A stretch of 64,000 nucleotides of DNA from an uncultured Bacilli bacterium (GTDB lineage: Bacteria > Bacillota_I > Bacilli_A > RF39 > UBA660): positions 39,975 through 103,974 of the forward strand of contig CAKPHH010000003.1 of assembly GCA_934157235.1 (NCBI GenBank), in the 5' to 3' direction. Within the stretch, counting starts at the first letter, position 1; each line of letters begins with the position of its first letter. The notes under the pieces are model-generated. The model made no database searches, had not been told where the DNA came from, and worked only from the letters and a program-made list of their open reading frames with translations. This document shows, in pieces, positions 1 through 64,000 of this stretch. The translations under genes and the position numbers were made by a program.

Positions 1-163
1 AGAAAACTGGTAATACTTATTTTCACTACGTTGAGTTTATTTTGTGAATTTATTTTGAAATTTTTCATAAGTTTTGTGCCTTTCTCTAGTTTTATTTTTA
101 CAATATTTCTGATAATAAATACTTTTGTTTTTTCTACTATAAACAATGTACAGAGTAAGGATT

Positions 164-186
164 AAAAACTACAGTCGTAGTTTTTT
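164..186 (-). terminator. Rho-independent terminator after the Ca-ATPase gene. A/T runs on both sides make it potentially bidirectional.
   Basis: Stem AAAAACTAC (164-172) / GTAGTTTTT (177-185) with loop AGTC, immediately downstream of the TAG stop at 190-192. Confidence 0.6.
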
Positions 187-189
187 ATT

Positions 190-2826
190 CTATATTTTTC
201 TTTTTATTACTTTATATATTTCCATGATGAAGATTATTATTGTTGATAAGGCAAATAATACTAACATGTGAATTATTGGGATACTTGTTGTTTGTAAGAA
301 TTTACTTAGATATGGGATTTCGCTAAATATTATTTGCAAGAATATGGCACCTAAAATACTAAAGATTATAAGTGGATTAGTCTTTAAAGATACTTTGAAA
401 GCTGATTGTTTTTCACTACGACAATTTAGAACATGCATATTTTGCATAAAGACCATTAGAGTCATTATATAACCTCTAGCAGTATCAATTGGCATATGTA
501 GTTTATTTAATAAGTACATCCAAGTTAGAAAAACAATAATACCGATTGCTAGACCTGATATTAACACTTCACTAGCTAAATCTTTGTTGAATAATGTCTC
601 TTTAGGGTCTCTTGGAGGCTCTTTCATGATATTTGATTCAGCTTTTTCAAAAGATAATGCAAAGTCCTGAAGACCATCTGTTACAATATTTAGCCATAAT
701 AATTGAATAGCAACTAAAGGCATAGGCATATCTAAAATAATAGCTAGCAAGAAGAATAAGACTTCTGCAACTCCACATGATAATAACATATAGCTGATTT
801 TTCGAATATTACTATAGGCATTTCTTCCCTCTTTGATACCTACAACAATAGATTTAAAGTTATCATCTAGAATTATCATAGACGATGTTTCTTTAGCGAC
901 ATCAGTTCCTGATCCCATAGCTATACCAATATTAGCAGACTTGATAGCTGGAGCATCATTGACACCATCACCTGTTACAGCAACAAATTCTCCCTGTCTT
1001 TTTAGTGATTCAACTATTTCTAATTTATTTAGAGGAGTTACTCTAGTAAAAACTTTTTTAGTTTTAATAAATTTGTCAAAAGCTTTTTTACCTTTTTCTA
1101 GATATTCATTTACTTCTTGACCTGTTGTAACTTCTGAATAGTCTTCTACTAGACCTAAATCTTTCGCAATAGAATATGCAGTTAGAGGATGATCTCCTGT
1201 TACCATAATAACTTTTATACCTGCTGTTTTACATTCTTTTATAGATTCCTTAGCTTCTTCTCTAATAGGATCAATAAAGGCAACTAAACCTACAAAGTTT
1301 AAGTCTTTCAAATTATTTTTATCTTTAGAAGTACCATCAGCAATAGCAATTACTCGATAACCTGAACTTGCTAGATCTTCGTTTTGTTTCTTCAATAATT
1401 CTTTATCTATCTTTACTTTTTTATCTTTTACGGTCATAGTAGTACAAAACTCTAAAACTTTTTCTAAAGAACCTTTTATGGTACAATAGTTTTTATCATT
1501 TTCTTTAAAGAAAACAGCAGAGTACTTTTTCTCAGACTCATAATTTATACGATCAGTTATTTCAATATTCTTTATATCTACAGAAGCTTTTAGTCCTAAA
1601 GCTAGGAATGCTATATCAATGGAGTCACCTACTTTTCTGTAAGAATCATCTATTTTTTCTAGAATAGCTTCATTGTTTAAGACACCTAATTTACTTATAT
1701 ATTTAGCATCTTTTAAATTAGAGTTTTCTCTAGAAATTATTTTACCAAGGTCATTATAGCCAGTTCCTTCAATATCAAAAATACTATTATCAGGTAAAAC
1801 TATACGTTTTGCGGTTTGTTCATTTACAGTAAGAGTTCCCGTTTTATCAGAGGCTATGACAGTACAACTTCCTAGACTTTCAACGGAGTTTAGTCTTTTA
1901 ACTACAACATTTTCCTTACTCATTCGATTTGAACCTATGGTTAGGGCCATTGTTAAGGCTAGAGGTAGACCTTCAGGCATTGCTGATACAGATAAAGCAA
2001 TAACCGATAAGAAAATTTCACTACCAGTCGTTCCTTTAGAATATAAAGCTATAGCAATTATAACAGCAACAACAATTACTAAATAAGTTATTTGTTTAGA
2101 AAACTTCTCCATACGAATAGTTAGAGGAGATTTTGTTTCTTCAGTATTATTTACTCTACTAGCTATTTCTCCTATTTCGGTATTAGTTCCTGTTGCGGTT
2201 ACAATGGCTTTAGCTCTTCCTGTTAGAACACTAGTACCGGCATAAAGCATATTTTTTCTTTCTGCTAAAATAACATCTTTAGTTATTGTTGTTTTATCTT
2301 TTTCAACGCTAGTACTTTCACCAGTTAAGATAGATTCATCAATAGATAAATTATTACTTTCAATAAGGCGCATATCAGCACTTATTTTGTCACCAGATTC
2401 TAGTAAGACAATATCTCCTATTACCAAGTCACAGGCATCTATTTCTCTAGTTTGTCCGAACCTTAATATTTTGACTTTTTCTTCTATTAATTTAGCTAGA
2501 GCTTCAACATTTTTATTAGCTTTCCATTCTTGATAAGTTCCCAAAATTAAATCAACAAAAATTATAAAGAGAATGGCTATGCCATCTATCTTTTCATTTA
2601 TTAAAAAAGATACAATACTGGCAAAGAGAAGTAATAAAACGATTGGATCTTTTAATTCTCTAAAAAAGATAGTTAGAATAGAATCTTTTTCTTTTTTTGG
2701 CAATTCATTTTTACCATATTTTTTTAATCTAGCTAAGGCTTCTTCATTAGTTAGACCTTCTTCATTACTTTTTAAGATTTCAAGTACATCTTTAGTATCT
2801 GTACTATGCCATTTTTTTAGTTCCAT
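190..2826 (-). CDS. P2-type (SERCA/PMCA/YloB-like) Ca2+-transporting P-type ATPase
   Basis: Motifs TGES, DKTGTLT (phosphorylation site) and TGDGVNDAPAI (hinge), with about 10 hydrophobic TM blocks. Start moved to Met15 (ATG at 2826) because AGGTGA lies 5 nt upstream. The longer track ORF (to 2868) would overlap the upstream gene by 38 nt. Confidence 0.9.
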   Translation of the reverse strand: MELKKWHSTDTKDVLEILKSNEEGLTNEEALARLKKYGKNELPKKEKDSILTIFFRELKDPIVLLLLFASIVSFLINEKIDGIAILFIIFVDLILGTYQEWKANKNVEALAKLIEEKVKILRFGQTREIDACDLVIGDIVLLESGDKISADMRLIESNNLSIDESILTGESTSVEKDKTTITKDVILAERKNMLYAGTSVLTGRAKAIVTATGTNTEIGEIASRVNNTEETKSPLTIRMEKFSKQITYLVIVVAVIIAIALYSKGTTGSEIFLSVIALSVSAMPEGLPLALTMALTIGSNRMSKENVVVKRLNSVESLGSCTVIASDKTGTLTVNEQTAKRIVLPDNSIFDIEGTGYNDLGKIISRENSNLKDAKYISKLGVLNNEAILEKIDDSYRKVGDSIDIAFLALGLKASVDIKNIEITDRINYESEKKYSAVFFKENDKNYCTIKGSLEKVLEFCTTMTVKDKKVKIDKELLKKQNEDLASSGYRVIAIADGTSKDKNNLKDLNFVGLVAFIDPIREEAKESIKECKTAGIKVIMVTGDHPLTAYSIAKDLGLVEDYSEVTTGQEVNEYLEKGKKAFDKFIKTKKVFTRVTPLNKLEIVESLKRQGEFVAVTGDGVNDAPAIKSANIGIAMGSGTDVAKETSSMIILDDNFKSIVVGIKEGRNAYSNIRKISYMLLSCGVAEVLFFLLAIILDMPMPLVAIQLLWLNIVTDGLQDFALSFEKAESNIMKEPPRDPKETLFNKDLASEVLISGLAIGIIVFLTWMYLLNKLHMPIDTARGYIMTLMVFMQNMHVLNCRSEKQSAFKVSLKTNPLIIFSILGAIFLQIIFSEIPYLSKFLQTTSIPIIHMLVLFALSTIIIFIMEIYKVIKRKI

Positions 2827-2830
2827 ATAA

Positions 2831-4030
2831 TCACCTGTTATTTTTTTGTTTTTTTGATTTTTGTTCAATTAAGTCTTTATAAAGATAATATGCATCATCG
2901 ACCATACTATCCCAACTTTTATATAAATCTCGATAAGCATTTTCTTTTACTTCATTATATAGTTCTTTGTTTTCTAAAATTTCAATTATTTTATTAGAAT
3001 AATCATCAACAGAATCTTTAGATAAATAACCATTTACATTATTAGTTACAGTTTCGGCAGTAGCCGTGTTTTCCAGGAAAACAGTTGGTGTTTTTTGAGA
3101 GGCAGCTTCTATTTGAACAATAGATGAAGAGTCATATTTTGACGGAAAAAGCATAAGATCAGCTCTACTATAGTAATAAGCTAGTTCTTGACGATTGGTT
3201 ATTTTTCCACACATAATTACTTCTTTAGTTAAACCTAATTCAGATATTTTTTTCTTTAACTTATCTTCATCTTGACCAGAGCCTACAAATAACATTTTCC
3301 ATTTTAAATCAGGCTTTTTTATTTTTAGTAGTTTTAATGACTCAACAATAAAAAAAATATTTTTTAAAGTGTTAATTCTACCCACAAATAAAAATACTGT
3401 TTCATTTTCACCTATTTTGTGTTTTTCATTTATAAAGGTGTGTGCTTTTTCAATATCAGAAACCAACTCCATTTCGGTAGCATTGTTCATTACCTTAGGG
3501 AGACACTTATAATGATATTCATCATGAAATATTCTGGCTACTTCATTATTAACAGCCCAACAAGTATCACACTCATTGTATGTTTTAATAAATTTATTAG
3601 TTAGCTTGGTAGCAATATATTCTGATTTAAATGCTTTTTTAAAGTCTTGTTTAAATTGACTATGCATGGTAGCAACACAAGGAATATTATGTCTTTTAGC
3701 ATAATTTAGGCCAATTCTTCCGAGAGCAAATGGGGAGTGAATATGAACAATATCCAATTTATATTTTTCTAGTTCTTGCTTAAATTTAGAATCTACTTTT
3801 GGGATAGGAATGACATAATCTTGAAATAGAAACTTTAGAGATTTACATCTTACAATTTTATAAGGAAAGATGGAATCATCATAAGAAGTTTTTTTATAAT
3901 CAGGAACAAAGACAATGACATTAGCATATTTAGTAAGACGTCTTGCATAATTGTCGACAACCATATATACACCATCTATCATAGGATAATATGAGTCATT
4001 GAATATTCCAATAGTTAGTTTATTATTCAT
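2831..4030 (-). CDS. GT4-family glycosyltransferase. The N-terminus resembles diacylglycerol glucosyltransferase-type glycolipid synthases.
   Basis: N-terminus IGIFNDSYYPMIDGV and a C-terminal GT-B region (FPSKYDSSSIVQIEAASQKTP) are typical of GT4. The specific acceptor is an inference. Confidence 0.75.
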   Translation of the reverse strand: MNNKLTIGIFNDSYYPMIDGVYMVVDNYARRLTKYANVIVFVPDYKKTSYDDSIFPYKIVRCKSLKFLFQDYVIPIPKVDSKFKQELEKYKLDIVHIHSPFALGRIGLNYAKRHNIPCVATMHSQFKQDFKKAFKSEYIATKLTNKFIKTYNECDTCWAVNNEVARIFHDEYHYKCLPKVMNNATEMELVSDIEKAHTFINEKHKIGENETVFLFVGRINTLKNIFFIVESLKLLKIKKPDLKWKMLFVGSGQDEDKLKKKISELGLTKEVIMCGKITNRQELAYYYSRADLMLFPSKYDSSSIVQIEAASQKTPTVFLENTATAETVTNNVNGYLSKDSVDDYSNKIIEILENKELYNEVKENAYRDLYKSWDSMVDDAYYLYKDLIEQKSKKQKNNR

Positions 4031-4046
4031 AGATGTTCCTTCTTTC

Positions 4047-5129
4047 TTATGATTTCTTTTTAGTAGTTATAGTATTTTTAGGCATATAAATACCTAGAAG
4101 AATGTTAAATAGTTTTATCAGTTTATCTTTTGTTTTAGACTTAGCAGGAAGTTCACGAACTAAGTTAATACAAGTAAGAATCTTTTTTATAGTGACAGTT
4201 TCTGTATTGGTAATGTTTGATTTTTCTAAAATAGCGAAGATAGAAGCGACAAATTCTCTTATGTCTTCTTCGGTGTTGTTTTCAAGGAATTCTTTAGTAG
4301 CTTTAGAAAAGTTTAGACTACTTTCGCTTTGGGTAGCAGGTATAAAATAGCTACCAAAACATTGCCATGATATAGCATGATGTTGGAGAATTCCTTTCAT
4401 ACTACTTTGAACTACAAAGTAATTAGGTTCTGAATATAGTAACATACCAATAATACTTACTTCAGGAGTAAATTTCTTAATTTTAGGTAGAAGTTGGCGA
4501 TACTTTTTACTGAGAAATTCTTTTTTTCGCATACCTGGACCATCAAAGTCATAGACAGTTACAATTCTTTGTCTAATATCATCTGTTGTTTCCATAGCCG
4601 CAACAACAGCTAGATTTCCACCTTTTGAGTGACCTCCAACATAAATCTTTTCATGATTTTTAGCTTCATTATTTAGATAATGGATTGCGAGAGTTTGACT
4701 TGGAACAGGAAATTTATTTGATAAATCAAAGTCTTCACGCCAACCAGACATATATTCATTAGTTCCTTCATAGGAAATATAAATCCAATCATTGTAGGAG
4801 AACGTTATAGCACCAAATTGTTTTTCAGTATCAACGACTCTAGAATAATTAAGCATAATAATATCTTTAAAACGTGGAGAACTTTTTACATAGCCTAAAA
4901 GATTATGAGCATACTTATAGACATTCTTTTTACTTTTGATTTTTTCATTTGTTACAACATTAAAATAATTTCTACTAACCTTTTCGATAGTATTAGGTAA
5001 AGTACTAATAACTTCACTGAAATTCAAATATGATAGTTCTGCTAAAATTAGAGCATCAACATCATTGAAAGGAACTTCAGAAAAAGATTTATCTCCATAA
5101 TATTTACAATAATCAATAAAATTTGCCAT
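4047..5129 (-). CDS. Mbeg1-like / DUF2974 alpha/beta-hydrolase (lipase-like)
   Basis: G-x-S-x-G nucleophile elbow GGHSKGGNLA. The N-terminal IDYCKYYGDKSFSEVPF...ALILAELSYL pattern is characteristic of this family. Confidence 0.65.
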   Translation of the reverse strand: MANFIDYCKYYGDKSFSEVPFNDVDALILAELSYLNFSEVISTLPNTIEKVSRNYFNVVTNEKIKSKKNVYKYAHNLLGYVKSSPRFKDIIMLNYSRVVDTEKQFGAITFSYNDWIYISYEGTNEYMSGWREDFDLSNKFPVPSQTLAIHYLNNEAKNHEKIYVGGHSKGGNLAVVAAMETTDDIRQRIVTVYDFDGPGMRKKEFLSKKYRQLLPKIKKFTPEVSIIGMLLYSEPNYFVVQSSMKGILQHHAISWQCFGSYFIPATQSESSLNFSKATKEFLENNTEEDIREFVASIFAILEKSNITNTETVTIKKILTCINLVRELPAKSKTKDKLIKLFNILLGIYMPKNTITTKKKS

Positions 5130-5201
5130 AATACCATCACTCCTATTATCATTATAACATTTAGCAAATAAAAAGATAAAGTATTTTTACTTTACCTTTT
5201 A

Positions 5202-5837
5202 CTATTTATTACAACTTGATGTACAAATGCTTTTTTCACAGTCACGCATCATACATCTTAATTTTTCTTTTAAAGCAGCTAAATCTTCATTCTCCCAATA
5301 CTCGTCTGGTGTTTCATAACCTTTTGTATCCCAAGCAGTTTCATCATCAAAGCCAACTATTTTACCATCTTTAATAGCAATTACTGCTGGTACATAAAGT
5401 CTTTTATTTCCCTCTTCATCATTTTGTAAGTAGTCAGATAATATTTCTACTATTTTTTGATATTCAGTAGTATTATTTTTACGTTCTTCTAAAACATTTA
5501 GGTAATAGATTTTCTCCACTTTCATTTCCTTAGCAATTTCATTCAAATATGGAACATATCCTTTACACCATGGGCATTCTGGAAAACCTAAATAAACAAC
5601 ACCTGTTCCTTTTTCTAAAATATTGATAATTTGTTCTGGATTGCGATAAACAAAAACATTATCAATAACTTTACCAGATTTATCTTTCAACTTATATTCT
5701 TTTGCAAATTTTTCACTATCAGTTAATTTGTTATCTTTATTAGTATCAGTAGACTTATTATTCCTAGGATATAGACAAAGTACGGCTACTGCTGATAAAG
5801 CGATAACTGCTAGTATTATAAATCCTCTTTTTTTCAT
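5202..5837 (-). CDS. Membrane-anchored or exported thioredoxin-fold protein (CPWC active site)
   Basis: N-terminal signal anchor (FIILAVIALSAVAVLCL) and a thioredoxin-like FPECPWCKGYVPYL motif. The last 17 residues carry four further Cys (CMMRDCEKSICTSSC). Confidence 0.65.
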   Translation of the reverse strand: MKKRGFIILAVIALSAVAVLCLYPRNNKSTDTNKDNKLTDSEKFAKEYKLKDKSGKVIDNVFVYRNPEQIINILEKGTGVVYLGFPECPWCKGYVPYLNEIAKEMKVEKIYYLNVLEERKNNTTEYQKIVEILSDYLQNDEEGNKRLYVPAVIAIKDGKIVGFDDETAWDTKGYETPDEYWENEDLAALKEKLRCMMRDCEKSICTSSCNK

Positions 5838-5911
5838 TTTACTTCTCCTTTTCTTTTAATTTACCACTTCAGTTTACTAGATAATTTATACTTTTTCAAT
5901 AAACTTAGAGT

Positions 5912-5940
5912 TGAAAAAAACTCAACGGAAAGTTGAGTTT
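5912..5940 (-). terminator. Rho-independent terminator of the cupin gene
   Basis: Minus strand reads TAA-ACTCAAC-TTTCC-GTTGAGT-TTTTTTC. The hairpin starts at the stop codon and is followed by a U7 run. Confidence 0.75.
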
Positions 5941-6407
5941 AAGTCTTAGTGATATTTATAATACCTTTTTGATAATTAGTTGGAGCGTAAATAGTATATA
6001 GTTTTAAAGGTTTATAACCGATATTGGTAATATTGTGATAAGTACTAGTTGGAATTAGGATAGCATAGTTAGAATTTGTTTCTTTTCTGAAGGATAAATC
6101 ATTTGGAGTTGGTCCTAATTCTACTAGGCCTCTTTCTTCCTTTAGTTTTAGGAATTGATCAACTTTAGGATGAACTTCTAAACCAATATCACTATCAACT
6201 AGAATACTCATTAGAGTTAGTTGAAGATTATTTCTAGTCCAAAGAGTTGTTCTATAGTTTTCATTTTCTTCTGTTCTTTTTTCAATATTAATAGTACTTG
6301 GTATTGGTCCTAAATCAGTTCATATTGTTTCGATACTGATTATGATAATACGAATAAAGTTTATAATAGTTATATGGACTATTATAATTATTTTGGTGAT
6401 AATTCAT
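5939..6407 (-). pseudogene. Cupin-domain protein gene interrupted by a 1-nt frameshift
   Basis: A 30-codon Tyr/Asn-rich ORF (MNYHQNNYNSPYNYYKLYSYYHNQYRNNMN) runs from ATG 6407 to TGA 6315-6317. The cupin body (TDLGPIPSTINIEKRTEENENYRTTLWTRNNLQLTLMSILVDSDIGLEVHP...) is open in the adjacent frame from 6319 but has no start codon until the Met at 6211. Confidence 0.6.
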
Positions 6408-6467
6408 ATTGTTTTTTCCTTTATATAGTTTATTCAGCAAAAGAAAAAAAGCTAAAAAAGAAAAAAA

Positions 6468-6986
6468 TTAATCTTTCATATTTAACTCTTTTTGATATAA
6501 GTTATAATCTTGTTCAGTAAAGCAAGAAAAGATAACATCAATGTTTTCAGAAGAATACTTTTTGACAGCATTAAGAGCAACTTTTACAGCTTCTTCTTTA
6601 GGATAGTGATATATTCCAGTACTAATGCATGGAAAAGCTATAGATACTTTTTCTAGGTTATTTTCTTTTCGATAGTTCTCGGCTAAAAAGAGACTATTTT
6701 TATAACAGTTACTTAAGAGGATTGCTTCATTATGAGTACCATCAAAATAAATTGGTCCAACAGTATGGATTATTCTTTTAGCTTTACAATTATAACCAAG
6801 TGTCATTTTAGCTTCGCCTGTTTCACAACCATTTAATTTACGACATTCTTCTAAAAGTAAGGGACCGGCTTTTTTATGGATTGCTCCATCAACACCAGAA
6901 CCACCTAGTAAAGATTTCTTAGCGGCATTGACAATAATATCAACATCCAAATCAACGATGTTTTCTTTAGTTATAGTAATAGACAT
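6468..6986 (-). CDS. Macro-domain protein (O-acetyl-ADP-ribose deacetylase / ADP-ribose-binding, YmdB-like)
   Basis: IVNAAKKSLLGGSGVDGAIHKKAGP...IIHTVGP...SIAFPCISTGIYHYP is the canonical macro-domain motif set. Confidence 0.85.
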   Translation of the reverse strand: MSITITKENIVDLDVDIIVNAAKKSLLGGSGVDGAIHKKAGPLLLEECRKLNGCETGEAKMTLGYNCKAKRIIHTVGPIYFDGTHNEAILLSNCYKNSLFLAENYRKENNLEKVSIAFPCISTGIYHYPKEEAVKVALNAVKKYSSENIDVIFSCFTEQDYNLYQKELNMKD

Positions 6987-7273
6987 TACTTTTTCTTATC
7001 CTTTTTAATTGGTTCTACTTCAGCTTTTTTAATTTTAGCTTTCTTATTGTTTACTTTTATAGTTTTAGCTGGTTTTTCTTTAGCTTTAGCCTTGGCCTTT
7101 TCTTCTTCAATATCTTTTTTCTCCATAACAGCTCTTACGATGTATAGGCCACCTAAAAAAATTAAAATTACGCCAAAAATATAATATAGAGGTATACTTC
7201 CTTTGATTGCGGCAGCTAGATAAAATATTCCTGCTAGGAAAAATAAAATTGCACAAATAATACTTCTTTTCAT
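6986..7273 (-). CDS. Small 2-TM membrane protein with a Lys/Ala/Glu-rich C-terminal tail
   Basis: Two hydrophobic helices followed by EEKAKAKAKEKPAK...KKDKKK. Its stop overlaps the start of the macro-domain gene. No family recognised. Confidence 0.4.
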   Translation of the reverse strand: MKRSIICAILFFLAGIFYLAAAIKGSIPLYYIFGVILIFLGGLYIVRAVMEKKDIEEEKAKAKAKEKPAKTIKVNNKKAKIKKAEVEPIKKDKKK

Positions 7274-7463
7274 AACTTTCTCCTATTCCTTATTTATTTT
7301 ATTATAGCATAATAACTATTTGTTGCATATTCAAAGTTTATAAAATATCATGTACTAAAAATTATACTTTGAAGTAATTTTGTTATATTTTTAGCAAATT
7401 ATTACGCCATAGCGTATTTTTTTATTGTTTTATTGATTTATTACACTAGTAAAAAAGAAGTCC

Positions 7464-9281
7464 TTATGAGACTTTCTTCCACATTATTGTTAAAACATTT
7501 AAGATTGCTAGTAAAGTTACACCAACATCGGCAAAGACTGCCATCCAGATTGTACTTATACCAAATATTCCTAATAATAAAACAATAAACTTTACGATAA
7601 GAGCAAAAATAATACTTTCTTTTGTTTTACGTTTAGTTAGTTTAGAAATGTTATGGGCAACTTTTATTTTAGATAAGTCATCTTCCATAATAACAATGTC
7701 ACTAGCTTCGATAGCTGCATCACTACCAAGACTACCCATAGAAACACCAATATCTGATGTTTTAATGACTGGAGCATCGTTGATACCATCACCAATAAAC
7801 ATAACTAGTCCTTGTTTTTGATATTCTTTTATTTTTTCTACTTTATCGATTGGTAAAAGATTGTTGTAGTAAGTATTTATTTTTACTTCATGAGCAATTT
7901 CTTTAGTTATATCTTCATTATCTCCTGATAAAATCATGATATCTTTAAAATCTTCTTTTAGGGAACTAAGAGCATAACTACTTGTCTTTATACGATCTGA
8001 TATAACAATATATCCGGAATATTCATTATTAATAGAAACATAAATAATAGTACCTATAGCTTTTTCATTAGGTAATTCTATTTTGTTTTCTTCCATTAGT
8101 TTTTTATTACCAATTAATAGTTCTTTATTTTTTATAGTACAAGAAATACCTTTACCAGAATATTCTTTATGATTAGTAGATTTTTCTAATGGTTCTTTAC
8201 AATAATTAACTATAGCCTTAGCAATAGGATGGATTGAATTTGCTTCAGCTGAGGCAACTAAAGTTATAAATTCTTTTTCTTTTAGAGTTTTACTTTCGAC
8301 TTTAGTTACTTCAAAAACACCTTCAGTAATAGTACCAGTTTTATCTAAGGCAAGGTAGTCAATATCTGCTAAAGATTCTAGTTCTCTACTACCCTTTATT
8401 AAGATTCCTTCTTTACTAGCTCTACCAATACCTGAGAAATACCCTAGTGGTACTGATATAACTAAAGCACAAGGACATGAAGTTACTAAAAATACTAAGG
8501 CTCTATAAATCCAAGTCTTGAAATCTCCTACTATTAGAGATGGAACTATAGCGATAATAAGAGCAGATATAACGACTACTGGAGTATATATTTTAGAGAA
8601 TTTACGAATAAAGTTTTCAGTATTAGTTTTCTTGTTATTGGAGTTTTCAATTAAATCGATTATTTTATTAGCAGTAGATGTTTTATAAGTAGATGTAGCT
8701 TTTACTTTTAAAATTGAATCTTTATTGATTGATCCTGAGATAACTTGATCATCGATGGTTGCTTTTCTTGGAGTTGATTCTCCAGTTAGAGAAGATGTAT
8801 CTAAGTAACTTGTTCCTTCGATAACAATTCCATCTAGGGGAACTTTTTCTCCTGGTAAGACAACAAAGATGTCATCTACTTTAGCTTTTTTAATAGATAC
8901 TCTTTCTATTTCATCATCTTTAAATAAATTAACTGTTTCACTACGTAAGTCCATTAATTTAGTAATAGATTTTTTACTACTTGCAACAGCAGCATCTGAT
9001 AAGTATTCACCTGTTTCAAATAAAAGCATAACCATTACGGCTTCCATATAACTACCAATAGCGAAAGCTCCTAGAGTTGCGATAATCATAAGGAAGTTTT
9101 CATTAAAAATATCTTTTTCTTTTAAGTTTTCGAAAGCCTCAATATATATTTCATGACTTATAAATACATAACTCACTACTAAGACTATTGTTTTGATTGA
9201 AGTTGGTAGAAAAAGAGCAATTATAAAAAGTAGTGTACTTATAATTATTCTTATTAAGTCTTCATTTAAAACTTTTTTCAT
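7464..9281 (-). CDS. P1B-type heavy-metal ATPase (Zn/Cd/Pb-type signature) lacking an N-terminal metal-binding domain
   Basis: Motifs SCPCALVISVP (TM6 CPC), DKTGTIT, SIHPIAKAI (HP) and GDGINDAPV. A Lys in the TM7 region (LIVKFIV) and ADVG in TM8 fit the Zn/Cd subgroup. No CxxC HMA domain precedes the first TM. Confidence 0.85.
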   Translation of the reverse strand: MKKVLNEDLIRIIISTLLFIIALFLPTSIKTIVLVVSYVFISHEIYIEAFENLKEKDIFNENFLMIIATLGAFAIGSYMEAVMVMLLFETGEYLSDAAVASSKKSITKLMDLRSETVNLFKDDEIERVSIKKAKVDDIFVVLPGEKVPLDGIVIEGTSYLDTSSLTGESTPRKATIDDQVISGSINKDSILKVKATSTYKTSTANKIIDLIENSNNKKTNTENFIRKFSKIYTPVVVISALIIAIVPSLIVGDFKTWIYRALVFLVTSCPCALVISVPLGYFSGIGRASKEGILIKGSRELESLADIDYLALDKTGTITEGVFEVTKVESKTLKEKEFITLVASAEANSIHPIAKAIVNYCKEPLEKSTNHKEYSGKGISCTIKNKELLIGNKKLMEENKIELPNEKAIGTIIYVSINNEYSGYIVISDRIKTSSYALSSLKEDFKDIMILSGDNEDITKEIAHEVKINTYYNNLLPIDKVEKIKEYQKQGLVMFIGDGINDAPVIKTSDIGVSMGSLGSDAAIEASDIVIMEDDLSKIKVAHNISKLTKRKTKESIIFALIVKFIVLLLGIFGISTIWMAVFADVGVTLLAILNVLTIMWKKVS

Positions 9282-9577
9282 TACATTACCTCCGATATAT
9301 GTTCTAAGCCATATTTTAAAATTATTTTTATATGATCATCACTTATACTGTAATATACATTCTTCCCTATTTTATCGGTTTTTACTAAATTAGATGCACG
9401 TAAGTTTTTTAATTGGTGTGAAATTGCGGATTGAGTCATATCAAGTAGTTCACTTATTTCATTTACACATAATGGTTTATTTAAAAGTGCATCTAAAATT
9501 CTTAGTCTTGTTTGGTCCCCAAATATCTTATAGAACTCACTAAGACCATATAAAAGTTCTTTACTATGCAGTTTCAT
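9281..9577 (-). CDS. ArsR/SmtB-family metalloregulator (CadC/CzrA-like)
   Basis: Winged-HTH pattern FKIFGDQTRLRILDALLNKPLCVNEISELLDMTQSAISHQLKNLR. Its stop overlaps the ATPase start at 9281. Confidence 0.85.
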   Translation of the reverse strand: MKLHSKELLYGLSEFYKIFGDQTRLRILDALLNKPLCVNEISELLDMTQSAISHQLKNLRASNLVKTDKIGKNVYYSISDDHIKIILKYGLEHISEVM

Positions 9578-9590
9578 AATTCACCTCTAC

Positions 9591-9610
9591 ATATGATTAA
9601 TTGTTCATAT
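9591..9610. promoter_or_regulatory. Candidate ArsR-family operator (imperfect palindrome ATATGAT-TAATTG-TTCATAT)
   Basis: Inverted repeat read directly from the sequence. It lies between the predicted -10 box and the RBS of the ArsR gene, and its half-sites resemble the ATATGAA/TTCATAT arms of SmtB/ArsR 12-2-12 operators. Confidence 0.45.
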
Positions 9611-9614
9611 ATTC

Positions 9615-9643
9615 ATGATAACATAGGTATATGTTTAAGTCAA
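9615..9643 (-). promoter_or_regulatory. Sigma-A-type promoter of the arsR-ATPase operon
   Basis: Minus strand reads TTGACT (9643-9638), a 17-nt spacer, then TATCAT (9620-9615). Confidence 0.5.
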
Positions 9644-9644
9644 G

Positions 9645-9666
9645 AAAAAAGCATCCAAATGGATAC
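9645..9666 (-). terminator. Rho-independent terminator of the LPXTG protein gene
   Basis: Minus-strand RNA GUAUCC-AUUU-GGAUGC followed by UUUUUU, starting about 10 nt after the TAA at 9678-9680. Confidence 0.7.
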
Positions 9667-9677
9667 TTTACGTATAG

Positions 9678-11351
<1,674 letters not shown>

Positions 11352-11436
11352 CTTTAGTATTTTTCTATATTAATTATACTATTTTTGAGGATGTTATTCA
11401 ATGGTTTTTATTAGACAATTTTTGTTAATTTTAATG

Positions 11437-12048
11437 TTAAAGTAAAGTTATCATTCTGATTATTTGTAACATGGTTGATAGGATAAATATTTTTGAGGCA
11501 AAGATTATATTAGTTAAGTGTTTATTTATTTCATCGTTATCATCCTTTACTAAGGCAATAGCTTTAGTATTTAAATCAAATAAGATATTTTGATATACTA
11601 AAATTGTAACAAAGAAGATAATACCTATTTTAGCATCCATACTTGTTTTTATTACTAAGGCTATGATAAGAGAAATTATAGGAGTAAAACTTAAATAATA
11701 AAAGTATGGGATTACTTTACTTAGATATTCTAGAGAATCTTCTTTTAATTTAGAATAGCCTGATAATAAATAAGCAATACTTAGAGAAAAATAGGATTTA
11801 GAGGAATAAGTTTTTTCCTTTAACTTGATTATTTTTCTTTTTAATTGATATTTACTTAGAATATTATCTTTACTTTCTACAAGGCGAAGACCATTATCTT
11901 TTTTAGTTAATCTTATTACAGCTTCAGCAGCTGTTTCACTACCTTTTTTACTAGTTAGAGATGTTATAAGTACTAAGAAGTAACATAGAATTGTTAAGGC
12001 AATACTTATGATTAATAAAATATCTGACATATTATTTTCTCCTTTCAA
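11437..12048 (-). CDS. Multi-pass membrane protein, possibly YugP-like (Zn-peptidase family) but without HExxH
   Basis: Topology is one TM, then a soluble segment (ETAAEAVIRLTKKDNGLRLVESKDNILSKYQLKRKIIKLKEKTY), then more TMs, resembling YugP. The expected HExGH position reads SIAYLLSGYS. The family call is low confidence. Confidence 0.35.
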   Translation of the reverse strand: MKGENNMSDILLIISIALTILCYFLVLITSLTSKKGSETAAEAVIRLTKKDNGLRLVESKDNILSKYQLKRKIIKLKEKTYSSKSYFSLSIAYLLSGYSKLKEDSLEYLSKVIPYFYYLSFTPIISLIIALVIKTSMDAKIGIIFFVTILVYQNILFDLNTKAIALVKDDNDEINKHLTNIIFASKIFILSTMLQIIRMITLL

Positions 12049-14539
12049 TAATTAATAGAAATATAAAACTAGTTAGACCTAGAATACTTAATAATAAACC
12101 TTCTTTTTGGTATGGTGACTTATAAGTTATTTTTATATTATGACTACCCTCTTGTAGTTTAAAACCTAAGAATGATTTGTTTACTATTTCTTTTTCGACT
12201 ACTTGGTCATCAACAAAGACTTTGAAACCTTCATCATAAGGAATACTAGTTACAAAATAACCAGATGATTTCATATCGATGGTTCCTTCGATGTTATCTC
12301 CTAGACTTTTTTCTTTATTAACAATAAAAGTACTTTGTTTATCGATTACCTTAGAAATATATTTATAATTTAATTTATAAGTTTCAATATTACCTATTTT
12401 ATAAGTACCTTTATTAAATTTAATAACTAAACTATTTAAATCATTATTACTAGATATAACATAATGAAAGACATTATTGTTGTTTTTATAAGTCCAAGTC
12501 TTACAAGTCTTTACATTACTTATATTATTGATAGTTATACGAAGATCGCCTTCTTTACAACTTTGTTCATTTAATAGTTGGACATTTAAAATTAAAATAT
12601 CATCTTTTAGAGGAGACTTTAAATCTAAGATTAATTTACCATTCTTCTTACTCTTTATTAGAATATAATCCTTTTCATGTTTTATAGTTAGATTTTCTTG
12701 TTTAGCAATGGTTGTTTCTAAATCTATTTTTCTAGTTATCTTAGACTTTTTATAATTAGTCTTATCTTTAGTTACTACTCCAGATAAGAGTTTTTCAATA
12801 TTTTCAGGATATGATAGTTTATCAAATTCCTCTTCACTAGTTATTTTATTAGTACCATAAAATAAAGGTAAGACATTATCATTTTTATAAAAGTCTTTAG
12901 CAATTTTTTCATAACCTATTGGAACTTGATCCTTAGAATAGATATATTTAATACCCATAAATGTTTGAAATAAAATATCATTATTTTGAGCTAGCATTAA
13001 ATTATTTCTATAAGATAAAGCATTTTTAAAAGTATCCTTATAAAACTCTTTATATAAAGGATTAGATACTGATGAATAAACAGAATTTTGATTATAACCT
13101 ATTTCATAAATTCTATTTATATTTTGAAGAGTATTATTTAAATTGTTGAAACGAACAAGGTCTTTTTCTTCAGATAAGATTTTACTTATACTTTTTGTTA
13201 AATCAATATTTTGATCAGTTATTGGCATATAAATATCATTATAATTAGAAATATTAAAGGTTATAACTGGAGATAGTAAAAGAATAAAAACATAGAGTTT
13301 TTCTTTTACTTTAGAAGTATTATATAGATAAGTTAGGATATTAAATACTAATAAATCTAAATAGATACTTGGATTATTATATTTAGTTATAAGGGATAAT
13401 AAGGCAATTAAACTAGAAGCAATTAAAAGATTCTTAGAAGAGACTTTTTTAGATAATAAAGCAGTTATAAATTGATATAGTAAAATGCATACTAGAGGTA
13501 TAAATGGGATAAAGACTTTATTTCTAAAATAGAGATTTCCATTTAGAAGATAAACAACGATAGGAATATTTGTTAAGACGATTAGAGTTATACTTAGAAA
13601 TAAATTATTTTTCTTCTTGGAAAGTAAGCCAAATACGATTGATAGGACACTTATAATAGTTAAGCCCATTGAATAATTATCATAAAGATAGGCATCAACA
13701 TTAAACTTAGGGATTAATCTAGTTAGCAATAACAGATTGGAAGTGGTTGGTATTTTAGTACGTCCTGTTTTTAAAGTATAATATGTTGGTAAAAGAAGAA
13801 TAGCAGCTGATACAATAGCAATTATAATAGGAATTAAAAATAAAGAGCCTTTCTTAAGAAAGTCTTTTAGATTAAATTCTTCATTTAGTTCTAAATAATG
13901 ATAAACGGCATAAATACAAATTACTAAAATACTAGGTATTGAGTAATAATAACTAGTCATGATAATCATGAATATAGAAAATGCTGCTACGGACATCTTG
14001 CCTTTTTCTAAATACTTATCGACACCTATTAGAGCTAAAAAGAGAAATGGGAGATAGTTTACAAACATAAAATGTTTATGTAAATGATATAAGATGGGAG
14101 CAGAAAATATAATGAATAAACTAGTTAGAAAGGCTACTCTTTTAGTCGTTTTTGTTTTGAAAAAATAGTACGCTAAAAGACTTGTACTTATAAATATAAG
14201 ACAGTTTAAGCCTATTATATAATCTTTCATACTTATGAAAGGTAAAAGATAAGATATTAAAAGTAAAGGGCTTAAAAAGCCATAGTAAGAGAAATTATAA
14301 ATATTTTGTCCAGCACCAATAGATAAGGCAAAACTTGGAAATAAGTTTAGAGTTTTATAGAAGAGTTTTCTAAAGTAATCTGGAAATATTATATGTTGAG
14401 TTGACCAATCAATACTACTTCCAAAAATAGAGTTATCTGGTATTACTAGAAGTATTAAAAGAATGGATAAAACTGTTAAAATTAGGTAGTTTGAATCAAA
14501 CCCTTTTTTTCTTTTTTTATTCACTTTTGGTCTTAACAC
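12032..14539 (-). CDS. YfhO-family (GT-C-like) membrane glycosyltransferase
   Basis: 835 aa with about 13 N-terminal TM segments, a large C-terminal extracytoplasmic domain and a final TM. Size, topology and sequence feel match B. subtilis YfhO-type teichoic-acid glycosylation proteins. Confidence 0.6.
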   Translation of the reverse strand: MLRPKVNKKRKKGFDSNYLILTVLSILLILLVIPDNSIFGSSIDWSTQHIIFPDYFRKLFYKTLNLFPSFALSIGAGQNIYNFSYYGFLSPLLLISYLLPFISMKDYIIGLNCLIFISTSLLAYYFFKTKTTKRVAFLTSLFIIFSAPILYHLHKHFMFVNYLPFLFLALIGVDKYLEKGKMSVAAFSIFMIIMTSYYYSIPSILVICIYAVYHYLELNEEFNLKDFLKKGSLFLIPIIIAIVSAAILLLPTYYTLKTGRTKIPTTSNLLLLTRLIPKFNVDAYLYDNYSMGLTIISVLSIVFGLLSKKKNNLFLSITLIVLTNIPIVVYLLNGNLYFRNKVFIPFIPLVCILLYQFITALLSKKVSSKNLLIASSLIALLSLITKYNNPSIYLDLLVFNILTYLYNTSKVKEKLYVFILLLSPVITFNISNYNDIYMPITDQNIDLTKSISKILSEEKDLVRFNNLNNTLQNINRIYEIGYNQNSVYSSVSNPLYKEFYKDTFKNALSYRNNLMLAQNNDILFQTFMGIKYIYSKDQVPIGYEKIAKDFYKNDNVLPLFYGTNKITSEEEFDKLSYPENIEKLLSGVVTKDKTNYKKSKITRKIDLETTIAKQENLTIKHEKDYILIKSKKNGKLILDLKSPLKDDILILNVQLLNEQSCKEGDLRITINNISNVKTCKTWTYKNNNNVFHYVISSNNDLNSLVIKFNKGTYKIGNIETYKLNYKYISKVIDKQSTFIVNKEKSLGDNIEGTIDMKSSGYFVTSIPYDEGFKVFVDDQVVEKEIVNKSFLGFKLQEGSHNIKITYKSPYQKEGLLLSILGLTSFIFLLIIERRK

Positions 14540-14771
14540 TTTCTAAAGCTTTAGAGAATTGATCAGCACAAGATGTATCTCTGAAGCCACATTTTATTCC
14601 AGATAGTTTCTTTATGACATCTTCTACTTTTTCACCTTCAACAAGTTTACTAACAGCTTTTAAATTACCGTTACACCCTCCAGTAAAGCTTACATTATAG
14701 ATACGATCATTTTCAATATCAAAATCTATATTAGTAGAACATGTACCTTTAGTTTTATAACTATACTTCAT
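14517..14771 (-). CDS. TSCPD-domain small protein (TIGR03905-like, 4-Cys)
   Basis: YKTKGTCSTNIDFDIENDRIYNVSFTGGCNGNLKAVSKLVEG...KCGFRDTSCADQ matches the conserved 4-Cys pattern of this family. Confidence 0.75.
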   Translation of the reverse strand: MKYSYKTKGTCSTNIDFDIENDRIYNVSFTGGCNGNLKAVSKLVEGEKVEDVIKKLSGIKCGFRDTSCADQFSKALESVKTKSE

Positions 14772-14772
14772 A

Positions 14773-15462
14773 TTATCTCTCCTTGGTTTTAGTGTATTTA
14801 TTTATAATTTCATCAACAATATCATCGACATCGTCAACTATTTTATCTCTATCAAATATAGTAAAAATTAACAAGAATAGCATGACTAAAATCATTAATA
14901 ATACTATAAATAAAGGTATAGAAAAGTTATCTTTACGAGACATGGTTGTATCTAAGTAGCTATTTGTTAAATAAGTTTCAAAGTTTTCATCGGTTATAAC
15001 TATTTCATTTTCGGCTGGCATAAAATTAGGTAAATTCTTGATTGCTAGAGCTTTTAATTCTTTATTTATGATGACTGGGTAACCATATACTTTTATTTTT
15101 TCTGGTACTTTAGTTGTTCTTTCATAAGTGTAGTCAATTATATCTTTATATTTTTGATAGTCACTAGCGTTTATAGCAATTAAATAAGTATGCCATTGAC
15201 CGGTATCTTCTTCTTCAATTACAAAGTGAATTGATTTTTTATTAGTTGAATAATAAGCAAACTTTTCAGACATTTTAGATATTTCAATATAAGAATATTC
15301 ATCCATGTCACTTATTTCTTCCCAGGGCTTAATAGTTTCTTTTTCTTGGAAGATTCTATAAGCACAAACGGAAAGAACAGTCATCGCTATTAAATATACT
15401 AAGCATAAAAATAATTTTATAAATATACGTTTCTGACTATTTTTCTTTTTCTTTTTTTTCAT
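14773..15462 (-). CDS. Hypothetical 2-TM membrane protein
   Basis: Long ORF in an operon-like array with a Lys-rich N-terminus, one N-terminal TM and one C-terminal TM. No family recognised. Confidence 0.4.
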   Translation of the reverse strand: MKKKKKKNSQKRIFIKLFLCLVYLIAMTVLSVCAYRIFQEKETIKPWEEISDMDEYSYIEISKMSEKFAYYSTNKKSIHFVIEEEDTGQWHTYLIAINASDYQKYKDIIDYTYERTTKVPEKIKVYGYPVIINKELKALAIKNLPNFMPAENEIVITDENFETYLTNSYLDTTMSRKDNFSIPLFIVLLMILVMLFLLIFTIFDRDKIVDDVDDIVDEIINKYTKTKER

Positions 15463-15483
15463 ATGTGTACTCCTACTGCTAGA

Positions 15484-16287
15484 TTAGTCTTCGGCTTTTT
15501 TAGGACTTAAGATAAACTTTTCTGCTAATTTGTATTGATCTCTATTTTTTATATATAAGTAGCCAATAATTGAGAAAACTACAGCTCCAACAAAATTTAC
15601 AAATAAATCTTTTATGGTATCTATTAAGCCAATATCTAAATAACCATTTTCAATGACAGTTTGTTTGGTATTATTGTCACTATAAATAATTGTTTTATTG
15701 ATGTTATCTACAACTATAGGGATGTTTTCACCAGTTGGGTTTAGAGTAACTGATGATACTTTGGTAACAATACGATCTTTTTGCATGTCTTTAGTTAAGA
15801 TTTTATCAATAGAAAACTCAGCAAATTCCCATAAGATACCAATGGTCATGGAAAAACAAATAGAAACTAAAGCGACAAAAGAAGCTGACATATCTAAATG
15901 GACATATTTGTTTCTATTTAAAATATCAATTAGAGAAAAGCCAATAGCGGCACAAATAAAACCATTTATAGTGTGAAGCATACTGTCCCATTCTTTTATA
16001 AGACCATAAAAATTTGATATTTCGCCTAGTATTTCGGCAGCGAAGATAAACATATAGACAATTATTTCTAGAGTTGATGGTAGTTCTATTTTGAACTTTT
16101 CAGATATTAAGGTTGGTAAAGTGAAAAGAAGTAGTGTTAAGACACATAGTAAAACATTTTCCCAATTACCTTTCATACCTTGAGCAACCATACAGACAAT
16201 TACTAAAAATCTTAAAATCAAATAAACTCTAATTGTCTTTTTAGATTTGGTATTTTTAATTTTCTTTTTTAACTTCTTAAACTTCAT
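15484..16287 (-). CDS. Hypothetical multi-pass membrane protein
   Basis: About 6 hydrophobic helices. A possible YjdF/DUF2238-like resemblance cannot be confirmed. Confidence 0.4.
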   Translation of the reverse strand: MKFKKLKKKIKNTKSKKTIRVYLILRFLVIVCMVAQGMKGNWENVLLCVLTLLLFTLPTLISEKFKIELPSTLEIIVYMFIFAAEILGEISNFYGLIKEWDSMLHTINGFICAAIGFSLIDILNRNKYVHLDMSASFVALVSICFSMTIGILWEFAEFSIDKILTKDMQKDRIVTKVSSVTLNPTGENIPIVVDNINKTIIYSDNNTKQTVIENGYLDIGLIDTIKDLFVNFVGAVVFSIIGYLYIKNRDQYKLAEKFILSPKKAED

Positions 16288-16296
16288 ATTATTTTC

Positions 16297-17223
16297 CTAC
16301 TCTTCCTCAAATAATCTTTTTATATTCATCTTGGGTAGTAACATTTTCATTTTATTGGTAACACTAAACTTAAAGGAAAGTTTTGGTGTTTTATACTCTT
16401 CTCCATCAATACACCATGATACTTTTGGAGGATCAATAAATTCCATTTCAAAATTATCTGTTTGATAATATGTTACATTGGAAATGTTCTTTAAACTATA
16501 TTTACTTAGTTCAAAGAAAGCTTTTAACATATCTTTTTTAGTTTTTAAAGGAATTAAAGCAACTTCAAACATACCATCATTTAATTTGATATCATCACAG
16601 TAAATATCGTTCATACCAGCAACACGAGAGGTATTGGTAATAAAGATATAAGCAAAATTTCCGATATATTCTTTACCATCTACTTTATACTTTATGTCAT
16701 AAGTATTTATCTTATTGCGAAGTTGTTTTAAACCATACATGATATAAGCTATTTTTCCATACTTCTTTTTTAGTTCACGTGGAGTATTATAAGACATATC
16801 AATGTAGTCTCCTAGACAACAAACGTATAAGAATGGCTCTTCATCCATATAACAAACATCAACTTTTTTTATGGTTCCGGATAAAATTAATTCTAGATTT
16901 TTTTCATAATTATTACTTAGGCCATATAAGTGCCCAACATCATTTGTCGTTCCCATAGGAAGATTCGCAAGAGTTAATGGTTTAGTTCTAGACATATTAC
17001 CAGTAACTACTTCATTTAGAGTTCCATCTCCGCCAGCACTTATGACTAAATCTATATCGTTTGGAAGATTTTTAACTACTTCAACGGCATCTTTTTGATG
17101 TTTAGTATATTTTATTTCAGCATCATAGCCATATTTTCTTAAAATATCATAAATTTTTTTTTTACTGCCTATTTTTTTTACTTTGCCTGATTCAGGATTC
17201 ATAATTATTATGCATTTTTTCAT
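16297..17223 (-). CDS. Diacylglycerol/lipid kinase (DagK/YegS family)
   Basis: MKKCIIIMNPESGK...VISAGGDGTLNEVV...LANLPMGTTND are DAGK catalytic-domain motifs. Start set at Met8 (ATG 17223), which has AGGGAG upstream. The track ORF extends to 17244. Confidence 0.85.
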   Translation of the reverse strand: MKKCIIIMNPESGKVKKIGSKKKIYDILRKYGYDAEIKYTKHQKDAVEVVKNLPNDIDLVISAGGDGTLNEVVTGNMSRTKPLTLANLPMGTTNDVGHLYGLSNNYEKNLELILSGTIKKVDVCYMDEEPFLYVCCLGDYIDMSYNTPRELKKKYGKIAYIMYGLKQLRNKINTYDIKYKVDGKEYIGNFAYIFITNTSRVAGMNDIYCDDIKLNDGMFEVALIPLKTKKDMLKAFFELSKYSLKNISNVTYYQTDNFEMEFIDPPKVSWCIDGEEYKTPKLSFKFSVTNKMKMLLPKMNIKRLFEEE

Positions 17224-17345
17224 AAATACGGTGTCTCCCTTCATTAGTTATATTATACCATTTTTTATAATTTTTACTAGTAGGTAAAATAATCCTTTCA
17301 TTTATGGAAAAACATGATATACTTTATTATAGAGGGTGGTTCATT

Positions 17346-18398
17346 ATGATAAATAAAAATAATAGTCAAAGAGACTATAACATGGATTTACTTAGGATAC
17401 TTGCTGCTCTTATGGTAGTATTTATCCATGTTTCAGCTCATAATTTTATTGATACACCAACTAAAAGTATTGAATGGCTTAGCTATGATATGTATGATAG
17501 CATAGTTAGAAGTGCTGTTCCAATATTTTTAATGATTTCAGGAGTATTTTTTTTAAACGATAAAATTCAAAGTAATTTGAAAAAACTATATACTAAGAAT
17601 ATTTTTAGATTAGTTTTAGTATTTGTGATTTGGTCTTTTATATATGCTCTATTTTGTGTGTATACTAAGAGAATTGATACTGGTAGCTTTTTAAGCTCTT
17701 TGATAACTGGACATTTTCATTTATGGTTTATGCCAGTTATAATAGGTATTTATATTATTTCACCCTTTATATATAGATTTATAAAGAATAGTGATGAGAA
17801 AATTTTTAAGTACTTTTTAATTATATTTATTAGTTCTTCTTTATTAAAAACTATTTCATACTTACAATTCTTACCTTATTATGAATATATTACATTATTT
17901 TTAAAGTTATTACCTATAGATATTATTTGTAATTATTATAGTTTTTTTATATTAGGTTATTTCTTATATAATTATAAAGTTTCAAAAAAATTTACTAAAA
18001 GTATTTATATTCTTTCTGTAGTTAGTGTGTTTCTCTGTTTTATAGGGTGTTACATATTATCTAGATATTTAGGTTATAATAATTCTGATTTAATGAAAGA
18101 TTTTTCAATATTTACTGTTATTGAAGCGATGGGAATATTCTTATTTTTTAAGAATCATAACTTTGCTGGTAAGAGTGTATTTAGTAAGAGAGTTACTGAT
18201 ATATCTAATTGTACATTGGGTATTTATATGATTCATATGTTAATAATGTATATATTATTTGATTGTAATTTAATTCAGATTAGATCTTTTAATACTATTT
18301 TATCGGTACCAATTATTTCTATCTTGATATTTGTAATATCTTTAGTAATTGTTTATTTAATTAAGAAAATAAAATTTATTGGAAAATGGTTATTTTAA
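17346..18398 (+). CDS. Acyltransferase family 3 (membrane O-acyltransferase)
   Basis: DYNMDLLRILAALMVVFIHV start motif and about 10 TM helices. Start set at the internal ATG 17346, preceded by GAGGGTGG. The track ORF starts at 17304. Confidence 0.8.
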   Translation: MINKNNSQRDYNMDLLRILAALMVVFIHVSAHNFIDTPTKSIEWLSYDMYDSIVRSAVPIFLMISGVFFLNDKIQSNLKKLYTKNIFRLVLVFVIWSFIYALFCVYTKRIDTGSFLSSLITGHFHLWFMPVIIGIYIISPFIYRFIKNSDEKIFKYFLIIFISSSLLKTISYLQFLPYYEYITLFLKLLPIDIICNYYSFFILGYFLYNYKVSKKFTKSIYILSVVSVFLCFIGCYILSRYLGYNNSDLMKDFSIFTVIEAMGIFLFFKNHNFAGKSVFSKRVTDISNCTLGIYMIHMLIMYILFDCNLIQIRSFNTILSVPIISILIFVISLVIVYLIKKIKFIGKWLF

Positions 18399-18441
18399 AG
18401 GGACAATTTAAAGTCCTTTTTTAGTTAGAAAAAAAGAAATA

Positions 18442-19566
18442 TTAATTATTAGTTAATATTTCTTTTTCCCATAGGTCATTTATTTTTTCAATACTATAAT
18501 TTGATACTTTTTCTAAAGACTTTTTACTATATTTAGTAAGTTCTTTTTTATTATTTAAAAGTTCTATGATCTTATTAGCCATTTCTTCTTTATTACGATC
18601 TTTTATGAGGATTCCGGTATCATTTCCTAGAAGTTCTCTAGCACCTGATGCACTATCAAAAGAAAGACAAGGTAAGCCATAGTGCATGGCTTCTAATAGG
18701 ACTAAGCCAAAACATTCACTAATACTTGGCATAACATAAAGACTAGAATTTACATAAGCATTTTCTAAATCTTTTCCTTTAACAAAACCTAATAGTTTTA
18801 CTTTTTTTTCAAGCTTTAGATCTTTTATTTTCTCCTCTACTTTACTTCTTAAATAACCATCTCCACAGATAGTTAAAGTAATATCCTTATCTTTTTCAGA
18901 AATTATTTTCATGACTTCTATTAAGTCTTCAAAGCCTTTTTCAGGAGATAATCTACCTACAGAAACAATATTTTTATTGTTTAACTTAGAAGTAATTTTA
19001 CTATCAATTACAACGGGATTAGGAATCAATACACATTTAGGATTAACCATATCCTTATAATAATCATATAACTCTTTAGTACATAATATAAAGTAATCAA
19101 AATTAGTAATAGATTTTACTAAATCATTAATGTACTTTTTATCATTATTATGATGATTATGTTCTGTTGCTATTTTGATTATATCTTTTTTAGCATACTT
19201 GTTTACGATTTTATTATGAAAAGTTCGTGTGGTGATGAGGTAATCAGTATCAAGATTTTGAACGGCTTGTTTATTTAACTTATAAGATAATTTCTTTATT
19301 TTAAGACGTCTTGATGCTTCTTTTATTATTTTTAAGAATTCTTTTTTCTTTAATAATTCTTTTATACTTAGATCTTTTAAGTCATCTTCGATAAGATATC
19401 TTATTTTTATTTTATTAGAAAATTCAAAGGCTGGTTTAGGTTGAAATTTATAGGTACAGATAATTTCTACATCATATTTATTTTCAAACATCTTACATAA
19501 ATAGGAAATGTATTTTTCAATACCACCATAATCCAAATGAAGGGCAAGGATAGTTATTTTTTGCAT
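18442..19566 (-). CDS. GT4-family glycosyltransferase
   Basis: GT-B C-terminal region VGRLSPEKGF...YVMPSISECFGLVLLEAMHYGLPCLS (E-x7-E type). Confidence 0.85.
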   Translation of the reverse strand: MQKITILALHLDYGGIEKYISYLCKMFENKYDVEIICTYKFQPKPAFEFSNKIKIRYLIEDDLKDLSIKELLKKKEFLKIIKEASRRLKIKKLSYKLNKQAVQNLDTDYLITTRTFHNKIVNKYAKKDIIKIATEHNHHNNDKKYINDLVKSITNFDYFILCTKELYDYYKDMVNPKCVLIPNPVVIDSKITSKLNNKNIVSVGRLSPEKGFEDLIEVMKIISEKDKDITLTICGDGYLRSKVEEKIKDLKLEKKVKLLGFVKGKDLENAYVNSSLYVMPSISECFGLVLLEAMHYGLPCLSFDSASGARELLGNDTGILIKDRNKEEMANKIIELLNNKKELTKYSKKSLEKVSNYSIEKINDLWEKEILTNN

Positions 19567-20543
19567 CTTTTAAATACCTTTCTATTTATTAATTCTATAT
19601 TTTCTTTAAAACTTCTTTTGAAAGTTCTTTTAAGAATACCCTGTATCTTATCGATTTTGTGTCTATTCTTTATATTTATAATTTTGCAAGTAGTTTTAAA
19701 GATTTTATTTGGGTATTTTTCATTAAGCAGTTTCTTTAAATGTTTATAAGCTTGATCATAGCCAGCATTATGCGTTGTTTCTAACATATATAGATAAAAA
19801 TTATATTCACTTCCATATAATTTTTCTTTTTCTTTTTTAGGAAGTGTATCTACTAATTCTATCCATAGTTCATTTCCTTCACGTTTAGTGTTAGGACTTA
19901 AATAAGTTGTTTGATTACGATGTTGACGAGATTTTGCTAGGACTTTAGGAATATGTTTTAACTTGTAACCTTTATTTAACATTTTATACCATAAATCATA
20001 ATCCTGAGTACATCTTAGACTTTCATCAAAATCTCCACAATTATCAAAAGCATCTTTAGGGATAAGAAGAGTTATACCATTTAAATTACCTTCAAAAAGT
20101 GGAAAGTAACTACTATTTTCAACTTTTTCATGTTCAAAAGTAATATTATTCATAAAAACGCCGTGTTCATCAATTGTACAAAAGTCACTGATAGCAATAG
20201 TTTTAGTAGTATTTTTTAAAGCCTTTACTTCTTCTTCTACTTTAGTTGGAAAATATTCATCATCGTGACTTAACCAGGAAAAGTAGTCACCTGTCATCTT
20301 TTTAATAGCAAGATTTAGGGCTGTTGATACTCCGCCATTTTCTTTTTCATAATATTTAATTTTATTACCATATTCTTTAGCGATCTTTTTTGTTTTACCA
20401 TCATCTTTACTTCCATCATTGACAACTATTACTTCAATGTTTTTATAAGTTTGATTTAAGGCACTATCAATGGCATATCTCATGTAATCAGCACCATTAT
20501 ATACAGGAATTACTATACTTACTTTTGGATCATTTTTACTCAT
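19554..20543 (-). CDS. GT2-family glycosyltransferase
   Basis: VSIVIPVYNGADYMRYAIDSALNQTYKNIEVIVVNDGS...WLSHDDEY has DxD-type GT-A motifs. Confidence 0.85.
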   Translation of the reverse strand: MSKNDPKVSIVIPVYNGADYMRYAIDSALNQTYKNIEVIVVNDGSKDDGKTKKIAKEYGNKIKYYEKENGGVSTALNLAIKKMTGDYFSWLSHDDEYFPTKVEEEVKALKNTTKTIAISDFCTIDEHGVFMNNITFEHEKVENSSYFPLFEGNLNGITLLIPKDAFDNCGDFDESLRCTQDYDLWYKMLNKGYKLKHIPKVLAKSRQHRNQTTYLSPNTKREGNELWIELVDTLPKKEKEKLYGSEYNFYLYMLETTHNAGYDQAYKHLKKLLNEKYPNKIFKTTCKIINIKNRHKIDKIQGILKRTFKRSFKENIELINRKVFKRCKK

Positions 20544-20547
20544 ACTT

Positions 20548-22815
20548 CTATCTTCCTTTTTTACTGATTTTATTTAGTATTTTTTTAGGTACTCTAAATG
20601 GATAAATACAGATTTCTTTAATAGCTTTTTTAGCACCATATGTTTCATATTGATACTTTACTTTATTAGAAAATCTCTTTAGAAGTCCACCATTACTTTG
20701 TTGGGTACTTTGAATATATCTTATATTTCTATTAATATTCTTTATAGTTTTATCAAATATTCCCATTACATCACTTGCTGGTAACATTTCTTTAATGTTA
20801 GTTTCAAAGTTATCTTCTAATATTGACTTAATTAATTTTTTCCATTCAGTAATAATGACGCTTTCTTCATATTCTTTAGCTTTTTTCAAAATATTCTTTT
20901 TCATAGTAGTCATTTTAGTATTATCACTAAAGTACTCAACTATTTTATTAGCCATTTCATCAACATCATAGGTATTTATTAGGTAACCATCTACTTCATT
21001 ATCAATTATATCACGTAGTCCTAAAATATTGAATGCTATTGTAGGGATACCGAAAGTTGCGGCTTCAGTTATTACCATTCCAAAACCTTCACTTTGACTA
21101 GTTAGTATTAAAAGACTAGCATCTTTATAGTACTTTTCAACATTACTTGTTTCTCCTACGAAATCAATATTTTCCTTAGGAATAGCTAGTTCTTTTAATA
21201 AAGTTCCTAAAGTTTTATTGGTACCATTTAATAGTTTCATTTTTAAATTTATTTTTCCAACTACAGTTAACTTTAATTCCTTATCTTTATCAAGAGCTTT
21301 TTTAAAGGCTTCTAGAGTTAATTCGATGTGTTTTAGGCTATCATTAAATCTACCCACACAAATAATATTCTTATTATTTTCAGTTGCTTTATTCGATACT
21401 TTAAATGAATTAGGGTTTGGAATATAGTAAGAATTATTTTGTTTTATAGCATGAAGTTTAGCACTTACGGAATTAGTCCATACTACAGCAGTAGCATTTT
21501 TATAACAATTGTCACGTATTTCTAAAACATTTTGTAGATATGGTAATTCAGCTGGTAAATAATAACTATAATGATTGGAAGCAATAGTTTTTATATTATT
21601 TTCACTAAGTAGTTTGTAGGTATTTAAAACATTTAAATCTAGGTTTTGATTTCCTATATATAAATCTATCTTTAATAATTTACAAATACTTAATATAGCA
21701 ACAGGTAAATTAGTATTTATTGCTTTACCTACTTTGATAATATTTACTTCTTTTGGTATTTTAAAACCATTTTCATAATCTATTTCTGAAGCGACAAAGA
21801 ATAGTTCATAATCATTTTTTAAGTTTTTGAAGATTGTTGTTAAAACTCTTTCAATACCACCTTTTATCCAAACATTATTGTAAAATAAGATTTTCTTTTT
21901 ATTAGAATTAGTGAATTTAAAATTACTATTTTGTTCATATAAAAAATTAGTGTTAAAAAATTTTATTAAAGTTTTTTCTTCAGACTTAAATACTTTTAAT
22001 ATTTTTTCATACATAGCAATAGCAGTGTTATAACTATGCATAGAGTTTTTAAATAATAGTATAGTATTAAGCATTTCTGATAAATCATTATTAAAATAAT
22101 CCTTAAACTCTTCATCTGATATTTGAGATATGAATCTAGAATGAAGTTCATCAACTTCATGTTGAACTGTTTTGATTGTTCTTGATCCTTGTTCTTTGTG
22201 TTGTCTTGATTTTACTAAGACTTTGTCTAAAATAACAAACTTTTCAGATAAGGCAAAAGCAGCCCAACGATCATAGTCTTGAGTAGCTTTTAGTTCTGGT
22301 TTAAAGCCACCATGCTTTTCAAATAGAACTTTTGGGATTAATAAAGCACAACCATTTAGACCAGTTGTAACATTAAAAGTTAAGTATGATAAAGGATATT
22401 TTTCAAGTTCTGGCGATAAATGATGTTCTTCCAAGAAATTTAAATCTTGATCAACTAATTCAACATTACAAGCGATGATAGAGTTTTTGTTTTTTTGCTT
22501 TTGAAGACAAGCCATTTCATCTTCTACTTTAGTTGGATAATAAACATCATCATGACTTAGCCATGATACATATTTACCAGCCATTTTCTCAATACCATAG
22601 TTTAGGGCAGTGGCAACTCCACCATTTTCTTTTTTAAAATATCTTATTTTATTTCCATAACTTTTACAAATTTTATCAGTATTATCTTGTGAGCCATCAT
22701 TAACGACTATTATTTCAATATTTTTATAAGTCTGATTCAAAGCGGAATCTATGGCTTCTTTTATATATTTTTCACCGTTATATACCGGTATTATTATGCT
22801 TACCTTATTATTCAC
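20548..22815 (-). CDS. Bifunctional GT2 (N-terminal) :: GT4 (C-terminal) glycosyltransferase fusion
   Basis: N-terminus VSIIIPVYNGEKYIKEAIDSALNQTYKNIEIIVVNDGS...WLSHDDVY is GT2. C-terminus VGRFNDSLKHIE...ILTSQSEGFGMVITEAATFGIPTIA is GT4. Confidence 0.85.
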   Translation of the reverse strand: MNNKVSIIIPVYNGEKYIKEAIDSALNQTYKNIEIIVVNDGSQDNTDKICKSYGNKIRYFKKENGGVATALNYGIEKMAGKYVSWLSHDDVYYPTKVEDEMACLQKQKNKNSIIACNVELVDQDLNFLEEHHLSPELEKYPLSYLTFNVTTGLNGCALLIPKVLFEKHGGFKPELKATQDYDRWAAFALSEKFVILDKVLVKSRQHKEQGSRTIKTVQHEVDELHSRFISQISDEEFKDYFNNDLSEMLNTILLFKNSMHSYNTAIAMYEKILKVFKSEEKTLIKFFNTNFLYEQNSNFKFTNSNKKKILFYNNVWIKGGIERVLTTIFKNLKNDYELFFVASEIDYENGFKIPKEVNIIKVGKAINTNLPVAILSICKLLKIDLYIGNQNLDLNVLNTYKLLSENNIKTIASNHYSYYLPAELPYLQNVLEIRDNCYKNATAVVWTNSVSAKLHAIKQNNSYYIPNPNSFKVSNKATENNKNIICVGRFNDSLKHIELTLEAFKKALDKDKELKLTVVGKINLKMKLLNGTNKTLGTLLKELAIPKENIDFVGETSNVEKYYKDASLLILTSQSEGFGMVITEAATFGIPTIAFNILGLRDIIDNEVDGYLINTYDVDEMANKIVEYFSDNTKMTTMKKNILKKAKEYEESVIITEWKKLIKSILEDNFETNIKEMLPASDVMGIFDKTIKNINRNIRYIQSTQQSNGGLLKRFSNKVKYQYETYGAKKAIKEICIYPFRVPKKILNKISKKGR

Positions 22816-25120
22816 TTTTACATCTCCTCATAATACGTTTTATCTTTCTTAATATTTCTGTTAAGCGCCAACTTTTTGAGTTTAAAATCTTGTTTTTCTC
22901 CTCTACGGCTTCCTCATATTTAGTATTTAATTCTTTTACTTGTTTTCTTAACATTTTATTTTGAAGAAATAATTCTTCATAGGCAATATCTACTTTTACT
23001 TTAGTAGGACCTAAACTATTTTGTAAAAAGGCAAACGAACTTTCTTTTAGTTTTTCGATATTTGCATCTATTTCTTCATAGTTAATAGCTACTTCGGTAC
23101 TTTTTACACTATTTAGACTACTGAAATTAATAGACTCTAGGTTTCCTTTTAAGTTGTTGAAAAGAGTTTTAAATCTACTTAGAGCTTTACTCTTTTTACC
23201 AATGCAAATTATTTTTTTATGAAATATTGTTCCAAATATTACACCATGGTAGGAATCTGTTACTAGATATTCACATTTTCTGATTCCATCTAACCATTTA
23301 GAAATACTATTATATTTAAAGATAGTTGTTGTTCCTAGGGTTTCAGTGTTTCCTTTAATATTTACTATTTTTTTCTTAGGGAATAGTCTATTAAAGTTTT
23401 TATCATTTAAGATTGTATTTTCATGGTCCATAACAAAATAAACGGCAACATCTATTTTTTCATCATAAGTTTCAGTTATTAACTTTTCATATTCTTCTTT
23501 CTTTAATAATAATGTTGGATCAAGAACAACAGTTGACTCTTGATTAAATCTATTAGAAAGGATTTTTTGCCCTTCCTCTTCTCTTACAGAAATATTATAG
23601 AAGGTTTTAAGTAGTCCTTTGCAATCTTCTGTTTCTTCTTCGTTTCCTTCAAAATCATTGGTACCAAAACTAGCGGCATAGGATATTTTATTTTTACCTT
23701 TAGCAAAATCTAGAAAGTAAGTTTCCATGTTAGCTCCAGTAATTTGTTTACGCCATACTTGATCACTACCAGTAATATACATATCTAGATAATCAGTTAA
23801 AATATTTAATTCATCTTTATTTTTGAATCTTGGTGTCATATTTAAATATTTTTTACGGAAGTTTAAAAACTCTATAGTACGATATCTTTCTAAAGGATTA
23901 AATTCTTTAAAAGGATCAAAATCTATTATATAAGGGTTATAACCTACTTTTTTAACAGCTTCACTTAAAGAATAAGCAACTAAATTAGCTCCATAGTTGT
24001 AGTTTTCATAATGAAAGTTAATTATTCCTACTCCATCTTTATCCTTTTTTAAACCTTTTTTCTCTTGTTGCCAATAACTTAATTGGTTGTTTATATTAGT
24101 ACTCAATTTTTCTATTTTATTTCGATTATAATGATTATAAGTTGGATAAAGAATTGGATAATTTGATGTTAATAGTTTTTCAATATCGAAATCATCAAAC
24201 TCGATTAGCTTATTTTTTATCTTATTGTAGATAGCTTTGCCAGTTGAAGTATTTAGCATTACTACAGAATTTTTGTGTTTGTATTTAGAATTTTCATAGC
24301 CCCAGGCATCACATAGCGTTATATCACTATAATTTTTAAAAGCTTTAAATTGACAATTACCACAACTTGGATAATCTATAAGTCCAGTGAAGAAGGCTTT
24401 TCCATATGTGGTATTATATAAGACGTCATTGTATTTTTTACCATTTTTAAATTCCACAAGAAAGATTTTTGCTGGTTCTTTTTCATTAAGATATCTAAAA
24501 TCGACAGATTTGGCTTTGGATTGAAATTTTATTTCTAGAGATGTTAAATACTTAGACCAAATTTTTTCAGAAGGAGTTCCATGACAAATAATATCAACAG
24601 TTATTAGATTTGAATATTCTTTTTTTAGAAAACATTTTAAGCCAGCAATTTGACATGGAGTACCAGAAAATAATACTGTTTTTCCCTTCTTTAGATCTTT
24701 TTCTGCTAATAAAAAGTTATTGCTCATGTTACTACGAACATACTTACTTTTTAAAATCTTATTTAAATCATTAATATTAGTACATCTTAGATGTTTTACA
24801 CTATGAAAGTTATCAGAGAATGCAGCACCATACACAATACCAGAATGTTTTAGAACATATCTTGCTATTTCACCGAATAAGCCACCTGAGGAGCTTTTAT
24901 TTATATTAGTGGTACTTTTTACTCTAGCCACTTTAAATACAGGATTGTTTTTCTCTTTTGTTTTATTTCCAGGACAATTATTTTTACAAATGTTACAGTC
25001 TACACATTTATTATTTACTTTTATTTCATTGTATACTTTTTTACTAATGCTTATAGCACTTTTTGGACATTTAGAAACACAAGCTGTACATACACTACAA
25101 TTTTCAGTTATTTTTTTCAT
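22808..25120 (-). CDS. 2x[4Fe-4S] ferredoxin + FrhB/FdhB-like (F420 hydrogenase beta-like) domain fused to a polysaccharide pyruvyl transferase, with a C-terminal coiled coil
   Basis: CSVCTACVSKCP and CVDCNICKNNCP clusters. SSSGGLFGEIA...SKYVRS...FSGTPCQIAGLK...DIICHGTPS is the FrhB_FdhB_C pattern. GVGIINFHYENYNYGANLVAYSL...ITGSDQVW...TDSYHG is the PS_pyruv_trans pattern. The tail is QNKMLRKQVKELNTKYEEAVEEKNKILNSKSWRLTEILRKIKR. Confidence 0.8.
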   Translation of the reverse strand: MKKITENCSVCTACVSKCPKSAISISKKVYNEIKVNNKCVDCNICKNNCPGNKTKEKNNPVFKVARVKSTTNINKSSSGGLFGEIARYVLKHSGIVYGAAFSDNFHSVKHLRCTNINDLNKILKSKYVRSNMSNNFLLAEKDLKKGKTVLFSGTPCQIAGLKCFLKKEYSNLITVDIICHGTPSEKIWSKYLTSLEIKFQSKAKSVDFRYLNEKEPAKIFLVEFKNGKKYNDVLYNTTYGKAFFTGLIDYPSCGNCQFKAFKNYSDITLCDAWGYENSKYKHKNSVVMLNTSTGKAIYNKIKNKLIEFDDFDIEKLLTSNYPILYPTYNHYNRNKIEKLSTNINNQLSYWQQEKKGLKKDKDGVGIINFHYENYNYGANLVAYSLSEAVKKVGYNPYIIDFDPFKEFNPLERYRTIEFLNFRKKYLNMTPRFKNKDELNILTDYLDMYITGSDQVWRKQITGANMETYFLDFAKGKNKISYAASFGTNDFEGNEEETEDCKGLLKTFYNISVREEEGQKILSNRFNQESTVVLDPTLLLKKEEYEKLITETYDEKIDVAVYFVMDHENTILNDKNFNRLFPKKKIVNIKGNTETLGTTTIFKYNSISKWLDGIRKCEYLVTDSYHGVIFGTIFHKKIICIGKKSKALSRFKTLFNNLKGNLESINFSSLNSVKSTEVAINYEEIDANIEKLKESSFAFLQNSLGPTKVKVDIAYEELFLQNKMLRKQVKELNTKYEEAVEEKNKILNSKSWRLTEILRKIKRIMRRCKSE

Positions 25121-25128
25121 ATTATACC

Positions 25129-26703
25129 TTACCCTCTAAAAATTTTTTTATAAATAATTTTTATTAATTTCTTTGGATTGTTTTTAAGCAAGTATAACCC
25201 TTTTTTAAACTTTGAATTTGTATTTATTTGATTGTTTTTCAACAACTCATATACTTTTGTGTTATAGTCTTCTATTAAAGTTTCAGCTTCAATATTATCA
25301 AAAGCTACTGTTTCATTTAAAACATCATATTTTTCAGCAACTTTATATAGTAATTTTTTCTCTAAGGCTTTATTACCATAGAATGTTTTTTCAGTTACAT
25401 AGTTCAGTATACATTTTATTTTATCTATATTTTGGGTATCTTGGTTACTAGCCTTTTCTTTTATATTTATGTCTATTTTTGTAGCTTTGTTGACTGTTTT
25501 ATATAGAGTACTTAATTTTTTATTATAAGTATTTAAGTCGTATTCTTTTTTTACTATTTCTAAACCTAATTTACCTCTTCTAGTTCTTTCTTCTTCATGC
25601 TCTACTAAGTATTTTATAGCTTTTTCTAAATCCTTAGAGTCTTTGTTTTTTACAAGATAGCCACATTCAGGAGCATGGGTTACGGAAGGAAGTGCACTAT
25701 TATTAAAAACTATTACTGGTTTTTGACAGGACATAGCTTCAATTGCCATCATACCAAAACTCTCTCCGATTGAAGGCATTAAGAATATATCACAGGCATT
25801 CATGGCCATAATCATTTCATCATCTTTTATTTCACCTAAATCAATGACTTTATATTTATCTTTTACTTCATCTAATTTTCCCTTACTAGAACAGGTTAAT
25901 ACTACTATATTCTTCTTCGTATTTAAATTTTTTAAAGCTTCTAGTACATAGTTTGTACCTTTAAACTCATCTTGGGCTCTTAGAAATAAGACAACATCAT
26001 CTTTATTAAAGTTATAATGAGCACGAGCCTCTTTTCTAGTTACACTACTGAATTTTTTCCAATCAATTCCAAATGGTATTAAACTGACATTCTTTTGATT
26101 TTTAGTTATAGGACTTTCCTCTACTAAATTTTTCATCCATGGAGTTGAAATTATTATATTTATGTTGCTGTTTTCAAAAACATATTTTTTTAAATTCCAT
26201 AAGGCATTACAGTTGTCTTTTTTTAAGGGGAATAATGTAGTTAGATTTTGACAATTCTTACAGCCTTTTTTCCATAAATTACATTCATAAAAATGAACAC
26301 ATCGACCGGTAAAAAGCCAAGGATCATGTAAGGATAAAACGACCCTTTTTTCCTTGGCTATCTTCTTTAAATCATATAATGATAATTTTGTATTATGAAA
26401 CATATGAAGATGCACAATATCGGCTTCTTTATATTCTTTCATATCATATAAGGCTGGTGCCGTAATGGAAAAGATATTATGAATTGACAATGCTTCCTCT
26501 ATTTCAAAAAGATGATAATACTGACTTAGTAATTGGTCACTATTTAATATTTTGACAACATTATCATTTTCTGATTGTTTAATTATAACAGCCTGTTTAA
26601 TATCAAAATCTTTATTTGATAGTTCTTCAAGCATATTATAGCCATTGAACCTTCTACCTGGTAAATCTATATTATTTACTTCTAAAATCTTTATCCTATT
26701 CAT
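25129..26703 (-). CDS. GT4-family glycosyltransferase with a long C-terminal extension
   Basis: GT-B C-terminal region IFLMPSIGESFGMMAIEAMSCQKPVIV and a Cys cluster CVHFYECNLWKKGCKNC in the N-terminal half. Confidence 0.8.
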   Translation of the reverse strand: MNRIKILEVNNIDLPGRRFNGYNMLEELSNKDFDIKQAVIIKQSENDNVVKILNSDQLLSQYYHLFEIEEALSIHNIFSITAPALYDMKEYKEADIVHLHMFHNTKLSLYDLKKIAKEKRVVLSLHDPWLFTGRCVHFYECNLWKKGCKNCQNLTTLFPLKKDNCNALWNLKKYVFENSNINIIISTPWMKNLVEESPITKNQKNVSLIPFGIDWKKFSSVTRKEARAHYNFNKDDVVLFLRAQDEFKGTNYVLEALKNLNTKKNIVVLTCSSKGKLDEVKDKYKVIDLGEIKDDEMIMAMNACDIFLMPSIGESFGMMAIEAMSCQKPVIVFNNSALPSVTHAPECGYLVKNKDSKDLEKAIKYLVEHEEERTRRGKLGLEIVKKEYDLNTYNKKLSTLYKTVNKATKIDINIKEKASNQDTQNIDKIKCILNYVTEKTFYGNKALEKKLLYKVAEKYDVLNETVAFDNIEAETLIEDYNTKVYELLKNNQINTNSKFKKGLYLLKNNPKKLIKIIYKKIFRG

Positions 26704-26734
26704 ACTAACACCGCCCTATAGTTTATTAATTTAT

Positions 26735-27844
26735 TTAATATCTTTTCCAAACAGTTCTGTTAATATAATCTGTATAGCTTAGAATAATTCTCACAACTTT
26801 ACTAGCTAAGTGTGGAACTTGATAGTCAGCTACTGGATTCATCTTAACATTTTGTGCTGTAACGACTTTGATAGCATCTAAAATACCTTGTTCTTCAACA
26901 CCAGACATTATTAGAGTTCCTTCATCCATTCCTTCAGGACGTTCATGAGCTTGGCGTATTGTGATAGCTGGGAAGCCTAGTAGTGAAGATTCTTCAGTTA
27001 TAGTTCCACTATCAGAAATTACACAGAATGCATTTTGTTGTAGCTTATTGTAATCATTAAATCCTAAAGGTTTCATGTATTTAACTAAATCGTTAAATTT
27101 AAAGCCCATAGCTTCGATCTTTTTTCTTGTTCTAGGATGTGCACTGAAGACAATTGGCATTTTGTATACTTCAGCAACTTTATTTATAGAGTTTAATAAG
27201 TTAATAAAGTTCTTTTCACTATCAACATTTTCTTCTCTGTGAGCACTTAGAACAAAGTATTCTTTTTCTTTTAGTCCTAGTCTTTCTAAAACGTTACTTT
27301 GAGCAATTTTGTCTTTATTCATAGCAAATACTTCTTGCATACTTGAACCTGTTTTTATAATAGTTTCTGGTCTAATACCTTCAGCAATTAAGTATCTTCT
27401 GGCATGTTCTGTTAAAGTCATATTTATATCACTTAAATGATCTAGTACTTTTCTATTTAGTTCTTCTGGTACTCTTTCATCAAAGCATCTATTTCCAGCT
27501 TCCATATGGAATACAGGAATTTTATTTCTCTTAGCAGAAATTACTGATAGACATGAATTTGTATCTCCATATAGTAATACTGCATCTGGTTTATACTCTT
27601 TAAATAACTTATCAGACTTTTCAATTACATTGGCGATTGTTTCAGCAGCGTTTTCTCCAGCTGCATTCATATAAACATCAGGAGCTCTTAAATCTAAGTC
27701 TTCAAAGAAAACTTGGTTTAATTCGTAATCGTAATTTTGTCCAGTATGTACAAGAATGTGATCTGTGTATTTATCTAATTCCTTGATAACACAGGCTAAT
27801 TTAATTATTTCTGGTCTTGTACCAACTATTGTCATTACTCTCAT
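26735..27844 (-). CDS. UDP-N-acetylglucosamine-type 2-epimerase (non-hydrolysing; FnlC/CapG/WbvD-like)
   Basis: MRVMTIVGTRPEIIKL...HTGQNYDYELNQVFF...HMEAGNRCFD...HREEN...SDSGTITEES are family motifs. Confidence 0.9.
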   Translation of the reverse strand: MRVMTIVGTRPEIIKLACVIKELDKYTDHILVHTGQNYDYELNQVFFEDLDLRAPDVYMNAAGENAAETIANVIEKSDKLFKEYKPDAVLLYGDTNSCLSVISAKRNKIPVFHMEAGNRCFDERVPEELNRKVLDHLSDINMTLTEHARRYLIAEGIRPETIIKTGSSMQEVFAMNKDKIAQSNVLERLGLKEKEYFVLSAHREENVDSEKNFINLLNSINKVAEVYKMPIVFSAHPRTRKKIEAMGFKFNDLVKYMKPLGFNDYNKLQQNAFCVISDSGTITEESSLLGFPAITIRQAHERPEGMDEGTLIMSGVEEQGILDAIKVVTAQNVKMNPVADYQVPHLASKVVRIILSYTDYINRTVWKRY

Positions 27845-28690
27845 TTAAAATCCTCCATATATATCTTTGTTTTTTTCTATCCATTCTTTCATTTCGACAA
27901 TCATTTGATGATAACTTGGTATATTAAACTTATAGTCTTCTCTTGTTATGACAAGACTTTTATCACAAGCGTAATTATCATCTGGAATTATTTTAATATC
28001 TTTATTAAAAACATCTTTTATGATTGTTAATAGGTCATATTTATTTATTTTTTGACCATTTGTAATATGATATAAACCAGTCAAATTAGAATTCATAGCT
28101 ATCTCTATTTGCTTTGCTAGTTCGATAGTCGTTACTCCTGACCAAACGGCTTTTCTAAAACCATGAACTTCATCTTTTTGTTTCATGAACCATTGGAATA
28201 GACCTATTCCATTAGGGTTAGTATCAGGTCCAATAATTGAGGTTCTTAAGGTTAGGGAACGATTGTTATTTATTTCACCTAAAGCTTTACTAGTACCATA
28301 TACAGTAGTTGCTGTTTTAGGACTATCTTCTTTGTAACTTCCCCCATCATGACCAGAAAAGACACAATCTGTACTTATATGAATAAGTTTATAATTATAC
28401 TTTTCAGACATTTCATCTAAGTAATGTGGAAAATAACTGTTTACTAAAATAGCTTGGCTTGGACAATCCTCGGCCTTTTTATTTAAAATGCCAATACAAT
28501 TTACAATAAAATCTGGTTTGATACTAGCAATGATTTCTTCTATTTTTTTAACATCTTCTAGAGCATCAAAATAGTACTTATTATCTTTATGTCTGGTTGT
28601 TTCATAGACATCGTATTCTTTATCAATTAAATATTTTTTTACAACATGTCCTAACATGCCAGTAGAACCTATTACTAATACTTTCTTCAT
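27845..28690 (-). CDS. RmlD-like SDR 4-reductase (WbvR-like; short form without the CapF/FnlB cupin domain)
   Basis: KVLVIGSTGMLGHVV Rossmann motif and YGTSKALGE (YxxxK). At 281 aa it is too short for CapF/FnlB-type reductases. Confidence 0.7.
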   Translation of the reverse strand: MKKVLVIGSTGMLGHVVKKYLIDKEYDVYETTRHKDNKYYFDALEDVKKIEEIIASIKPDFIVNCIGILNKKAEDCPSQAILVNSYFPHYLDEMSEKYNYKLIHISTDCVFSGHDGGSYKEDSPKTATTVYGTSKALGEINNNRSLTLRTSIIGPDTNPNGIGLFQWFMKQKDEVHGFRKAVWSGVTTIELAKQIEIAMNSNLTGLYHITNGQKINKYDLLTIIKDVFNKDIKIIPDDNYACDKSLVITREDYKFNIPSYHQMIVEMKEWIEKNKDIYGGF

Positions 28691-28691
28691 T

Positions 28692-29702
28692 TTATTTATC
28701 CTCTTTAAATAAGTCTAATTTTAATAGTAATTCTTTCATTCCTTCAACATCAAGTCTTTTAGTATTATGGGAATTATATTCTTCAATAGTTTCTAAATCT
28801 TTATTGCCAACATTTTCATATTTTTGATAATTTAAATTTCTTTTATCAGCTGGTATTCTATAGTAATCGCCTAAATCTTCGGCACTTACCATTTCTTCTT
28901 TTGTTACTAGTACTTCATATAGTTTTTCACCATGTCTTGTACCAATTATATTGGTTTTGGCATTACTATGTTTTAATTCTTTAATAGCAGTCGCTAAAGT
29001 TTCAAGAGTTGCGGCTGGAGCTTTTTGTACAAATAAGTCACCTTGTTCACCATGTTCAAAAGCATAAATTACTAAGTCAACAGCATCCTCTAAAGTCATC
29101 ATGAATCTTGTCATTTCAGGATTTGTTACAGTTATTGGTTTTCCTTCAGCAATTTGTTGACAGAATAATGGAATAACGCTTCCTCTACTAGCCATAACAT
29201 TTCCATATCTAGTACGGCAAATTACGGTTCTACCTTTTTCTAGGTTTCTTCCTTTAGCGATAGCTACTTTTTCCATTAAGGCTTTACTCATTCCCATTGC
29301 ATTAATTGGATAAGCAGCTTTATCAGTACTTAGGACGATTACTTTTTTTACCTTATGGTTGATAGCCGCTTCTATAACATTATTAGCTCCTAAAATGTTT
29401 GTTTCTACAGCTTCGATTGGGAAGAATTCGCATGATGGAACTTGTTTTAAAGCAGCAGCATGGAAAACATAATCAACACCATCCATAGCATCTTCAACAC
29501 TTCTATAATCTCTAACATTACCTATATAGAATTTTATTTTGTCATTCTTGTAGGCAATACGCATATCCTCTTGTTTTTTCTCATCTCTAGAAAAAATTCT
29601 TATTTCCTTAATATCTGTATCAATAAATCTTTTTAAAACTGCATTTCCAAATGATCCAGTTCCACCAGTAATTAATAATACCTTATCTTTAAATATACTC
29701 AT
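28692..29702 (-). CDS. UDP-GlcNAc 4,6-dehydratase/5-epimerase (FnlA/CapE/WbvB-like)
   Basis: KVLLITGGTGSFGNAVLKRF...FHAAALKQVPSCEFFP...STDKAAYPINAMGMSKALMEK is the CapE/FnlA signature, including the MxxxK variant. Confidence 0.9.
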   Translation of the reverse strand: MSIFKDKVLLITGGTGSFGNAVLKRFIDTDIKEIRIFSRDEKKQEDMRIAYKNDKIKFYIGNVRDYRSVEDAMDGVDYVFHAAALKQVPSCEFFPIEAVETNILGANNVIEAAINHKVKKVIVLSTDKAAYPINAMGMSKALMEKVAIAKGRNLEKGRTVICRTRYGNVMASRGSVIPLFCQQIAEGKPITVTNPEMTRFMMTLEDAVDLVIYAFEHGEQGDLFVQKAPAATLETLATAIKELKHSNAKTNIIGTRHGEKLYEVLVTKEEMVSAEDLGDYYRIPADKRNLNYQKYENVGNKDLETIEEYNSHNTKRLDVEGMKELLLKLDLFKEDK

Positions 29703-29716
29703 ACTTCTTATCTCCT

Positions 29717-30454
29717 TTATTTACCCATTTGTTTTTTATAGTATTCATCACATATTTCTTTAGCATTACCCATTTTTATTAATTTTCCATGTTCAATCCA
29801 GATAACTTTATCACATAAATCTTTTATCGATTCTAGAGAATGTGATACATATAGTACAGTAGTTCCACCTTTTATCATTTCTAACATTTTACCTTTACTT
29901 TTTTCTTGAAACTTAATGTCTCCTACTGATAGGATTTCATCAACTATTAGAATTTCAGGATTTACTACTGTAGCAATTGAAAATGCCAGTTTAGCTGTCA
30001 TTCCTGAAGAAAAGTTTTTTACTGGAACATCTAGGAATTCTTCTAGTTCGGAGAACTTTACGATATCATCAAATTTTTCTTCTAGAAATTCTTTTGAATA
30101 TCCTAAAATAGCACCATTTAAATATATATTTTCTCTTGCGGTTAACTCAAGATCGAAACCAGCTCCTAATTCAATCATTGGTGAAATTATTCCTCTTACT
30201 TCTACTTTTCCTTTGGTTGGTTTCATTACTCCGGATACAACTTTTAACAAAGTTGATTTACCAGCACCATTACTACCAATCAGGCCTACAACCTCACCTT
30301 TTTTCACATTAAATGTTAAATCATCTAAAGCCCAAAATTCCGTTGGCTTTTGTCTCCTTTTTTTATCAAACATAGCAATAAAAGCTTCTTTCATTGAATA
30401 ATTCTTTTCAATGCCAAGGTTAAACTTCATGGATACATGTTCTACTCTTATCAT
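29717..30454 (-). CDS. tagH: Polysaccharide/teichoic-acid ABC exporter, ATP-binding subunit (TagH/Wzt-like, no C-terminal carbohydrate-binding extension)
   Basis: Walker A GSNGAGKST, signature FSSGMTAKLAF and Walker B ILIVDEILSVGD. It sits next to an ABC-2 permease gene. Confidence 0.85.
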   Translation of the reverse strand: MIRVEHVSMKFNLGIEKNYSMKEAFIAMFDKKRRQKPTEFWALDDLTFNVKKGEVVGLIGSNGAGKSTLLKVVSGVMKPTKGKVEVRGIISPMIELGAGFDLELTARENIYLNGAILGYSKEFLEEKFDDIVKFSELEEFLDVPVKNFSSGMTAKLAFSIATVVNPEILIVDEILSVGDIKFQEKSKGKMLEMIKGGTTVLYVSHSLESIKDLCDKVIWIEHGKLIKMGNAKEICDEYYKKQMGK

Positions 30455-30472
30455 TATCTATCCCACCTTTAA

Positions 30473-31285
30473 TTAAATATAATATATAAATTTGTCCTGA
30501 TTCTTTTTAAAGACAATACTACCAAATACTAGAGTGCCTACGCCAATTAAGCCAATTATTATTAAGGTTACAAGACTTGGACAGCGACCATATAAAACTA
30601 TTTCTCTGGCACTATTTATAAATTGATATAATGGATTAAATTTAAATATTGTTTGTAAGTATGCTGGTAAGATTTCAATACTATAGAATACAGGAGTAAA
30701 ATAATTCCAAATTGTTATGATTATTCCATAAATGTAGATTATATCTCTTAAGAATACTGAGATACATGATAGTAATAAGCCAATTCCAGCTGAGAATAAA
30801 AATAGACAAGCAAAAATATATGGTAATAAGATGTAGTACCAATTTATACTTGCGGGATATTGTCCTAAACCAAATTGTGTAATTATTATTAATAAAAATA
30901 AAGGTATTAATGTTAAAACAAAGTTAATTCCTACGAAGATGCATTTTGAAATTGGAAAGATATATTTAGGTATATAGACTTTGTTTATTAATGAGAAGTT
31001 AGATACTACGGAAGTCATAGCCGTATTGGTTGCTTCACTAAAATAGTTAAACATAACGATACCAGTCATTAAGTATACTAAATAATTTATACCATCTACT
31101 TTAAATTTAAACATTTGTGAGAATACTAAGGCCATTACAGTCATCATTAGTATTGGATATAATAAACTCCAAACTATTCCTAATACAGAACGTTTATATT
31201 TTACTTTAAAATCTCTTGAAATAAGTTGGCTCATTAGAAATTGATATTTTCTAAAATTAACCCATATATTTTTTAATGTATTCAT
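30473..31285 (-). CDS. tagG: ABC-2-type polysaccharide/teichoic-acid exporter permease (TagG/Wzm-like)
   Basis: N-terminus LISRDFKVKYKRSVLGIVWSLLYP is typical of ABC-2 permeases, and there are 6 TM helices. Confidence 0.85.
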   Translation of the reverse strand: MNTLKNIWVNFRKYQFLMSQLISRDFKVKYKRSVLGIVWSLLYPILMMTVMALVFSQMFKFKVDGINYLVYLMTGIVMFNYFSEATNTAMTSVVSNFSLINKVYIPKYIFPISKCIFVGINFVLTLIPLFLLIIITQFGLGQYPASINWYYILLPYIFACLFLFSAGIGLLLSCISVFLRDIIYIYGIIITIWNYFTPVFYSIEILPAYLQTIFKFNPLYQFINSAREIVLYGRCPSLVTLIIIGLIGVGTLVFGSIVFKKNQDKFIYYI

Positions 31286-31337
31286 TTCTAGACTCCTTTT
31301 CTAGTAAAGATCTTTTCATATTACTAGTTACTTTTTA

Positions 31338-31367
31338 ATTATAGCATAAGAAAAAGATAATAGTCAA
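31338..31367 (-). promoter_or_regulatory. Sigma-A-type promoter upstream of tagG
   Basis: Minus strand reads TTGACT (31367-31362), an 18-nt spacer, then TGC-TATAAT (extended -10, TATAAT at 31343-31338). Confidence 0.5.
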
Positions 31368-31400
31368 ACAAGCACACGGTATTTTACTAATATTAAAAGA

Positions 31401-31859
31401 CTATTTTAGATTTGGTAAAATAGTCTTTTCTTCTTTAAAGATAATTTTGTCACATATAAAATAGTTTGAAAGCGTTGTTGAAGCGTTAGCAATTAGTTTT
31501 TCTAGGATTGAAGCTAAGGCAAAATATTTGTCTAAGCATAATAGTACTAGTGAATCTATAAAAAATGATAATACTTTACTTCCTAAAAATAATGGTATTT
31601 GCTTTTTATGTTTCCTCTTTTTACATTTATACACTACTTTTTCGTTTAAAGTAAATGATAAAGAAATTGATGAGGTATAGGCAAGTATGTTACTAATAAT
31701 AATGCTTTTGGTAATTAAGTGATAACTAATTAGGTATACTAAAACATTTATTAGGGTTGTTAAAGATGCAATTATAACATATTTAACAAATTTACTTTTA
31801 AGAAGTTTTTTTAGTTTTCTTTTATTTAGAAATTTCGTAAAATCTTTTGTATTGAACAT
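31401..31859 (-). CDS. GtrA-family membrane protein
   Basis: FVKYVIIASLTTLINVLVYLISY start and 4 TM helices, about 150 aa. The likely start is Met17 of the track ORF. This still overlaps the 3' end of the upstream fusion gene. Confidence 0.7.
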   Translation of the reverse strand: MFNTKDFTKFLNKRKLKKLLKSKFVKYVIIASLTTLINVLVYLISYHLITKSIIISNILAYTSSISLSFTLNEKVVYKCKKRKHKKQIPLFLGSKVLSFFIDSLVLLCLDKYFALASILEKLIANASTTLSNYFICDKIIFKEEKTILPNLK

Positions 31860-34251
31860 ATTTGTAATCTTTAATTGCCTTTTGAATATTTTTATCAGTA
31901 TTATCAAATGGAATTATTTCATTATTTTGATATAGTCCTTGTCTATTAAAAGCTTGGATTTTCTTTCGCATATCTTCAACATACTTAAAATAGCTAGAAA
32001 TATTTAAATCTAATTTATTTAAAACATAGGCTCCTAAGTAATTAGCATTCATGTATTCTATATCATCGGTTTTGATATCATAGTTTGATAATATAGCAGC
32101 TTTAGTTGTATATTCTCGTAAATTACAAATTGTTTTATCTGGAGAAGTAAAATAGCTTGACTCTAAATAAGGCTGACTGCTATGACTATCAATGATATAT
32201 GGTAGATGGTCACCAAAGAAAACGATAATTGTTGGAACATCTAATTTTTTAATCATTTGATAGAGATTATTTAATTCTTTTGAAGCATCATAAATTCCCT
32301 GAGCATAACTTCTCAACAAAGCCGTATCTTCGGCTGAATAAGTAGTGTTCTTTACATTTATATCATATTTATCGTATTTGTCTTTTGAAAATGGAAAATG
32401 ATTCTGTGCGGTAGCAGCCATTATGAACTTATAATTACCTTCACTAGTATCTTTTAACTCATTATAAATATCTTCCATTAATGATTTATCTGAGTAGTAA
32501 ATTCCTTTATTAGATCCTTTTAAATCAGTACCATAGATTGTTTTTGTTGCTCCAAATATCTCATAGTTTTTCTTACTATTAAATGAGGTCTCTCCCCATG
32601 GAGTTAGATACATTGTTGTATAACCATTATTATTGAACTCTTTAATTATATTAGGGGCATCTTTACCAGTCGTTCCTTTATAATATTGATTGTAAGGAAT
32701 AAAACCAGGGGACCAGAAAGATATTGAGGCACCAGTTAGAATTTCAAACTCAGTATTTACGCTACCTCCTCCAAAGATTGGAACTAATAAATTGAAGACC
32801 ATTTTGTCTTTATCTTTGGCATAACTATCTAGTTCGCTCATTAAAGGTTTATCAAATGTTACTTCATCAATATTTTCTAAATCGGAGAAAGATTCTGATA
32901 ACAAGAAAACAACATTAGCTTTTTTCCATTCTCCTGAAGTTTTTTGATTATCATATTTTTCTAAAAGCTTTTCAACATAAGCTGCATCATAGCCATCTGG
33001 TACTAATTCCCTTTTAGATAAGGAACTTAGAATTATTCCTTGGAAGAAACCAAAGTCCTCTGTAAAACTATCAACAGAAGCATATTGATATAATGATTCT
33101 TTATTGGTACCATAAATCTTATTAATAACAAAAGTATTTTTATTTACCATTAAGATAATAATAAGTGTAAATGCTACGGTTGTGATTGCTAAAGCAGTTA
33201 ATCTTTTAGAAAGTTTTTCTATTTTTAATTTACTAAACTTATCTAAGTAAATTATACCAATACTTAGAGCAAGGAAGAGAATTCCTTTAGCAATAGTTAA
33301 CCATATCCAACTTCCGATTGTCGTTGTAGCAGTAGTCATCATTCCCATATTATCTGGATTTAAATAACTGATATCAGATAGTTCTATTGGTATTCCCATA
33401 ATATTTAGTTTAATATCACTAATTATAAAAATAATTAGTGATAGCAGTAATAAAATTATTTTAGTGATACCACTTCTATTAGTTAGACTATTAATGATAA
33501 TAAATATTAAAGTAATTAATAGATAAATAAATATAAAGGGAATAAAATGATTAGCAATAACAAATATGGATTGCTTTAAAATTGTAAATAAATGAAGTGA
33601 TTGTGTTCTATAAAAGATATCACCGGATATATCTATAAATAAAGGTAAAAATATTAGATTAATAGTATATTTATTAAAAAGTGTAGAGATTATTTTTTTA
33701 ATATTTGGTTTTTTAAATTTAAATCTACCAATAAATAAAGTTCCCATACATAATAGGATAATTGGTAAGATGATATTAAGTAAATCTGGTTTAATTAATC
33801 TTATGAGAAATAAAACCACAGGATATACAAAGGCGGCTGTTGTGATTGGTAAGCCAACATACTCACCTTTTTTTGCGGTTTTTGTTGCGTGTAACATATT
33901 AAAATAAGCTAATCTTATGACACCACAAAGCATGTAGTAAATACAAATTATAGTACTTAAAACACTACCATTTGAGATCAGGATAGTTATAATGGCTGGT
34001 AGAAGGCCAAAACAAATAACATCCGATAAAGAGTCTAGTTGAACTCCATATTCTTGAGCCTCTTTACTATATTTGTATTTTCTTGCTAAAGTCCCATCAA
34101 ATGAATCACAGATACCGCATAATAAAAGGCAAAAGGCCGCTACGGTAAAATGGGCTTTAAAGGCACAAATCATTCCTAAAAAGGCAATGGTTGTACCAGT
34201 CATTGTCAACATATCACATTTTCTAAAGAATCCTATTATGTACTTCTTCAT
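31822..34251 (-). CDS. CDP-alcohol phosphatidyltransferase (PssA-like) fused to an LtaS/MdoB-type (COG1368 sulfatase-fold) phospho-alcohol transferase
   Basis: N-terminus carries the D-x2-D-G-x2-A-R...G-x3-D-x3-D motif (CDSFDGTLARK...GVQLDSLSDV). About 10 TM helices follow. The exo-domain has VVFLLSESFSD and GGGSVNTEFEILTG (nucleophile region), then FFGDHLP. Start set at Met7 (34251) with GGAG upstream. The track ORF extends to 34269. Confidence 0.75.
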   Translation of the reverse strand: MKKYIIGFFRKCDMLTMTGTTIAFLGMICAFKAHFTVAAFCLLLCGICDSFDGTLARKYKYSKEAQEYGVQLDSLSDVICFGLLPAIITILISNGSVLSTIICIYYMLCGVIRLAYFNMLHATKTAKKGEYVGLPITTAAFVYPVVLFLIRLIKPDLLNIILPIILLCMGTLFIGRFKFKKPNIKKIISTLFNKYTINLIFLPLFIDISGDIFYRTQSLHLFTILKQSIFVIANHFIPFIFIYLLITLIFIIINSLTNRSGITKIILLLLSLIIFIISDIKLNIMGIPIELSDISYLNPDNMGMMTTATTTIGSWIWLTIAKGILFLALSIGIIYLDKFSKLKIEKLSKRLTALAITTVAFTLIIILMVNKNTFVINKIYGTNKESLYQYASVDSFTEDFGFFQGIILSSLSKRELVPDGYDAAYVEKLLEKYDNQKTSGEWKKANVVFLLSESFSDLENIDEVTFDKPLMSELDSYAKDKDKMVFNLLVPIFGGGSVNTEFEILTGASISFWSPGFIPYNQYYKGTTGKDAPNIIKEFNNNGYTTMYLTPWGETSFNSKKNYEIFGATKTIYGTDLKGSNKGIYYSDKSLMEDIYNELKDTSEGNYKFIMAATAQNHFPFSKDKYDKYDINVKNTTYSAEDTALLRSYAQGIYDASKELNNLYQMIKKLDVPTIIVFFGDHLPYIIDSHSSQPYLESSYFTSPDKTICNLREYTTKAAILSNYDIKTDDIEYMNANYLGAYVLNKLDLNISSYFKYVEDMRKKIQAFNRQGLYQNNEIIPFDNTDKNIQKAIKDYKYVQYKRFYEISK

Positions 34252-34293
34252 TTCTAATACTCCATTCACTACATTTACATCTACTATGTTCTT

Positions 34294-35235
34294 TTATTTA
34301 TATATTTTACAATATAATTTTGTTAATAATTTACTCTTTTCAATTGTCCTTTTTATAAAACTTCTGTTTTTAAAATACTTATTTTTCTTATAATCAGGAA
34401 CTTCTTTTTTTAAGTAAGAAAAAGCTGTATCAATAAATTCTAGTCCTACTCTTTTATCTTTTTGATTTCTTTGTTGAATTGTATAATTAGTAATTATCCT
34501 GACAGTTAATTTATTTACTTCTTCTTGAAGATATTCTTTATCTTTGGTATTTTGTCTTATTAAGTCAATTATTTTTAAAATATCAAAGCATCTTTTATCT
34601 CTTACAGTTGTTTCACTATTTCCATGAATTACATAGTAATTTAGTTTTTCATCAACTTTGGCTATTTTTTTGGCATTTATGAAGGCATCTATGACAAAAG
34701 GTGCATCTTCATATTTTAGATTTTCGACGAACTTTAAGTTATTCTTAGTAATTAATTCTCTTTTATATATTTTATTCCAAGGAGCTAGATTAACTTCATT
34801 AATAAGAGTTGGTCTTTTCTTTAGAGTTGTTTCTGTAAACGATGGTAAATTTATATCTTCTATTTTACCAGAATCATATACTTTATAAAAATCACAAATA
34901 ACTAAATCAGAGTTGGTAGTAAGTGCTTTTTGATAAAGAATTTCACAAGCATCTTCTCTTAAGTAATCATCACTATCTAAAAACATTATATATTTACCAG
35001 ATGATTTAGAAATTCCGAAGTTTCTAGTTTTACCAATTCCTTGATTTTTATTTTTAAAATATTTAATTCTCTTATCATTATAACTTTTAATAATAGAATC
35101 AGTTTTATCAGTTGAGCCATCATTTATTAAAACAAACTCTAACTCTTTCTTAGTTTGATTCAGTAAAGAATCAAGACACTTATTCAAATATTTTTCCGCA
35201 TTATAAATAGGAACAATTATACTTATATCAGACAT
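34294..35235 (-). CDS. GT2-family glycosyltransferase
   Basis: ISIIVPIYNAEKYLNKCLDSLLNQTKKELEFVLINDGSTD...FLDSDDY. Confidence 0.85.
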   Translation of the reverse strand: MSDISIIVPIYNAEKYLNKCLDSLLNQTKKELEFVLINDGSTDKTDSIIKSYNDKRIKYFKNKNQGIGKTRNFGISKSSGKYIMFLDSDDYLREDACEILYQKALTTNSDLVICDFYKVYDSGKIEDINLPSFTETTLKKRPTLINEVNLAPWNKIYKRELITKNNLKFVENLKYEDAPFVIDAFINAKKIAKVDEKLNYYVIHGNSETTVRDKRCFDILKIIDLIRQNTKDKEYLQEEVNKLTVRIITNYTIQQRNQKDKRVGLEFIDTAFSYLKKEVPDYKKNKYFKNRSFIKRTIEKSKLLTKLYCKIYK

Positions 35236-36521
35236 TATACTTCTCTCCTTCTTTTATTTTTAAGACTATATAAATTTAATATATATTCTTTTTTACCATA
35301 ATTTATTAAAACCATTATTAAGGATATTACAATTAGACTTACAGATGGAGCTGTTATAATATGGCCGGTAAATAGTGATAAGAATAAAACTAATAATATA
35401 CTAGTATTTAACATAAGTAAATCAAAATTGATTTTCTTCTTTTTAGAAGTAGTTTTGACTAATACATATATATAAGATGAAAAGAAAATTATAAAGCCTA
35501 GAATTCCATGATTAAAATAAATATCTAAATAGTCCATTTCAATTAATTTGGCTTGTTTATTTTCTTGTTCGTAGTAACCTATTCCAAATAATTTATTAGT
35601 TAGAGGAGAATTATCATAAAGATATTTTCGATCAGTAAAAAAAGTTACTCTTTGACTAAAGATAAAATGATCTATTAAATTACCATTATCAATAATATCC
35701 ATTACATCTTTAACTTTTAGGTAATCAAGGTGGACTTTAATGTTTTTATAAAAGTTGGTTTGAGGGATGGTTAAAATTAAAGTACTCATACCTACTAAAA
35801 TAATTAAAAATGAAGAGATAATTGTTTTATACTTTTTCTTTCTAAAGGATACTATAATTATCCAAATAAAGGTCATACCAATAGTTATTAATAGTGATAA
35901 TAAAGGTGTTTTAGTACCAATTGTTAAAATAACTACTAAGTACAGTAATATATATAGTAATTTAGGAATATAATTGTTTTTATTAGAAAAGGTAAGGAAG
36001 ATAATTGGTGTTAAAACAGATATAATTCCCGATATTTCATTAGCTGAATTAAAGTAACCTAAGGTACCAGATTTAGTAATTTGATAACTCTTAAAACCAG
36101 AATTTAAGACTATAGGAATAAATATAAATATTAGATATAGACTTAAAGTATAGAAAAGAGTTTTCTTACTTATTCTTATTTCATCTTTCAATTCATAAAA
36201 AGATATTAATAATAAAGGAAAATAAAATACACGAAGAAGACCTTGTACTTCACCGAATAAATTATTGTTACCTAAAGTTATTATGTAGAAAATACTATAG
36301 ATAAAAAATACTAAGTAGTATATGAGAGATATTTTCTTTTTATAAATAAAAACTGTGCAGAAAGCAATAAAGCATAAAAAGAGCATTCTAATAATAATGC
36401 CTAAAGTTAAGTTAAAATTAAATACATGTAAACAGATACCTGTTATAAGATCTAGTATTGGTTGTATTAAGATGAAAATACTAATTATTTTGTTTAAATT
36501 GCTTTTAACTACTTTGCTCAT
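35235..36521 (-). CDS. O-antigen ligase/polymerase-like (Wzy_C family) membrane protein
   Basis: About 11 TM helices. An external loop carries EMDYLDIYFNHGILGF, resembling the H-x-x-YL...E-x-G-x-x-G motif of Wzy_C proteins. Confidence 0.55.
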   Translation of the reverse strand: MSKVVKSNLNKIISIFILIQPILDLITGICLHVFNFNLTLGIIIRMLFLCFIAFCTVFIYKKKISLIYYLVFFIYSIFYIITLGNNNLFGEVQGLLRVFYFPLLLISFYELKDEIRISKKTLFYTLSLYLIFIFIPIVLNSGFKSYQITKSGTLGYFNSANEISGIISVLTPIIFLTFSNKNNYIPKLLYILLYLVVILTIGTKTPLLSLLITIGMTFIWIIIVSFRKKKYKTIISSFLIILVGMSTLILTIPQTNFYKNIKVHLDYLKVKDVMDIIDNGNLIDHFIFSQRVTFFTDRKYLYDNSPLTNKLFGIGYYEQENKQAKLIEMDYLDIYFNHGILGFIIFFSSYIYVLVKTTSKKKKINFDLLMLNTSILLVLFLSLFTGHIITAPSVSLIVISLIMVLINYGKKEYILNLYSLKNKRRREV

Positions 36522-36684
36522 TTTTATCCCTCTTAATGTAACATTTCTACTAAAATAATATCATTTATAAGAAAGTTAGTCAAATCTTTGAATATAGACA
36601 TTCTTTGACATTTAAGAGAATTGTTAGTGTTTATATTTTACATTATTTAGTATATAATTATATAAGAAGATAGAGGTGGTTTAT

Positions 36685-38550
36685 TTGGCAAAAAAGAAAA
36701 ATAGTAAAAATACTACTATTCCAGAAGAAAAAAAGAATAAACAAGAAGAAGATTTTGTAAGGAAAATAGAGAATAAAGATACAAAAGATAAGAAAAAGAA
36801 AAATACAATTATTAATATTTTAGTTATTTTGACAATTGTTAGTTGTTTAGGATTTTTTGGAGGAACTATTCTTAATGGAGTAAACTTAAAAGATATCGTT
36901 TTAGCTTTACTTTTGTTACTATTTACAGTTTTCTTTGTTTCTGTTAGTGTTACTAATCCTAGCAAGAAGAAAGGTAGTAATATTTTAGCTTTAATAGTAC
37001 TAATTATTTATCAAGCATTTGGCTGTTTAGTTATGTTTAATATAATTAAAATGCCAACTATTAAAGTAATGGAAAATTTAGTTGATAAAAGTTTAAGTAG
37101 TGCAGTTAAATGGACAACTGATAATAAGATTGATTTAGAACAAATTTATGAATATAGTGATGTTGTTTCAGAATACCATGTTATTTATCAAAATGTAAAA
37201 CCTGGTACTAAGTTAAAAAATGTTAAAAAGTTGATTTTGACAATTAGTGAAGGACCTAACCCAAGTAAAGAGATTATTATTCCAAGTATGATTGGTTGGG
37301 AAAGTGAAACTGTTTTAAAATATATTGAAGATAATCATTTGACTAATATCAAAGTAGAATTTGTTAAGTCTACTTCTAAAGCTAATACTTTAATTGAACA
37401 AAGTAAATCTGGTAACGTAAGAAGAAATGAGGAAATAAAGTTTGTTTTCTCATATGGTGAAGAACGTGATTTCAGTGAAATTAAGTTAAGTAATTTAACT
37501 AATAAGAGTAAATATGAAGCAATGTTTTATTTAGCTAAAAATGGAATTAAATATGAGTTTGTATATGACTTTTCTGATAGTATAAAAAAAGATAATGTAA
37601 TAAGTCAAAATGTTGAGGCTGGTACGATGATTTCTTTAACTGGTGAAAATGTAGTTATGGTAAAGGTTACAATTAGTAAGGGACCTAAAATTATTGTTCC
37701 AGACTTAAAAACTATGAGTGTTGAAGAGGTTACTAGTTGGATTATTAAGAATAAATTAAAAGTAGAATTTAAAGATGCATACGATGAAAATATAGCGGAA
37801 AATAAAATCATTTCAGCTAGTCATAATAAGGGAGATGCAGTTAGCGAAGGTACGGTTATTACTATTACAATTTCTAATGGTAAGTTAAGAATGCCAAGCT
37901 TTAAGAGTTTAAGTGAATTTAGAGAATGGGCAACTAAATATAATATAAATTATGATGAACAACATGAATTTAGCGATAGTGTCGCAATTGGTGATGTTAT
38001 TAGATATTCTTATAAAAAGGGAGATACTATTAAGAATAACGATACAATAATTGTTACAATTTCCGATGGTAAGAAGATTTCTGTTCCTAGTGTTATAGGT
38101 TTAACTAAGAGTGCAGCTGGGACTAAACTTAAAAGTGCTGGTTTAAATTATAACTTTGTTTATAGATACAATAGTAATGTGGAAAAAGGTAAAGTAAGTA
38201 ATCAATCTATTAGTGCTGGTTCTACAGTATCAGCAGGTACAACGGTTACAGTTACAATAAGTAATGGTAAAGCTCCAAGTAATAATGGTAATGGCGGAAA
38301 TAGCGGTGGTACTACTCCTACTCCAAAACCATCTTGTGAAAATATTCTTTTCTTTATTCAAAATGGAAATACAGGTTCGCAAGTTTTAAGTGCTACAAGG
38401 TCTGCTAATCCTAAATTTAATATTACTGCCACTTTTGTTGATAGTTGTAGTAATGGAGATTCTGTATCTGGTTCAGTATGTAATGCTAGTAGTTACGATG
38501 ATAAGGAACTATCAACATGTAATAAAATTAATTTGATAATTGTTAAGTAA
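36685..38550 (+). CDS. Membrane-anchored protein with six PASTA repeats and a Cys-containing C-terminal domain. It has no kinase or PBP domain.
   Basis: Lys-rich cytoplasmic head, 3 TM helices, then six ~65-70-aa repeats ending in ...TISxGP/ISNGK (PASTA pattern). A Gly/Asn/Thr/Pro linker and a ~90-aa 4-Cys domain follow. The likely start is TTG 36685, 5 nt after GAGGTGG. The track ORF starts at GTG 36676. Confidence 0.75.
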   Translation: MAKKKNSKNTTIPEEKKNKQEEDFVRKIENKDTKDKKKKNTIINILVILTIVSCLGFFGGTILNGVNLKDIVLALLLLLFTVFFVSVSVTNPSKKKGSNILALIVLIIYQAFGCLVMFNIIKMPTIKVMENLVDKSLSSAVKWTTDNKIDLEQIYEYSDVVSEYHVIYQNVKPGTKLKNVKKLILTISEGPNPSKEIIIPSMIGWESETVLKYIEDNHLTNIKVEFVKSTSKANTLIEQSKSGNVRRNEEIKFVFSYGEERDFSEIKLSNLTNKSKYEAMFYLAKNGIKYEFVYDFSDSIKKDNVISQNVEAGTMISLTGENVVMVKVTISKGPKIIVPDLKTMSVEEVTSWIIKNKLKVEFKDAYDENIAENKIISASHNKGDAVSEGTVITITISNGKLRMPSFKSLSEFREWATKYNINYDEQHEFSDSVAIGDVIRYSYKKGDTIKNNDTIIVTISDGKKISVPSVIGLTKSAAGTKLKSAGLNYNFVYRYNSNVEKGKVSNQSISAGSTVSAGTTVTVTISNGKAPSNNGNGGNSGGTTPTPKPSCENILFFIQNGNTGSQVLSATRSANPKFNITATFVDSCSNGDSVSGSVCNASSYDDKELSTCNKINLIIVK

Positions 38551-38568
38551 ATAATTATTAAGAAATAA

Positions 38569-38606
38569 AAAGATTCATATCATGATTGTATGAATCTTTA
38601 TTTTTT
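38569..38606 (+). terminator. Rho-independent terminator of the PASTA gene
   Basis: 11-bp stem AAAGATTCATA / TATGAATCTTT with a 9-nt loop, followed by ATTTTTT. Confidence 0.85.
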
Positions 38607-38887
38607 GTGTTTAATTTACTCTTCTGCTTTAATATTTTGCTTCTTGTATTTTCTTTTTATAAAGAATAAGATATGGTTATGAATGCTTATTAAAGTTCTA
38701 GAAAATCTATATCATTTTATTACTCTACCTATTTGTTAAAAATAAAAGAGCTTTTTTTTTGGGGGGACTGCTTTCTTCAGGGGGCCTGCAAATAGCATCA
38801 CTTTTTTTTCATATTTCTCAATATTATTGATTTATAACATGCTATATTTCTCGTAAATAGCCCTATTTTACCTATCGTTACCTATGT

Positions 38888-38929
38888 ACTTGTTCCCAAG
38901 TTGTTCCCAAGTTGTTCCAAAGAATTATT
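38888..38929 (+). repeat. Left boundary repeat: ACTTGTTCCCAAG-TTGTTCCCAAG-TTGTTCCAAAG-AATTATT (three tandem 11-mers)
   Basis: Read directly from the sequence. It overlaps the stop codon (38928-38930) of the 229-aa gene. Confidence 0.9.
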
Positions 38930-39617
38930 ATTTTTGCTTTTTAGATTTTGCTTGTTTTTTTATTTTTGAATTTTTATTAACTTCTATTTTTTCTTCTTCA
39001 TATTCAACATATAACTCACTAAAAATTATTTCTAATCTCTCATAAATTCCATCTTCGCCTTTTAATACCTTTTTTACTTCAGCAAATTTCTTTATTGAAA
39101 AGTAAATTATAGCCGATGCTAACACTATGCTTATCAAATATGGCAGGGATTTTTCAAAACTATTTATATTAAATCCTTCTTTAGTTACAAATGCCAACGC
39201 AATTGATATAACTATGGCTATAATTGCCCAGAAATTATCTCCTACTATCTTTGGCTTTATGTAAGTTCTATAATGATTTAAAATGCATTCTAAAGCTTTT
39301 TTATTATATTTTTTCTCATCTTTTAGAAATTTTTTAAATAATTCTTTTTCTTTATTATTTATTATTTCATCTAATGATAACCCTTTATTGTCTTTTTTAT
39401 CAAAATTAAAATATAACTTTGCATTTAATTCTTTTTCACATATCTTCTTCATTATAAAGAATACAGAGACTAAAACTAAAATCATTAAAATGTATGCCCT
39501 ACCAATATTTAATATCCATAATAAAGGCATTATTATAATGTAAGTCCAAAATATTTTCTTTGTAATTCTATTATAAGAGCTTTGTTTTTTATATAAATCT
39601 TCTATCTTATTAAACAT
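38928..39617 (-). CDS. Hypothetical 4-TM membrane protein (islet cargo)
   Basis: AGGAGG RBS. Two N-terminal and two central TM helices, a Lys/Glu-rich soluble segment and a Lys-rich tail. No family recognised. Confidence 0.5.
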   Translation of the reverse strand: MFNKIEDLYKKQSSYNRITKKIFWTYIIIMPLLWILNIGRAYILMILVLVSVFFIMKKICEKELNAKLYFNFDKKDNKGLSLDEIINNKEKELFKKFLKDEKKYNKKALECILNHYRTYIKPKIVGDNFWAIIAIVISIALAFVTKEGFNINSFEKSLPYLISIVLASAIIYFSIKKFAEVKKVLKGEDGIYERLEIIFSELYVEYEEEKIEVNKNSKIKKQAKSKKQK

Positions 39618-39640
39618 ATAAAACCTCCTGATTAGCTAAT

Positions 39641-39649
39641 ATTATACCA
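39641..39649 (-). promoter_or_regulatory. Extended -10 promoter element (TGGTATAAT) for the 229-aa gene
   Basis: Minus strand reads TGGTATAAT about 20 nt upstream of the AGGAGG RBS. The -35 element is poor. Confidence 0.45.
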
Positions 39650-39704
39650 TAATTTGATAATATAATTGCTGCATAATAAAAGATATTGACTATTTCATCA
39701 ATAC

Positions 39705-40874
39705 CTAATTTTTAAATAATTCTTTCCATTTCTTTATATTTTCTTCATCCTCATCACTTAATAAATACTTCATAATCATTTTAGATAAATTATCTATATC
39801 TTCCTGCTTATGTAACACATGTATTTTTCTATGACAATTTGGACATATAGCTACTGTATTGTATATAGCATCAGGACCATTTTCAGCTAATGTTATTACG
39901 TGATGTGACTCAAGATATGGCCTGCCATTTTTATCCTTAAATGGTGCTTCTTTACCACATAAATCACATATACCATTTGCTCTTTCTTTTGTGTACTCTG
40001 CTATATACTGATTTCTTTCTCTATACGTTGTTTTTACCTCTTTAGTGTACACATTATCAGTCTCTGCTATTTTAGCTCTTTTCTTAATTTCTGCTACGTT
40101 AAACTTTCTTACTTCTTTTATTTTTTCGCTTTCGCTTTTTTCAATGTCTTCAATATCAATTATTATCGGTTTAGATTGATCAATTCTTTTTAATGGAAAT
40201 TTAATTACTTTTCTTATTATTCCATTAATATCAGCTTCCTCAGATTGATATGGTGTTCCTGCTAATTCAACTTCTCCATCATAATAGTATTCGTTATCTT
40301 TATATGATTCGAATAAGTATACTTTTATTCCTTCACGTTTAGCTATTGTTAAAGTTTTGTTCTGAGCAAATGCAATACTTTGATCATTCTCTGTTCCCAT
40401 TCCTGTATAATTTAAAATGCCATCATCTGTCCATTGATCATCATATAAAGGATTATTATGCTTTGCAATTAATACTAATGAATTAGTATCTTTAGACCTT
40501 CTCATTCCACCCATGTTTGAACATTTAAATGTATTAGCTATCTCACTATTTGAATATACATTTCCTACTATTAAATCATTTATCCCATAATAATGGCTCA
40601 TTTCATCTGGATAATTGTCTTTTAGGTAATCTGCTAATGATTCATTACTTAAAATACCATTTTGCTCTAAGAATATAAAATCATCTGCATACTTATGATT
40701 TCCACCTTTAAATTTCAAAAAATGTTCATACATATTTCCTGTATATTTTATATACTTAATTCTACTATACTCCACTTGTATTCTCTTCTTAAATTTTTCA
40801 TACTCTGGATGATTATTTATAAATTCTAAAGCTTTATCAAAATTATCAAAAACGAATTTAACTCCTTTATCCAT
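39705..40874 (-). CDS. Putative modification-dependent (type IV-like) nuclease: unknown N-domain + SRA/YDG-like reader + McrA-type HNH
   Basis: The C-terminus CDLCGKEAPFKDKNGRPYLESHHVITLAENGPDAIYNTVAICPNCHRKIH is an HNH motif. The middle GGMRRSKDTNSLVLIAKHNNPLYDDQWTDDGILNYTGMGTENDQSIAFAQNKTL...KVYLFE resembles SRA-like domains of SRA-HNH enzymes; that domain call is an inference. Confidence 0.65.
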   Translation of the reverse strand: MDKGVKFVFDNFDKALEFINNHPEYEKFKKRIQVEYSRIKYIKYTGNMYEHFLKFKGGNHKYADDFIFLEQNGILSNESLADYLKDNYPDEMSHYYGINDLIVGNVYSNSEIANTFKCSNMGGMRRSKDTNSLVLIAKHNNPLYDDQWTDDGILNYTGMGTENDQSIAFAQNKTLTIAKREGIKVYLFESYKDNEYYYDGEVELAGTPYQSEEADINGIIRKVIKFPLKRIDQSKPIIIDIEDIEKSESEKIKEVRKFNVAEIKKRAKIAETDNVYTKEVKTTYRERNQYIAEYTKERANGICDLCGKEAPFKDKNGRPYLESHHVITLAENGPDAIYNTVAICPNCHRKIHVLHKQEDIDNLSKMIMKYLLSDEDEENIKKWKELFKN

Positions 40875-40876
40875 AA

Positions 40877-41263
40877 TTACATCTCCTTAACAAATTTGGC
40901 TAGTGGTATATCTGCTTGTGCTAAATCATAATCTAATAAATCTTTCTTATCCACCCATTTATATTCAGAATGATCATGTAAATGAAAATCACCTGACATA
41001 TAAGTACAACTATACAATTTTAAATCAACTGTCTTTTGAGGGTATTTGCACACATTATTTACTAAGAATTTATTTGCATGAACTTCTAATTCAAACTCTT
41101 CTTTAATTTCTCTTTCTATTGCGATTTTTTCATCTTCGTCTTGTTTTACTTTACCGCCAGGAAATTCCCACTTTCCTAATACATTAGGATCGCCTGTGGA
41201 ACGTTTAGCTATTAATACTTTATTATTTTTTTCTATTAAAGCTGCCACAACATTTATAATCAT
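40877..41263 (-). CDS. MutT/NudG-like NUDIX (d)NTP pyrophosphohydrolase
   Basis: The Nudix box LGKWEFPGGKVKQDEDEKIAIEREIKEEFEL is the MutT-subfamily signature. The ATG at 41263 is preceded by AGGTGG at 5 nt. Its stop lies 2 nt upstream of the next ATG. Confidence 0.85.
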   Translation of the reverse strand: MIINVVAALIEKNNKVLIAKRSTGDPNVLGKWEFPGGKVKQDEDEKIAIEREIKEEFELEVHANKFLVNNVCKYPQKTVDLKLYSCTYMSGDFHLHDHSEYKWVDKKDLLDYDLAQADIPLAKFVKEM

Positions 41264-41290
41264 TGCTACCACCTATAATTATTATAACAC

Positions 41291-41313
41291 AGAAAAAGCT
41301 CATTAAATGAGCT
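41291..41313 (-). terminator. Rho-independent terminator after the truncated HNH gene
   Basis: Minus strand reads AGCTCAT-TTA-ATGAGCT followed by TTTTTCTG. Confidence 0.6.
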
Positions 41314-41321
41314 ATATTAAA

Positions 41322-41771
41322 TTATGCTAATAAATAATTTTTTCTTCTATATTCTATTGCATCTACATCAGGGTAATTATTTTCATCTTCTGGTAATTTT
41401 ATTATTTTATTATTAATTCTAGATAGAATTCCTGTTTTGTCTTTTACTCTATCACTTTCGGTTACTACAACTTTTAAATCACCTTCATCAGTATATTCAA
41501 ATGCAAATAACTTTTTATCAAACATTCTATGCATCTCTACTGATAAAGCAATCCCATTGTTAACTGAAAATGATCCAGAATCACTATATGGAATTATATG
41601 AGCAGCCTCTAACAAATAAGTTGTTGAATTATAATTTTTAATTTCTATTGATTTTCCTGTTATAGCACATTGATAACCATATGCTTTTAGGACTTCTTCT
41701 CTGAATCTTCTTTGTTCTTCTGCCGATCTTCCTGTTACTCTTACATCATCATAAGATAATTCAGTTTGAAT
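41322..41771 (-). pseudogene. 5'-truncated HNH endonuclease gene (HNH_2 / AAHIxP type)
   Basis: The frame is open from 41771 (IQTELSYDDVRVTGRSAEEQRRFREEVLKAYGYQCAITGKSIEIKNYNSTTYLLEAAHIIPYSDSG...NGIALSVEMHRMFDKKLF) with no ATG. The track ORF begins at an internal TTG. An in-frame stop lies at 41772-41774. Confidence 0.6.
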
Positions 41772-41824
41772 TTAAATTAAAATTAAGAGAAGATGAGAAT
41801 ACTAATAATGTAACTTTTGAAGAA

Positions 41825-42748
41825 ATGATTAGAATGTTTATTGATTTTAGAAAAGATAAAGTTAAGGAAAATACATTATATGGTTACAACAATAAATTAC
41901 CTTATTTAAAATCACTATATAAAGTTAAACTTAAAGATTTTAACTACCCTACTTTTGAAAGATGGCATGATGAAATAAATAGTACTCATCTTGCTACAAG
42001 AACTAAAAATGACATATATAAATTATCAAAAACTATTTTAAATTATGTTACTGCATGGTATGAGTTTAACTTTGCTAAGGTATATCCTAAAATGTATAAC
42101 TTTAATGATCCTAATGAATTCCCAAAAGAACAGTTATTTTTTACTTATGAAGAATTCAAACAATTTCTTTCTGTTGAAACTGATATCAAATGGATTGGTA
42201 TTTTTGAGATATTATATTACTGTGGATTAAGACGTGGAGAGCTTAGAGGATTGCAATGGAAAGATATCAATTTTAAAGATAGAACTTTAAGTATAACAAA
42301 GCAAATTAATGACCGTTGCGGATCCGTTAAAAACTGGCGATTCTCGGTTTCTAAAACTAAAAGTAGTATAAGAATATTAAAGATGCATCAAGTCCTCACA
42401 AATGACCTTAAAATGATGAAAAGCGAGGCAGAAAAGGTTCCTGGATTTAATGATAATTTCTTTGTCGCAGGAGATATGCTTCCAGTATGCAGTAATACAC
42501 TTACTAATCATAAAAATGTTAATTGTAAATTAGTTGATGTTAAACAGATCCGATTACATGATTTCAGACATTCTTGTGCATCTCTTCTGGTTAATAAAGG
42601 AGCTAACGTTCAAGTAGTAGCAAAATACTTAGGCCATACAAAAGTTGAAGAAACTTTAAAAACTTATTCACACCTATTTACAAGCACTTTGGATGAAGTC
42701 GTTGCCGTAATAGATAACTTAGACAATAATAAAACCGATGATGTTTAG
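41825..42748 (+). CDS. Tyrosine recombinase (phage-integrase family), probably 5'-truncated
   Basis: Catalytic residues in GLRRGEL (R), HDFRHS (H-x-x-R), LGH and TYSHL (Y). The ORF begins inside the SAM-like core-binding region (VTFEEMIRMFIDFRKDKVKENTLYGY). No arm-binding N-domain or RBS is seen upstream. Confidence 0.75.
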   Translation: MIRMFIDFRKDKVKENTLYGYNNKLPYLKSLYKVKLKDFNYPTFERWHDEINSTHLATRTKNDIYKLSKTILNYVTAWYEFNFAKVYPKMYNFNDPNEFPKEQLFFTYEEFKQFLSVETDIKWIGIFEILYYCGLRRGELRGLQWKDINFKDRTLSITKQINDRCGSVKNWRFSVSKTKSSIRILKMHQVLTNDLKMMKSEAEKVPGFNDNFFVAGDMLPVCSNTLTNHKNVNCKLVDVKQIRLHDFRHSCASLLVNKGANVQVVAKYLGHTKVEETLKTYSHLFTSTLDEVVAVIDNLDNNKTDDV

Positions 42749-42762
42749 TCACCGGTTATTTT

Positions 42763-44559
42763 TTAATTATAGTAATTATTTAAATAATCATATATTTTTT
42801 CAAATGATTTTTTTACATCATTTGGGATATTAATTTCTTTATTACACATAAGTAGTTCTTGTATCGCTTTATTATAAAGATTTTTTGTATATTTTTGTTT
42901 ATCTGGAAAACAACTCTTCTCAATAAAAAGTTTTATTTTATTATCTAAGATCGATTCCATATTTTTCTTTTTCCAAGAAGAATCTATATCATTTAAAGTT
43001 ATTATTTTTCCTTCTACTATAGCTCCAAATTGATCTTCATATCTTTTTTTACTTGTCTTTCCAGCATCATCTGAATCAAGTAAAACAATAAAGTTCTTTC
43101 CCCATCCATTATACAATGAAATTAATGTATCAACATTATTACAACTCATTCCAGGAATCAAGTGAAGATCTTCTCTTTTTAAGATTACTTTAAAGAAATA
43201 ATTAAGTACATAATAATCAGTTTTGCCCTCTACAATAATAGCATTATTACACATATCAAGTTCATTAGGAACATATTCCAATACATCTAAAATTGGTTGA
43301 AAATAGCTCACCCTTTGAGGATATTGATCAACAAACTGTCTGTAACGATATAGTCTAATATTTGTATTCTTTGCCTCGTAGTCTTCTTCACCACCATCAT
43401 AAGCATCGTTTGTAACAATATATGCACCCTCAAGCCAATTAGGATTAATAAGATGTTGGCTGTGTGTTGTATAAATTATTGTACATTTATCACTAATTGT
43501 TTCTAAATTTTTTATTAGTTGTTTTTGAGCTTTTTGAGATAAATTTGCAGCAGGTTCGTCAAATAAAAATATTATATGTTTATCTTCATTTTTTCTGTAT
43601 CCTCTAAATTGTGTTAAAAGAAGGAATACAAAGAACCATCTAAAGCCCTGAGAACGTTCACTTAAATGGAAATAACCATCATCACCCTCAATTTTAAATT
43701 CAATAAATACTCCTATTTGATCTTTATCAATTTCAACTGATATGCCTTTGGCTTTGTTCGTTAAAACCATAGACCATTCTTCTAAAATAACTTGAGATAA
43801 CTTTCGCCCCATCAGTAAACAAACTTGTTTTAAATTATCCCTATCATTTTTATCTTCAGATTTAATTCTATCAATTAAATGTTCCTTAATATTTAATGAT
43901 CCACCTAGCGAATCTAAAACATCCTGTACAACTAAACTATAGAACCTGTTCTTATAATCATTTTCAGGTATAGGATCCAAGTATATTTTATCTGGTAAAT
44001 CAAATAATGCTGAAGGAAAATATAATAGTTTTGGCATTTTTGTTTTTAACATATCCACTGCTTTTTTCCGTTCTTCTTCTCCAAGCTCTGCTAATTTTTT
44101 TGAGCTTGAACCTTTAGGCTTTCCAATTAACTTTAAATCCCATTTTTGAGTAGTACCCTCGTATTTAGAGTTTTTATAATTATATAATTGCTCTATTTTT
44201 ATTTCATCAACATTTTCACATAAAATAAAATTACAATTATTTTCCAGAAATTTCTTTAATTCTACCTTATCACTTTCTTCCAATAATAATGTAGTAATAA
44301 TTTTTATACTACCATTAAAGTTTGTTCTATCTTTAACAGGTATTATTTCTTCTGGTGTTGGAATGATAGCATTGCTAATAGTAGATAACTGTTTTTCTTC
44401 ATTATATTCAAATGAATTCATGGCCTCTAATATAGTCGTTTTACCGCTTTCATTAATACCTACTAAAGTAAACACATTATTACGTGGAGAGCTTTCCAAA
44501 GATAAATTAATTTTTTCAATACCTTTAAAGTTTTGTGCTTCTATTTCTTTTAGCCTCAT
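42763..44559 (-). CDS. OLD-family / PARIS-like ABC-type ATPase fused to a TOPRIM nuclease domain (stand-alone)
   Basis: Walker A GINESGKTT, signature-like LSERSQGFRWFF, Walker B IIFLFDEP and H-loop YTTHS. The C-terminal TOPRIM has IIVEGKTDYYVL (Glu) and VLLDSDDAGK (DxD). GGAGGA RBS is present. Confidence 0.75.
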   Translation of the reverse strand: MRLKEIEAQNFKGIEKINLSLESSPRNNVFTLVGINESGKTTILEAMNSFEYNEEKQLSTISNAIIPTPEEIIPVKDRTNFNGSIKIITTLLLEESDKVELKKFLENNCNFILCENVDEIKIEQLYNYKNSKYEGTTQKWDLKLIGKPKGSSSKKLAELGEEERKKAVDMLKTKMPKLLYFPSALFDLPDKIYLDPIPENDYKNRFYSLVVQDVLDSLGGSLNIKEHLIDRIKSEDKNDRDNLKQVCLLMGRKLSQVILEEWSMVLTNKAKGISVEIDKDQIGVFIEFKIEGDDGYFHLSERSQGFRWFFVFLLLTQFRGYRKNEDKHIIFLFDEPAANLSQKAQKQLIKNLETISDKCTIIYTTHSQHLINPNWLEGAYIVTNDAYDGGEEDYEAKNTNIRLYRYRQFVDQYPQRVSYFQPILDVLEYVPNELDMCNNAIIVEGKTDYYVLNYFFKVILKREDLHLIPGMSCNNVDTLISLYNGWGKNFIVLLDSDDAGKTSKKRYEDQFGAIVEGKIITLNDIDSSWKKKNMESILDNKIKLFIEKSCFPDKQKYTKNLYNKAIQELLMCNKEINIPNDVKKSFEKIYDYLNNYYN

Positions 44560-44581
44560 AGATATCCTCCTTTTAAAAAAA

Positions 44582-44605
44582 AAATTCTATAATTATATAG
44601 AATTT
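44582..44605. promoter_or_regulatory. Perfect 10-4-10 palindrome (AAATTCTATA-ATTA-TATAGAATTT) overlapping a TATAAT box upstream of the OLD-like gene
   Basis: Read directly from the sequence, about 12 nt upstream of the GGAGGA RBS. On the minus strand the palindrome contains TATAAT. Confidence 0.5.
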
Positions 44606-44692
44606 CTATGATTACATTATACTACTTTTTTCGCTAAATGTCTTCTTTTTTTACATTACTTTTTATCTAAAACATCTCCACTATTTAACAAA

Positions 44693-44723
44693 ACTTGTTT
44701 CCGAGTTGTTCCCAAGAATTATT
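44693..44723 (+). repeat. Right boundary repeat: ACTTGTTTCCGAG-TTGTTCCCAAG-AATTATT (two 11-mers)
   Basis: Read directly from the sequence. It aligns with 38888-38929 apart from one missing 11-mer unit and a few mismatches. Confidence 0.9.
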
Positions 44724-44747
44724 TGCAAGCCTATATATGCTTGCAAA
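44722..44747 (-). terminator. Hairpin (probable terminator) downstream of the autolysin gene, abutting the right repeat
   Basis: 9-bp stem TTTGCAAGC / GCTTGCAAA with an 8-nt loop. On the minus strand it is followed by UAAUUCUU, a weak U tract. Confidence 0.45.
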
Positions 44748-44806
44748 CCCTTATAAACACCGGCTTAAATCAATTCCAATTTTTCGTTGGATGTGGCAGG
44801 GGGATC

Positions 44807-47800
44807 TTAACTAACTGTTAATTCGATATTATTACCATTTTTAGTATCTAGCTTTAACTGATAGTTTTTGTCGTTTATAGTTGCTTTCTTAGCACTTAAA
44901 TCTCGTCTTAAGTTATCAGTTAATTCAGCTATATCTACTTTATTGGACTTTGTTGTGATAAAGATGGAATAAGTACCTTTTTCAAGTTTGCTTAAATCTA
45001 CTTTTGCATCATACCAAGCTCTTGTTTTATCTAAATTATCAGATTCTGGTAAGGCAACTTTATATAGACCATTGGTGATACTTCCTAAGTCAAAGGAGTA
45101 AGTCTTTAGAGTGGATTTATTTTCAAAGATTATTTTTCGTTCTACTTTAGCAGTTGGTGATAAATCCATACCGTATGAATATGAAACTCCTTTTAGATGT
45201 AATTTTCCGTCGACAAATTCTAGGGTTCTCCAAGTATCAAATTGATTATAATAACTACCTACTGTCTTTGTTGGAAAATCATCTCTTATATATAAAGTTA
45301 CAGCAGAGGTTTTATTTCCATAATTATTCTTTATTGAGACTGTTGTTTTAGTTGTTTCATGTCCAGTTACTTCAGTCTTATATAGTTTATTAGTTACTAG
45401 TACTTTACTATAGTTTTTATCTGATTCGGCAATGATATACATAGTATAATTAGCTCTTGGAAGAGAATCTATATCAATATCAATATAGAACCAAGAATGA
45501 GTATATTTATGGCCATCAGGTGAGGAAATTGGTCTTGTGATACCAGTTAAATCCTTTATCCTTGTCGCATTTTGTTCAAATGACTTACCAGCTTCATCTA
45601 CGAAGCGAATTTTATAACTAATATTTTCATTTAAAGTGTTATCCATACCATCTATAGTTAGATAGCCTCTTAATTGAAGTTTATTATTTACTTCTTTTAA
45701 ATAATCGAAATAGAATCTTCCATCTGTTTTTATTAATTTCTTTTCAGTTACGGTAACTTTTATTTCTTTAGTTACTTTGTTACCATATGTATCTGCTACT
45801 TCATAAATGATTTTATACTCACCTATTTTAGTAATATCTACAGTATCGGCAATTGCTTTTACTTTTTTACTAATATCTCCATCTTCTGGATCAGTAGCTC
45901 TTACACCATCTAATCTATTGAAATCTTCATTTAGATATACTATTTTATCAGTAGCAATGATAGTTGGTAGTTGATTGGCAACTACTGTTACATTTATTGT
46001 TTTGGTTATGGTTTGTTTATAACTATCTGTTGCTTGATATGTTACTTGATAAGTTCCTACTTTATCGATATCAACTTTATTATCTGAAACTGTTACTTCT
46101 AGTTTTCCATCTTCTTCATCTGTTGCGGTTGCGTATTTTTTAGGATCAAATGGTAGTCCTTGAGTTATTACTATATTTTCAGCAGTTATAACAGGTTTTT
46201 TATTTTCTGTTACTGTTATTGTAATTGTTAGTGTAGTTGATTTATTTTTACTATCAGTTGCTTGATATGTTACTTGATAAGTTCCTACTTTATCAATATC
46301 AAGATTAGAATTAAGAACGATTACTTTTGCTTTTCCATCTTCTTTATCTGTTGCACTTACACCATTTAATAAATCTATTTTTGTTCCTTGAACTATTGTC
46401 TTTTCACTAGCATGAATTACTGGAGGAGTATTATCTGTTTCATATTTAGATACTGTAAAGCCGGCATCGTTAGTTTTAGCTAAAACCCAACCATACACAT
46501 TAGTATTACCGGTTAAATTTACAGGAATTTTATACCATAACCTGCCATCTACTGTTTTTTGTTCAAAGATTGGAACATAAGAATTATGATATAGTCCAGA
46601 GATGACATTGGTTGTTAATTCGATTGGTTCAGAATTTACTTCATTATAGTAGCAGCCATCTAAGTTCATGTACATTTTACCATATTCAGAAGTTATAAAA
46701 TCAAGAGAATCGGCGCTAACCCAATCTTTTTGATCTTTAAAGTAATCTGAGGTTACAAGATATGAAACTGGCTTATTATTTTCATAAGCTGCGGCATAGA
46801 CCATAACATAACGATCTTTTAAAACTGTTAGGCCTTTTTTAGTTTGAAGAGCAGAATCATAATAATATGGTGTATTTTTGATAGTTTTAGCAACTTTTGG
46901 TTTTAAGATATTATTACTATCATATAAATCATATTTATAATATTTATCAATATATTCTGTTACATCATTTGGTGATATATAACCATTTTTACCTTTATTG
47001 ATTTTTAAAACATAAGCAGCAGGAACATAGACATAGGAATTCCAGTTATAGTCTCCTGATGTTATTTCATTAAAGTTAGAATCAATATTTAAATCACTGA
47101 CTACTTTATACCATGTTGTATTTCCGTTTATTGATTGACCTTTTTTTTCTCCTATTATTACTAGAGCATCTCCAGCTTCTGTGTACTTATAAACAAACTT
47201 GGCACTATTAGTAGCATCACTTCTAGTATCAACAGAAGCAGTTACAACGCCTAGTTGATAGAAGTTATAATCTTGAAGTCCTTTTGCTTTATCCATGCTG
47301 TAATAACTAGCGGCCATTTTCTCACTCCAGTAAGGATCAGAGGCATACTTTACATTTTGACCCAATCTTTTATCTCCAAACTGGGAACCAAAATATTTCC
47401 AAGATCTTGGATGAGAAAAGCCATAGGTTACATAAGTTGAAGCATAGCCTAAGATACTACTAGCAAATGATGCATACCAGTTAGCGCCCTCTATAGGATT
47501 TGTGTCAACGGCATTTAAACCAAAGCCATTATTATTGACAATGGCTAGGTAACTACGACCATGACCAGTTTCATTTCTACTTAAACTTAGAGATAAAATT
47601 GCGTTTACGCCATATTTTTCTTGAGCATAATAGAAAAATTGACCTTTTCCATACAACCTTGAATTACCATTTCTTGAAGCTTTACCATAGGAGTCTTGAG
47701 TAATACCCATGTTATTACGAATATATTCATCAATATTAGCTGAAGAGTAACTTGTTCTACTATGATTTGATAAATACATGTAATAGTTATAGTAAGGATT

Positions 47801-48535
47801 ATCTTTATTGACTGAGTTGTTTCTGTTATTAGCTCTGTAATCTTTTATTAAAGCTACTAAAGTTTTATAGAAATAATGACCATCATAACTATAATACTTT
47901 CCTTCACTTAACATATCTGGTTTAGGACCAATGGTACTTCCGGATGATCCTGAGTATCCTTCTTGAATTTTGGAAACATAATTATGTCGTATAGTTTCAC
48001 TAGTTATTGTATATGAGGCACTTGATTTTACCCAAGTGATTGGAACTATCTCACAATTTTCATAAGTTATCCATCCTGTAAAGTTAGCAATTGTTACTTT
48101 AACAACCCAAGTTCCTTTTGAAGAATAAGCCGAATCTATTAAGACACCATCTACGCCACCATATCTACTATAGTTGTTCATATAGGTATAATTATAAGTT
48201 AAATCACTGGTATCATAATATTTAACATAGCTTGTAGTGTGAACACTTAAATCAACTAAGGCAACATTAGCATCAATAATTGTAGTTGCACCATTGATTT
48301 TAGTTAGGACAGCTAAGTCATTAGCCCCATTTTTAATCATGGCACTTTTAGCTTCTGCATAAGTGCTGTAGCAGCCTACAGGATCAATAACGCCATCGGC
48401 ATGAAAGCCTGCTACTTCATAGGCTCCACACAAATTACGATTTTTATAATCTTCTTTAGAAAAGGCAGAAACATTCAATGCGTTCATGAAAAATAGTGAA
48501 ATTATAAAAACTGATAAATAAAATATTTTTTTCAT
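44807..48535 (-). CDS. Secreted cell-wall hydrolase: GH73 N-acetylglucosaminidase domain + SH3-like regions + three Ig-like repeats + C-terminal beta-rich domains
   Basis: Signal peptide MKKIFYLSVFIISLFFMNALNVSA. GH73-like core YGVNAILSLSLSRNETGHGRSYLAIVNNNGFGLNAVD. Three ~76-aa repeats contain DIDKVGTYQVTYQATDS. Confidence 0.75.
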   Translation of the reverse strand: MKKIFYLSVFIISLFFMNALNVSAFSKEDYKNRNLCGAYEVAGFHADGVIDPVGCYSTYAEAKSAMIKNGANDLAVLTKINGATTIIDANVALVDLSVHTTSYVKYYDTSDLTYNYTYMNNYSRYGGVDGVLIDSAYSSKGTWVVKVTIANFTGWITYENCEIVPITWVKSSASYTITSETIRHNYVSKIQEGYSGSSGSTIGPKPDMLSEGKYYSYDGHYFYKTLVALIKDYRANNRNNSVNKDNPYYNYYMYLSNHSRTSYSSANIDEYIRNNMGITQDSYGKASRNGNSRLYGKGQFFYYAQEKYGVNAILSLSLSRNETGHGRSYLAIVNNNGFGLNAVDTNPIEGANWYASFASSILGYASTYVTYGFSHPRSWKYFGSQFGDKRLGQNVKYASDPYWSEKMAASYYSMDKAKGLQDYNFYQLGVVTASVDTRSDATNSAKFVYKYTEAGDALVIIGEKKGQSINGNTTWYKVVSDLNIDSNFNEITSGDYNWNSYVYVPAAYVLKINKGKNGYISPNDVTEYIDKYYKYDLYDSNNILKPKVAKTIKNTPYYYDSALQTKKGLTVLKDRYVMVYAAAYENNKPVSYLVTSDYFKDQKDWVSADSLDFITSEYGKMYMNLDGCYYNEVNSEPIELTTNVISGLYHNSYVPIFEQKTVDGRLWYKIPVNLTGNTNVYGWVLAKTNDAGFTVSKYETDNTPPVIHASEKTIVQGTKIDLLNGVSATDKEDGKAKVIVLNSNLDIDKVGTYQVTYQATDSKNKSTTLTITITVTENKKPVITAENIVITQGLPFDPKKYATATDEEDGKLEVTVSDNKVDIDKVGTYQVTYQATDSYKQTITKTINVTVVANQLPTIIATDKIVYLNEDFNRLDGVRATDPEDGDISKKVKAIADTVDITKIGEYKIIYEVADTYGNKVTKEIKVTVTEKKLIKTDGRFYFDYLKEVNNKLQLRGYLTIDGMDNTLNENISYKIRFVDEAGKSFEQNATRIKDLTGITRPISSPDGHKYTHSWFYIDIDIDSLPRANYTMYIIAESDKNYSKVLVTNKLYKTEVTGHETTKTTVSIKNNYGNKTSAVTLYIRDDFPTKTVGSYYNQFDTWRTLEFVDGKLHLKGVSYSYGMDLSPTAKVERKIIFENKSTLKTYSFDLGSITNGLYKVALPESDNLDKTRAWYDAKVDLSKLEKGTYSIFITTKSNKVDIAELTDNLRRDLSAKKATINDKNYQLKLDTKNGNNIELTVS
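45745..46430 (-). repeat. Three tandem ~230-bp coding repeats (Ig-like / DUF5011-type modules)
   Basis: Near-identical DNA blocks, e.g. GTTGCTTGATATGTTACTTGATAAGTTCCTACTTTATC near 46030 and again near 46260. The third copy is more diverged. Confidence 0.8.
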
Positions 48536-48670
48536 TTTCTACCTCCATCATATTAACTCTATTATATTATAACATTTTTAGAATGATTACTTAACTTCTT
48601 TAAGTTTATTTATGGTATTTTGACATGATTTGACATTTACAGATTGAATTATATAAAGTAGGATAGAAAC

Positions 48671-48699
48671 TTGATATATTAGAAAAAATTGAGTATAAT
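48671..48699 (+). promoter_or_regulatory. Sigma-A-type promoter of the LCP gene
   Basis: TTGATA (48671-48676), a 17-nt spacer, then TATAAT (48694-48699). A GGAGG RBS lies at about 48724. Confidence 0.55.
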
Positions 48700-48737
48700 A
48701 TTAGTTGTATAATTTGGACATTTGGAGGCTTTTAGGT

Positions 48738-50732
48738 ATGACTAAAGAAAAAGAAACAAAGAATAAACCAATATTAAAAATAGTAATCACAATATTATCA
48801 GTTATTGCACTTTTAAGTAGTGCTTTTGCGATATATGAATTATTAATGTTAGTATCGATTGAAGACATGCTTAGATACATAGTTATTGGAATCTTAATAA
48901 TTCTAGATTTATTGATTATCCATAAGACTAGAGGCATCTGGAAAAAAAGGCCTAAAAAGAAACGGTCTAAACGAATTGGATATATCATATTTATGGTTTT
49001 ATATACTATTATTTGTATGGCTATTGGTCTTGTAATATTTTATGTATACGGAAAACTAGGTAATATGAATAAAGATAAAGTTATTTATTCTTCTAGTGTT
49101 GTGGTAATGGCAAATAAAGAAGTTACTAAGATTAGTGATCTTAAGAATTTTAAGATTGGAGTACTTGATAAGAATAACAAAAAGTCACCTGATGGATATA
49201 TTATTCCACAAGAAATTATTAAAGATAACAAATTATATGATGAGAATGAAATTATTGATTATGGCGATTATCAATCAATGATTGCTGATTTATATGTAAA
49301 GAGTATTGATGCAGTTATTTTACCTACTAATTATCCGTCAATGTTTGCTACTATTAGTGGATATGAAGAAATTGGTACGGATACTAAAATAATTGCAACT
49401 AAAGAAAAAGAAATGAAAAAGACTGAAACCAGTGAAGTTGAGACAGCCTCTACTGGTAAGTTAGTTACAGAGCCATTTACAATGTTACTTATGGGTATTG
49501 ATTCTACCGATGAGGTACTTGAGAAAAATGCGATTGCGAATGGTGATACTTTAATAGTAGTTACTTTTAATCCTAAAACTTTAAATGCTACAATGTTATC
49601 TATTCCTCGAGATAGTTATGTACCTATTGCTTGTTGGTCTAATAAAGCAGAAAATAAAATAACACATGCGGCAGGATATGGTAATGATTGTATAATAAAT
49701 ACAATTGAACAATACTTAGGTATTAATATTGACTATTATGCGAAAATTAATTTTAAGGGTTTAGTTAAATTAGTTAATGCCGTTGATGGGGTTCAAATCG
49801 ATGTAAAACAACAATTATGTACAGATGATTCTTCTAGAGACGGTCAAATTTGTATTAATCCAGGTTATCAGACTCTAGATGGTGAACAAGCTTTAGTTTA
49901 TGCCAGAAATAGAAAAGCATTAGTAAATGGAGATTTCGGCAGAAATCAACATCAACAAGAAATTGTTATTGCTTTAGCAGATAAGATTAAAACTGTTAAT
50001 AGTGTTTCTAAATTTATGGAGATTTTTGATACAGTTTCTAATAGTTTAGATACAAACTTAACAAAACAACAAATGTTATCATTCTATAATATAATTAAAG
50101 ATATCGTTAAAAAGAGTTTATCATCAGATGAAGCTAACTTAATCAATATTCAACAATTATACTTAGCCGGAAATAGTCAAATGATTTATGATGAAAGAAT
50201 GAGAATGGTATTATATAATTATATTCCAAATGAAAATAGTCGTAAGGATATAGTTCAAGCTATGAAAGAAAACTTAGAATTAGCTGAACATAAAGCTGTT
50301 ACACAGTTTAATTTCTCTATTAATTCACCTTATGAAAAAGAAGTTATTGGTAAAGGTCCTTATAGAACATCTAGTTTATATACTCTAGTTCCTAACTTTA
50401 TAGGCAGTACAGAAGCTCAAGCCAGAGCAACTGCTAATAGATTGGGAATTTCGGTTGTATTTACTGGAGATAGTACAGGTATAGTTACAAATCAAAATTA
50501 TCCAGCTTCGAAGAGAGTTGATTTAATTAGAGGTAGCATTACATTAACATTATCTAATCCAAATAAAAAACCAGCAAAAAAAGATGATAAAGACGATAAG
50601 AAAGATGATAAAGGCGATAAGTCTGATGACAATGACGATACTAAGAATGACGATAAGGGCGATAGTAAAAATGATGATAAATCTGATAACAATACTGGCG
50701 GAGCGTCAACTGGTAGCAACACTACAGAATAG
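48738..50732 (+). CDS. LytR-CpsA-Psr (LCP) family glycopolymer transferase with an extra SBP-like module, a C-terminal PASTA-like module and an Asp/Lys-rich tail
   Basis: LCP core FTMLLMGIDS...GDTLIVVTFNPKTLNATMLSIPRDSYV...INFKGLVKLVNAVDGV...GEQALVYARNRK. Start at ATG 48738 after GGAGG. The track ORF starts at TTG 48705. Confidence 0.85.
   Translation: MTKEKETKNKPILKIVITILSVIALLSSAFAIYELLMLVSIEDMLRYIVIGILIILDLLIIHKTRGIWKKRPKKKRSKRIGYIIFMVLYTIICMAIGLVIFYVYGKLGNMNKDKVIYSSSVVVMANKEVTKISDLKNFKIGVLDKNNKKSPDGYIIPQEIIKDNKLYDENEIIDYGDYQSMIADLYVKSIDAVILPTNYPSMFATISGYEEIGTDTKIIATKEKEMKKTETSEVETASTGKLVTEPFTMLLMGIDSTDEVLEKNAIANGDTLIVVTFNPKTLNATMLSIPRDSYVPIACWSNKAENKITHAAGYGNDCIINTIEQYLGINIDYYAKINFKGLVKLVNAVDGVQIDVKQQLCTDDSSRDGQICINPGYQTLDGEQALVYARNRKALVNGDFGRNQHQQEIVIALADKIKTVNSVSKFMEIFDTVSNSLDTNLTKQQMLSFYNIIKDIVKKSLSSDEANLINIQQLYLAGNSQMIYDERMRMVLYNYIPNENSRKDIVQAMKENLELAEHKAVTQFNFSINSPYEKEVIGKGPYRTSSLYTLVPNFIGSTEAQARATANRLGISVVFTGDSTGIVTNQNYPASKRVDLIRGSITLTLSNPNKKPAKKDDKDDKKDDKGDKSDDNDDTKNDDKGDSKNDDKSDNNTGGASTGSNTTE
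50578..50692 (+). repeat. Low-complexity GAT/AAA-rich coding tract (KKDDKDDKKDDKGDKSDDNDDTKNDDKGDSKNDDKSD)
   Basis: Read directly from the sequence. It consists of imperfect GATGATAAAG/GACGATAAG units. Confidence 0.8.
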
Positions 50733-50771
50733 CACAATAAAAGAACATTTCAATTTTGAAATGTTCTTTTT

Positions 50772-51395
50772 TTATTTTAATTCTACTAAGTATAGTTTTT
50801 TATCTTTATTAACAAATACTAGGTTAGCCTCTTTTTGATAGTTTGCAAATTCTTCATCAGTATAATCCCAACTAACTTTCACTTTATAAGCATTTTCATC
50901 AATTATATTATTGTAAGTAAAAGAGGTTTTTTCGATATTATCTACTGTTACTGTATTTACGGTAGGTAGACTTTGTTTTCTGTTGTTATAGACATTGCTT
51001 TCAACATACTTGTAAAATGTATCCTCGGCGTTTTCTAAGAAGTTATTTAAAATATCAGGGTAAACTATATCTACTCCACCAACGTCTGTCTTAGCAGTTT
51101 TGTCAGATAGCGAATAGAAATCAACGATAAACATTTCAGCTAATTTAGAGGCATAGTCTTCATAATTAACTTTATCTTTTTCTAAGATTTTTACTAAGTC
51201 TTTAAATAACGCTTGATACTTTTTACTCTTATTGTCTTTAAGAACATAACCATACTCTTTTATTTCTTTTAGTACTTTTGCTTCCTTTATAGTTGGCTTA
51301 GAAAAGGCTTTATAAGCAAATATAGAAGCTACTGTTAATAGTATTACTATTAAAGCAATTATTAGGATTACTTTAACTCTTTTTTTTAGTTTCAT
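50772..51395 (-). CDS. Hypothetical membrane-anchored exported protein
   Basis: Single N-terminal TM (VILIIALIVILLTVASIFAY). Overlaps the 3' end of ltaS by 23 nt, giving an operon-like arrangement. No family recognised. Confidence 0.45.
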   Translation of the reverse strand: MKLKKRVKVILIIALIVILLTVASIFAYKAFSKPTIKEAKVLKEIKEYGYVLKDNKSKKYQALFKDLVKILEKDKVNYEDYASKLAEMFIVDFYSLSDKTAKTDVGGVDIVYPDILNNFLENAEDTFYKYVESNVYNNRKQSLPTVNTVTVDNIEKTSFTYNNIIDENAYKVKVSWDYTDEEFANYQKEANLVFVNKDKKLYLVELK

Positions 51396-53484
51396 TATTA
51401 TTCCCCTTTTCTACTTGTTCTATTGTAATTTTATTTTCTTCATTCTTATCTAAGAGGTTGAAGACAATTATATTATTTGAAACATCTAATAAATTATTAG
51501 TATACTCAGTATTCTTTTTTATTTCTTCTTCGCTTATAGCTTCACCATTTAAGGATAGATATTCTATTTTTTGGCTATTATAATAAGCTTTATTAGTAAC
51601 CCAGTTTCCATTAGGGAAGCAAACTATGTTACTACCAAGTACGTTAAAGATATCGTTACCTAATTGATATTCATTATAGAAACCAAACATGTTACCAAGT
51701 GTTGGCATAGCGTCATACATACCCATAACTTCTTTTACTTCCATATTGTACTTTGTACCAGCCATATCTTTGGTCCAAATTATGAATGGTACTTTGCGAC
51801 CTAATTCATATTGATATGAATCATATTCTTTGTAATTTGGATCATTTTTATCTAAAATAGAATTAGTTTCTTTATTGTAATTGTATAATAAATTATAATC
51901 TTTTCTAGGTAATCTGGCATCATGGTCACCATATAAGACAATAACTGTATCATCTAGTAAACCATTTGTTTCTAAATCTTCAAGTAGTTGGCCCAAGGCA
52001 CTATCAGCATAATGAACGGATTTAAAATAGTTTCCTAATTTTGTACCTTCCATATAGGGATGAGATATTTCTTCAGTTGTGCCATCTTCTTTAGTGATAG
52101 TTTCTTTCATATCTACGGCGAACTCTCCATACTTAGCAGTATCAGAGAATGGTGTATGGTTTGTTAACATGATCATAACACCATACCAGTTATCATATTT
52201 GTTATTGATATTAACTAGCTTAGGAATAGATTGTTTAAAGAATTCTTTATCTGATAAACCTAGTCCAATTGAAGTCTCTGGTGTTACTTCGTAATCGCTC
52301 TTACTATAGAATTTTTTATAGCCTAGGCTCTTATGCATAGTACGACGATTCCAAAAATCAGCTTTGTTAGCATGCATACTAAATGTATAATATCCTTGTT
52401 CACTTAATAGTTTAGGAATTGAATTATAAGTTCTGTTATAGTAAGCAACAAAGGCTGTACCTGACTTAGTTGGCATTAGTGATGTTGAAAAAGTTAATTC
52501 TGTATCACTACTTGTTCCTACACTAACTTGGGAATAAAAGTTTGAGAAGTACATTCCTTCTTTAGCTAATTTATTTAAAGTAGGACTTACTGCTTCTCCA
52601 TTAAATTCTAATCCAATAACGTTATTTTGCATACTTTCAGCATGAATTACTAGAATATTCTTGTCTTTAAAGATATTAGTATATTCATTAGTCTTTTGCC
52701 CTTTTCTATTAGCAAAATAGTCATTGAAGCTTTTCTTAGCTTTATCATAACCGAACATAGAATTTAGTTTTGGTTGAATGGAAGTAATTAAATCATTACT
52801 TTGATAAATATATATACCAAATCTAGTAACGATATATTCTTTATTCCATTGTTTTACAAATCTTGAAACATCTAATGATGTAAGTGTTATAATAAATAGA
52901 CCTAAAATAGCAGATCCAGTAATAAGAGTCTTAGTCATTTTCTTTTTACGCTCTGTTTTAGTTTCGATCTTCTTATAATAATTTTTCTTTTTTAATTTAA
53001 TATGAACAAAAATTAAAACCAAAGGTCCAATCACATATATTAAATCTTTTAGTTGTAAGACATTTTCAACAACAGCATCACCGACATCACCAATATATTG
53101 TGTAAGAGATAGCATTGATACTGATGCAAAAGATGAATAGAATGTGTAATATACAGAGTTAATCATACATATTCCACTTAGGAATATGTCTAGTATCAAG
53201 TAATATGTAAATCTATTTTTAGGATGGAATAAATACCCAAATGAACCTAAAATAACAATTACAGCTAAATCTCCCATTATAGCTTTTATTGATAAGTAAT
53301 TTGCTAGAGAATTGATACAAAAAAATCTTAAGATTGTGGCATTTAATAAGCAAGTAATCATATATGTTATAAATATTTGATTGTTTTTGATATACTTGCT
53401 AATGACTTTTTTTTCTTTAGCATTTATTAGGGACTTTTTTATTTTGTCAAATGTATTTTGACATCTATATTTTATTCTTTTCAT
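51373..53484 (-). CDS. ltaS: Lipoteichoic acid synthase-family protein (LtaS-type sulfatase-fold)
   Basis: Five N-terminal TM helices. The exo-domain has ILVIHAESMQN, NFYSQVSVGTSSDTELTFSTSLMP (Thr nucleophile region) and VLYGDHD. Confidence 0.85.
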   Translation of the reverse strand: MKRIKYRCQNTFDKIKKSLINAKEKKVISKYIKNNQIFITYMITCLLNATILRFFCINSLANYLSIKAIMGDLAVIVILGSFGYLFHPKNRFTYYLILDIFLSGICMINSVYYTFYSSFASVSMLSLTQYIGDVGDAVVENVLQLKDLIYVIGPLVLIFVHIKLKKKNYYKKIETKTERKKKMTKTLITGSAILGLFIITLTSLDVSRFVKQWNKEYIVTRFGIYIYQSNDLITSIQPKLNSMFGYDKAKKSFNDYFANRKGQKTNEYTNIFKDKNILVIHAESMQNNVIGLEFNGEAVSPTLNKLAKEGMYFSNFYSQVSVGTSSDTELTFSTSLMPTKSGTAFVAYYNRTYNSIPKLLSEQGYYTFSMHANKADFWNRRTMHKSLGYKKFYSKSDYEVTPETSIGLGLSDKEFFKQSIPKLVNINNKYDNWYGVMIMLTNHTPFSDTAKYGEFAVDMKETITKEDGTTEEISHPYMEGTKLGNYFKSVHYADSALGQLLEDLETNGLLDDTVIVLYGDHDARLPRKDYNLLYNYNKETNSILDKNDPNYKEYDSYQYELGRKVPFIIWTKDMAGTKYNMEVKEVMGMYDAMPTLGNMFGFYNEYQLGNDIFNVLGSNIVCFPNGNWVTNKAYYNSQKIEYLSLNGEAISEEEIKKNTEYTNNLLDVSNNIIVFNLLDKNEENKITIEQVEKGNNNETKKKS

Positions 53485-53639
53485 TTCTCAAACCTCACGG
53501 TTATATTATAGCATTATAAGAAAATTTTTTCAATCTTTGCAAGTAAAAAGTACCTTTCTATAGTCAAGACATTCTAACACATTTAGATTTTATGTTGCTT
53601 AACTATAAAAAGATACTTATTTTATTTATTTGATTGGGC

Positions 53640-54461
53640 CTATTCTAAGGCTTTTTTATTTTGATAACTACCAGCATTTATTACTAAGCCTAGGACAAAT
53701 ATGTAAGATAACATATAAACCCATAATAGAAGGATTATAATATTAGACATACTTCCATAGAAAATATCATACTTAGTAAAAGTATTTAGGTAGAAGGAAT
53801 ATATTTCTGAACAGATAATCCAACTGATTGTTGTAAATATAGCGCCATGGGTTGTTGTAGAACCTTCTATTTCTTCATCTGGAGCAATTACATAGATTAG
53901 TTTGATATTGAAATAAATTATTATGATACTTATTGGGTATTTTAATAACTTATATATTTTGTAAAAGAAAAGTACTGTCTTAGAGTTATCAAAAGATGTA
54001 GTAAGTAAACTAAATATGCTATCACCAAAGACTGGAACTATTAAAAGGAAGAAGATTATTTCAACTAGGACAAAAGTCATCATAATAGCTTTTATTCGAC
54101 GTCTAATTACATCACGAGGAGTTATTTTATAGATTTCATTGGAAGCGACTATTATGGAATGAGTACCATTAGAAGCTAAAATGAAAGCTGAGAAAAAGAA
54201 GACACCAATATTAAAGTTTAGCCCTTCTCCTGATAAAATACTTTCAATAAAGTTTTCTACTCCATCAGGAACAGAAACATTTAGAGCACTTTGAATAACC
54301 TCTACAGAGATAGATAGTTTTGTCGCTATAGCTCCTAATAAAGCAATTATAGGAATTAGTGACATGACAAAGAAAAAAGCGAGATGTCCGGGTAGTATTC
54401 TCATTTCAGGCTTTTTGATTAATTCAGTTGCTTTTTTTAAGAACCCTTTTGCTCGCTCCAT
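53640..54461 (-). CDS. YihY/BrkB-family membrane protein
   Basis: RILPGHLAFFFVMSLIPIIALLG start motif and 6 TM helices. Confidence 0.75.
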   Translation of the reverse strand: MERAKGFLKKATELIKKPEMRILPGHLAFFFVMSLIPIIALLGAIATKLSISVEVIQSALNVSVPDGVENFIESILSGEGLNFNIGVFFFSAFILASNGTHSIIVASNEIYKITPRDVIRRRIKAIMMTFVLVEIIFFLLIVPVFGDSIFSLLTTSFDNSKTVLFFYKIYKLLKYPISIIIIYFNIKLIYVIAPDEEIEGSTTTHGAIFTTISWIICSEIYSFYLNTFTKYDIFYGSMSNIIILLLWVYMLSYIFVLGLVINAGSYQNKKALE

Positions 54462-54474
54462 TTTTATCGACCTC

Positions 54475-56517
54475 TTATTTTAAATCTTCTTTATTTGCTA
54501 TCATTTGAATAGTTGCTTCATTAATAGCGTCATCTAAAGTTTTTATTTTATCTAAAATCATACTATAACCAACGGCTGCTCCAAATTCATGTGGAAGGCC
54601 TTTCATTTCTTTAGCTATTTTCTTGGTATAAGTTTCTACTTGTCTTTCACTATAACCAACTAAATAAATTAAGAATTCATTACCATCAGTACGCATTATT
54701 TCACTATTTTCTAGTTGAGTATTAACTAAGATACCAGCTGCTTTAATGATTAATTGGTCTCCTTCTTCATGACCAAAATTATCATTTACATATTTGACAT
54801 TATTTAAATCAACCATAACAATGGCTTGTGGGAATACATTACATTCTTCCCATTCTGGCATTTTAGCGTTTAAGTAATTTCTATTTTTTAATGATGTTAA
54901 CATATCTGTATACTTATGTCTTTCACTAACTTTTACTTTTTTAACTTTTCTCTTTTTCTTTAGAATTAGATACATTATTAGTAAAATGATTAGTGGGATA
55001 AAGACAATTGCTAAAACAATAGTATATACTTGTTGGAATGTTGAACCTTCTAAAATAGAAGCATGTAAGTTTTCAATACCAGCATTACGATAATTGTAAT
55101 ATGAGTTAGTATTTATAATATAGTTGAATAAATCATAGAAGGCTTCGTTATCCTTTTTAACCATAAATTTATAATCATTTAACATATTATCTATATATAG
55201 AAGGTTAAAGCTTTTAAATTTAGTAGTTTGATAATTATTATATATTTCTCTATCTAGAACTATCATTTTATTTGATGCATTAGCTAGTAATTGATCTATA
55301 TTGTCATAACCTTTGATATTAGCACGAGAATTTGTTGAGAAATAGTTATATAAAGAATCTTCTTTTAACATAACTATATCTTGGCCTTTTAAACTTTCAA
55401 AGGAGTTAACAATATGATTATCTTTTTGATAGCCTAGAACTACGTATTGTTCAATAAAGGTTGATAAAGTTGCATAATATTTATCATTGTTGTAGTTATA
55501 ATAGTCAAAATAAACATCTATTTCACCTTTATCAATAGCTTTTTGTAATTCTTCTTTAGACTTATATTCTTTGTATTTAAAGTTAATATCAGCCAAACGT
55601 GAAATACGATCTACATATTCCCCTGCTATACCGGCTAGTTTTCCATTTACTAGTACTTCATAAGGAGCATTAGTAACAAAACCATAGGTATAGTTTTTAG
55701 AGATTAGGGAAGCTTTCGTTTTGGCACTTAGATTATTCTTTAGTAAGTAATAATCTAGGTAAGCTTTATTGTACTCTTTAGTATAGACAGTTAAACGCCA
55801 TTTATTATAATATTTAGTTACTATTTTATTTAATTCTTCATTATTATTACTTAGAGTTAGGACTATTTGTTTTTTCATCTCAGTTAAGTAATAATTAATG
55901 TAGTATTTATTTTTTTCAATTGTATAGTCTAGGTACATAATATTTGGTACGACAATCATGTTCACTTCATTGTTATCTAAGGCAGTATATAGAGTTTGAA
56001 TGTCTTTATAGGACTTATATGATAAGTTATTACCACCTTTTAAGTAGTAACTTATTTCATCAGCATCATCTTCAAAAACTCCGAAGATAATATTACGCAT
56101 ATCTTTAGTACTATTTATTCTTTCATAGTTTTTTCCAACTATGATGTAGTTATCATTGAATAGGAATAAATTATTCTTACTTAGAGTGGCATCATTATCT
56201 AATATTTCAATACGATAACTTTCTGTTTTTGGAGTTGAGGTCTTTAAATAAGGAATTCTGTTGAATTCAATACCAACATTTTTTTGAAAATCATCTAGGA
56301 AATTAAAGATTACGCCATCGCCATTCATACCATATAAAGGATAATCGTTTATAACTTCAAAGTCATAAGTTTTATCTTTGTTCTTTTCAACCCATTTTTT
56401 TTCGGCAACTGTTAAAGTTGTCGTCTTATCTTCTTTGTTATAATGACGATAAACCAAGACAAATAAAACACTCGCTATTACTAATGGGATTAAAATCACT
56501 AATGCTTTTTTTCTCAT
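54475..56517 (-). CDS. Membrane sensor with two periplasmic SBP-like domains and a degenerate GGDEF domain (DGNEF)
   Basis: N-terminal TM, about 450-aa exo-region, second TM, then a GGDEF fold (MVDLNNVKYVNDNFGHEEGDQLI...MRTDGNEFLIYL). The GG(D/E)EF site reads DGNEF. Confidence 0.75.
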   Translation of the reverse strand: MRKKALVILIPLVIASVLFVLVYRHYNKEDKTTTLTVAEKKWVEKNKDKTYDFEVINDYPLYGMNGDGVIFNFLDDFQKNVGIEFNRIPYLKTSTPKTESYRIEILDNDATLSKNNLFLFNDNYIIVGKNYERINSTKDMRNIIFGVFEDDADEISYYLKGGNNLSYKSYKDIQTLYTALDNNEVNMIVVPNIMYLDYTIEKNKYYINYYLTEMKKQIVLTLSNNNEELNKIVTKYYNKWRLTVYTKEYNKAYLDYYLLKNNLSAKTKASLISKNYTYGFVTNAPYEVLVNGKLAGIAGEYVDRISRLADINFKYKEYKSKEELQKAIDKGEIDVYFDYYNYNNDKYYATLSTFIEQYVVLGYQKDNHIVNSFESLKGQDIVMLKEDSLYNYFSTNSRANIKGYDNIDQLLANASNKMIVLDREIYNNYQTTKFKSFNLLYIDNMLNDYKFMVKKDNEAFYDLFNYIINTNSYYNYRNAGIENLHASILEGSTFQQVYTIVLAIVFIPLIILLIMYLILKKKRKVKKVKVSERHKYTDMLTSLKNRNYLNAKMPEWEECNVFPQAIVMVDLNNVKYVNDNFGHEEGDQLIIKAAGILVNTQLENSEIMRTDGNEFLIYLVGYSERQVETYTKKIAKEMKGLPHEFGAAVGYSMILDKIKTLDDAINEATIQMIANKEDLK

Positions 56518-56987
56518 TTGGCACTTCCTGTTCTATTTTTTGTCCAAGTTATGCTACTTTTACTATGATGTTTGTAGCCTATAATTGGAAATTCAGTGGA
56601 AGTTTCTTCTTTAGTTACAAAAATTTGGAAGTCATAAAATTTTCTTTGAGCTTCACTGAATACTTCTAAGGACTTATCGCCATATTTTTTGGCAGTATCT
56701 ACAGAAACTTCTGGAGCAACTGTAATAATTAGTTCGACAGTTTTCCCAGAAACACGATAAGTAACATTTCTAACGGCATCTTCTTTAAATTTATCTTTTA
56801 AATTCGTAGAAGTTTTATTAGATATAGGTACTTTTTCAATTCCATCTAATCTATTCCCATAAATTGCTTTACCTGAATTTGGAAATAAAACGGTTTTTAT
56901 TGGAATTAATAATACTACAAATAATAGGAAAACTCCTATGACAATAAATATCTTTTTATTTTTCTTTATATATTTCAAAATCATCAC
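56514..56987 (-). CDS. Hypothetical membrane-anchored exported protein
   Basis: One N-terminal TM. Its stop overlaps the start of the GGDEF gene (ATGA-type overlap). No family recognised. Confidence 0.45.
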   Translation of the reverse strand: MMILKYIKKNKKIFIVIGVFLLFVVLLIPIKTVLFPNSGKAIYGNRLDGIEKVPISNKTSTNLKDKFKEDAVRNVTYRVSGKTVELIITVAPEVSVDTAKKYGDKSLEVFSEAQRKFYDFQIFVTKEETSTEFPIIGYKHHSKSSITWTKNRTGSAK

Positions 56988-57068
56988 ATCCTAGTATTTT
57001 TATTATACATCATATATATGCCTTTTTCAATTGGCAAATTGTTAGAGTATTTAGGTGTTATTTAAAAA

Positions 57069-58490
57069 CTATTGTAGTTCCTCTATAAGTATATTCATAG
57101 CTAGTTTAGGATTTGCACTACCCTTTGTTTCTTTCATTACTTGACCCATTAAGAATTTAATTGCACGATCATGACCATTTTTGTAGTCGGTAACACTTTC
57201 ACTATTTTCAGAAACAATCTTTTTAATTATTTCTCTTAGAGCTGTATCATCTGTTATATTTTCAATACCTGATTCTTTAATAATTTCAGAGATTGATTTA
57301 TCTTCTTCTAAAACTTTATCTAAAATATCTTTTAAGTTTTTACTAGTTAGAGTATTATCAGATATTTTATTTACTAACTCTACCATACGTTCTTTAGTTA
57401 GAGTGGTATCTGTAATTGATTTTTCAGTCTTATTTAAGTAACCAGAAATGTCACCTAAAAGTAAGTTACTAGCAATTTTAAAATCTATATCTTCAGTTAA
57501 TAGAGTATTAAAATAGTCACTTAATGGCTTGTTTTGAACAAGTTTTTTAGCATTGATTTCAGAAACGTTCTTTTCCATATAAAGGCTTCTTCTTTCATCA
57601 GGTAACATTTCGATAGTGTTTCTTACCTCTTCGATCATAGTGTCTGTTAAATATAAGTATGGAATATCTGGCTCTGGGAAATAACGATAGTCATTACCTG
57701 TTTCCTTAATACGCATTAGAACTGTATCGCCAAGTTTATCATCATAACGTCTAGTTTGTTCTTTAAAAGTTTCACCTTTTTCTAATAATTCAGTTTGACG
57801 GATAATTTCTTTTTCAATACTTATACCAACATTAGAAATTGAACCAATATTTTTGATTTCACATTTAGTTCCGAATGGATCTGTTTCATTTTTTCTAATT
57901 GAGACATTGGCGTCACAGCGCATTGAACCTTCTTCCATTTTACAATCACTTATATCAGTATAGAATAGTAACTCTTTTAATTTTTCTAGATATAACTTTG
58001 CTTCAGTACTACTACTGATACATGGTTTAGTTACTATTTCAATTAGTGGAACTCCTGCTCTATTGAAGTCTAGAAGAGTTTTATCACCACGATGGGTACT
58101 CTTACAAGTATCTTCTTCAATGTGCATTTCTTCTATTTCAATTTTCTTTTTTGTACCATCAACTTCTATTTCTACATAACCATCATAGCCTATTGGAGTT
58201 CGGCCTTGAGTAATCTGAAAGTTTTTTGGATTATCTGGATAGAAGTAATTTTTTCTATCAAAGTGCATTTCTTTTCTTATTTTACAATTTAAAACACAAG
58301 CTGCTTTTATAGCTAGATTTACGACTTCTTTATTTAATGTTGGTAATGTACCTGGATAACCTAAGTCAACTACATTAGTCAAAGAATTAGCCATTTGACC
58401 ATATCCGTTTAGGGAGTTTGAAAATATTTTAGTATTTGTCTTTAATTCTACATGGACTTCGATACCAATTGTTGGAATGTAATTAGTCAT
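57069..58490 (-). CDS. gatB: Asp/Glu-tRNA(Asn/Gln) amidotransferase subunit B
   Basis: IPTIGIEVHVEL...RAGVPLIEIV...CDANVS and a C-terminal GatB_Yqey-type tail. Start at ATG 58490, preceded by GGAGGTGA. The track ORF extends to 58505. Confidence 0.95.
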   Translation of the reverse strand: MTNYIPTIGIEVHVELKTNTKIFSNSLNGYGQMANSLTNVVDLGYPGTLPTLNKEVVNLAIKAACVLNCKIRKEMHFDRKNYFYPDNPKNFQITQGRTPIGYDGYVEIEVDGTKKKIEIEEMHIEEDTCKSTHRGDKTLLDFNRAGVPLIEIVTKPCISSSTEAKLYLEKLKELLFYTDISDCKMEEGSMRCDANVSIRKNETDPFGTKCEIKNIGSISNVGISIEKEIIRQTELLEKGETFKEQTRRYDDKLGDTVLMRIKETGNDYRYFPEPDIPYLYLTDTMIEEVRNTIEMLPDERRSLYMEKNVSEINAKKLVQNKPLSDYFNTLLTEDIDFKIASNLLLGDISGYLNKTEKSITDTTLTKERMVELVNKISDNTLTSKNLKDILDKVLEEDKSISEIIKESGIENITDDTALREIIKKIVSENSESVTDYKNGHDRAIKFLMGQVMKETKGSANPKLAMNILIEELQ

Positions 58491-59940
58491 GTTTTTCACC
58501 TCCATTAGGATTTAAGTCTAAATTTAGTTCTTTTTCTACGAAACTAGCTAGTTGATACATCTTTGCTTCTTCAAATGGAGCACCAATTATTTGCATACCG
58601 ATTGGCAAGTTTTCACTGTTAAAGCCGATTGGAACACTCATTCCTGGAAGGCCTGCCATATTAACAGGAATAGTTAAGACATCATCCATGAATGATTTTA
58701 TAGCATCATCTAGACCTTTATCTAGTTCATATGCAACAGTTGTGTTGTTTGGGCCAATGACTAAGTCATAATTTTTAAATGTTTCTAGGAAACTCTTACG
58801 CATATCATCTCTTATTTCTAGGGCTTTGTTGTAATATAATTTAGCATTTTTACCAGATAATAAGTAACTACCAATCATGATACGTCTTTTTACTTCGTCA
58901 CCAAAACCGATTTTTCTAGTTTTTAGATATAAGTCTTCGATATCTTTTGGATTTTCATAACTGTAACCATAACGAATACCGTCAAATCTGGCTAAGTTAG
59001 AACTAGCCTCGCCCATGGCAATAATTTGATATAGGGGAACGGCTTTATCAATATAATTTATATCAACATAGTCGATTGTACAATTATGTTTCTTTAGTAT
59101 TTCGATTACTTCATTTAATTTATCTTTTATTTCTTTATCAATAGCTTCGCTTACATAGAAGTTTGGGATGGCTATTTTCATGCCATCTATTTTTTCACCA
59201 ATTAGTCTTGTAAAGTCTTCATTAGTTTCAACAGAAGTTAAATCTTTTTCACTTTTTCCACAGATTGTGTTTAAAAGTACAGCATTTTCATAGACATTTT
59301 TAGTCATAGGACCAATTTGGTCGAGACTTGAACCAAAAGCAATTAGTCCATAACGTGATACACGTCCATATGTTGGTTTTAGTCCTACTATGCCGCAAAA
59401 AGATGCTGGTTGTCTAATAGATCCACCTGTGTCTGAACCTAGAGCAAAAGGTATAATTCGCTTACTTACAGCTGCCGCACTTCCTCCAGATGATCCACCT
59501 GGTACTCTTGTTTTATTCCAAGGATTTTTTACTGGTCCAAAGAAAGATGTTCTATTAGATGAACCCATGGCAAACTCATCCATGTTAGTCTTACCAATAA
59601 TAATCATATTAGCAGCTTTTATTCTTTCAACAACATCAGCATCATAGATTGGGTCAAAGTTTTCTAATATTTTAGAAGCAGCAGTTGTACGTAGTCCTCT
59701 AGTTAGAATGTTATCTTTTAGAGCTATTGGAATACCAAACGTTAGAGAATTTACTTCTTTACCTTCTAACTCTTCAGCTTGTTTTAAGGCTTCTTCTTTA
59801 TTTAGAGTAATAAAACAGTTTAAGTCTTTATTACTTTCAATTTTTTCAAAAGCTTCTTCTACTAAGTCTTTAGGTGTGATCTTTTTTTCTTTTAATAATT
59901 TATTAATTTCAATTAATGATAAATCTAAATAATTATGCAC
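58483..59940 (-). CDS. gatA: Glu-tRNA(Gln) amidotransferase subunit A
   Basis: Amidase signature GGSSGGSAAAV...GSDTGGSIRQPASFCG. Confidence 0.95.
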   Translation of the reverse strand: MHNYLDLSLIEINKLLKEKKITPKDLVEEAFEKIESNKDLNCFITLNKEEALKQAEELEGKEVNSLTFGIPIALKDNILTRGLRTTAASKILENFDPIYDADVVERIKAANMIIIGKTNMDEFAMGSSNRTSFFGPVKNPWNKTRVPGGSSGGSAAAVSKRIIPFALGSDTGGSIRQPASFCGIVGLKPTYGRVSRYGLIAFGSSLDQIGPMTKNVYENAVLLNTICGKSEKDLTSVETNEDFTRLIGEKIDGMKIAIPNFYVSEAIDKEIKDKLNEVIEILKKHNCTIDYVDINYIDKAVPLYQIIAMGEASSNLARFDGIRYGYSYENPKDIEDLYLKTRKIGFGDEVKRRIMIGSYLLSGKNAKLYYNKALEIRDDMRKSFLETFKNYDLVIGPNNTTVAYELDKGLDDAIKSFMDDVLTIPVNMAGLPGMSVPIGFNSENLPIGMQIIGAPFEEAKMYQLASFVEKELNLDLNPNGGEKHD

Positions 59941-60247
59941 TCATACCACCCTTTTCACTTATTACTACTGGAACAGAAATATAGTTTCCGCTATGACGAG
60001 GAGCATTTTTTAGAACCTCTTTAGGATTTAACATTTCTCCTTCTACATCGTCACGTAAAACACATTTATTTTCAGTTGGACAAATTAACATATCTTCGTC
60101 GTATACTTTTACTTCATTTATTTTTTCTATTTCGTTTAAAAGTTGTTTTAATTTTACTTGATACATGGCTAGCTCTTCTTCATCTATTTCAATTCTAGCT
60201 AGATGAGCAACATGTAAGACTTCTTCTCTTGATAATTTATCTTCCAT
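59933..60247 (-). CDS. gatC: Asp/Glu-tRNA amidotransferase subunit C
   Basis: LSREEVLHVAHLARIEIDEEEL... is a typical GatC N-terminus. It is the first gene of the gatCAB order, with 8-nt overlaps between genes. Confidence 0.9.
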   Translation of the reverse strand: MEDKLSREEVLHVAHLARIEIDEEELAMYQVKLKQLLNEIEKINEVKVYDEDMLICPTENKCVLRDDVEGEMLNPKEVLKNAPRHSGNYISVPVVISEKGGMSA

Positions 60248-60273
60248 ACAGAAAGACCTCCTTTAACTTTATT

Positions 60274-60302
60274 ATTATATCATGGATATTTTAAGATGTA
60301 AA
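60274..60302 (-). promoter_or_regulatory. Sigma-A-type promoter of gatCAB
   Basis: Minus strand reads TTTACA (60302-60297), a 17-nt spacer ending in TGA, then TATAAT (60279-60274). Confidence 0.5.
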
Positions 60303-60314
60303 TTTTTAGTAAGT

Positions 60315-60345
60315 AAGAAAAACAAATGCTAGAGGTAGCATTTGT
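60315..60345 (-). terminator. Rho-independent terminator of the 262-aa gene
   Basis: 10-bp stem ACAAATGCTA / TAGCATTTGT with loop CCTC, then TTTTCTT on the minus strand. Confidence 0.85.
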
Positions 60346-60355
60346 AGAATTTAGA

Positions 60356-61144
60356 TTATTCAGCAAAACAATCATTTATATATAGTGTATTAGGATTGGT
60401 ATCATTCTTTTGTTTATAGTCATTTGCAGTACCAATTATTGTGATTTCTTGATTTTCAGTAAATTCTTTTACTTCAGCATCTTTAGACATTTTACAAATG
60501 ATGTTTAGAGTATATGAACCATCTGGATCAATATAACCAAAGGTTAATTCTTTTTTAGATTTATCGTAACTTATAAAATCTCCACTTATACGTAAGAACT
60601 TTTTATTATATTTTTGGTAAGTCTTTAGGGCATCATTTTTGTAAGCAATGGCCAAATCTAGAGCTTGAACATCAGTTGGTTCTACATTATATGGCATAGA
60701 CCAGGAACCAATCTCTGTATCTCTTCTTCCCTGTGATTGATGATATTTTATTACTTTGTAGCCTATTCCATAATATACTTTAGTTCCGCCATCTTTTAAA
60801 GTAGCAGTTTTTATAGCAAAGTATGGTCCTTTATTGTATCGTGCTACAGAAATAATATCTATTGTTATCATAAGCATTAGAATGATTAATACATAGAAAA
60901 TGATATTGAAAATTTTCATAGTCTTATTCTTTGATGAAGGCGTTTTTTCTTCCATTGATTCATCTTTCTCATCATCTAATAAGTCTGTAGTTGATAAATC
61001 ATCTTCATTTTCTTCTTCGTTTATTATTTCATAATCATCAGAATCTAAATCAAGAGAGTCTTCATCTACAAGTTCTATTTGTTCTGGATCTTCAAATTGT
61101 TCAAATTCATGATATTCTTCTGCTTTTATTCCTTTTTTTCTCAT
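60356..61144 (-). CDS. Hypothetical single-pass membrane protein with an acidic cytoplasmic N-terminus
   Basis: GAGGTGG RBS. About 75 Asp/Glu-rich residues, one TM (IFNIIFYVLIILMLMITIDIISV), then a ~165-aa exo-domain. No family recognised. Confidence 0.5.
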   Translation of the reverse strand: MRKKGIKAEEYHEFEQFEDPEQIELVDEDSLDLDSDDYEIINEEENEDDLSTTDLLDDEKDESMEEKTPSSKNKTMKIFNIIFYVLIILMLMITIDIISVARYNKGPYFAIKTATLKDGGTKVYYGIGYKVIKYHQSQGRRDTEIGSWSMPYNVEPTDVQALDLAIAYKNDALKTYQKYNKKFLRISGDFISYDKSKKELTFGYIDPDGSYTLNIICKMSKDAEVKEFTENQEITIIGTANDYKQKNDTNPNTLYINDCFAE

Positions 61145-61172
61145 ATACCCACCTCTTCAGTTTCGTGGACAT

Positions 61173-61201
61173 ATAATACCATTTTTTTGCAAAATAGTCA
61201 A
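61173..61201 (-). promoter_or_regulatory. Sigma-A-type promoter of the 262-aa gene
   Basis: Minus strand reads TTGACT (61201-61196), a 17-nt spacer ending in TGG, then TATTAT (61178-61173). Confidence 0.5.
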
Positions 61202-61375
61202 ATTTAAGGTACAAATGGATAGTGTTTCCAAAGTGTAGAGATTTGAAAACAAAACCTTTATAGAATAAAAAACAGTTAAAAACCTCGCTTTCTATTGTTT
61301 TTAGTCAACTCAATTATAAAGTGTTTTTTAGGTGGTAAATCTCTATACTTATTCTACACTAATGGTTTGCCTTAC

Positions 61376-61405
61376 AAATTAAAACTAGAACTAAAGTAGT
61401 TCTAG
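61376..61405 (-). terminator. Rho-independent terminator of ligA
   Basis: 9-bp stem CTAGAACTA / TAGTTCTAG with a 3-nt loop, followed by TTTTAATTT on the minus strand. Confidence 0.75.
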
Positions 61406-61439
61406 TTAATCTTTATGTAATTGGTAAATACTTTTGACT

Positions 61440-63485
<2,046 letters not shown>

Positions 63486-63492
63486 TTAAGCA

Positions 63493-63523
63493 AAGAAAAA
63501 CAAACTATTTTTTGATAGTTTGT
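63493..63523 (-). terminator. Rho-independent terminator of the partial upstream gene
   Basis: Stem ACAAACTAT / ATAGTTTGT with a 6-nt loop, then TTTTCTTT on the minus strand. Confidence 0.75.
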
Positions 63524-63537
63524 GTTCTTAATTCTTA

Positions 63538-64000
63538 TTATTTTTCCCAGAGATTATTTGGATATTCTCCATTATTAACTAAGTCTTTTAAAGCCTTTTT
63601 AACCGCATCTGCATCCTCTTTATAAGTTACACCATACCAAGCAGAGGTTGTTTCTAATACATCTACAGTAGAGTAACCATCTTCTATTGTTTTAAAGAGA
63701 ATTTCTGGGATTAAATATTCACATTTTTCTAGATTATTTTTATTTTTATCTAAGAATTCTGGGAACTTCTCCTCGATATATGTAAAGATACTTGGTGAGA
63801 AGAGCATTAAGTTCATAGATACTTTATCTGTAGGAGACACTTCAAATGGTTCACTACCATTTAATGGACTAGCCATTAGTCTTCCATCTACCCTATCAAT
63901 AACACTTTCGGTTATTTTAATTAGTTTTCCATTTTCAACTTCACATACGCCTCTTTTTACAGAACCATTTTCTGTTAAAGTGTTTTTTACCAGATAACTT
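63538..64000 (-). CDS. Sugar-phosphate nucleotidyltransferase-family protein, 3' part only (5' end lies outside the window)
   Basis: The frame is open to the window edge. The C-terminal CEYLIPEILFKTIEDGYSTVDVLETTSAWYGVTYKEDADAVKKALKDLVNNGEYPNNLW resembles NTP_transferase-family proteins. The family call is moderate. Confidence 0.5.
   Translation of the reverse strand, partial: SYLVKNTLTENGSVKRGVCEVENGKLIKITESVIDRVDGRLMASPLNGSEPFEVSPTDKVSMNLMLFSPSIFTYIEEKFPEFLDKNKNNLEKCEYLIPEILFKTIEDGYSTVDVLETTSAWYGVTYKEDADAVKKALKDLVNNGEYPNNLWEK

What the first reader, a model, noticed from the sequence alone, without database searches (positions are those of the whole stretch)
39705..41263. MutT/NudG-like NUDIX gene translationally coupled to an SRA-like/HNH nuclease: candidate modification-dependent restriction module with its own nucleotide-pool sanitiser
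Seen in the sequence:
- A 128-aa ORF carries the MutT-subfamily Nudix box (LGKWEFPGGKVKQDEDEKIAIEREIKEEFEL).
- It stops (TAA 40877-40879) 2 nt before the ATG (40874) of a 389-aa ORF.
- The 389-aa ORF ends in a textbook McrA-type HNH (CDLCG...ESHHV...N...CPNCHRKIH).
- Its central ~130 aa (GGMRRSKDTNSLVLIAKHNNPLYDDQWTDDGILNYTGMGTENDQSIAFAQNKTL...KVYLFE...YYYDGEV) look like the YDG/SRA-type flipped-base reader of bacterial SRA-HNH enzymes.
- Its first ~100 aa match nothing I recognise.
- There is no methyltransferase in the islet.

Established knowledge: bacterial SRA-HNH proteins cleave modified-cytosine DNA. E. coli NudG (Orf135)-type Nudix enzymes hydrolyse 5-methyl-dCTP and other modified pyrimidine (d)NTPs.

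Inference: the Nudix partner could destroy modified dNTPs released when modified phage DNA is degraded, preventing their incorporation into host DNA and so self-restriction. Alternatively it could deplete a phage-specific modified dNTP pool. I am not aware of this pairing being described as a defence system, but I cannot search.
Basis: partly seen in the sequence, partly recalled or inferred. Interest (0 to 1): 0.72.

Follow-up and report, generated by a model that had tools for sequence, protein, structure and literature searches.

The report
NUDIX hydrolase paired with SRA-HNH nuclease
A small nucleotide-cleaning enzyme gene is coupled to a nuclease predicted to cut DNA carrying modified cytosine; the pair recurs in about 60% of sampled relatives across bacteria and archaea, but a similar pairing was noted in 2011 and what the small enzyme does is still untested.

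Summary
On the minus strand a 128-aa NUDIX gene (40877..41263) stops 2 nt before a 389-aa gene (39705..40874).

The 389-aa protein has three parts:
- a rare helical N-terminal domain
- a ScoMcrA-type SRA domain (Pfam PF26348 on near-identical homologues; Foldseek matches to ScoMcrA and to SUVH5 and UHRF1 SRA domains)
- a McrA-type HNH nuclease

The NUDIX protein is closest to E. coli NudG, a 5-methyl-dCTP hydrolase, but scores below the curated NudG cut-off.

The pairing is real and widespread:
- 48 of 80 species-representative loci carry the NUDIX gene directly adjacent on the same strand, either upstream or downstream, and one locus has a fusion.
- 45 of 155 adjacent genes are NUDIX, against 0 of 679 other genes in the same loci.
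- The same NUDIX subfamily also sits next to SauUSI-like DUF3427 Type IV enzymes.

The pairing is not wholly new:
- A NUDIX gene linked to SauUSI was reported in 2011.
- Deleting that gene in S. aureus did not abolish restriction (2012).
- PADLOC lists the NUDIX as the untested candidate PDC-S07.
- I found no paper that describes it with SRA-HNH enzymes.

The sanitiser role (destroying modified dCTP to avoid self-cutting or to starve phage) is plausible but unproven. This is a new variant of a known kind, of moderate interest.

The parts
41297..41313 (-). Terminator-like hairpin that closes the upstream gene remnant, just before the operon
   Evidence: 7-bp stem, 3-nt loop, T-run.
41281..41289 (-). 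Candidate extended -10 promoter element TGtTATAAT for the two-gene operon
   Evidence: Read from the sequence. The consensus scan did not call it because there is no good -35. Inference.
41269..41274 (-). Ribosome-binding site AGGTGG, 5 nt before the NUDIX ATG
   Evidence: It supports ATG 41263 over GTG 41272 as the start. Homologues are also 128 aa.
40877..41263 (-). NUDIX (MutT/NudG-like) pyrophosphohydrolase gene, 128 aa
   Evidence: Pfam NUDIX 3e-13 and NUDIX_4 9e-13. NCBIfam best matches are the NudG model PRK10546 (97.5 bits, cut-off 156) and, tied with it, PRK08999, a generic 'Nudix family hydrolase' model (97.7 bits, cut-off 245). Best solved relative is 2rrk, E. coli NudG, 7.6e-20. 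PADLOC PDC-S07 1.9e-42.
41087..41155 (-). Nudix box, residues 37-59 (G-x5-E-x7-REIKEE-FEL)
   Evidence: The REUXEE core is intact in all 49 nuclease-linked partners; only the fusion lacks it.
40872..40879 (-). Gene junction TAA-tt-ATG (translational coupling plausible)
   Evidence: In relatives the two genes are mostly separated by -37 to +36 nt, or overlap by 1 nt.
39705..40874 (-). [quoted passage not shown]
40575..40874 (-). N-terminal helical domain (aa 1-100) of unknown function
   Evidence: pLDDT 77-96. No Pfam family and no PDB fold match. Only 35 representative clusters among 1.84 billion proteins. Two representatives (P0143, P0144) carry SIR2_2 and one (P0121) NOV_C further along the protein.
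40170..40574 (-). SRA_ScoMcrA-type SRA domain (aa ~101-235), predicted reader of a flipped modified cytosine
   Evidence: PF26348 on homologues. Foldseek matches to ScoMcrA and to SUVH5, UHRF1 and UHRF2 SRA domains and MspJI. Sub-threshold SAD_SRA and DUF3427 hits in family members. Invariant Y144, D145, D146, T157, G158.
39801..40019 (-). McrA-type HNH nuclease domain (aa 286-358)
   Evidence: Pfam HNH 3.5e-9. 6ghc EcoKMcrA 8.5e-18. PADLOC mREase_IV 1e-19. Invariant C303, C306, H324, H325, N339, C344 and H348; C347 is nearly invariant.
41322..41786 (-). Context: 3' remnant of an HNH_2 restriction-endonuclease gene. It is intact (387 aa) and preceded by an N6_N4 methyltransferase in 98%-identical relatives.
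41825..42748 (+). Context: tyrosine integrase, apparently 5'-truncated (307 aa against 373 aa in relatives)
42763..44559 (-). Context: OLD-family ATPase-TOPRIM nuclease, a neighbouring defence gene
   Evidence: Pfam AAA_15 and OLD-like_TOPRIM. PADLOC AriA, Old and GajA models.
38928..39617 (-). Context: 229-aa gene with no family match, with its own promoter-like site and ribosome-binding site. It occupies a variable cargo slot and is not a conserved partner.

Best explanation
Shown:
- The locus is a two-gene operon on a decayed integrative defence island.
- Gene 2 encodes a protein with a rare N-terminal helical domain, a ScoMcrA-type SRA domain and a McrA-type HNH nuclease. This is the architecture of Type IV modification-dependent restriction enzymes.
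- Gene 1 encodes a catalytically intact MutT/NudG-like NUDIX hydrolase. It is a widely conserved but optional companion of this nuclease family and of SauUSI-like DUF3427 nucleases.

Inferred from characterised relatives:
- The SRA domain flips out and reads 5-methyl- or 5-hydroxymethyl-cytosine in incoming phage or plasmid DNA, and the HNH domain cuts nearby.

Inferred, and the least secure step:
- The NUDIX enzyme hydrolyses modified dCTP (5-methyl-dCTP or 5-hydroxymethyl-dCTP) to the monophosphate.
- This would keep modified cytosine out of the host chromosome, so the host avoids cutting its own DNA when modified DNA is degraded and salvaged.
- As a side benefit it would drain the modified precursor pool of phages that replace cytosine.

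Confidence by step: about 0.85 for 'Type IV nuclease plus dedicated NUDIX accessory', and about 0.45 for the sanitiser role. The overall figure given reflects the whole chain.
For: Architecture:
- Pfam and PADLOC domain matches.
- PF26348 SRA_ScoMcrA plus HNH on homologues.
- AF2 model and Foldseek matches.
- HNH closest to EcoKMcrA.

Reader specificity by analogy:
- ScoMcrA is a bona fide enzyme dependent on 5mC or 5hmC and restricts phage T4gt 1.6e3-fold (PMC7461809).

Linkage:
- 48 of 80 GTDB species-representative loci have a same-strand adjacent NUDIX, 29 upstream and 19 downstream, plus one fusion.
- 21 of 33 IMG/VR loci have it, plus that same fusion sequence again.
- 45 of 155 adjacent genes are NUDIX against 0 of 679 non-adjacent genes (p=3.6e-36).
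- NUDIX and nuclease distance matrices correlate: Spearman 0.29, with 0 of 2000 permutations reaching it.
- The pair keeps together while its flanks differ.

The same NUDIX subfamily serves other cytosine-modification readers:
- 12 of the 80 closest metagenomic NUDIX loci are next to DUF3427 proteins that are largely SauUSI-like; 8 of the 42 same-strand operon partners scanned match PADLOC mREase_IV.
- Those NUDIX proteins are up to 68% identical to SRA-HNH-linked ones.

NudG-like rather than MutT-like:
- Best PDB and NCBIfam relatives are NudG.
- All 64 nuclease-linked NUDIX proteins have Asp118 and 61 of 64 have His98, as in NudG.
- NudG hydrolyses 5-methyl-dCTP with kcat/Km of 3e5 to 1.3e6 per M per s (PMC3744803, PMC5158307).

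Other:
- The catalytic REUXEE core is kept in all separate partners.
- Deleting the nudix gene in S. aureus left restriction intact, as expected for an accessory (PMC3312211).
- Methyltransferases near close relatives are N6/N4 types, not C5.
Against: - No substrate data exist for any nuclease-linked NUDIX.
- The protein scores below the NudG equivalog cut-off (97.5 against 156 bits).
- NudG residues I recall as important for 5-methyl-dCTP (R72, R77) are not conserved here.
- About 37% of SRA-HNH relatives have no NUDIX and no substitute partner. NUDIX presence is scattered on the nuclease tree. Any protection is therefore dispensable.
- The S. aureus nudix deletion strain was viable with SauUSI present, so the nuclease is not overtly toxic without it.
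- The single fusion protein (L074, identical to L192) has a degenerate Nudix core, RHVKEK. That hints at a binding role rather than a catalytic one.
- The alignment of the SRA pocket to UHRF1 is not significant (E=0.067) and puts Gln147, not Asp, opposite UHRF1 D469.
Confidence: 0.5

Rival explanations
1. The NUDIX is itself an antiviral effector. It hydrolyses the phage-made modified dNTP pool (for example 5-hydroxymethyl-dCTP). Cytosine-substituting phages then either cannot replicate or must incorporate plain C, while the SRA-HNH cuts whatever modified DNA is made. Host self-protection is not the point.
For: - The linkage and NudG-likeness evidence is the same as for the best explanation.
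- The NUDIX family was picked up as a stand-alone defence candidate, PDC-S07, by guilt-by-embedding (preprint 10.1101/2024.01.29.577857).
- The pair sits in defence islands with R-M, CBASS and OLD genes.
Against: - The PDC-S07 model also hits housekeeping NudG or MutT in 99% of Enterobacter genomes (PMC12851794), so stand-alone hits say little.
- Most close NUDIX relatives that are not next to nucleases sit in housekeeping contexts such as FeoB, GST, DinB and LysR.
- A constitutive small hydrolase would have to outcompete a phage's dedicated synthesis pathway.
Confidence: 0.2
2. The NUDIX acts on something other than modified dCTP. Options are a generic MutT-like 8-oxo-dGTP or 2-OH-dATP sanitiser that limits damage around nuclease-induced repair synthesis, an RppH-like enzyme acting on 5' ends, or a nucleotide-binding regulator of the nuclease.
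For: - The MutT/NudG clade includes enzymes with other substrates. The solved relatives include MutT proteins and the 3ees 'probable pyrophosphohydrolase'.
- Both curated cut-offs are missed.
- The only fusion has lost its catalytic glutamates, which suggests a ligand-binding or structural role.
- Xu 2011 proposed a role in pyrophosphate metabolism.
Against: - The partners found are nucleases with cytosine-modification reader domains, SRA and DUF3427. This specificity is not explained by generic oxidative-damage control.
- Asp118 and His98 follow NudG, not MutT.
- The catalytic core is conserved in all 49 separate partners.
Confidence: 0.2
3. The adjacency has no functional meaning. A housekeeping mutT-like gene simply hitch-hikes with a mobile nuclease gene, or the 389-aa protein is a selfish or homing HNH rather than a restriction enzyme.
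For: - The NUDIX is optional and often lost.
- The S. aureus nudix deletion had no reported phenotype.
Against: - Both gene orders recur in separate clades, there is a fusion, and divergence is correlated.
- The same NUDIX subfamily has been recruited by an unrelated nuclease architecture.
- Enrichment is 45 of 155 against 0 of 679.
- The pair moves as a unit between different flanks.
- The SRA reader plus McrA-type HNH is the architecture of tested Type IV enzymes.
Confidence: 0.07

Closest known systems
ScoMcrA (Sco4631), SBD-SRA-HNH Type IV enzyme of Streptomyces coelicolor (PDB 5zmm)
   Same: It shares the SRA subfamily (Pfam SRA_ScoMcrA) followed by a McrA-type HNH. It is the top Foldseek match (1e-11). 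It is a tested enzyme dependent on 5mC or 5hmC (PMC7461809).
   Different: The window protein has no 'head' domain and no sulfur-binding domain, and instead carries an unrelated 100-aa helical N-terminal domain. No NUDIX partner has been reported for ScoMcrA.
SRA-HNH enzymes TagI, ScoA3IV (Sco5333) and TbiR51I
   Same: A two-module reader-plus-HNH logic, with 5mC- or 5hmC-dependent cleavage and no cognate methyltransferase.
   Different: The SRA domains are only distantly related. TagI matched only in the HNH region, E=0.005. The papers on these enzymes do not contain the words Nudix or MutT (word counts for PMC4333417, PMC6212794 and PMC6765204).
EcoKMcrA (PDB 6ghc)
   Same: It is the closest solved HNH domain (8.5e-18 with the single sequence, 1e-24 with the profile).
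   Different: EcoKMcrA reads modified cytosine with its own N-terminal NEco domain, not an SRA domain.
SauUSI with its linked MutT/NUDIX gene (S. aureus SAUSA300_2431/2432)
   Same: A NUDIX gene is conserved next to a 5mC/5hmC-dependent Type IV enzyme. The NUDIX subfamily next to SauUSI-like DUF3427 nucleases in metagenomes intermixes with the SRA-HNH-linked one (up to 68% identity); the S. aureus protein itself was not compared. Members of the window's SRA family give weak DUF3427 hits.
   Different: The nuclease is a roughly 950-aa PLD-helicase-DUF3427 ATP-dependent enzyme, not an SRA-HNH.
[quoted passage not shown]
   Same: It is the best solved and best NCBIfam relative. The Nudix box, E33, H98, W103 and the PADIP motif with D118 are shared.
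   Different: Roughly 35-45% identity to this clade, and the window protein is below the equivalog cut-off. R72 and R77 are not conserved. NudG is a chromosomal housekeeping gene that is not linked to a nuclease.
PADLOC candidate PDC-S07
   Same: The NUDIX matches this model at 1.9e-42. PDC-S07 was found co-localised with Type IV RM in 23 of 23 S. suis cases.
   Different: PDC-S07 is an untested single-gene candidate. Its model also hits housekeeping genes in 99% of Enterobacter genomes. It does not define a two-gene system.
Human DCTPP1 (own knowledge, not checked here)
   Same: It is an enzyme reported to hydrolyse 5-methyl-dCTP and limit its incorporation into DNA, the same pool-sanitising logic.
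   Different: It has an unrelated fold (all-alpha MazG-like), is eukaryotic, and has no link to restriction.

Membership tests
SRA-HNH Type IV modification-dependent restriction endonucleases | SRA-fold reader domain | tested here: met
   PF26348 SRA_ScoMcrA on homologues. Foldseek matches to ScoMcrA, SUVH5, SUVH6, UHRF1 and UHRF2 SRA domains. Weak SAD_SRA hits in family members.
SRA-HNH Type IV modification-dependent restriction endonucleases | C-terminal HNH nuclease with catalytic His and Asn and zinc-binding cysteines | tested here: met
   Pfam HNH 3.5e-9. EcoKMcrA 8.5e-18. C303, C306, H324, H325, N339, C344 and H348 are invariant and C347 nearly invariant across 32 homologues.
SRA-HNH Type IV modification-dependent restriction endonucleases | Conserved flipped-base pocket (aromatic pair plus acidic residue contacting the cytosine) | tested here: inconclusive
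   hhalign pairs Y144 and Y156-T157-G158 with UHRF1 Y466 and Y478-T479-G480. D145 and D146 are invariant.
SRA-HNH Type IV modification-dependent restriction endonucleases | No cognate C5-cytosine methyltransferase beside it | tested here: met
   None in the window islet. Methyltransferases near close relatives are N6_N4 or Eco57I types.
SRA-HNH Type IV modification-dependent restriction endonucleases | Cleavage depends on 5mC or 5hmC in the substrate | not testable with these tools
   Needs enzyme assays or phage and plasmid restriction assays.
ScoMcrA proper (head-SBD-SRA-HNH) | Sulfur-binding domain that recognises phosphorothioate DNA | tested here: not met
   Homologues carry only PF26348 and PF01844. 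The N-terminal 100 aa has no family and no fold match.
NudG (pyrimidine (d)NTP diphosphatase) equivalog | Nudix box GX5EX7REUXEEXGU | tested here: met
   Residues 37-59. The core is intact; the penultimate Gly is replaced by Glu.
NudG (pyrimidine (d)NTP diphosphatase) equivalog | Score above the NCBIfam PRK10546 cut-off | tested here: not met
   97.5 bits against a cut-off of 156. It is the closest named-enzyme model (a generic Nudix model, PRK08999, scores 97.7), but the window protein is not an equivalog.
NudG (pyrimidine (d)NTP diphosphatase) equivalog | Hydrolysis of 5-methyl-dCTP, dCTP or CTP | not testable with these tools
   Needs an enzyme assay.
MutT 8-oxo-dGTP diphosphatase | Score above the TIGR00586 or PRK10776 cut-offs; Asn at the base-recognition position | tested here: not met
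   66.4 bits against 97.9, and 59.1 against 148. Asp118 replaces the MutT Asn in all 64 nuclease-linked proteins.
PADLOC PDC-S07 | Match to model PDLC04899 | tested here: met
   1.9e-42, 142 bits, full length. The candidate is untested and its model is not specific.
SauUSI-NUDIX module | PLD-helicase-DUF3427 nuclease partner | tested here: not met
   The partner here is SRA-HNH. The NUDIX subfamily is shared.

The most novel reading that the evidence does not exclude
NUDIX plus Type IV nuclease pairs could be a general two-component design found in bacteria and archaea. In it a modified-dNTP sanitiser plays the 'immunity' role for modification-dependent restriction, much as a methyltransferase does for classical restriction. 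The sanitiser would stop modified cytosine, salvaged from degraded foreign DNA or made by phage, from entering the host chromosome and triggering self-cleavage. The same NUDIX subfamily has been recruited repeatedly by unrelated nucleases that share related cytosine-modification readers (SRA_ScoMcrA-HNH and PLD-helicase-DUF3427).
Probability: 0.35. Interest if true: 0.75.

Novelty: new variant of a known kind. Interest (0 to 1): 0.55.

Why it matters
Type IV restriction enzymes are usually treated as single-protein systems that need no immunity partner, because the host simply lacks the modification. A conserved hydrolase partner would point to a hidden cost: modified nucleotides leaking into host DNA through salvage, with a dedicated fix for it.

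It would also explain an association that has sat unexplained since 2011 for SauUSI, the main barrier to transforming S. aureus. It would give the untested PADLOC candidate PDC-S07 a concrete, testable role.

On the practical side, SRA-HNH enzymes are used as reagents for mapping 5mC and 5hmC. A NUDIX specific for 5-methyl-dCTP or 5-hydroxymethyl-dCTP would be a useful tool enzyme.

Tried and rejected
- **519-599-aa homologues as NUDIX fusions.** I suspected this because 389+128 is about 519. They are not fusions; they carry other N-terminal extensions.
- **Local Pfam, single-sequence and profile searches of PDB sequences.** None detected the SRA domain. PF26348 is absent from the local Pfam copy. 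The assignment rests on precomputed Pfam hits and on fold comparison.
- **hhalign against a UHRF1 SRA sequence typed from memory.** It gave a sensible motif alignment but was not significant, so I make no pocket-residue claim.
- **N-terminal domain.** No Pfam family and no PDB fold. A search of 1.84 billion representatives found only 35 clusters.
- **A substitute partner in the 29 NUDIX-less loci.** None found; the neighbours are heterogeneous.
- **A PDC-S07 hit as evidence of defence.** Rejected, because the model also hits housekeeping genes.
- **The downstream 229-aa gene as a third component.** Rejected. It has its own promoter-like site and is replaced by unrelated genes in relatives.
- **A tRNA at the island boundary.** None found.
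- **Sequenced phages (INPHARED).** Only distant partial hits.
- **Literature.** No paper combines Nudix with SRA-HNH.
Full report

Yes. On the minus strand a NUDIX ORF runs from ATG 41263 to TAA 40877-40879 (128 aa). An AGGTGG ribosome-binding site lies 5 nt upstream of the ATG. The alternative GTG at 41272 lies inside that site.

Two nucleotides after the stop, ATG 40874 opens a 389-aa ORF that ends at 39705. A GGAG sits inside the end of the NUDIX gene, so translational coupling is plausible.

Upstream there is a terminator-like hairpin (41313..41297). It is followed by a TGtTATAAT extended -10-like element (41289..41281, read). The pair therefore looks like its own transcription unit.

**2. 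What the two proteins are**

The NUDIX protein:
- It matches Pfam NUDIX (3e-13) and NUDIX_4.
- Its best NCBIfam models are the pyrimidine (d)NTP diphosphatase NudG (97.5 bits) and, tied with it, a generic Nudix hydrolase model (PRK08999, 97.7 bits). Both are below their cut-offs (156 and 245). It scores lower on the MutT models.
- Its best solved relative is E. coli NudG, 2rrk, 7.6e-20.

The 389-aa protein:
- Residues 286-358 are a McrA-type HNH domain. Pfam gives 3.5e-9, EcoKMcrA (6ghc) gives 8.5e-18, and the PADLOC Type IV model gives 1e-19.
- The central domain was invisible to the local Pfam copy and to sequence searches of the PDB.
- However, every listed homologue of 52-99% identity carries precomputed PF26348. 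One search names that family SRA_ScoMcrA.
- An AlphaFold2 model (mean pLDDT 82) matches ScoMcrA best (1e-11). It then matches the 5mC-binding SRA domains of KRYPTONITE, SUVH5, SUVH6, UHRF1 and UHRF2, and MspJI.
- Family members give weak hits to both SAD_SRA and DUF3427.
- ScoMcrA is an experimentally confirmed enzyme dependent on 5mC or 5hmC. It restricts phage T4gt 1.6e3-fold (PMC7461809).

The first 100 residues:
- They form a confident helical domain with no Pfam family and no PDB fold match.
- The domain is rare: 35 representative clusters among 1.84 billion proteins.
- Other proteins that start with this domain carry SIR2_2 or NOV_C domains further along. It therefore looks like a small adaptor domain of defence proteins.

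**3. Do the two genes belong together?**

I searched one genome per species (GTDB) with a profile of the nuclease. This returned 80 loci, mostly ~270-aa SRA-HNH proteins that lack the N-terminal domain. The loci come from Bacillota, Proteobacteria, Saccharibacteria, Elusimicrobia, Thermotogae and several archaeal lineages.

- In 48 loci a NUDIX gene lies directly adjacent on the same strand, 29 upstream and 19 downstream. Gaps are mostly -37 to +36 nt.
- One locus (Marinospirillum, L074) encodes a NUDIX-SRA-HNH fusion.
- As an internal control, 45 of 155 immediately adjacent genes are NUDIX, against 0 of 679 other genes in the same loci (p=3.6e-36).
- In IMG/VR contigs the figure is 21 of 33, plus the same fusion.
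- NUDIX and nuclease divergence are correlated: Spearman 0.29, with 0 of 2000 permutations reaching it.
- Close relatives keep the pair while their flanks differ.
- The partner is optional. The 29 NUDIX-less loci have no substitute neighbour, and NUDIX presence is scattered over the nuclease tree.

**4. The view from the NUDIX side**

I examined the 80 closest NUDIX loci in metagenomes.
- 12 sit next to DUF3427 proteins, mostly SauUSI-like PLD-helicase-DUF3427 enzymes. Eight of 42 operon partners hit the PADLOC Type IV model.
- 2 sit next to SRA-HNH genes.
- The rest are in housekeeping-like contexts.
- NUDIX proteins linked to DUF3427 enzymes and those linked to SRA-HNH enzymes intermix, with up to 68% identity.
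- All 64 nuclease-linked NUDIX proteins have Asp118 and 61 have His98, as in NudG. MutT and MutT-like unlinked proteins have Asn and Gly at these positions.
- The catalytic REUXEE core is intact in all separate partners.

**5. What is already known**

- Xu et al. 2011 noted a MutT/NUDIX gene linked to SauUSI and to at least 60 SauUSI-like enzymes. They left its function open.
- Monk et al. 2012 deleted the gene in S. aureus Newman and saw no loss of restriction.
- Bell et al. 2020 show the association in a figure legend.
- PADLOC includes the NUDIX as PDC-S07, one of 145 untested guilt-by-embedding candidates. A S. suis preprint found it co-localised with Type IV RM in 23 of 23 cases.
- That model also hits 99% of Enterobacter genomes, so it is not specific.
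- I found no paper that links a NUDIX to SRA-HNH enzymes or proposes the sanitiser idea.
- NudG hydrolyses 5-methyl-dCTP efficiently.

**6. Mechanism**

The best-supported reading is a Type IV restriction enzyme with a dedicated NUDIX accessory. In this reading the SRA domain reads modified cytosine and the HNH domain cuts.

The most likely role of the accessory is hydrolysis of modified dCTP. That could protect the host chromosome from acquiring the very mark the nuclease attacks. It could also deplete a phage's modified precursor pool. These two roles are not mutually exclusive, and sequence alone cannot separate them.

Points against a strict immunity role:
- The NUDIX is dispensable in many lineages.
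- The S. aureus deletion strain was viable.
- The one fusion has a degenerate catalytic core (RHVKEK).
- The protein fails the NudG equivalog threshold.

**7. Context in the window**

- Window 39615..41786 is 97% identical to a relative (L166) in which an N6_N4 methyltransferase and a 387-aa HNH_2 endonuclease precede the pair.
- In the window only the last part of that HNH_2 gene survives (41322..41786). It abuts an integrase that is shorter than its relatives (307 aa against 373 aa).
- An OLD-family nuclease lies beyond the integrase.
- The gene after the nuclease is a variable slot.
- The pair is therefore the intact survivor of a decayed, once-mobile defence island.

**8. Verdict**

The gene pairing is strongly supported and taxonomically broad. 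The claim of an undescribed pairing is only partly right, and the sanitiser mechanism is plausible but untested. This is a new variant of a known kind, of moderate interest.

Noticed in passing
window 41322..41786 (-) and 41825..42748 (+): A 3' remnant of an HNH_2 restriction-endonuclease gene abuts an apparently 5'-truncated tyrosine integrase. In 98%-identical relatives the HNH_2 gene is intact (387 aa) and paired with a 669-aa N6_N4 methyltransferase. The integrase is 307 aa here against 373 aa in relatives. One deletion, with its junction at about 41763-41786, seems to have removed the methyltransferase and both 5' ends.
   Followed up: partly
window 38769..38921: A conserved 110-140-nt segment (84-86% identical) lies immediately after the variable cargo in three otherwise different relatives (L161, L166, L169). 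Three tandem 11-mers, (C/G)TTGTTCC(C/A)AA at 38889..38921, straddle its edge. This may be a recombination or attachment site of the island. No tRNA is present.
   Followed up: partly
window 40575..40874 (-), aa 1-100 of the nuclease: A rare helical domain: 35 representative clusters among 1.84 billion proteins, with no Pfam family and no PDB fold. Other proteins that begin with it carry SIR2_2 (P0143, P0144, about 840 aa) or NOV_C (P0121). This suggests a shared adaptor or sensor module of several defence effectors.
   Followed up: partly
L074:5611-6831 (Marinospirillum celere), identical to L192: The only NUDIX-SRA-HNH fusion found. Its Nudix core reads RHVKEK instead of REUXEE, so the fused NUDIX domain is probably catalytically dead.
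   Followed up: partly
window 42763..44559 (-): An OLD-family ATPase-TOPRIM nuclease (AAA_15 plus OLD-like TOPRIM; PADLOC AriA, Old and GajA models). It is a second defence gene on the far side of the integrase.
   Followed up: no
window 38928..39617 (-): A 229-aa ORF with no family match sits 87 nt downstream of the nuclease and has its own promoter-like site. Relatives carry different cargo at the same position: an unrelated 195-aa gene, or a Type II R-M pair plus CoiA and CBASS. It is a variable cargo slot.
   Followed up: partly
homologues P0044, P0057, P0065, P0066 (519-599 aa) and P0115 (422 aa): Some close homologues carry extra N-terminal extensions of 130-210 aa with no family match. 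P0115 replaces the N-terminal domain with a different one. The N-terminus of this nuclease family is modular.
   Followed up: partly
PADLOC model PDLC04899 (PDC-S07): The defence-candidate model matches the window NUDIX at 1.9e-42. It is also reported in 99% of Enterobacter genomes. It evidently also picks up housekeeping NudG- or MutT-like genes, which would inflate defence-system counts.
   Followed up: partly
L120:2990-4597 and L147:699-5384 (metagenome loci): Other contexts for the same NUDIX subfamily. In L120 it lies next to a Y-family DNA polymerase (IMS/DinB). In L147 it is fused to a metallo-beta-lactamase-fold domain and lies beside a 1158-aa helicase-PLD protein.
   Followed up: no
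window 44807..48535 (-): A 1242-aa ORF with a signal-peptide-like N-terminus and tandem repeats that look Ig-like. It lies just beyond the defence islet and was not analysed.
   Followed up: no
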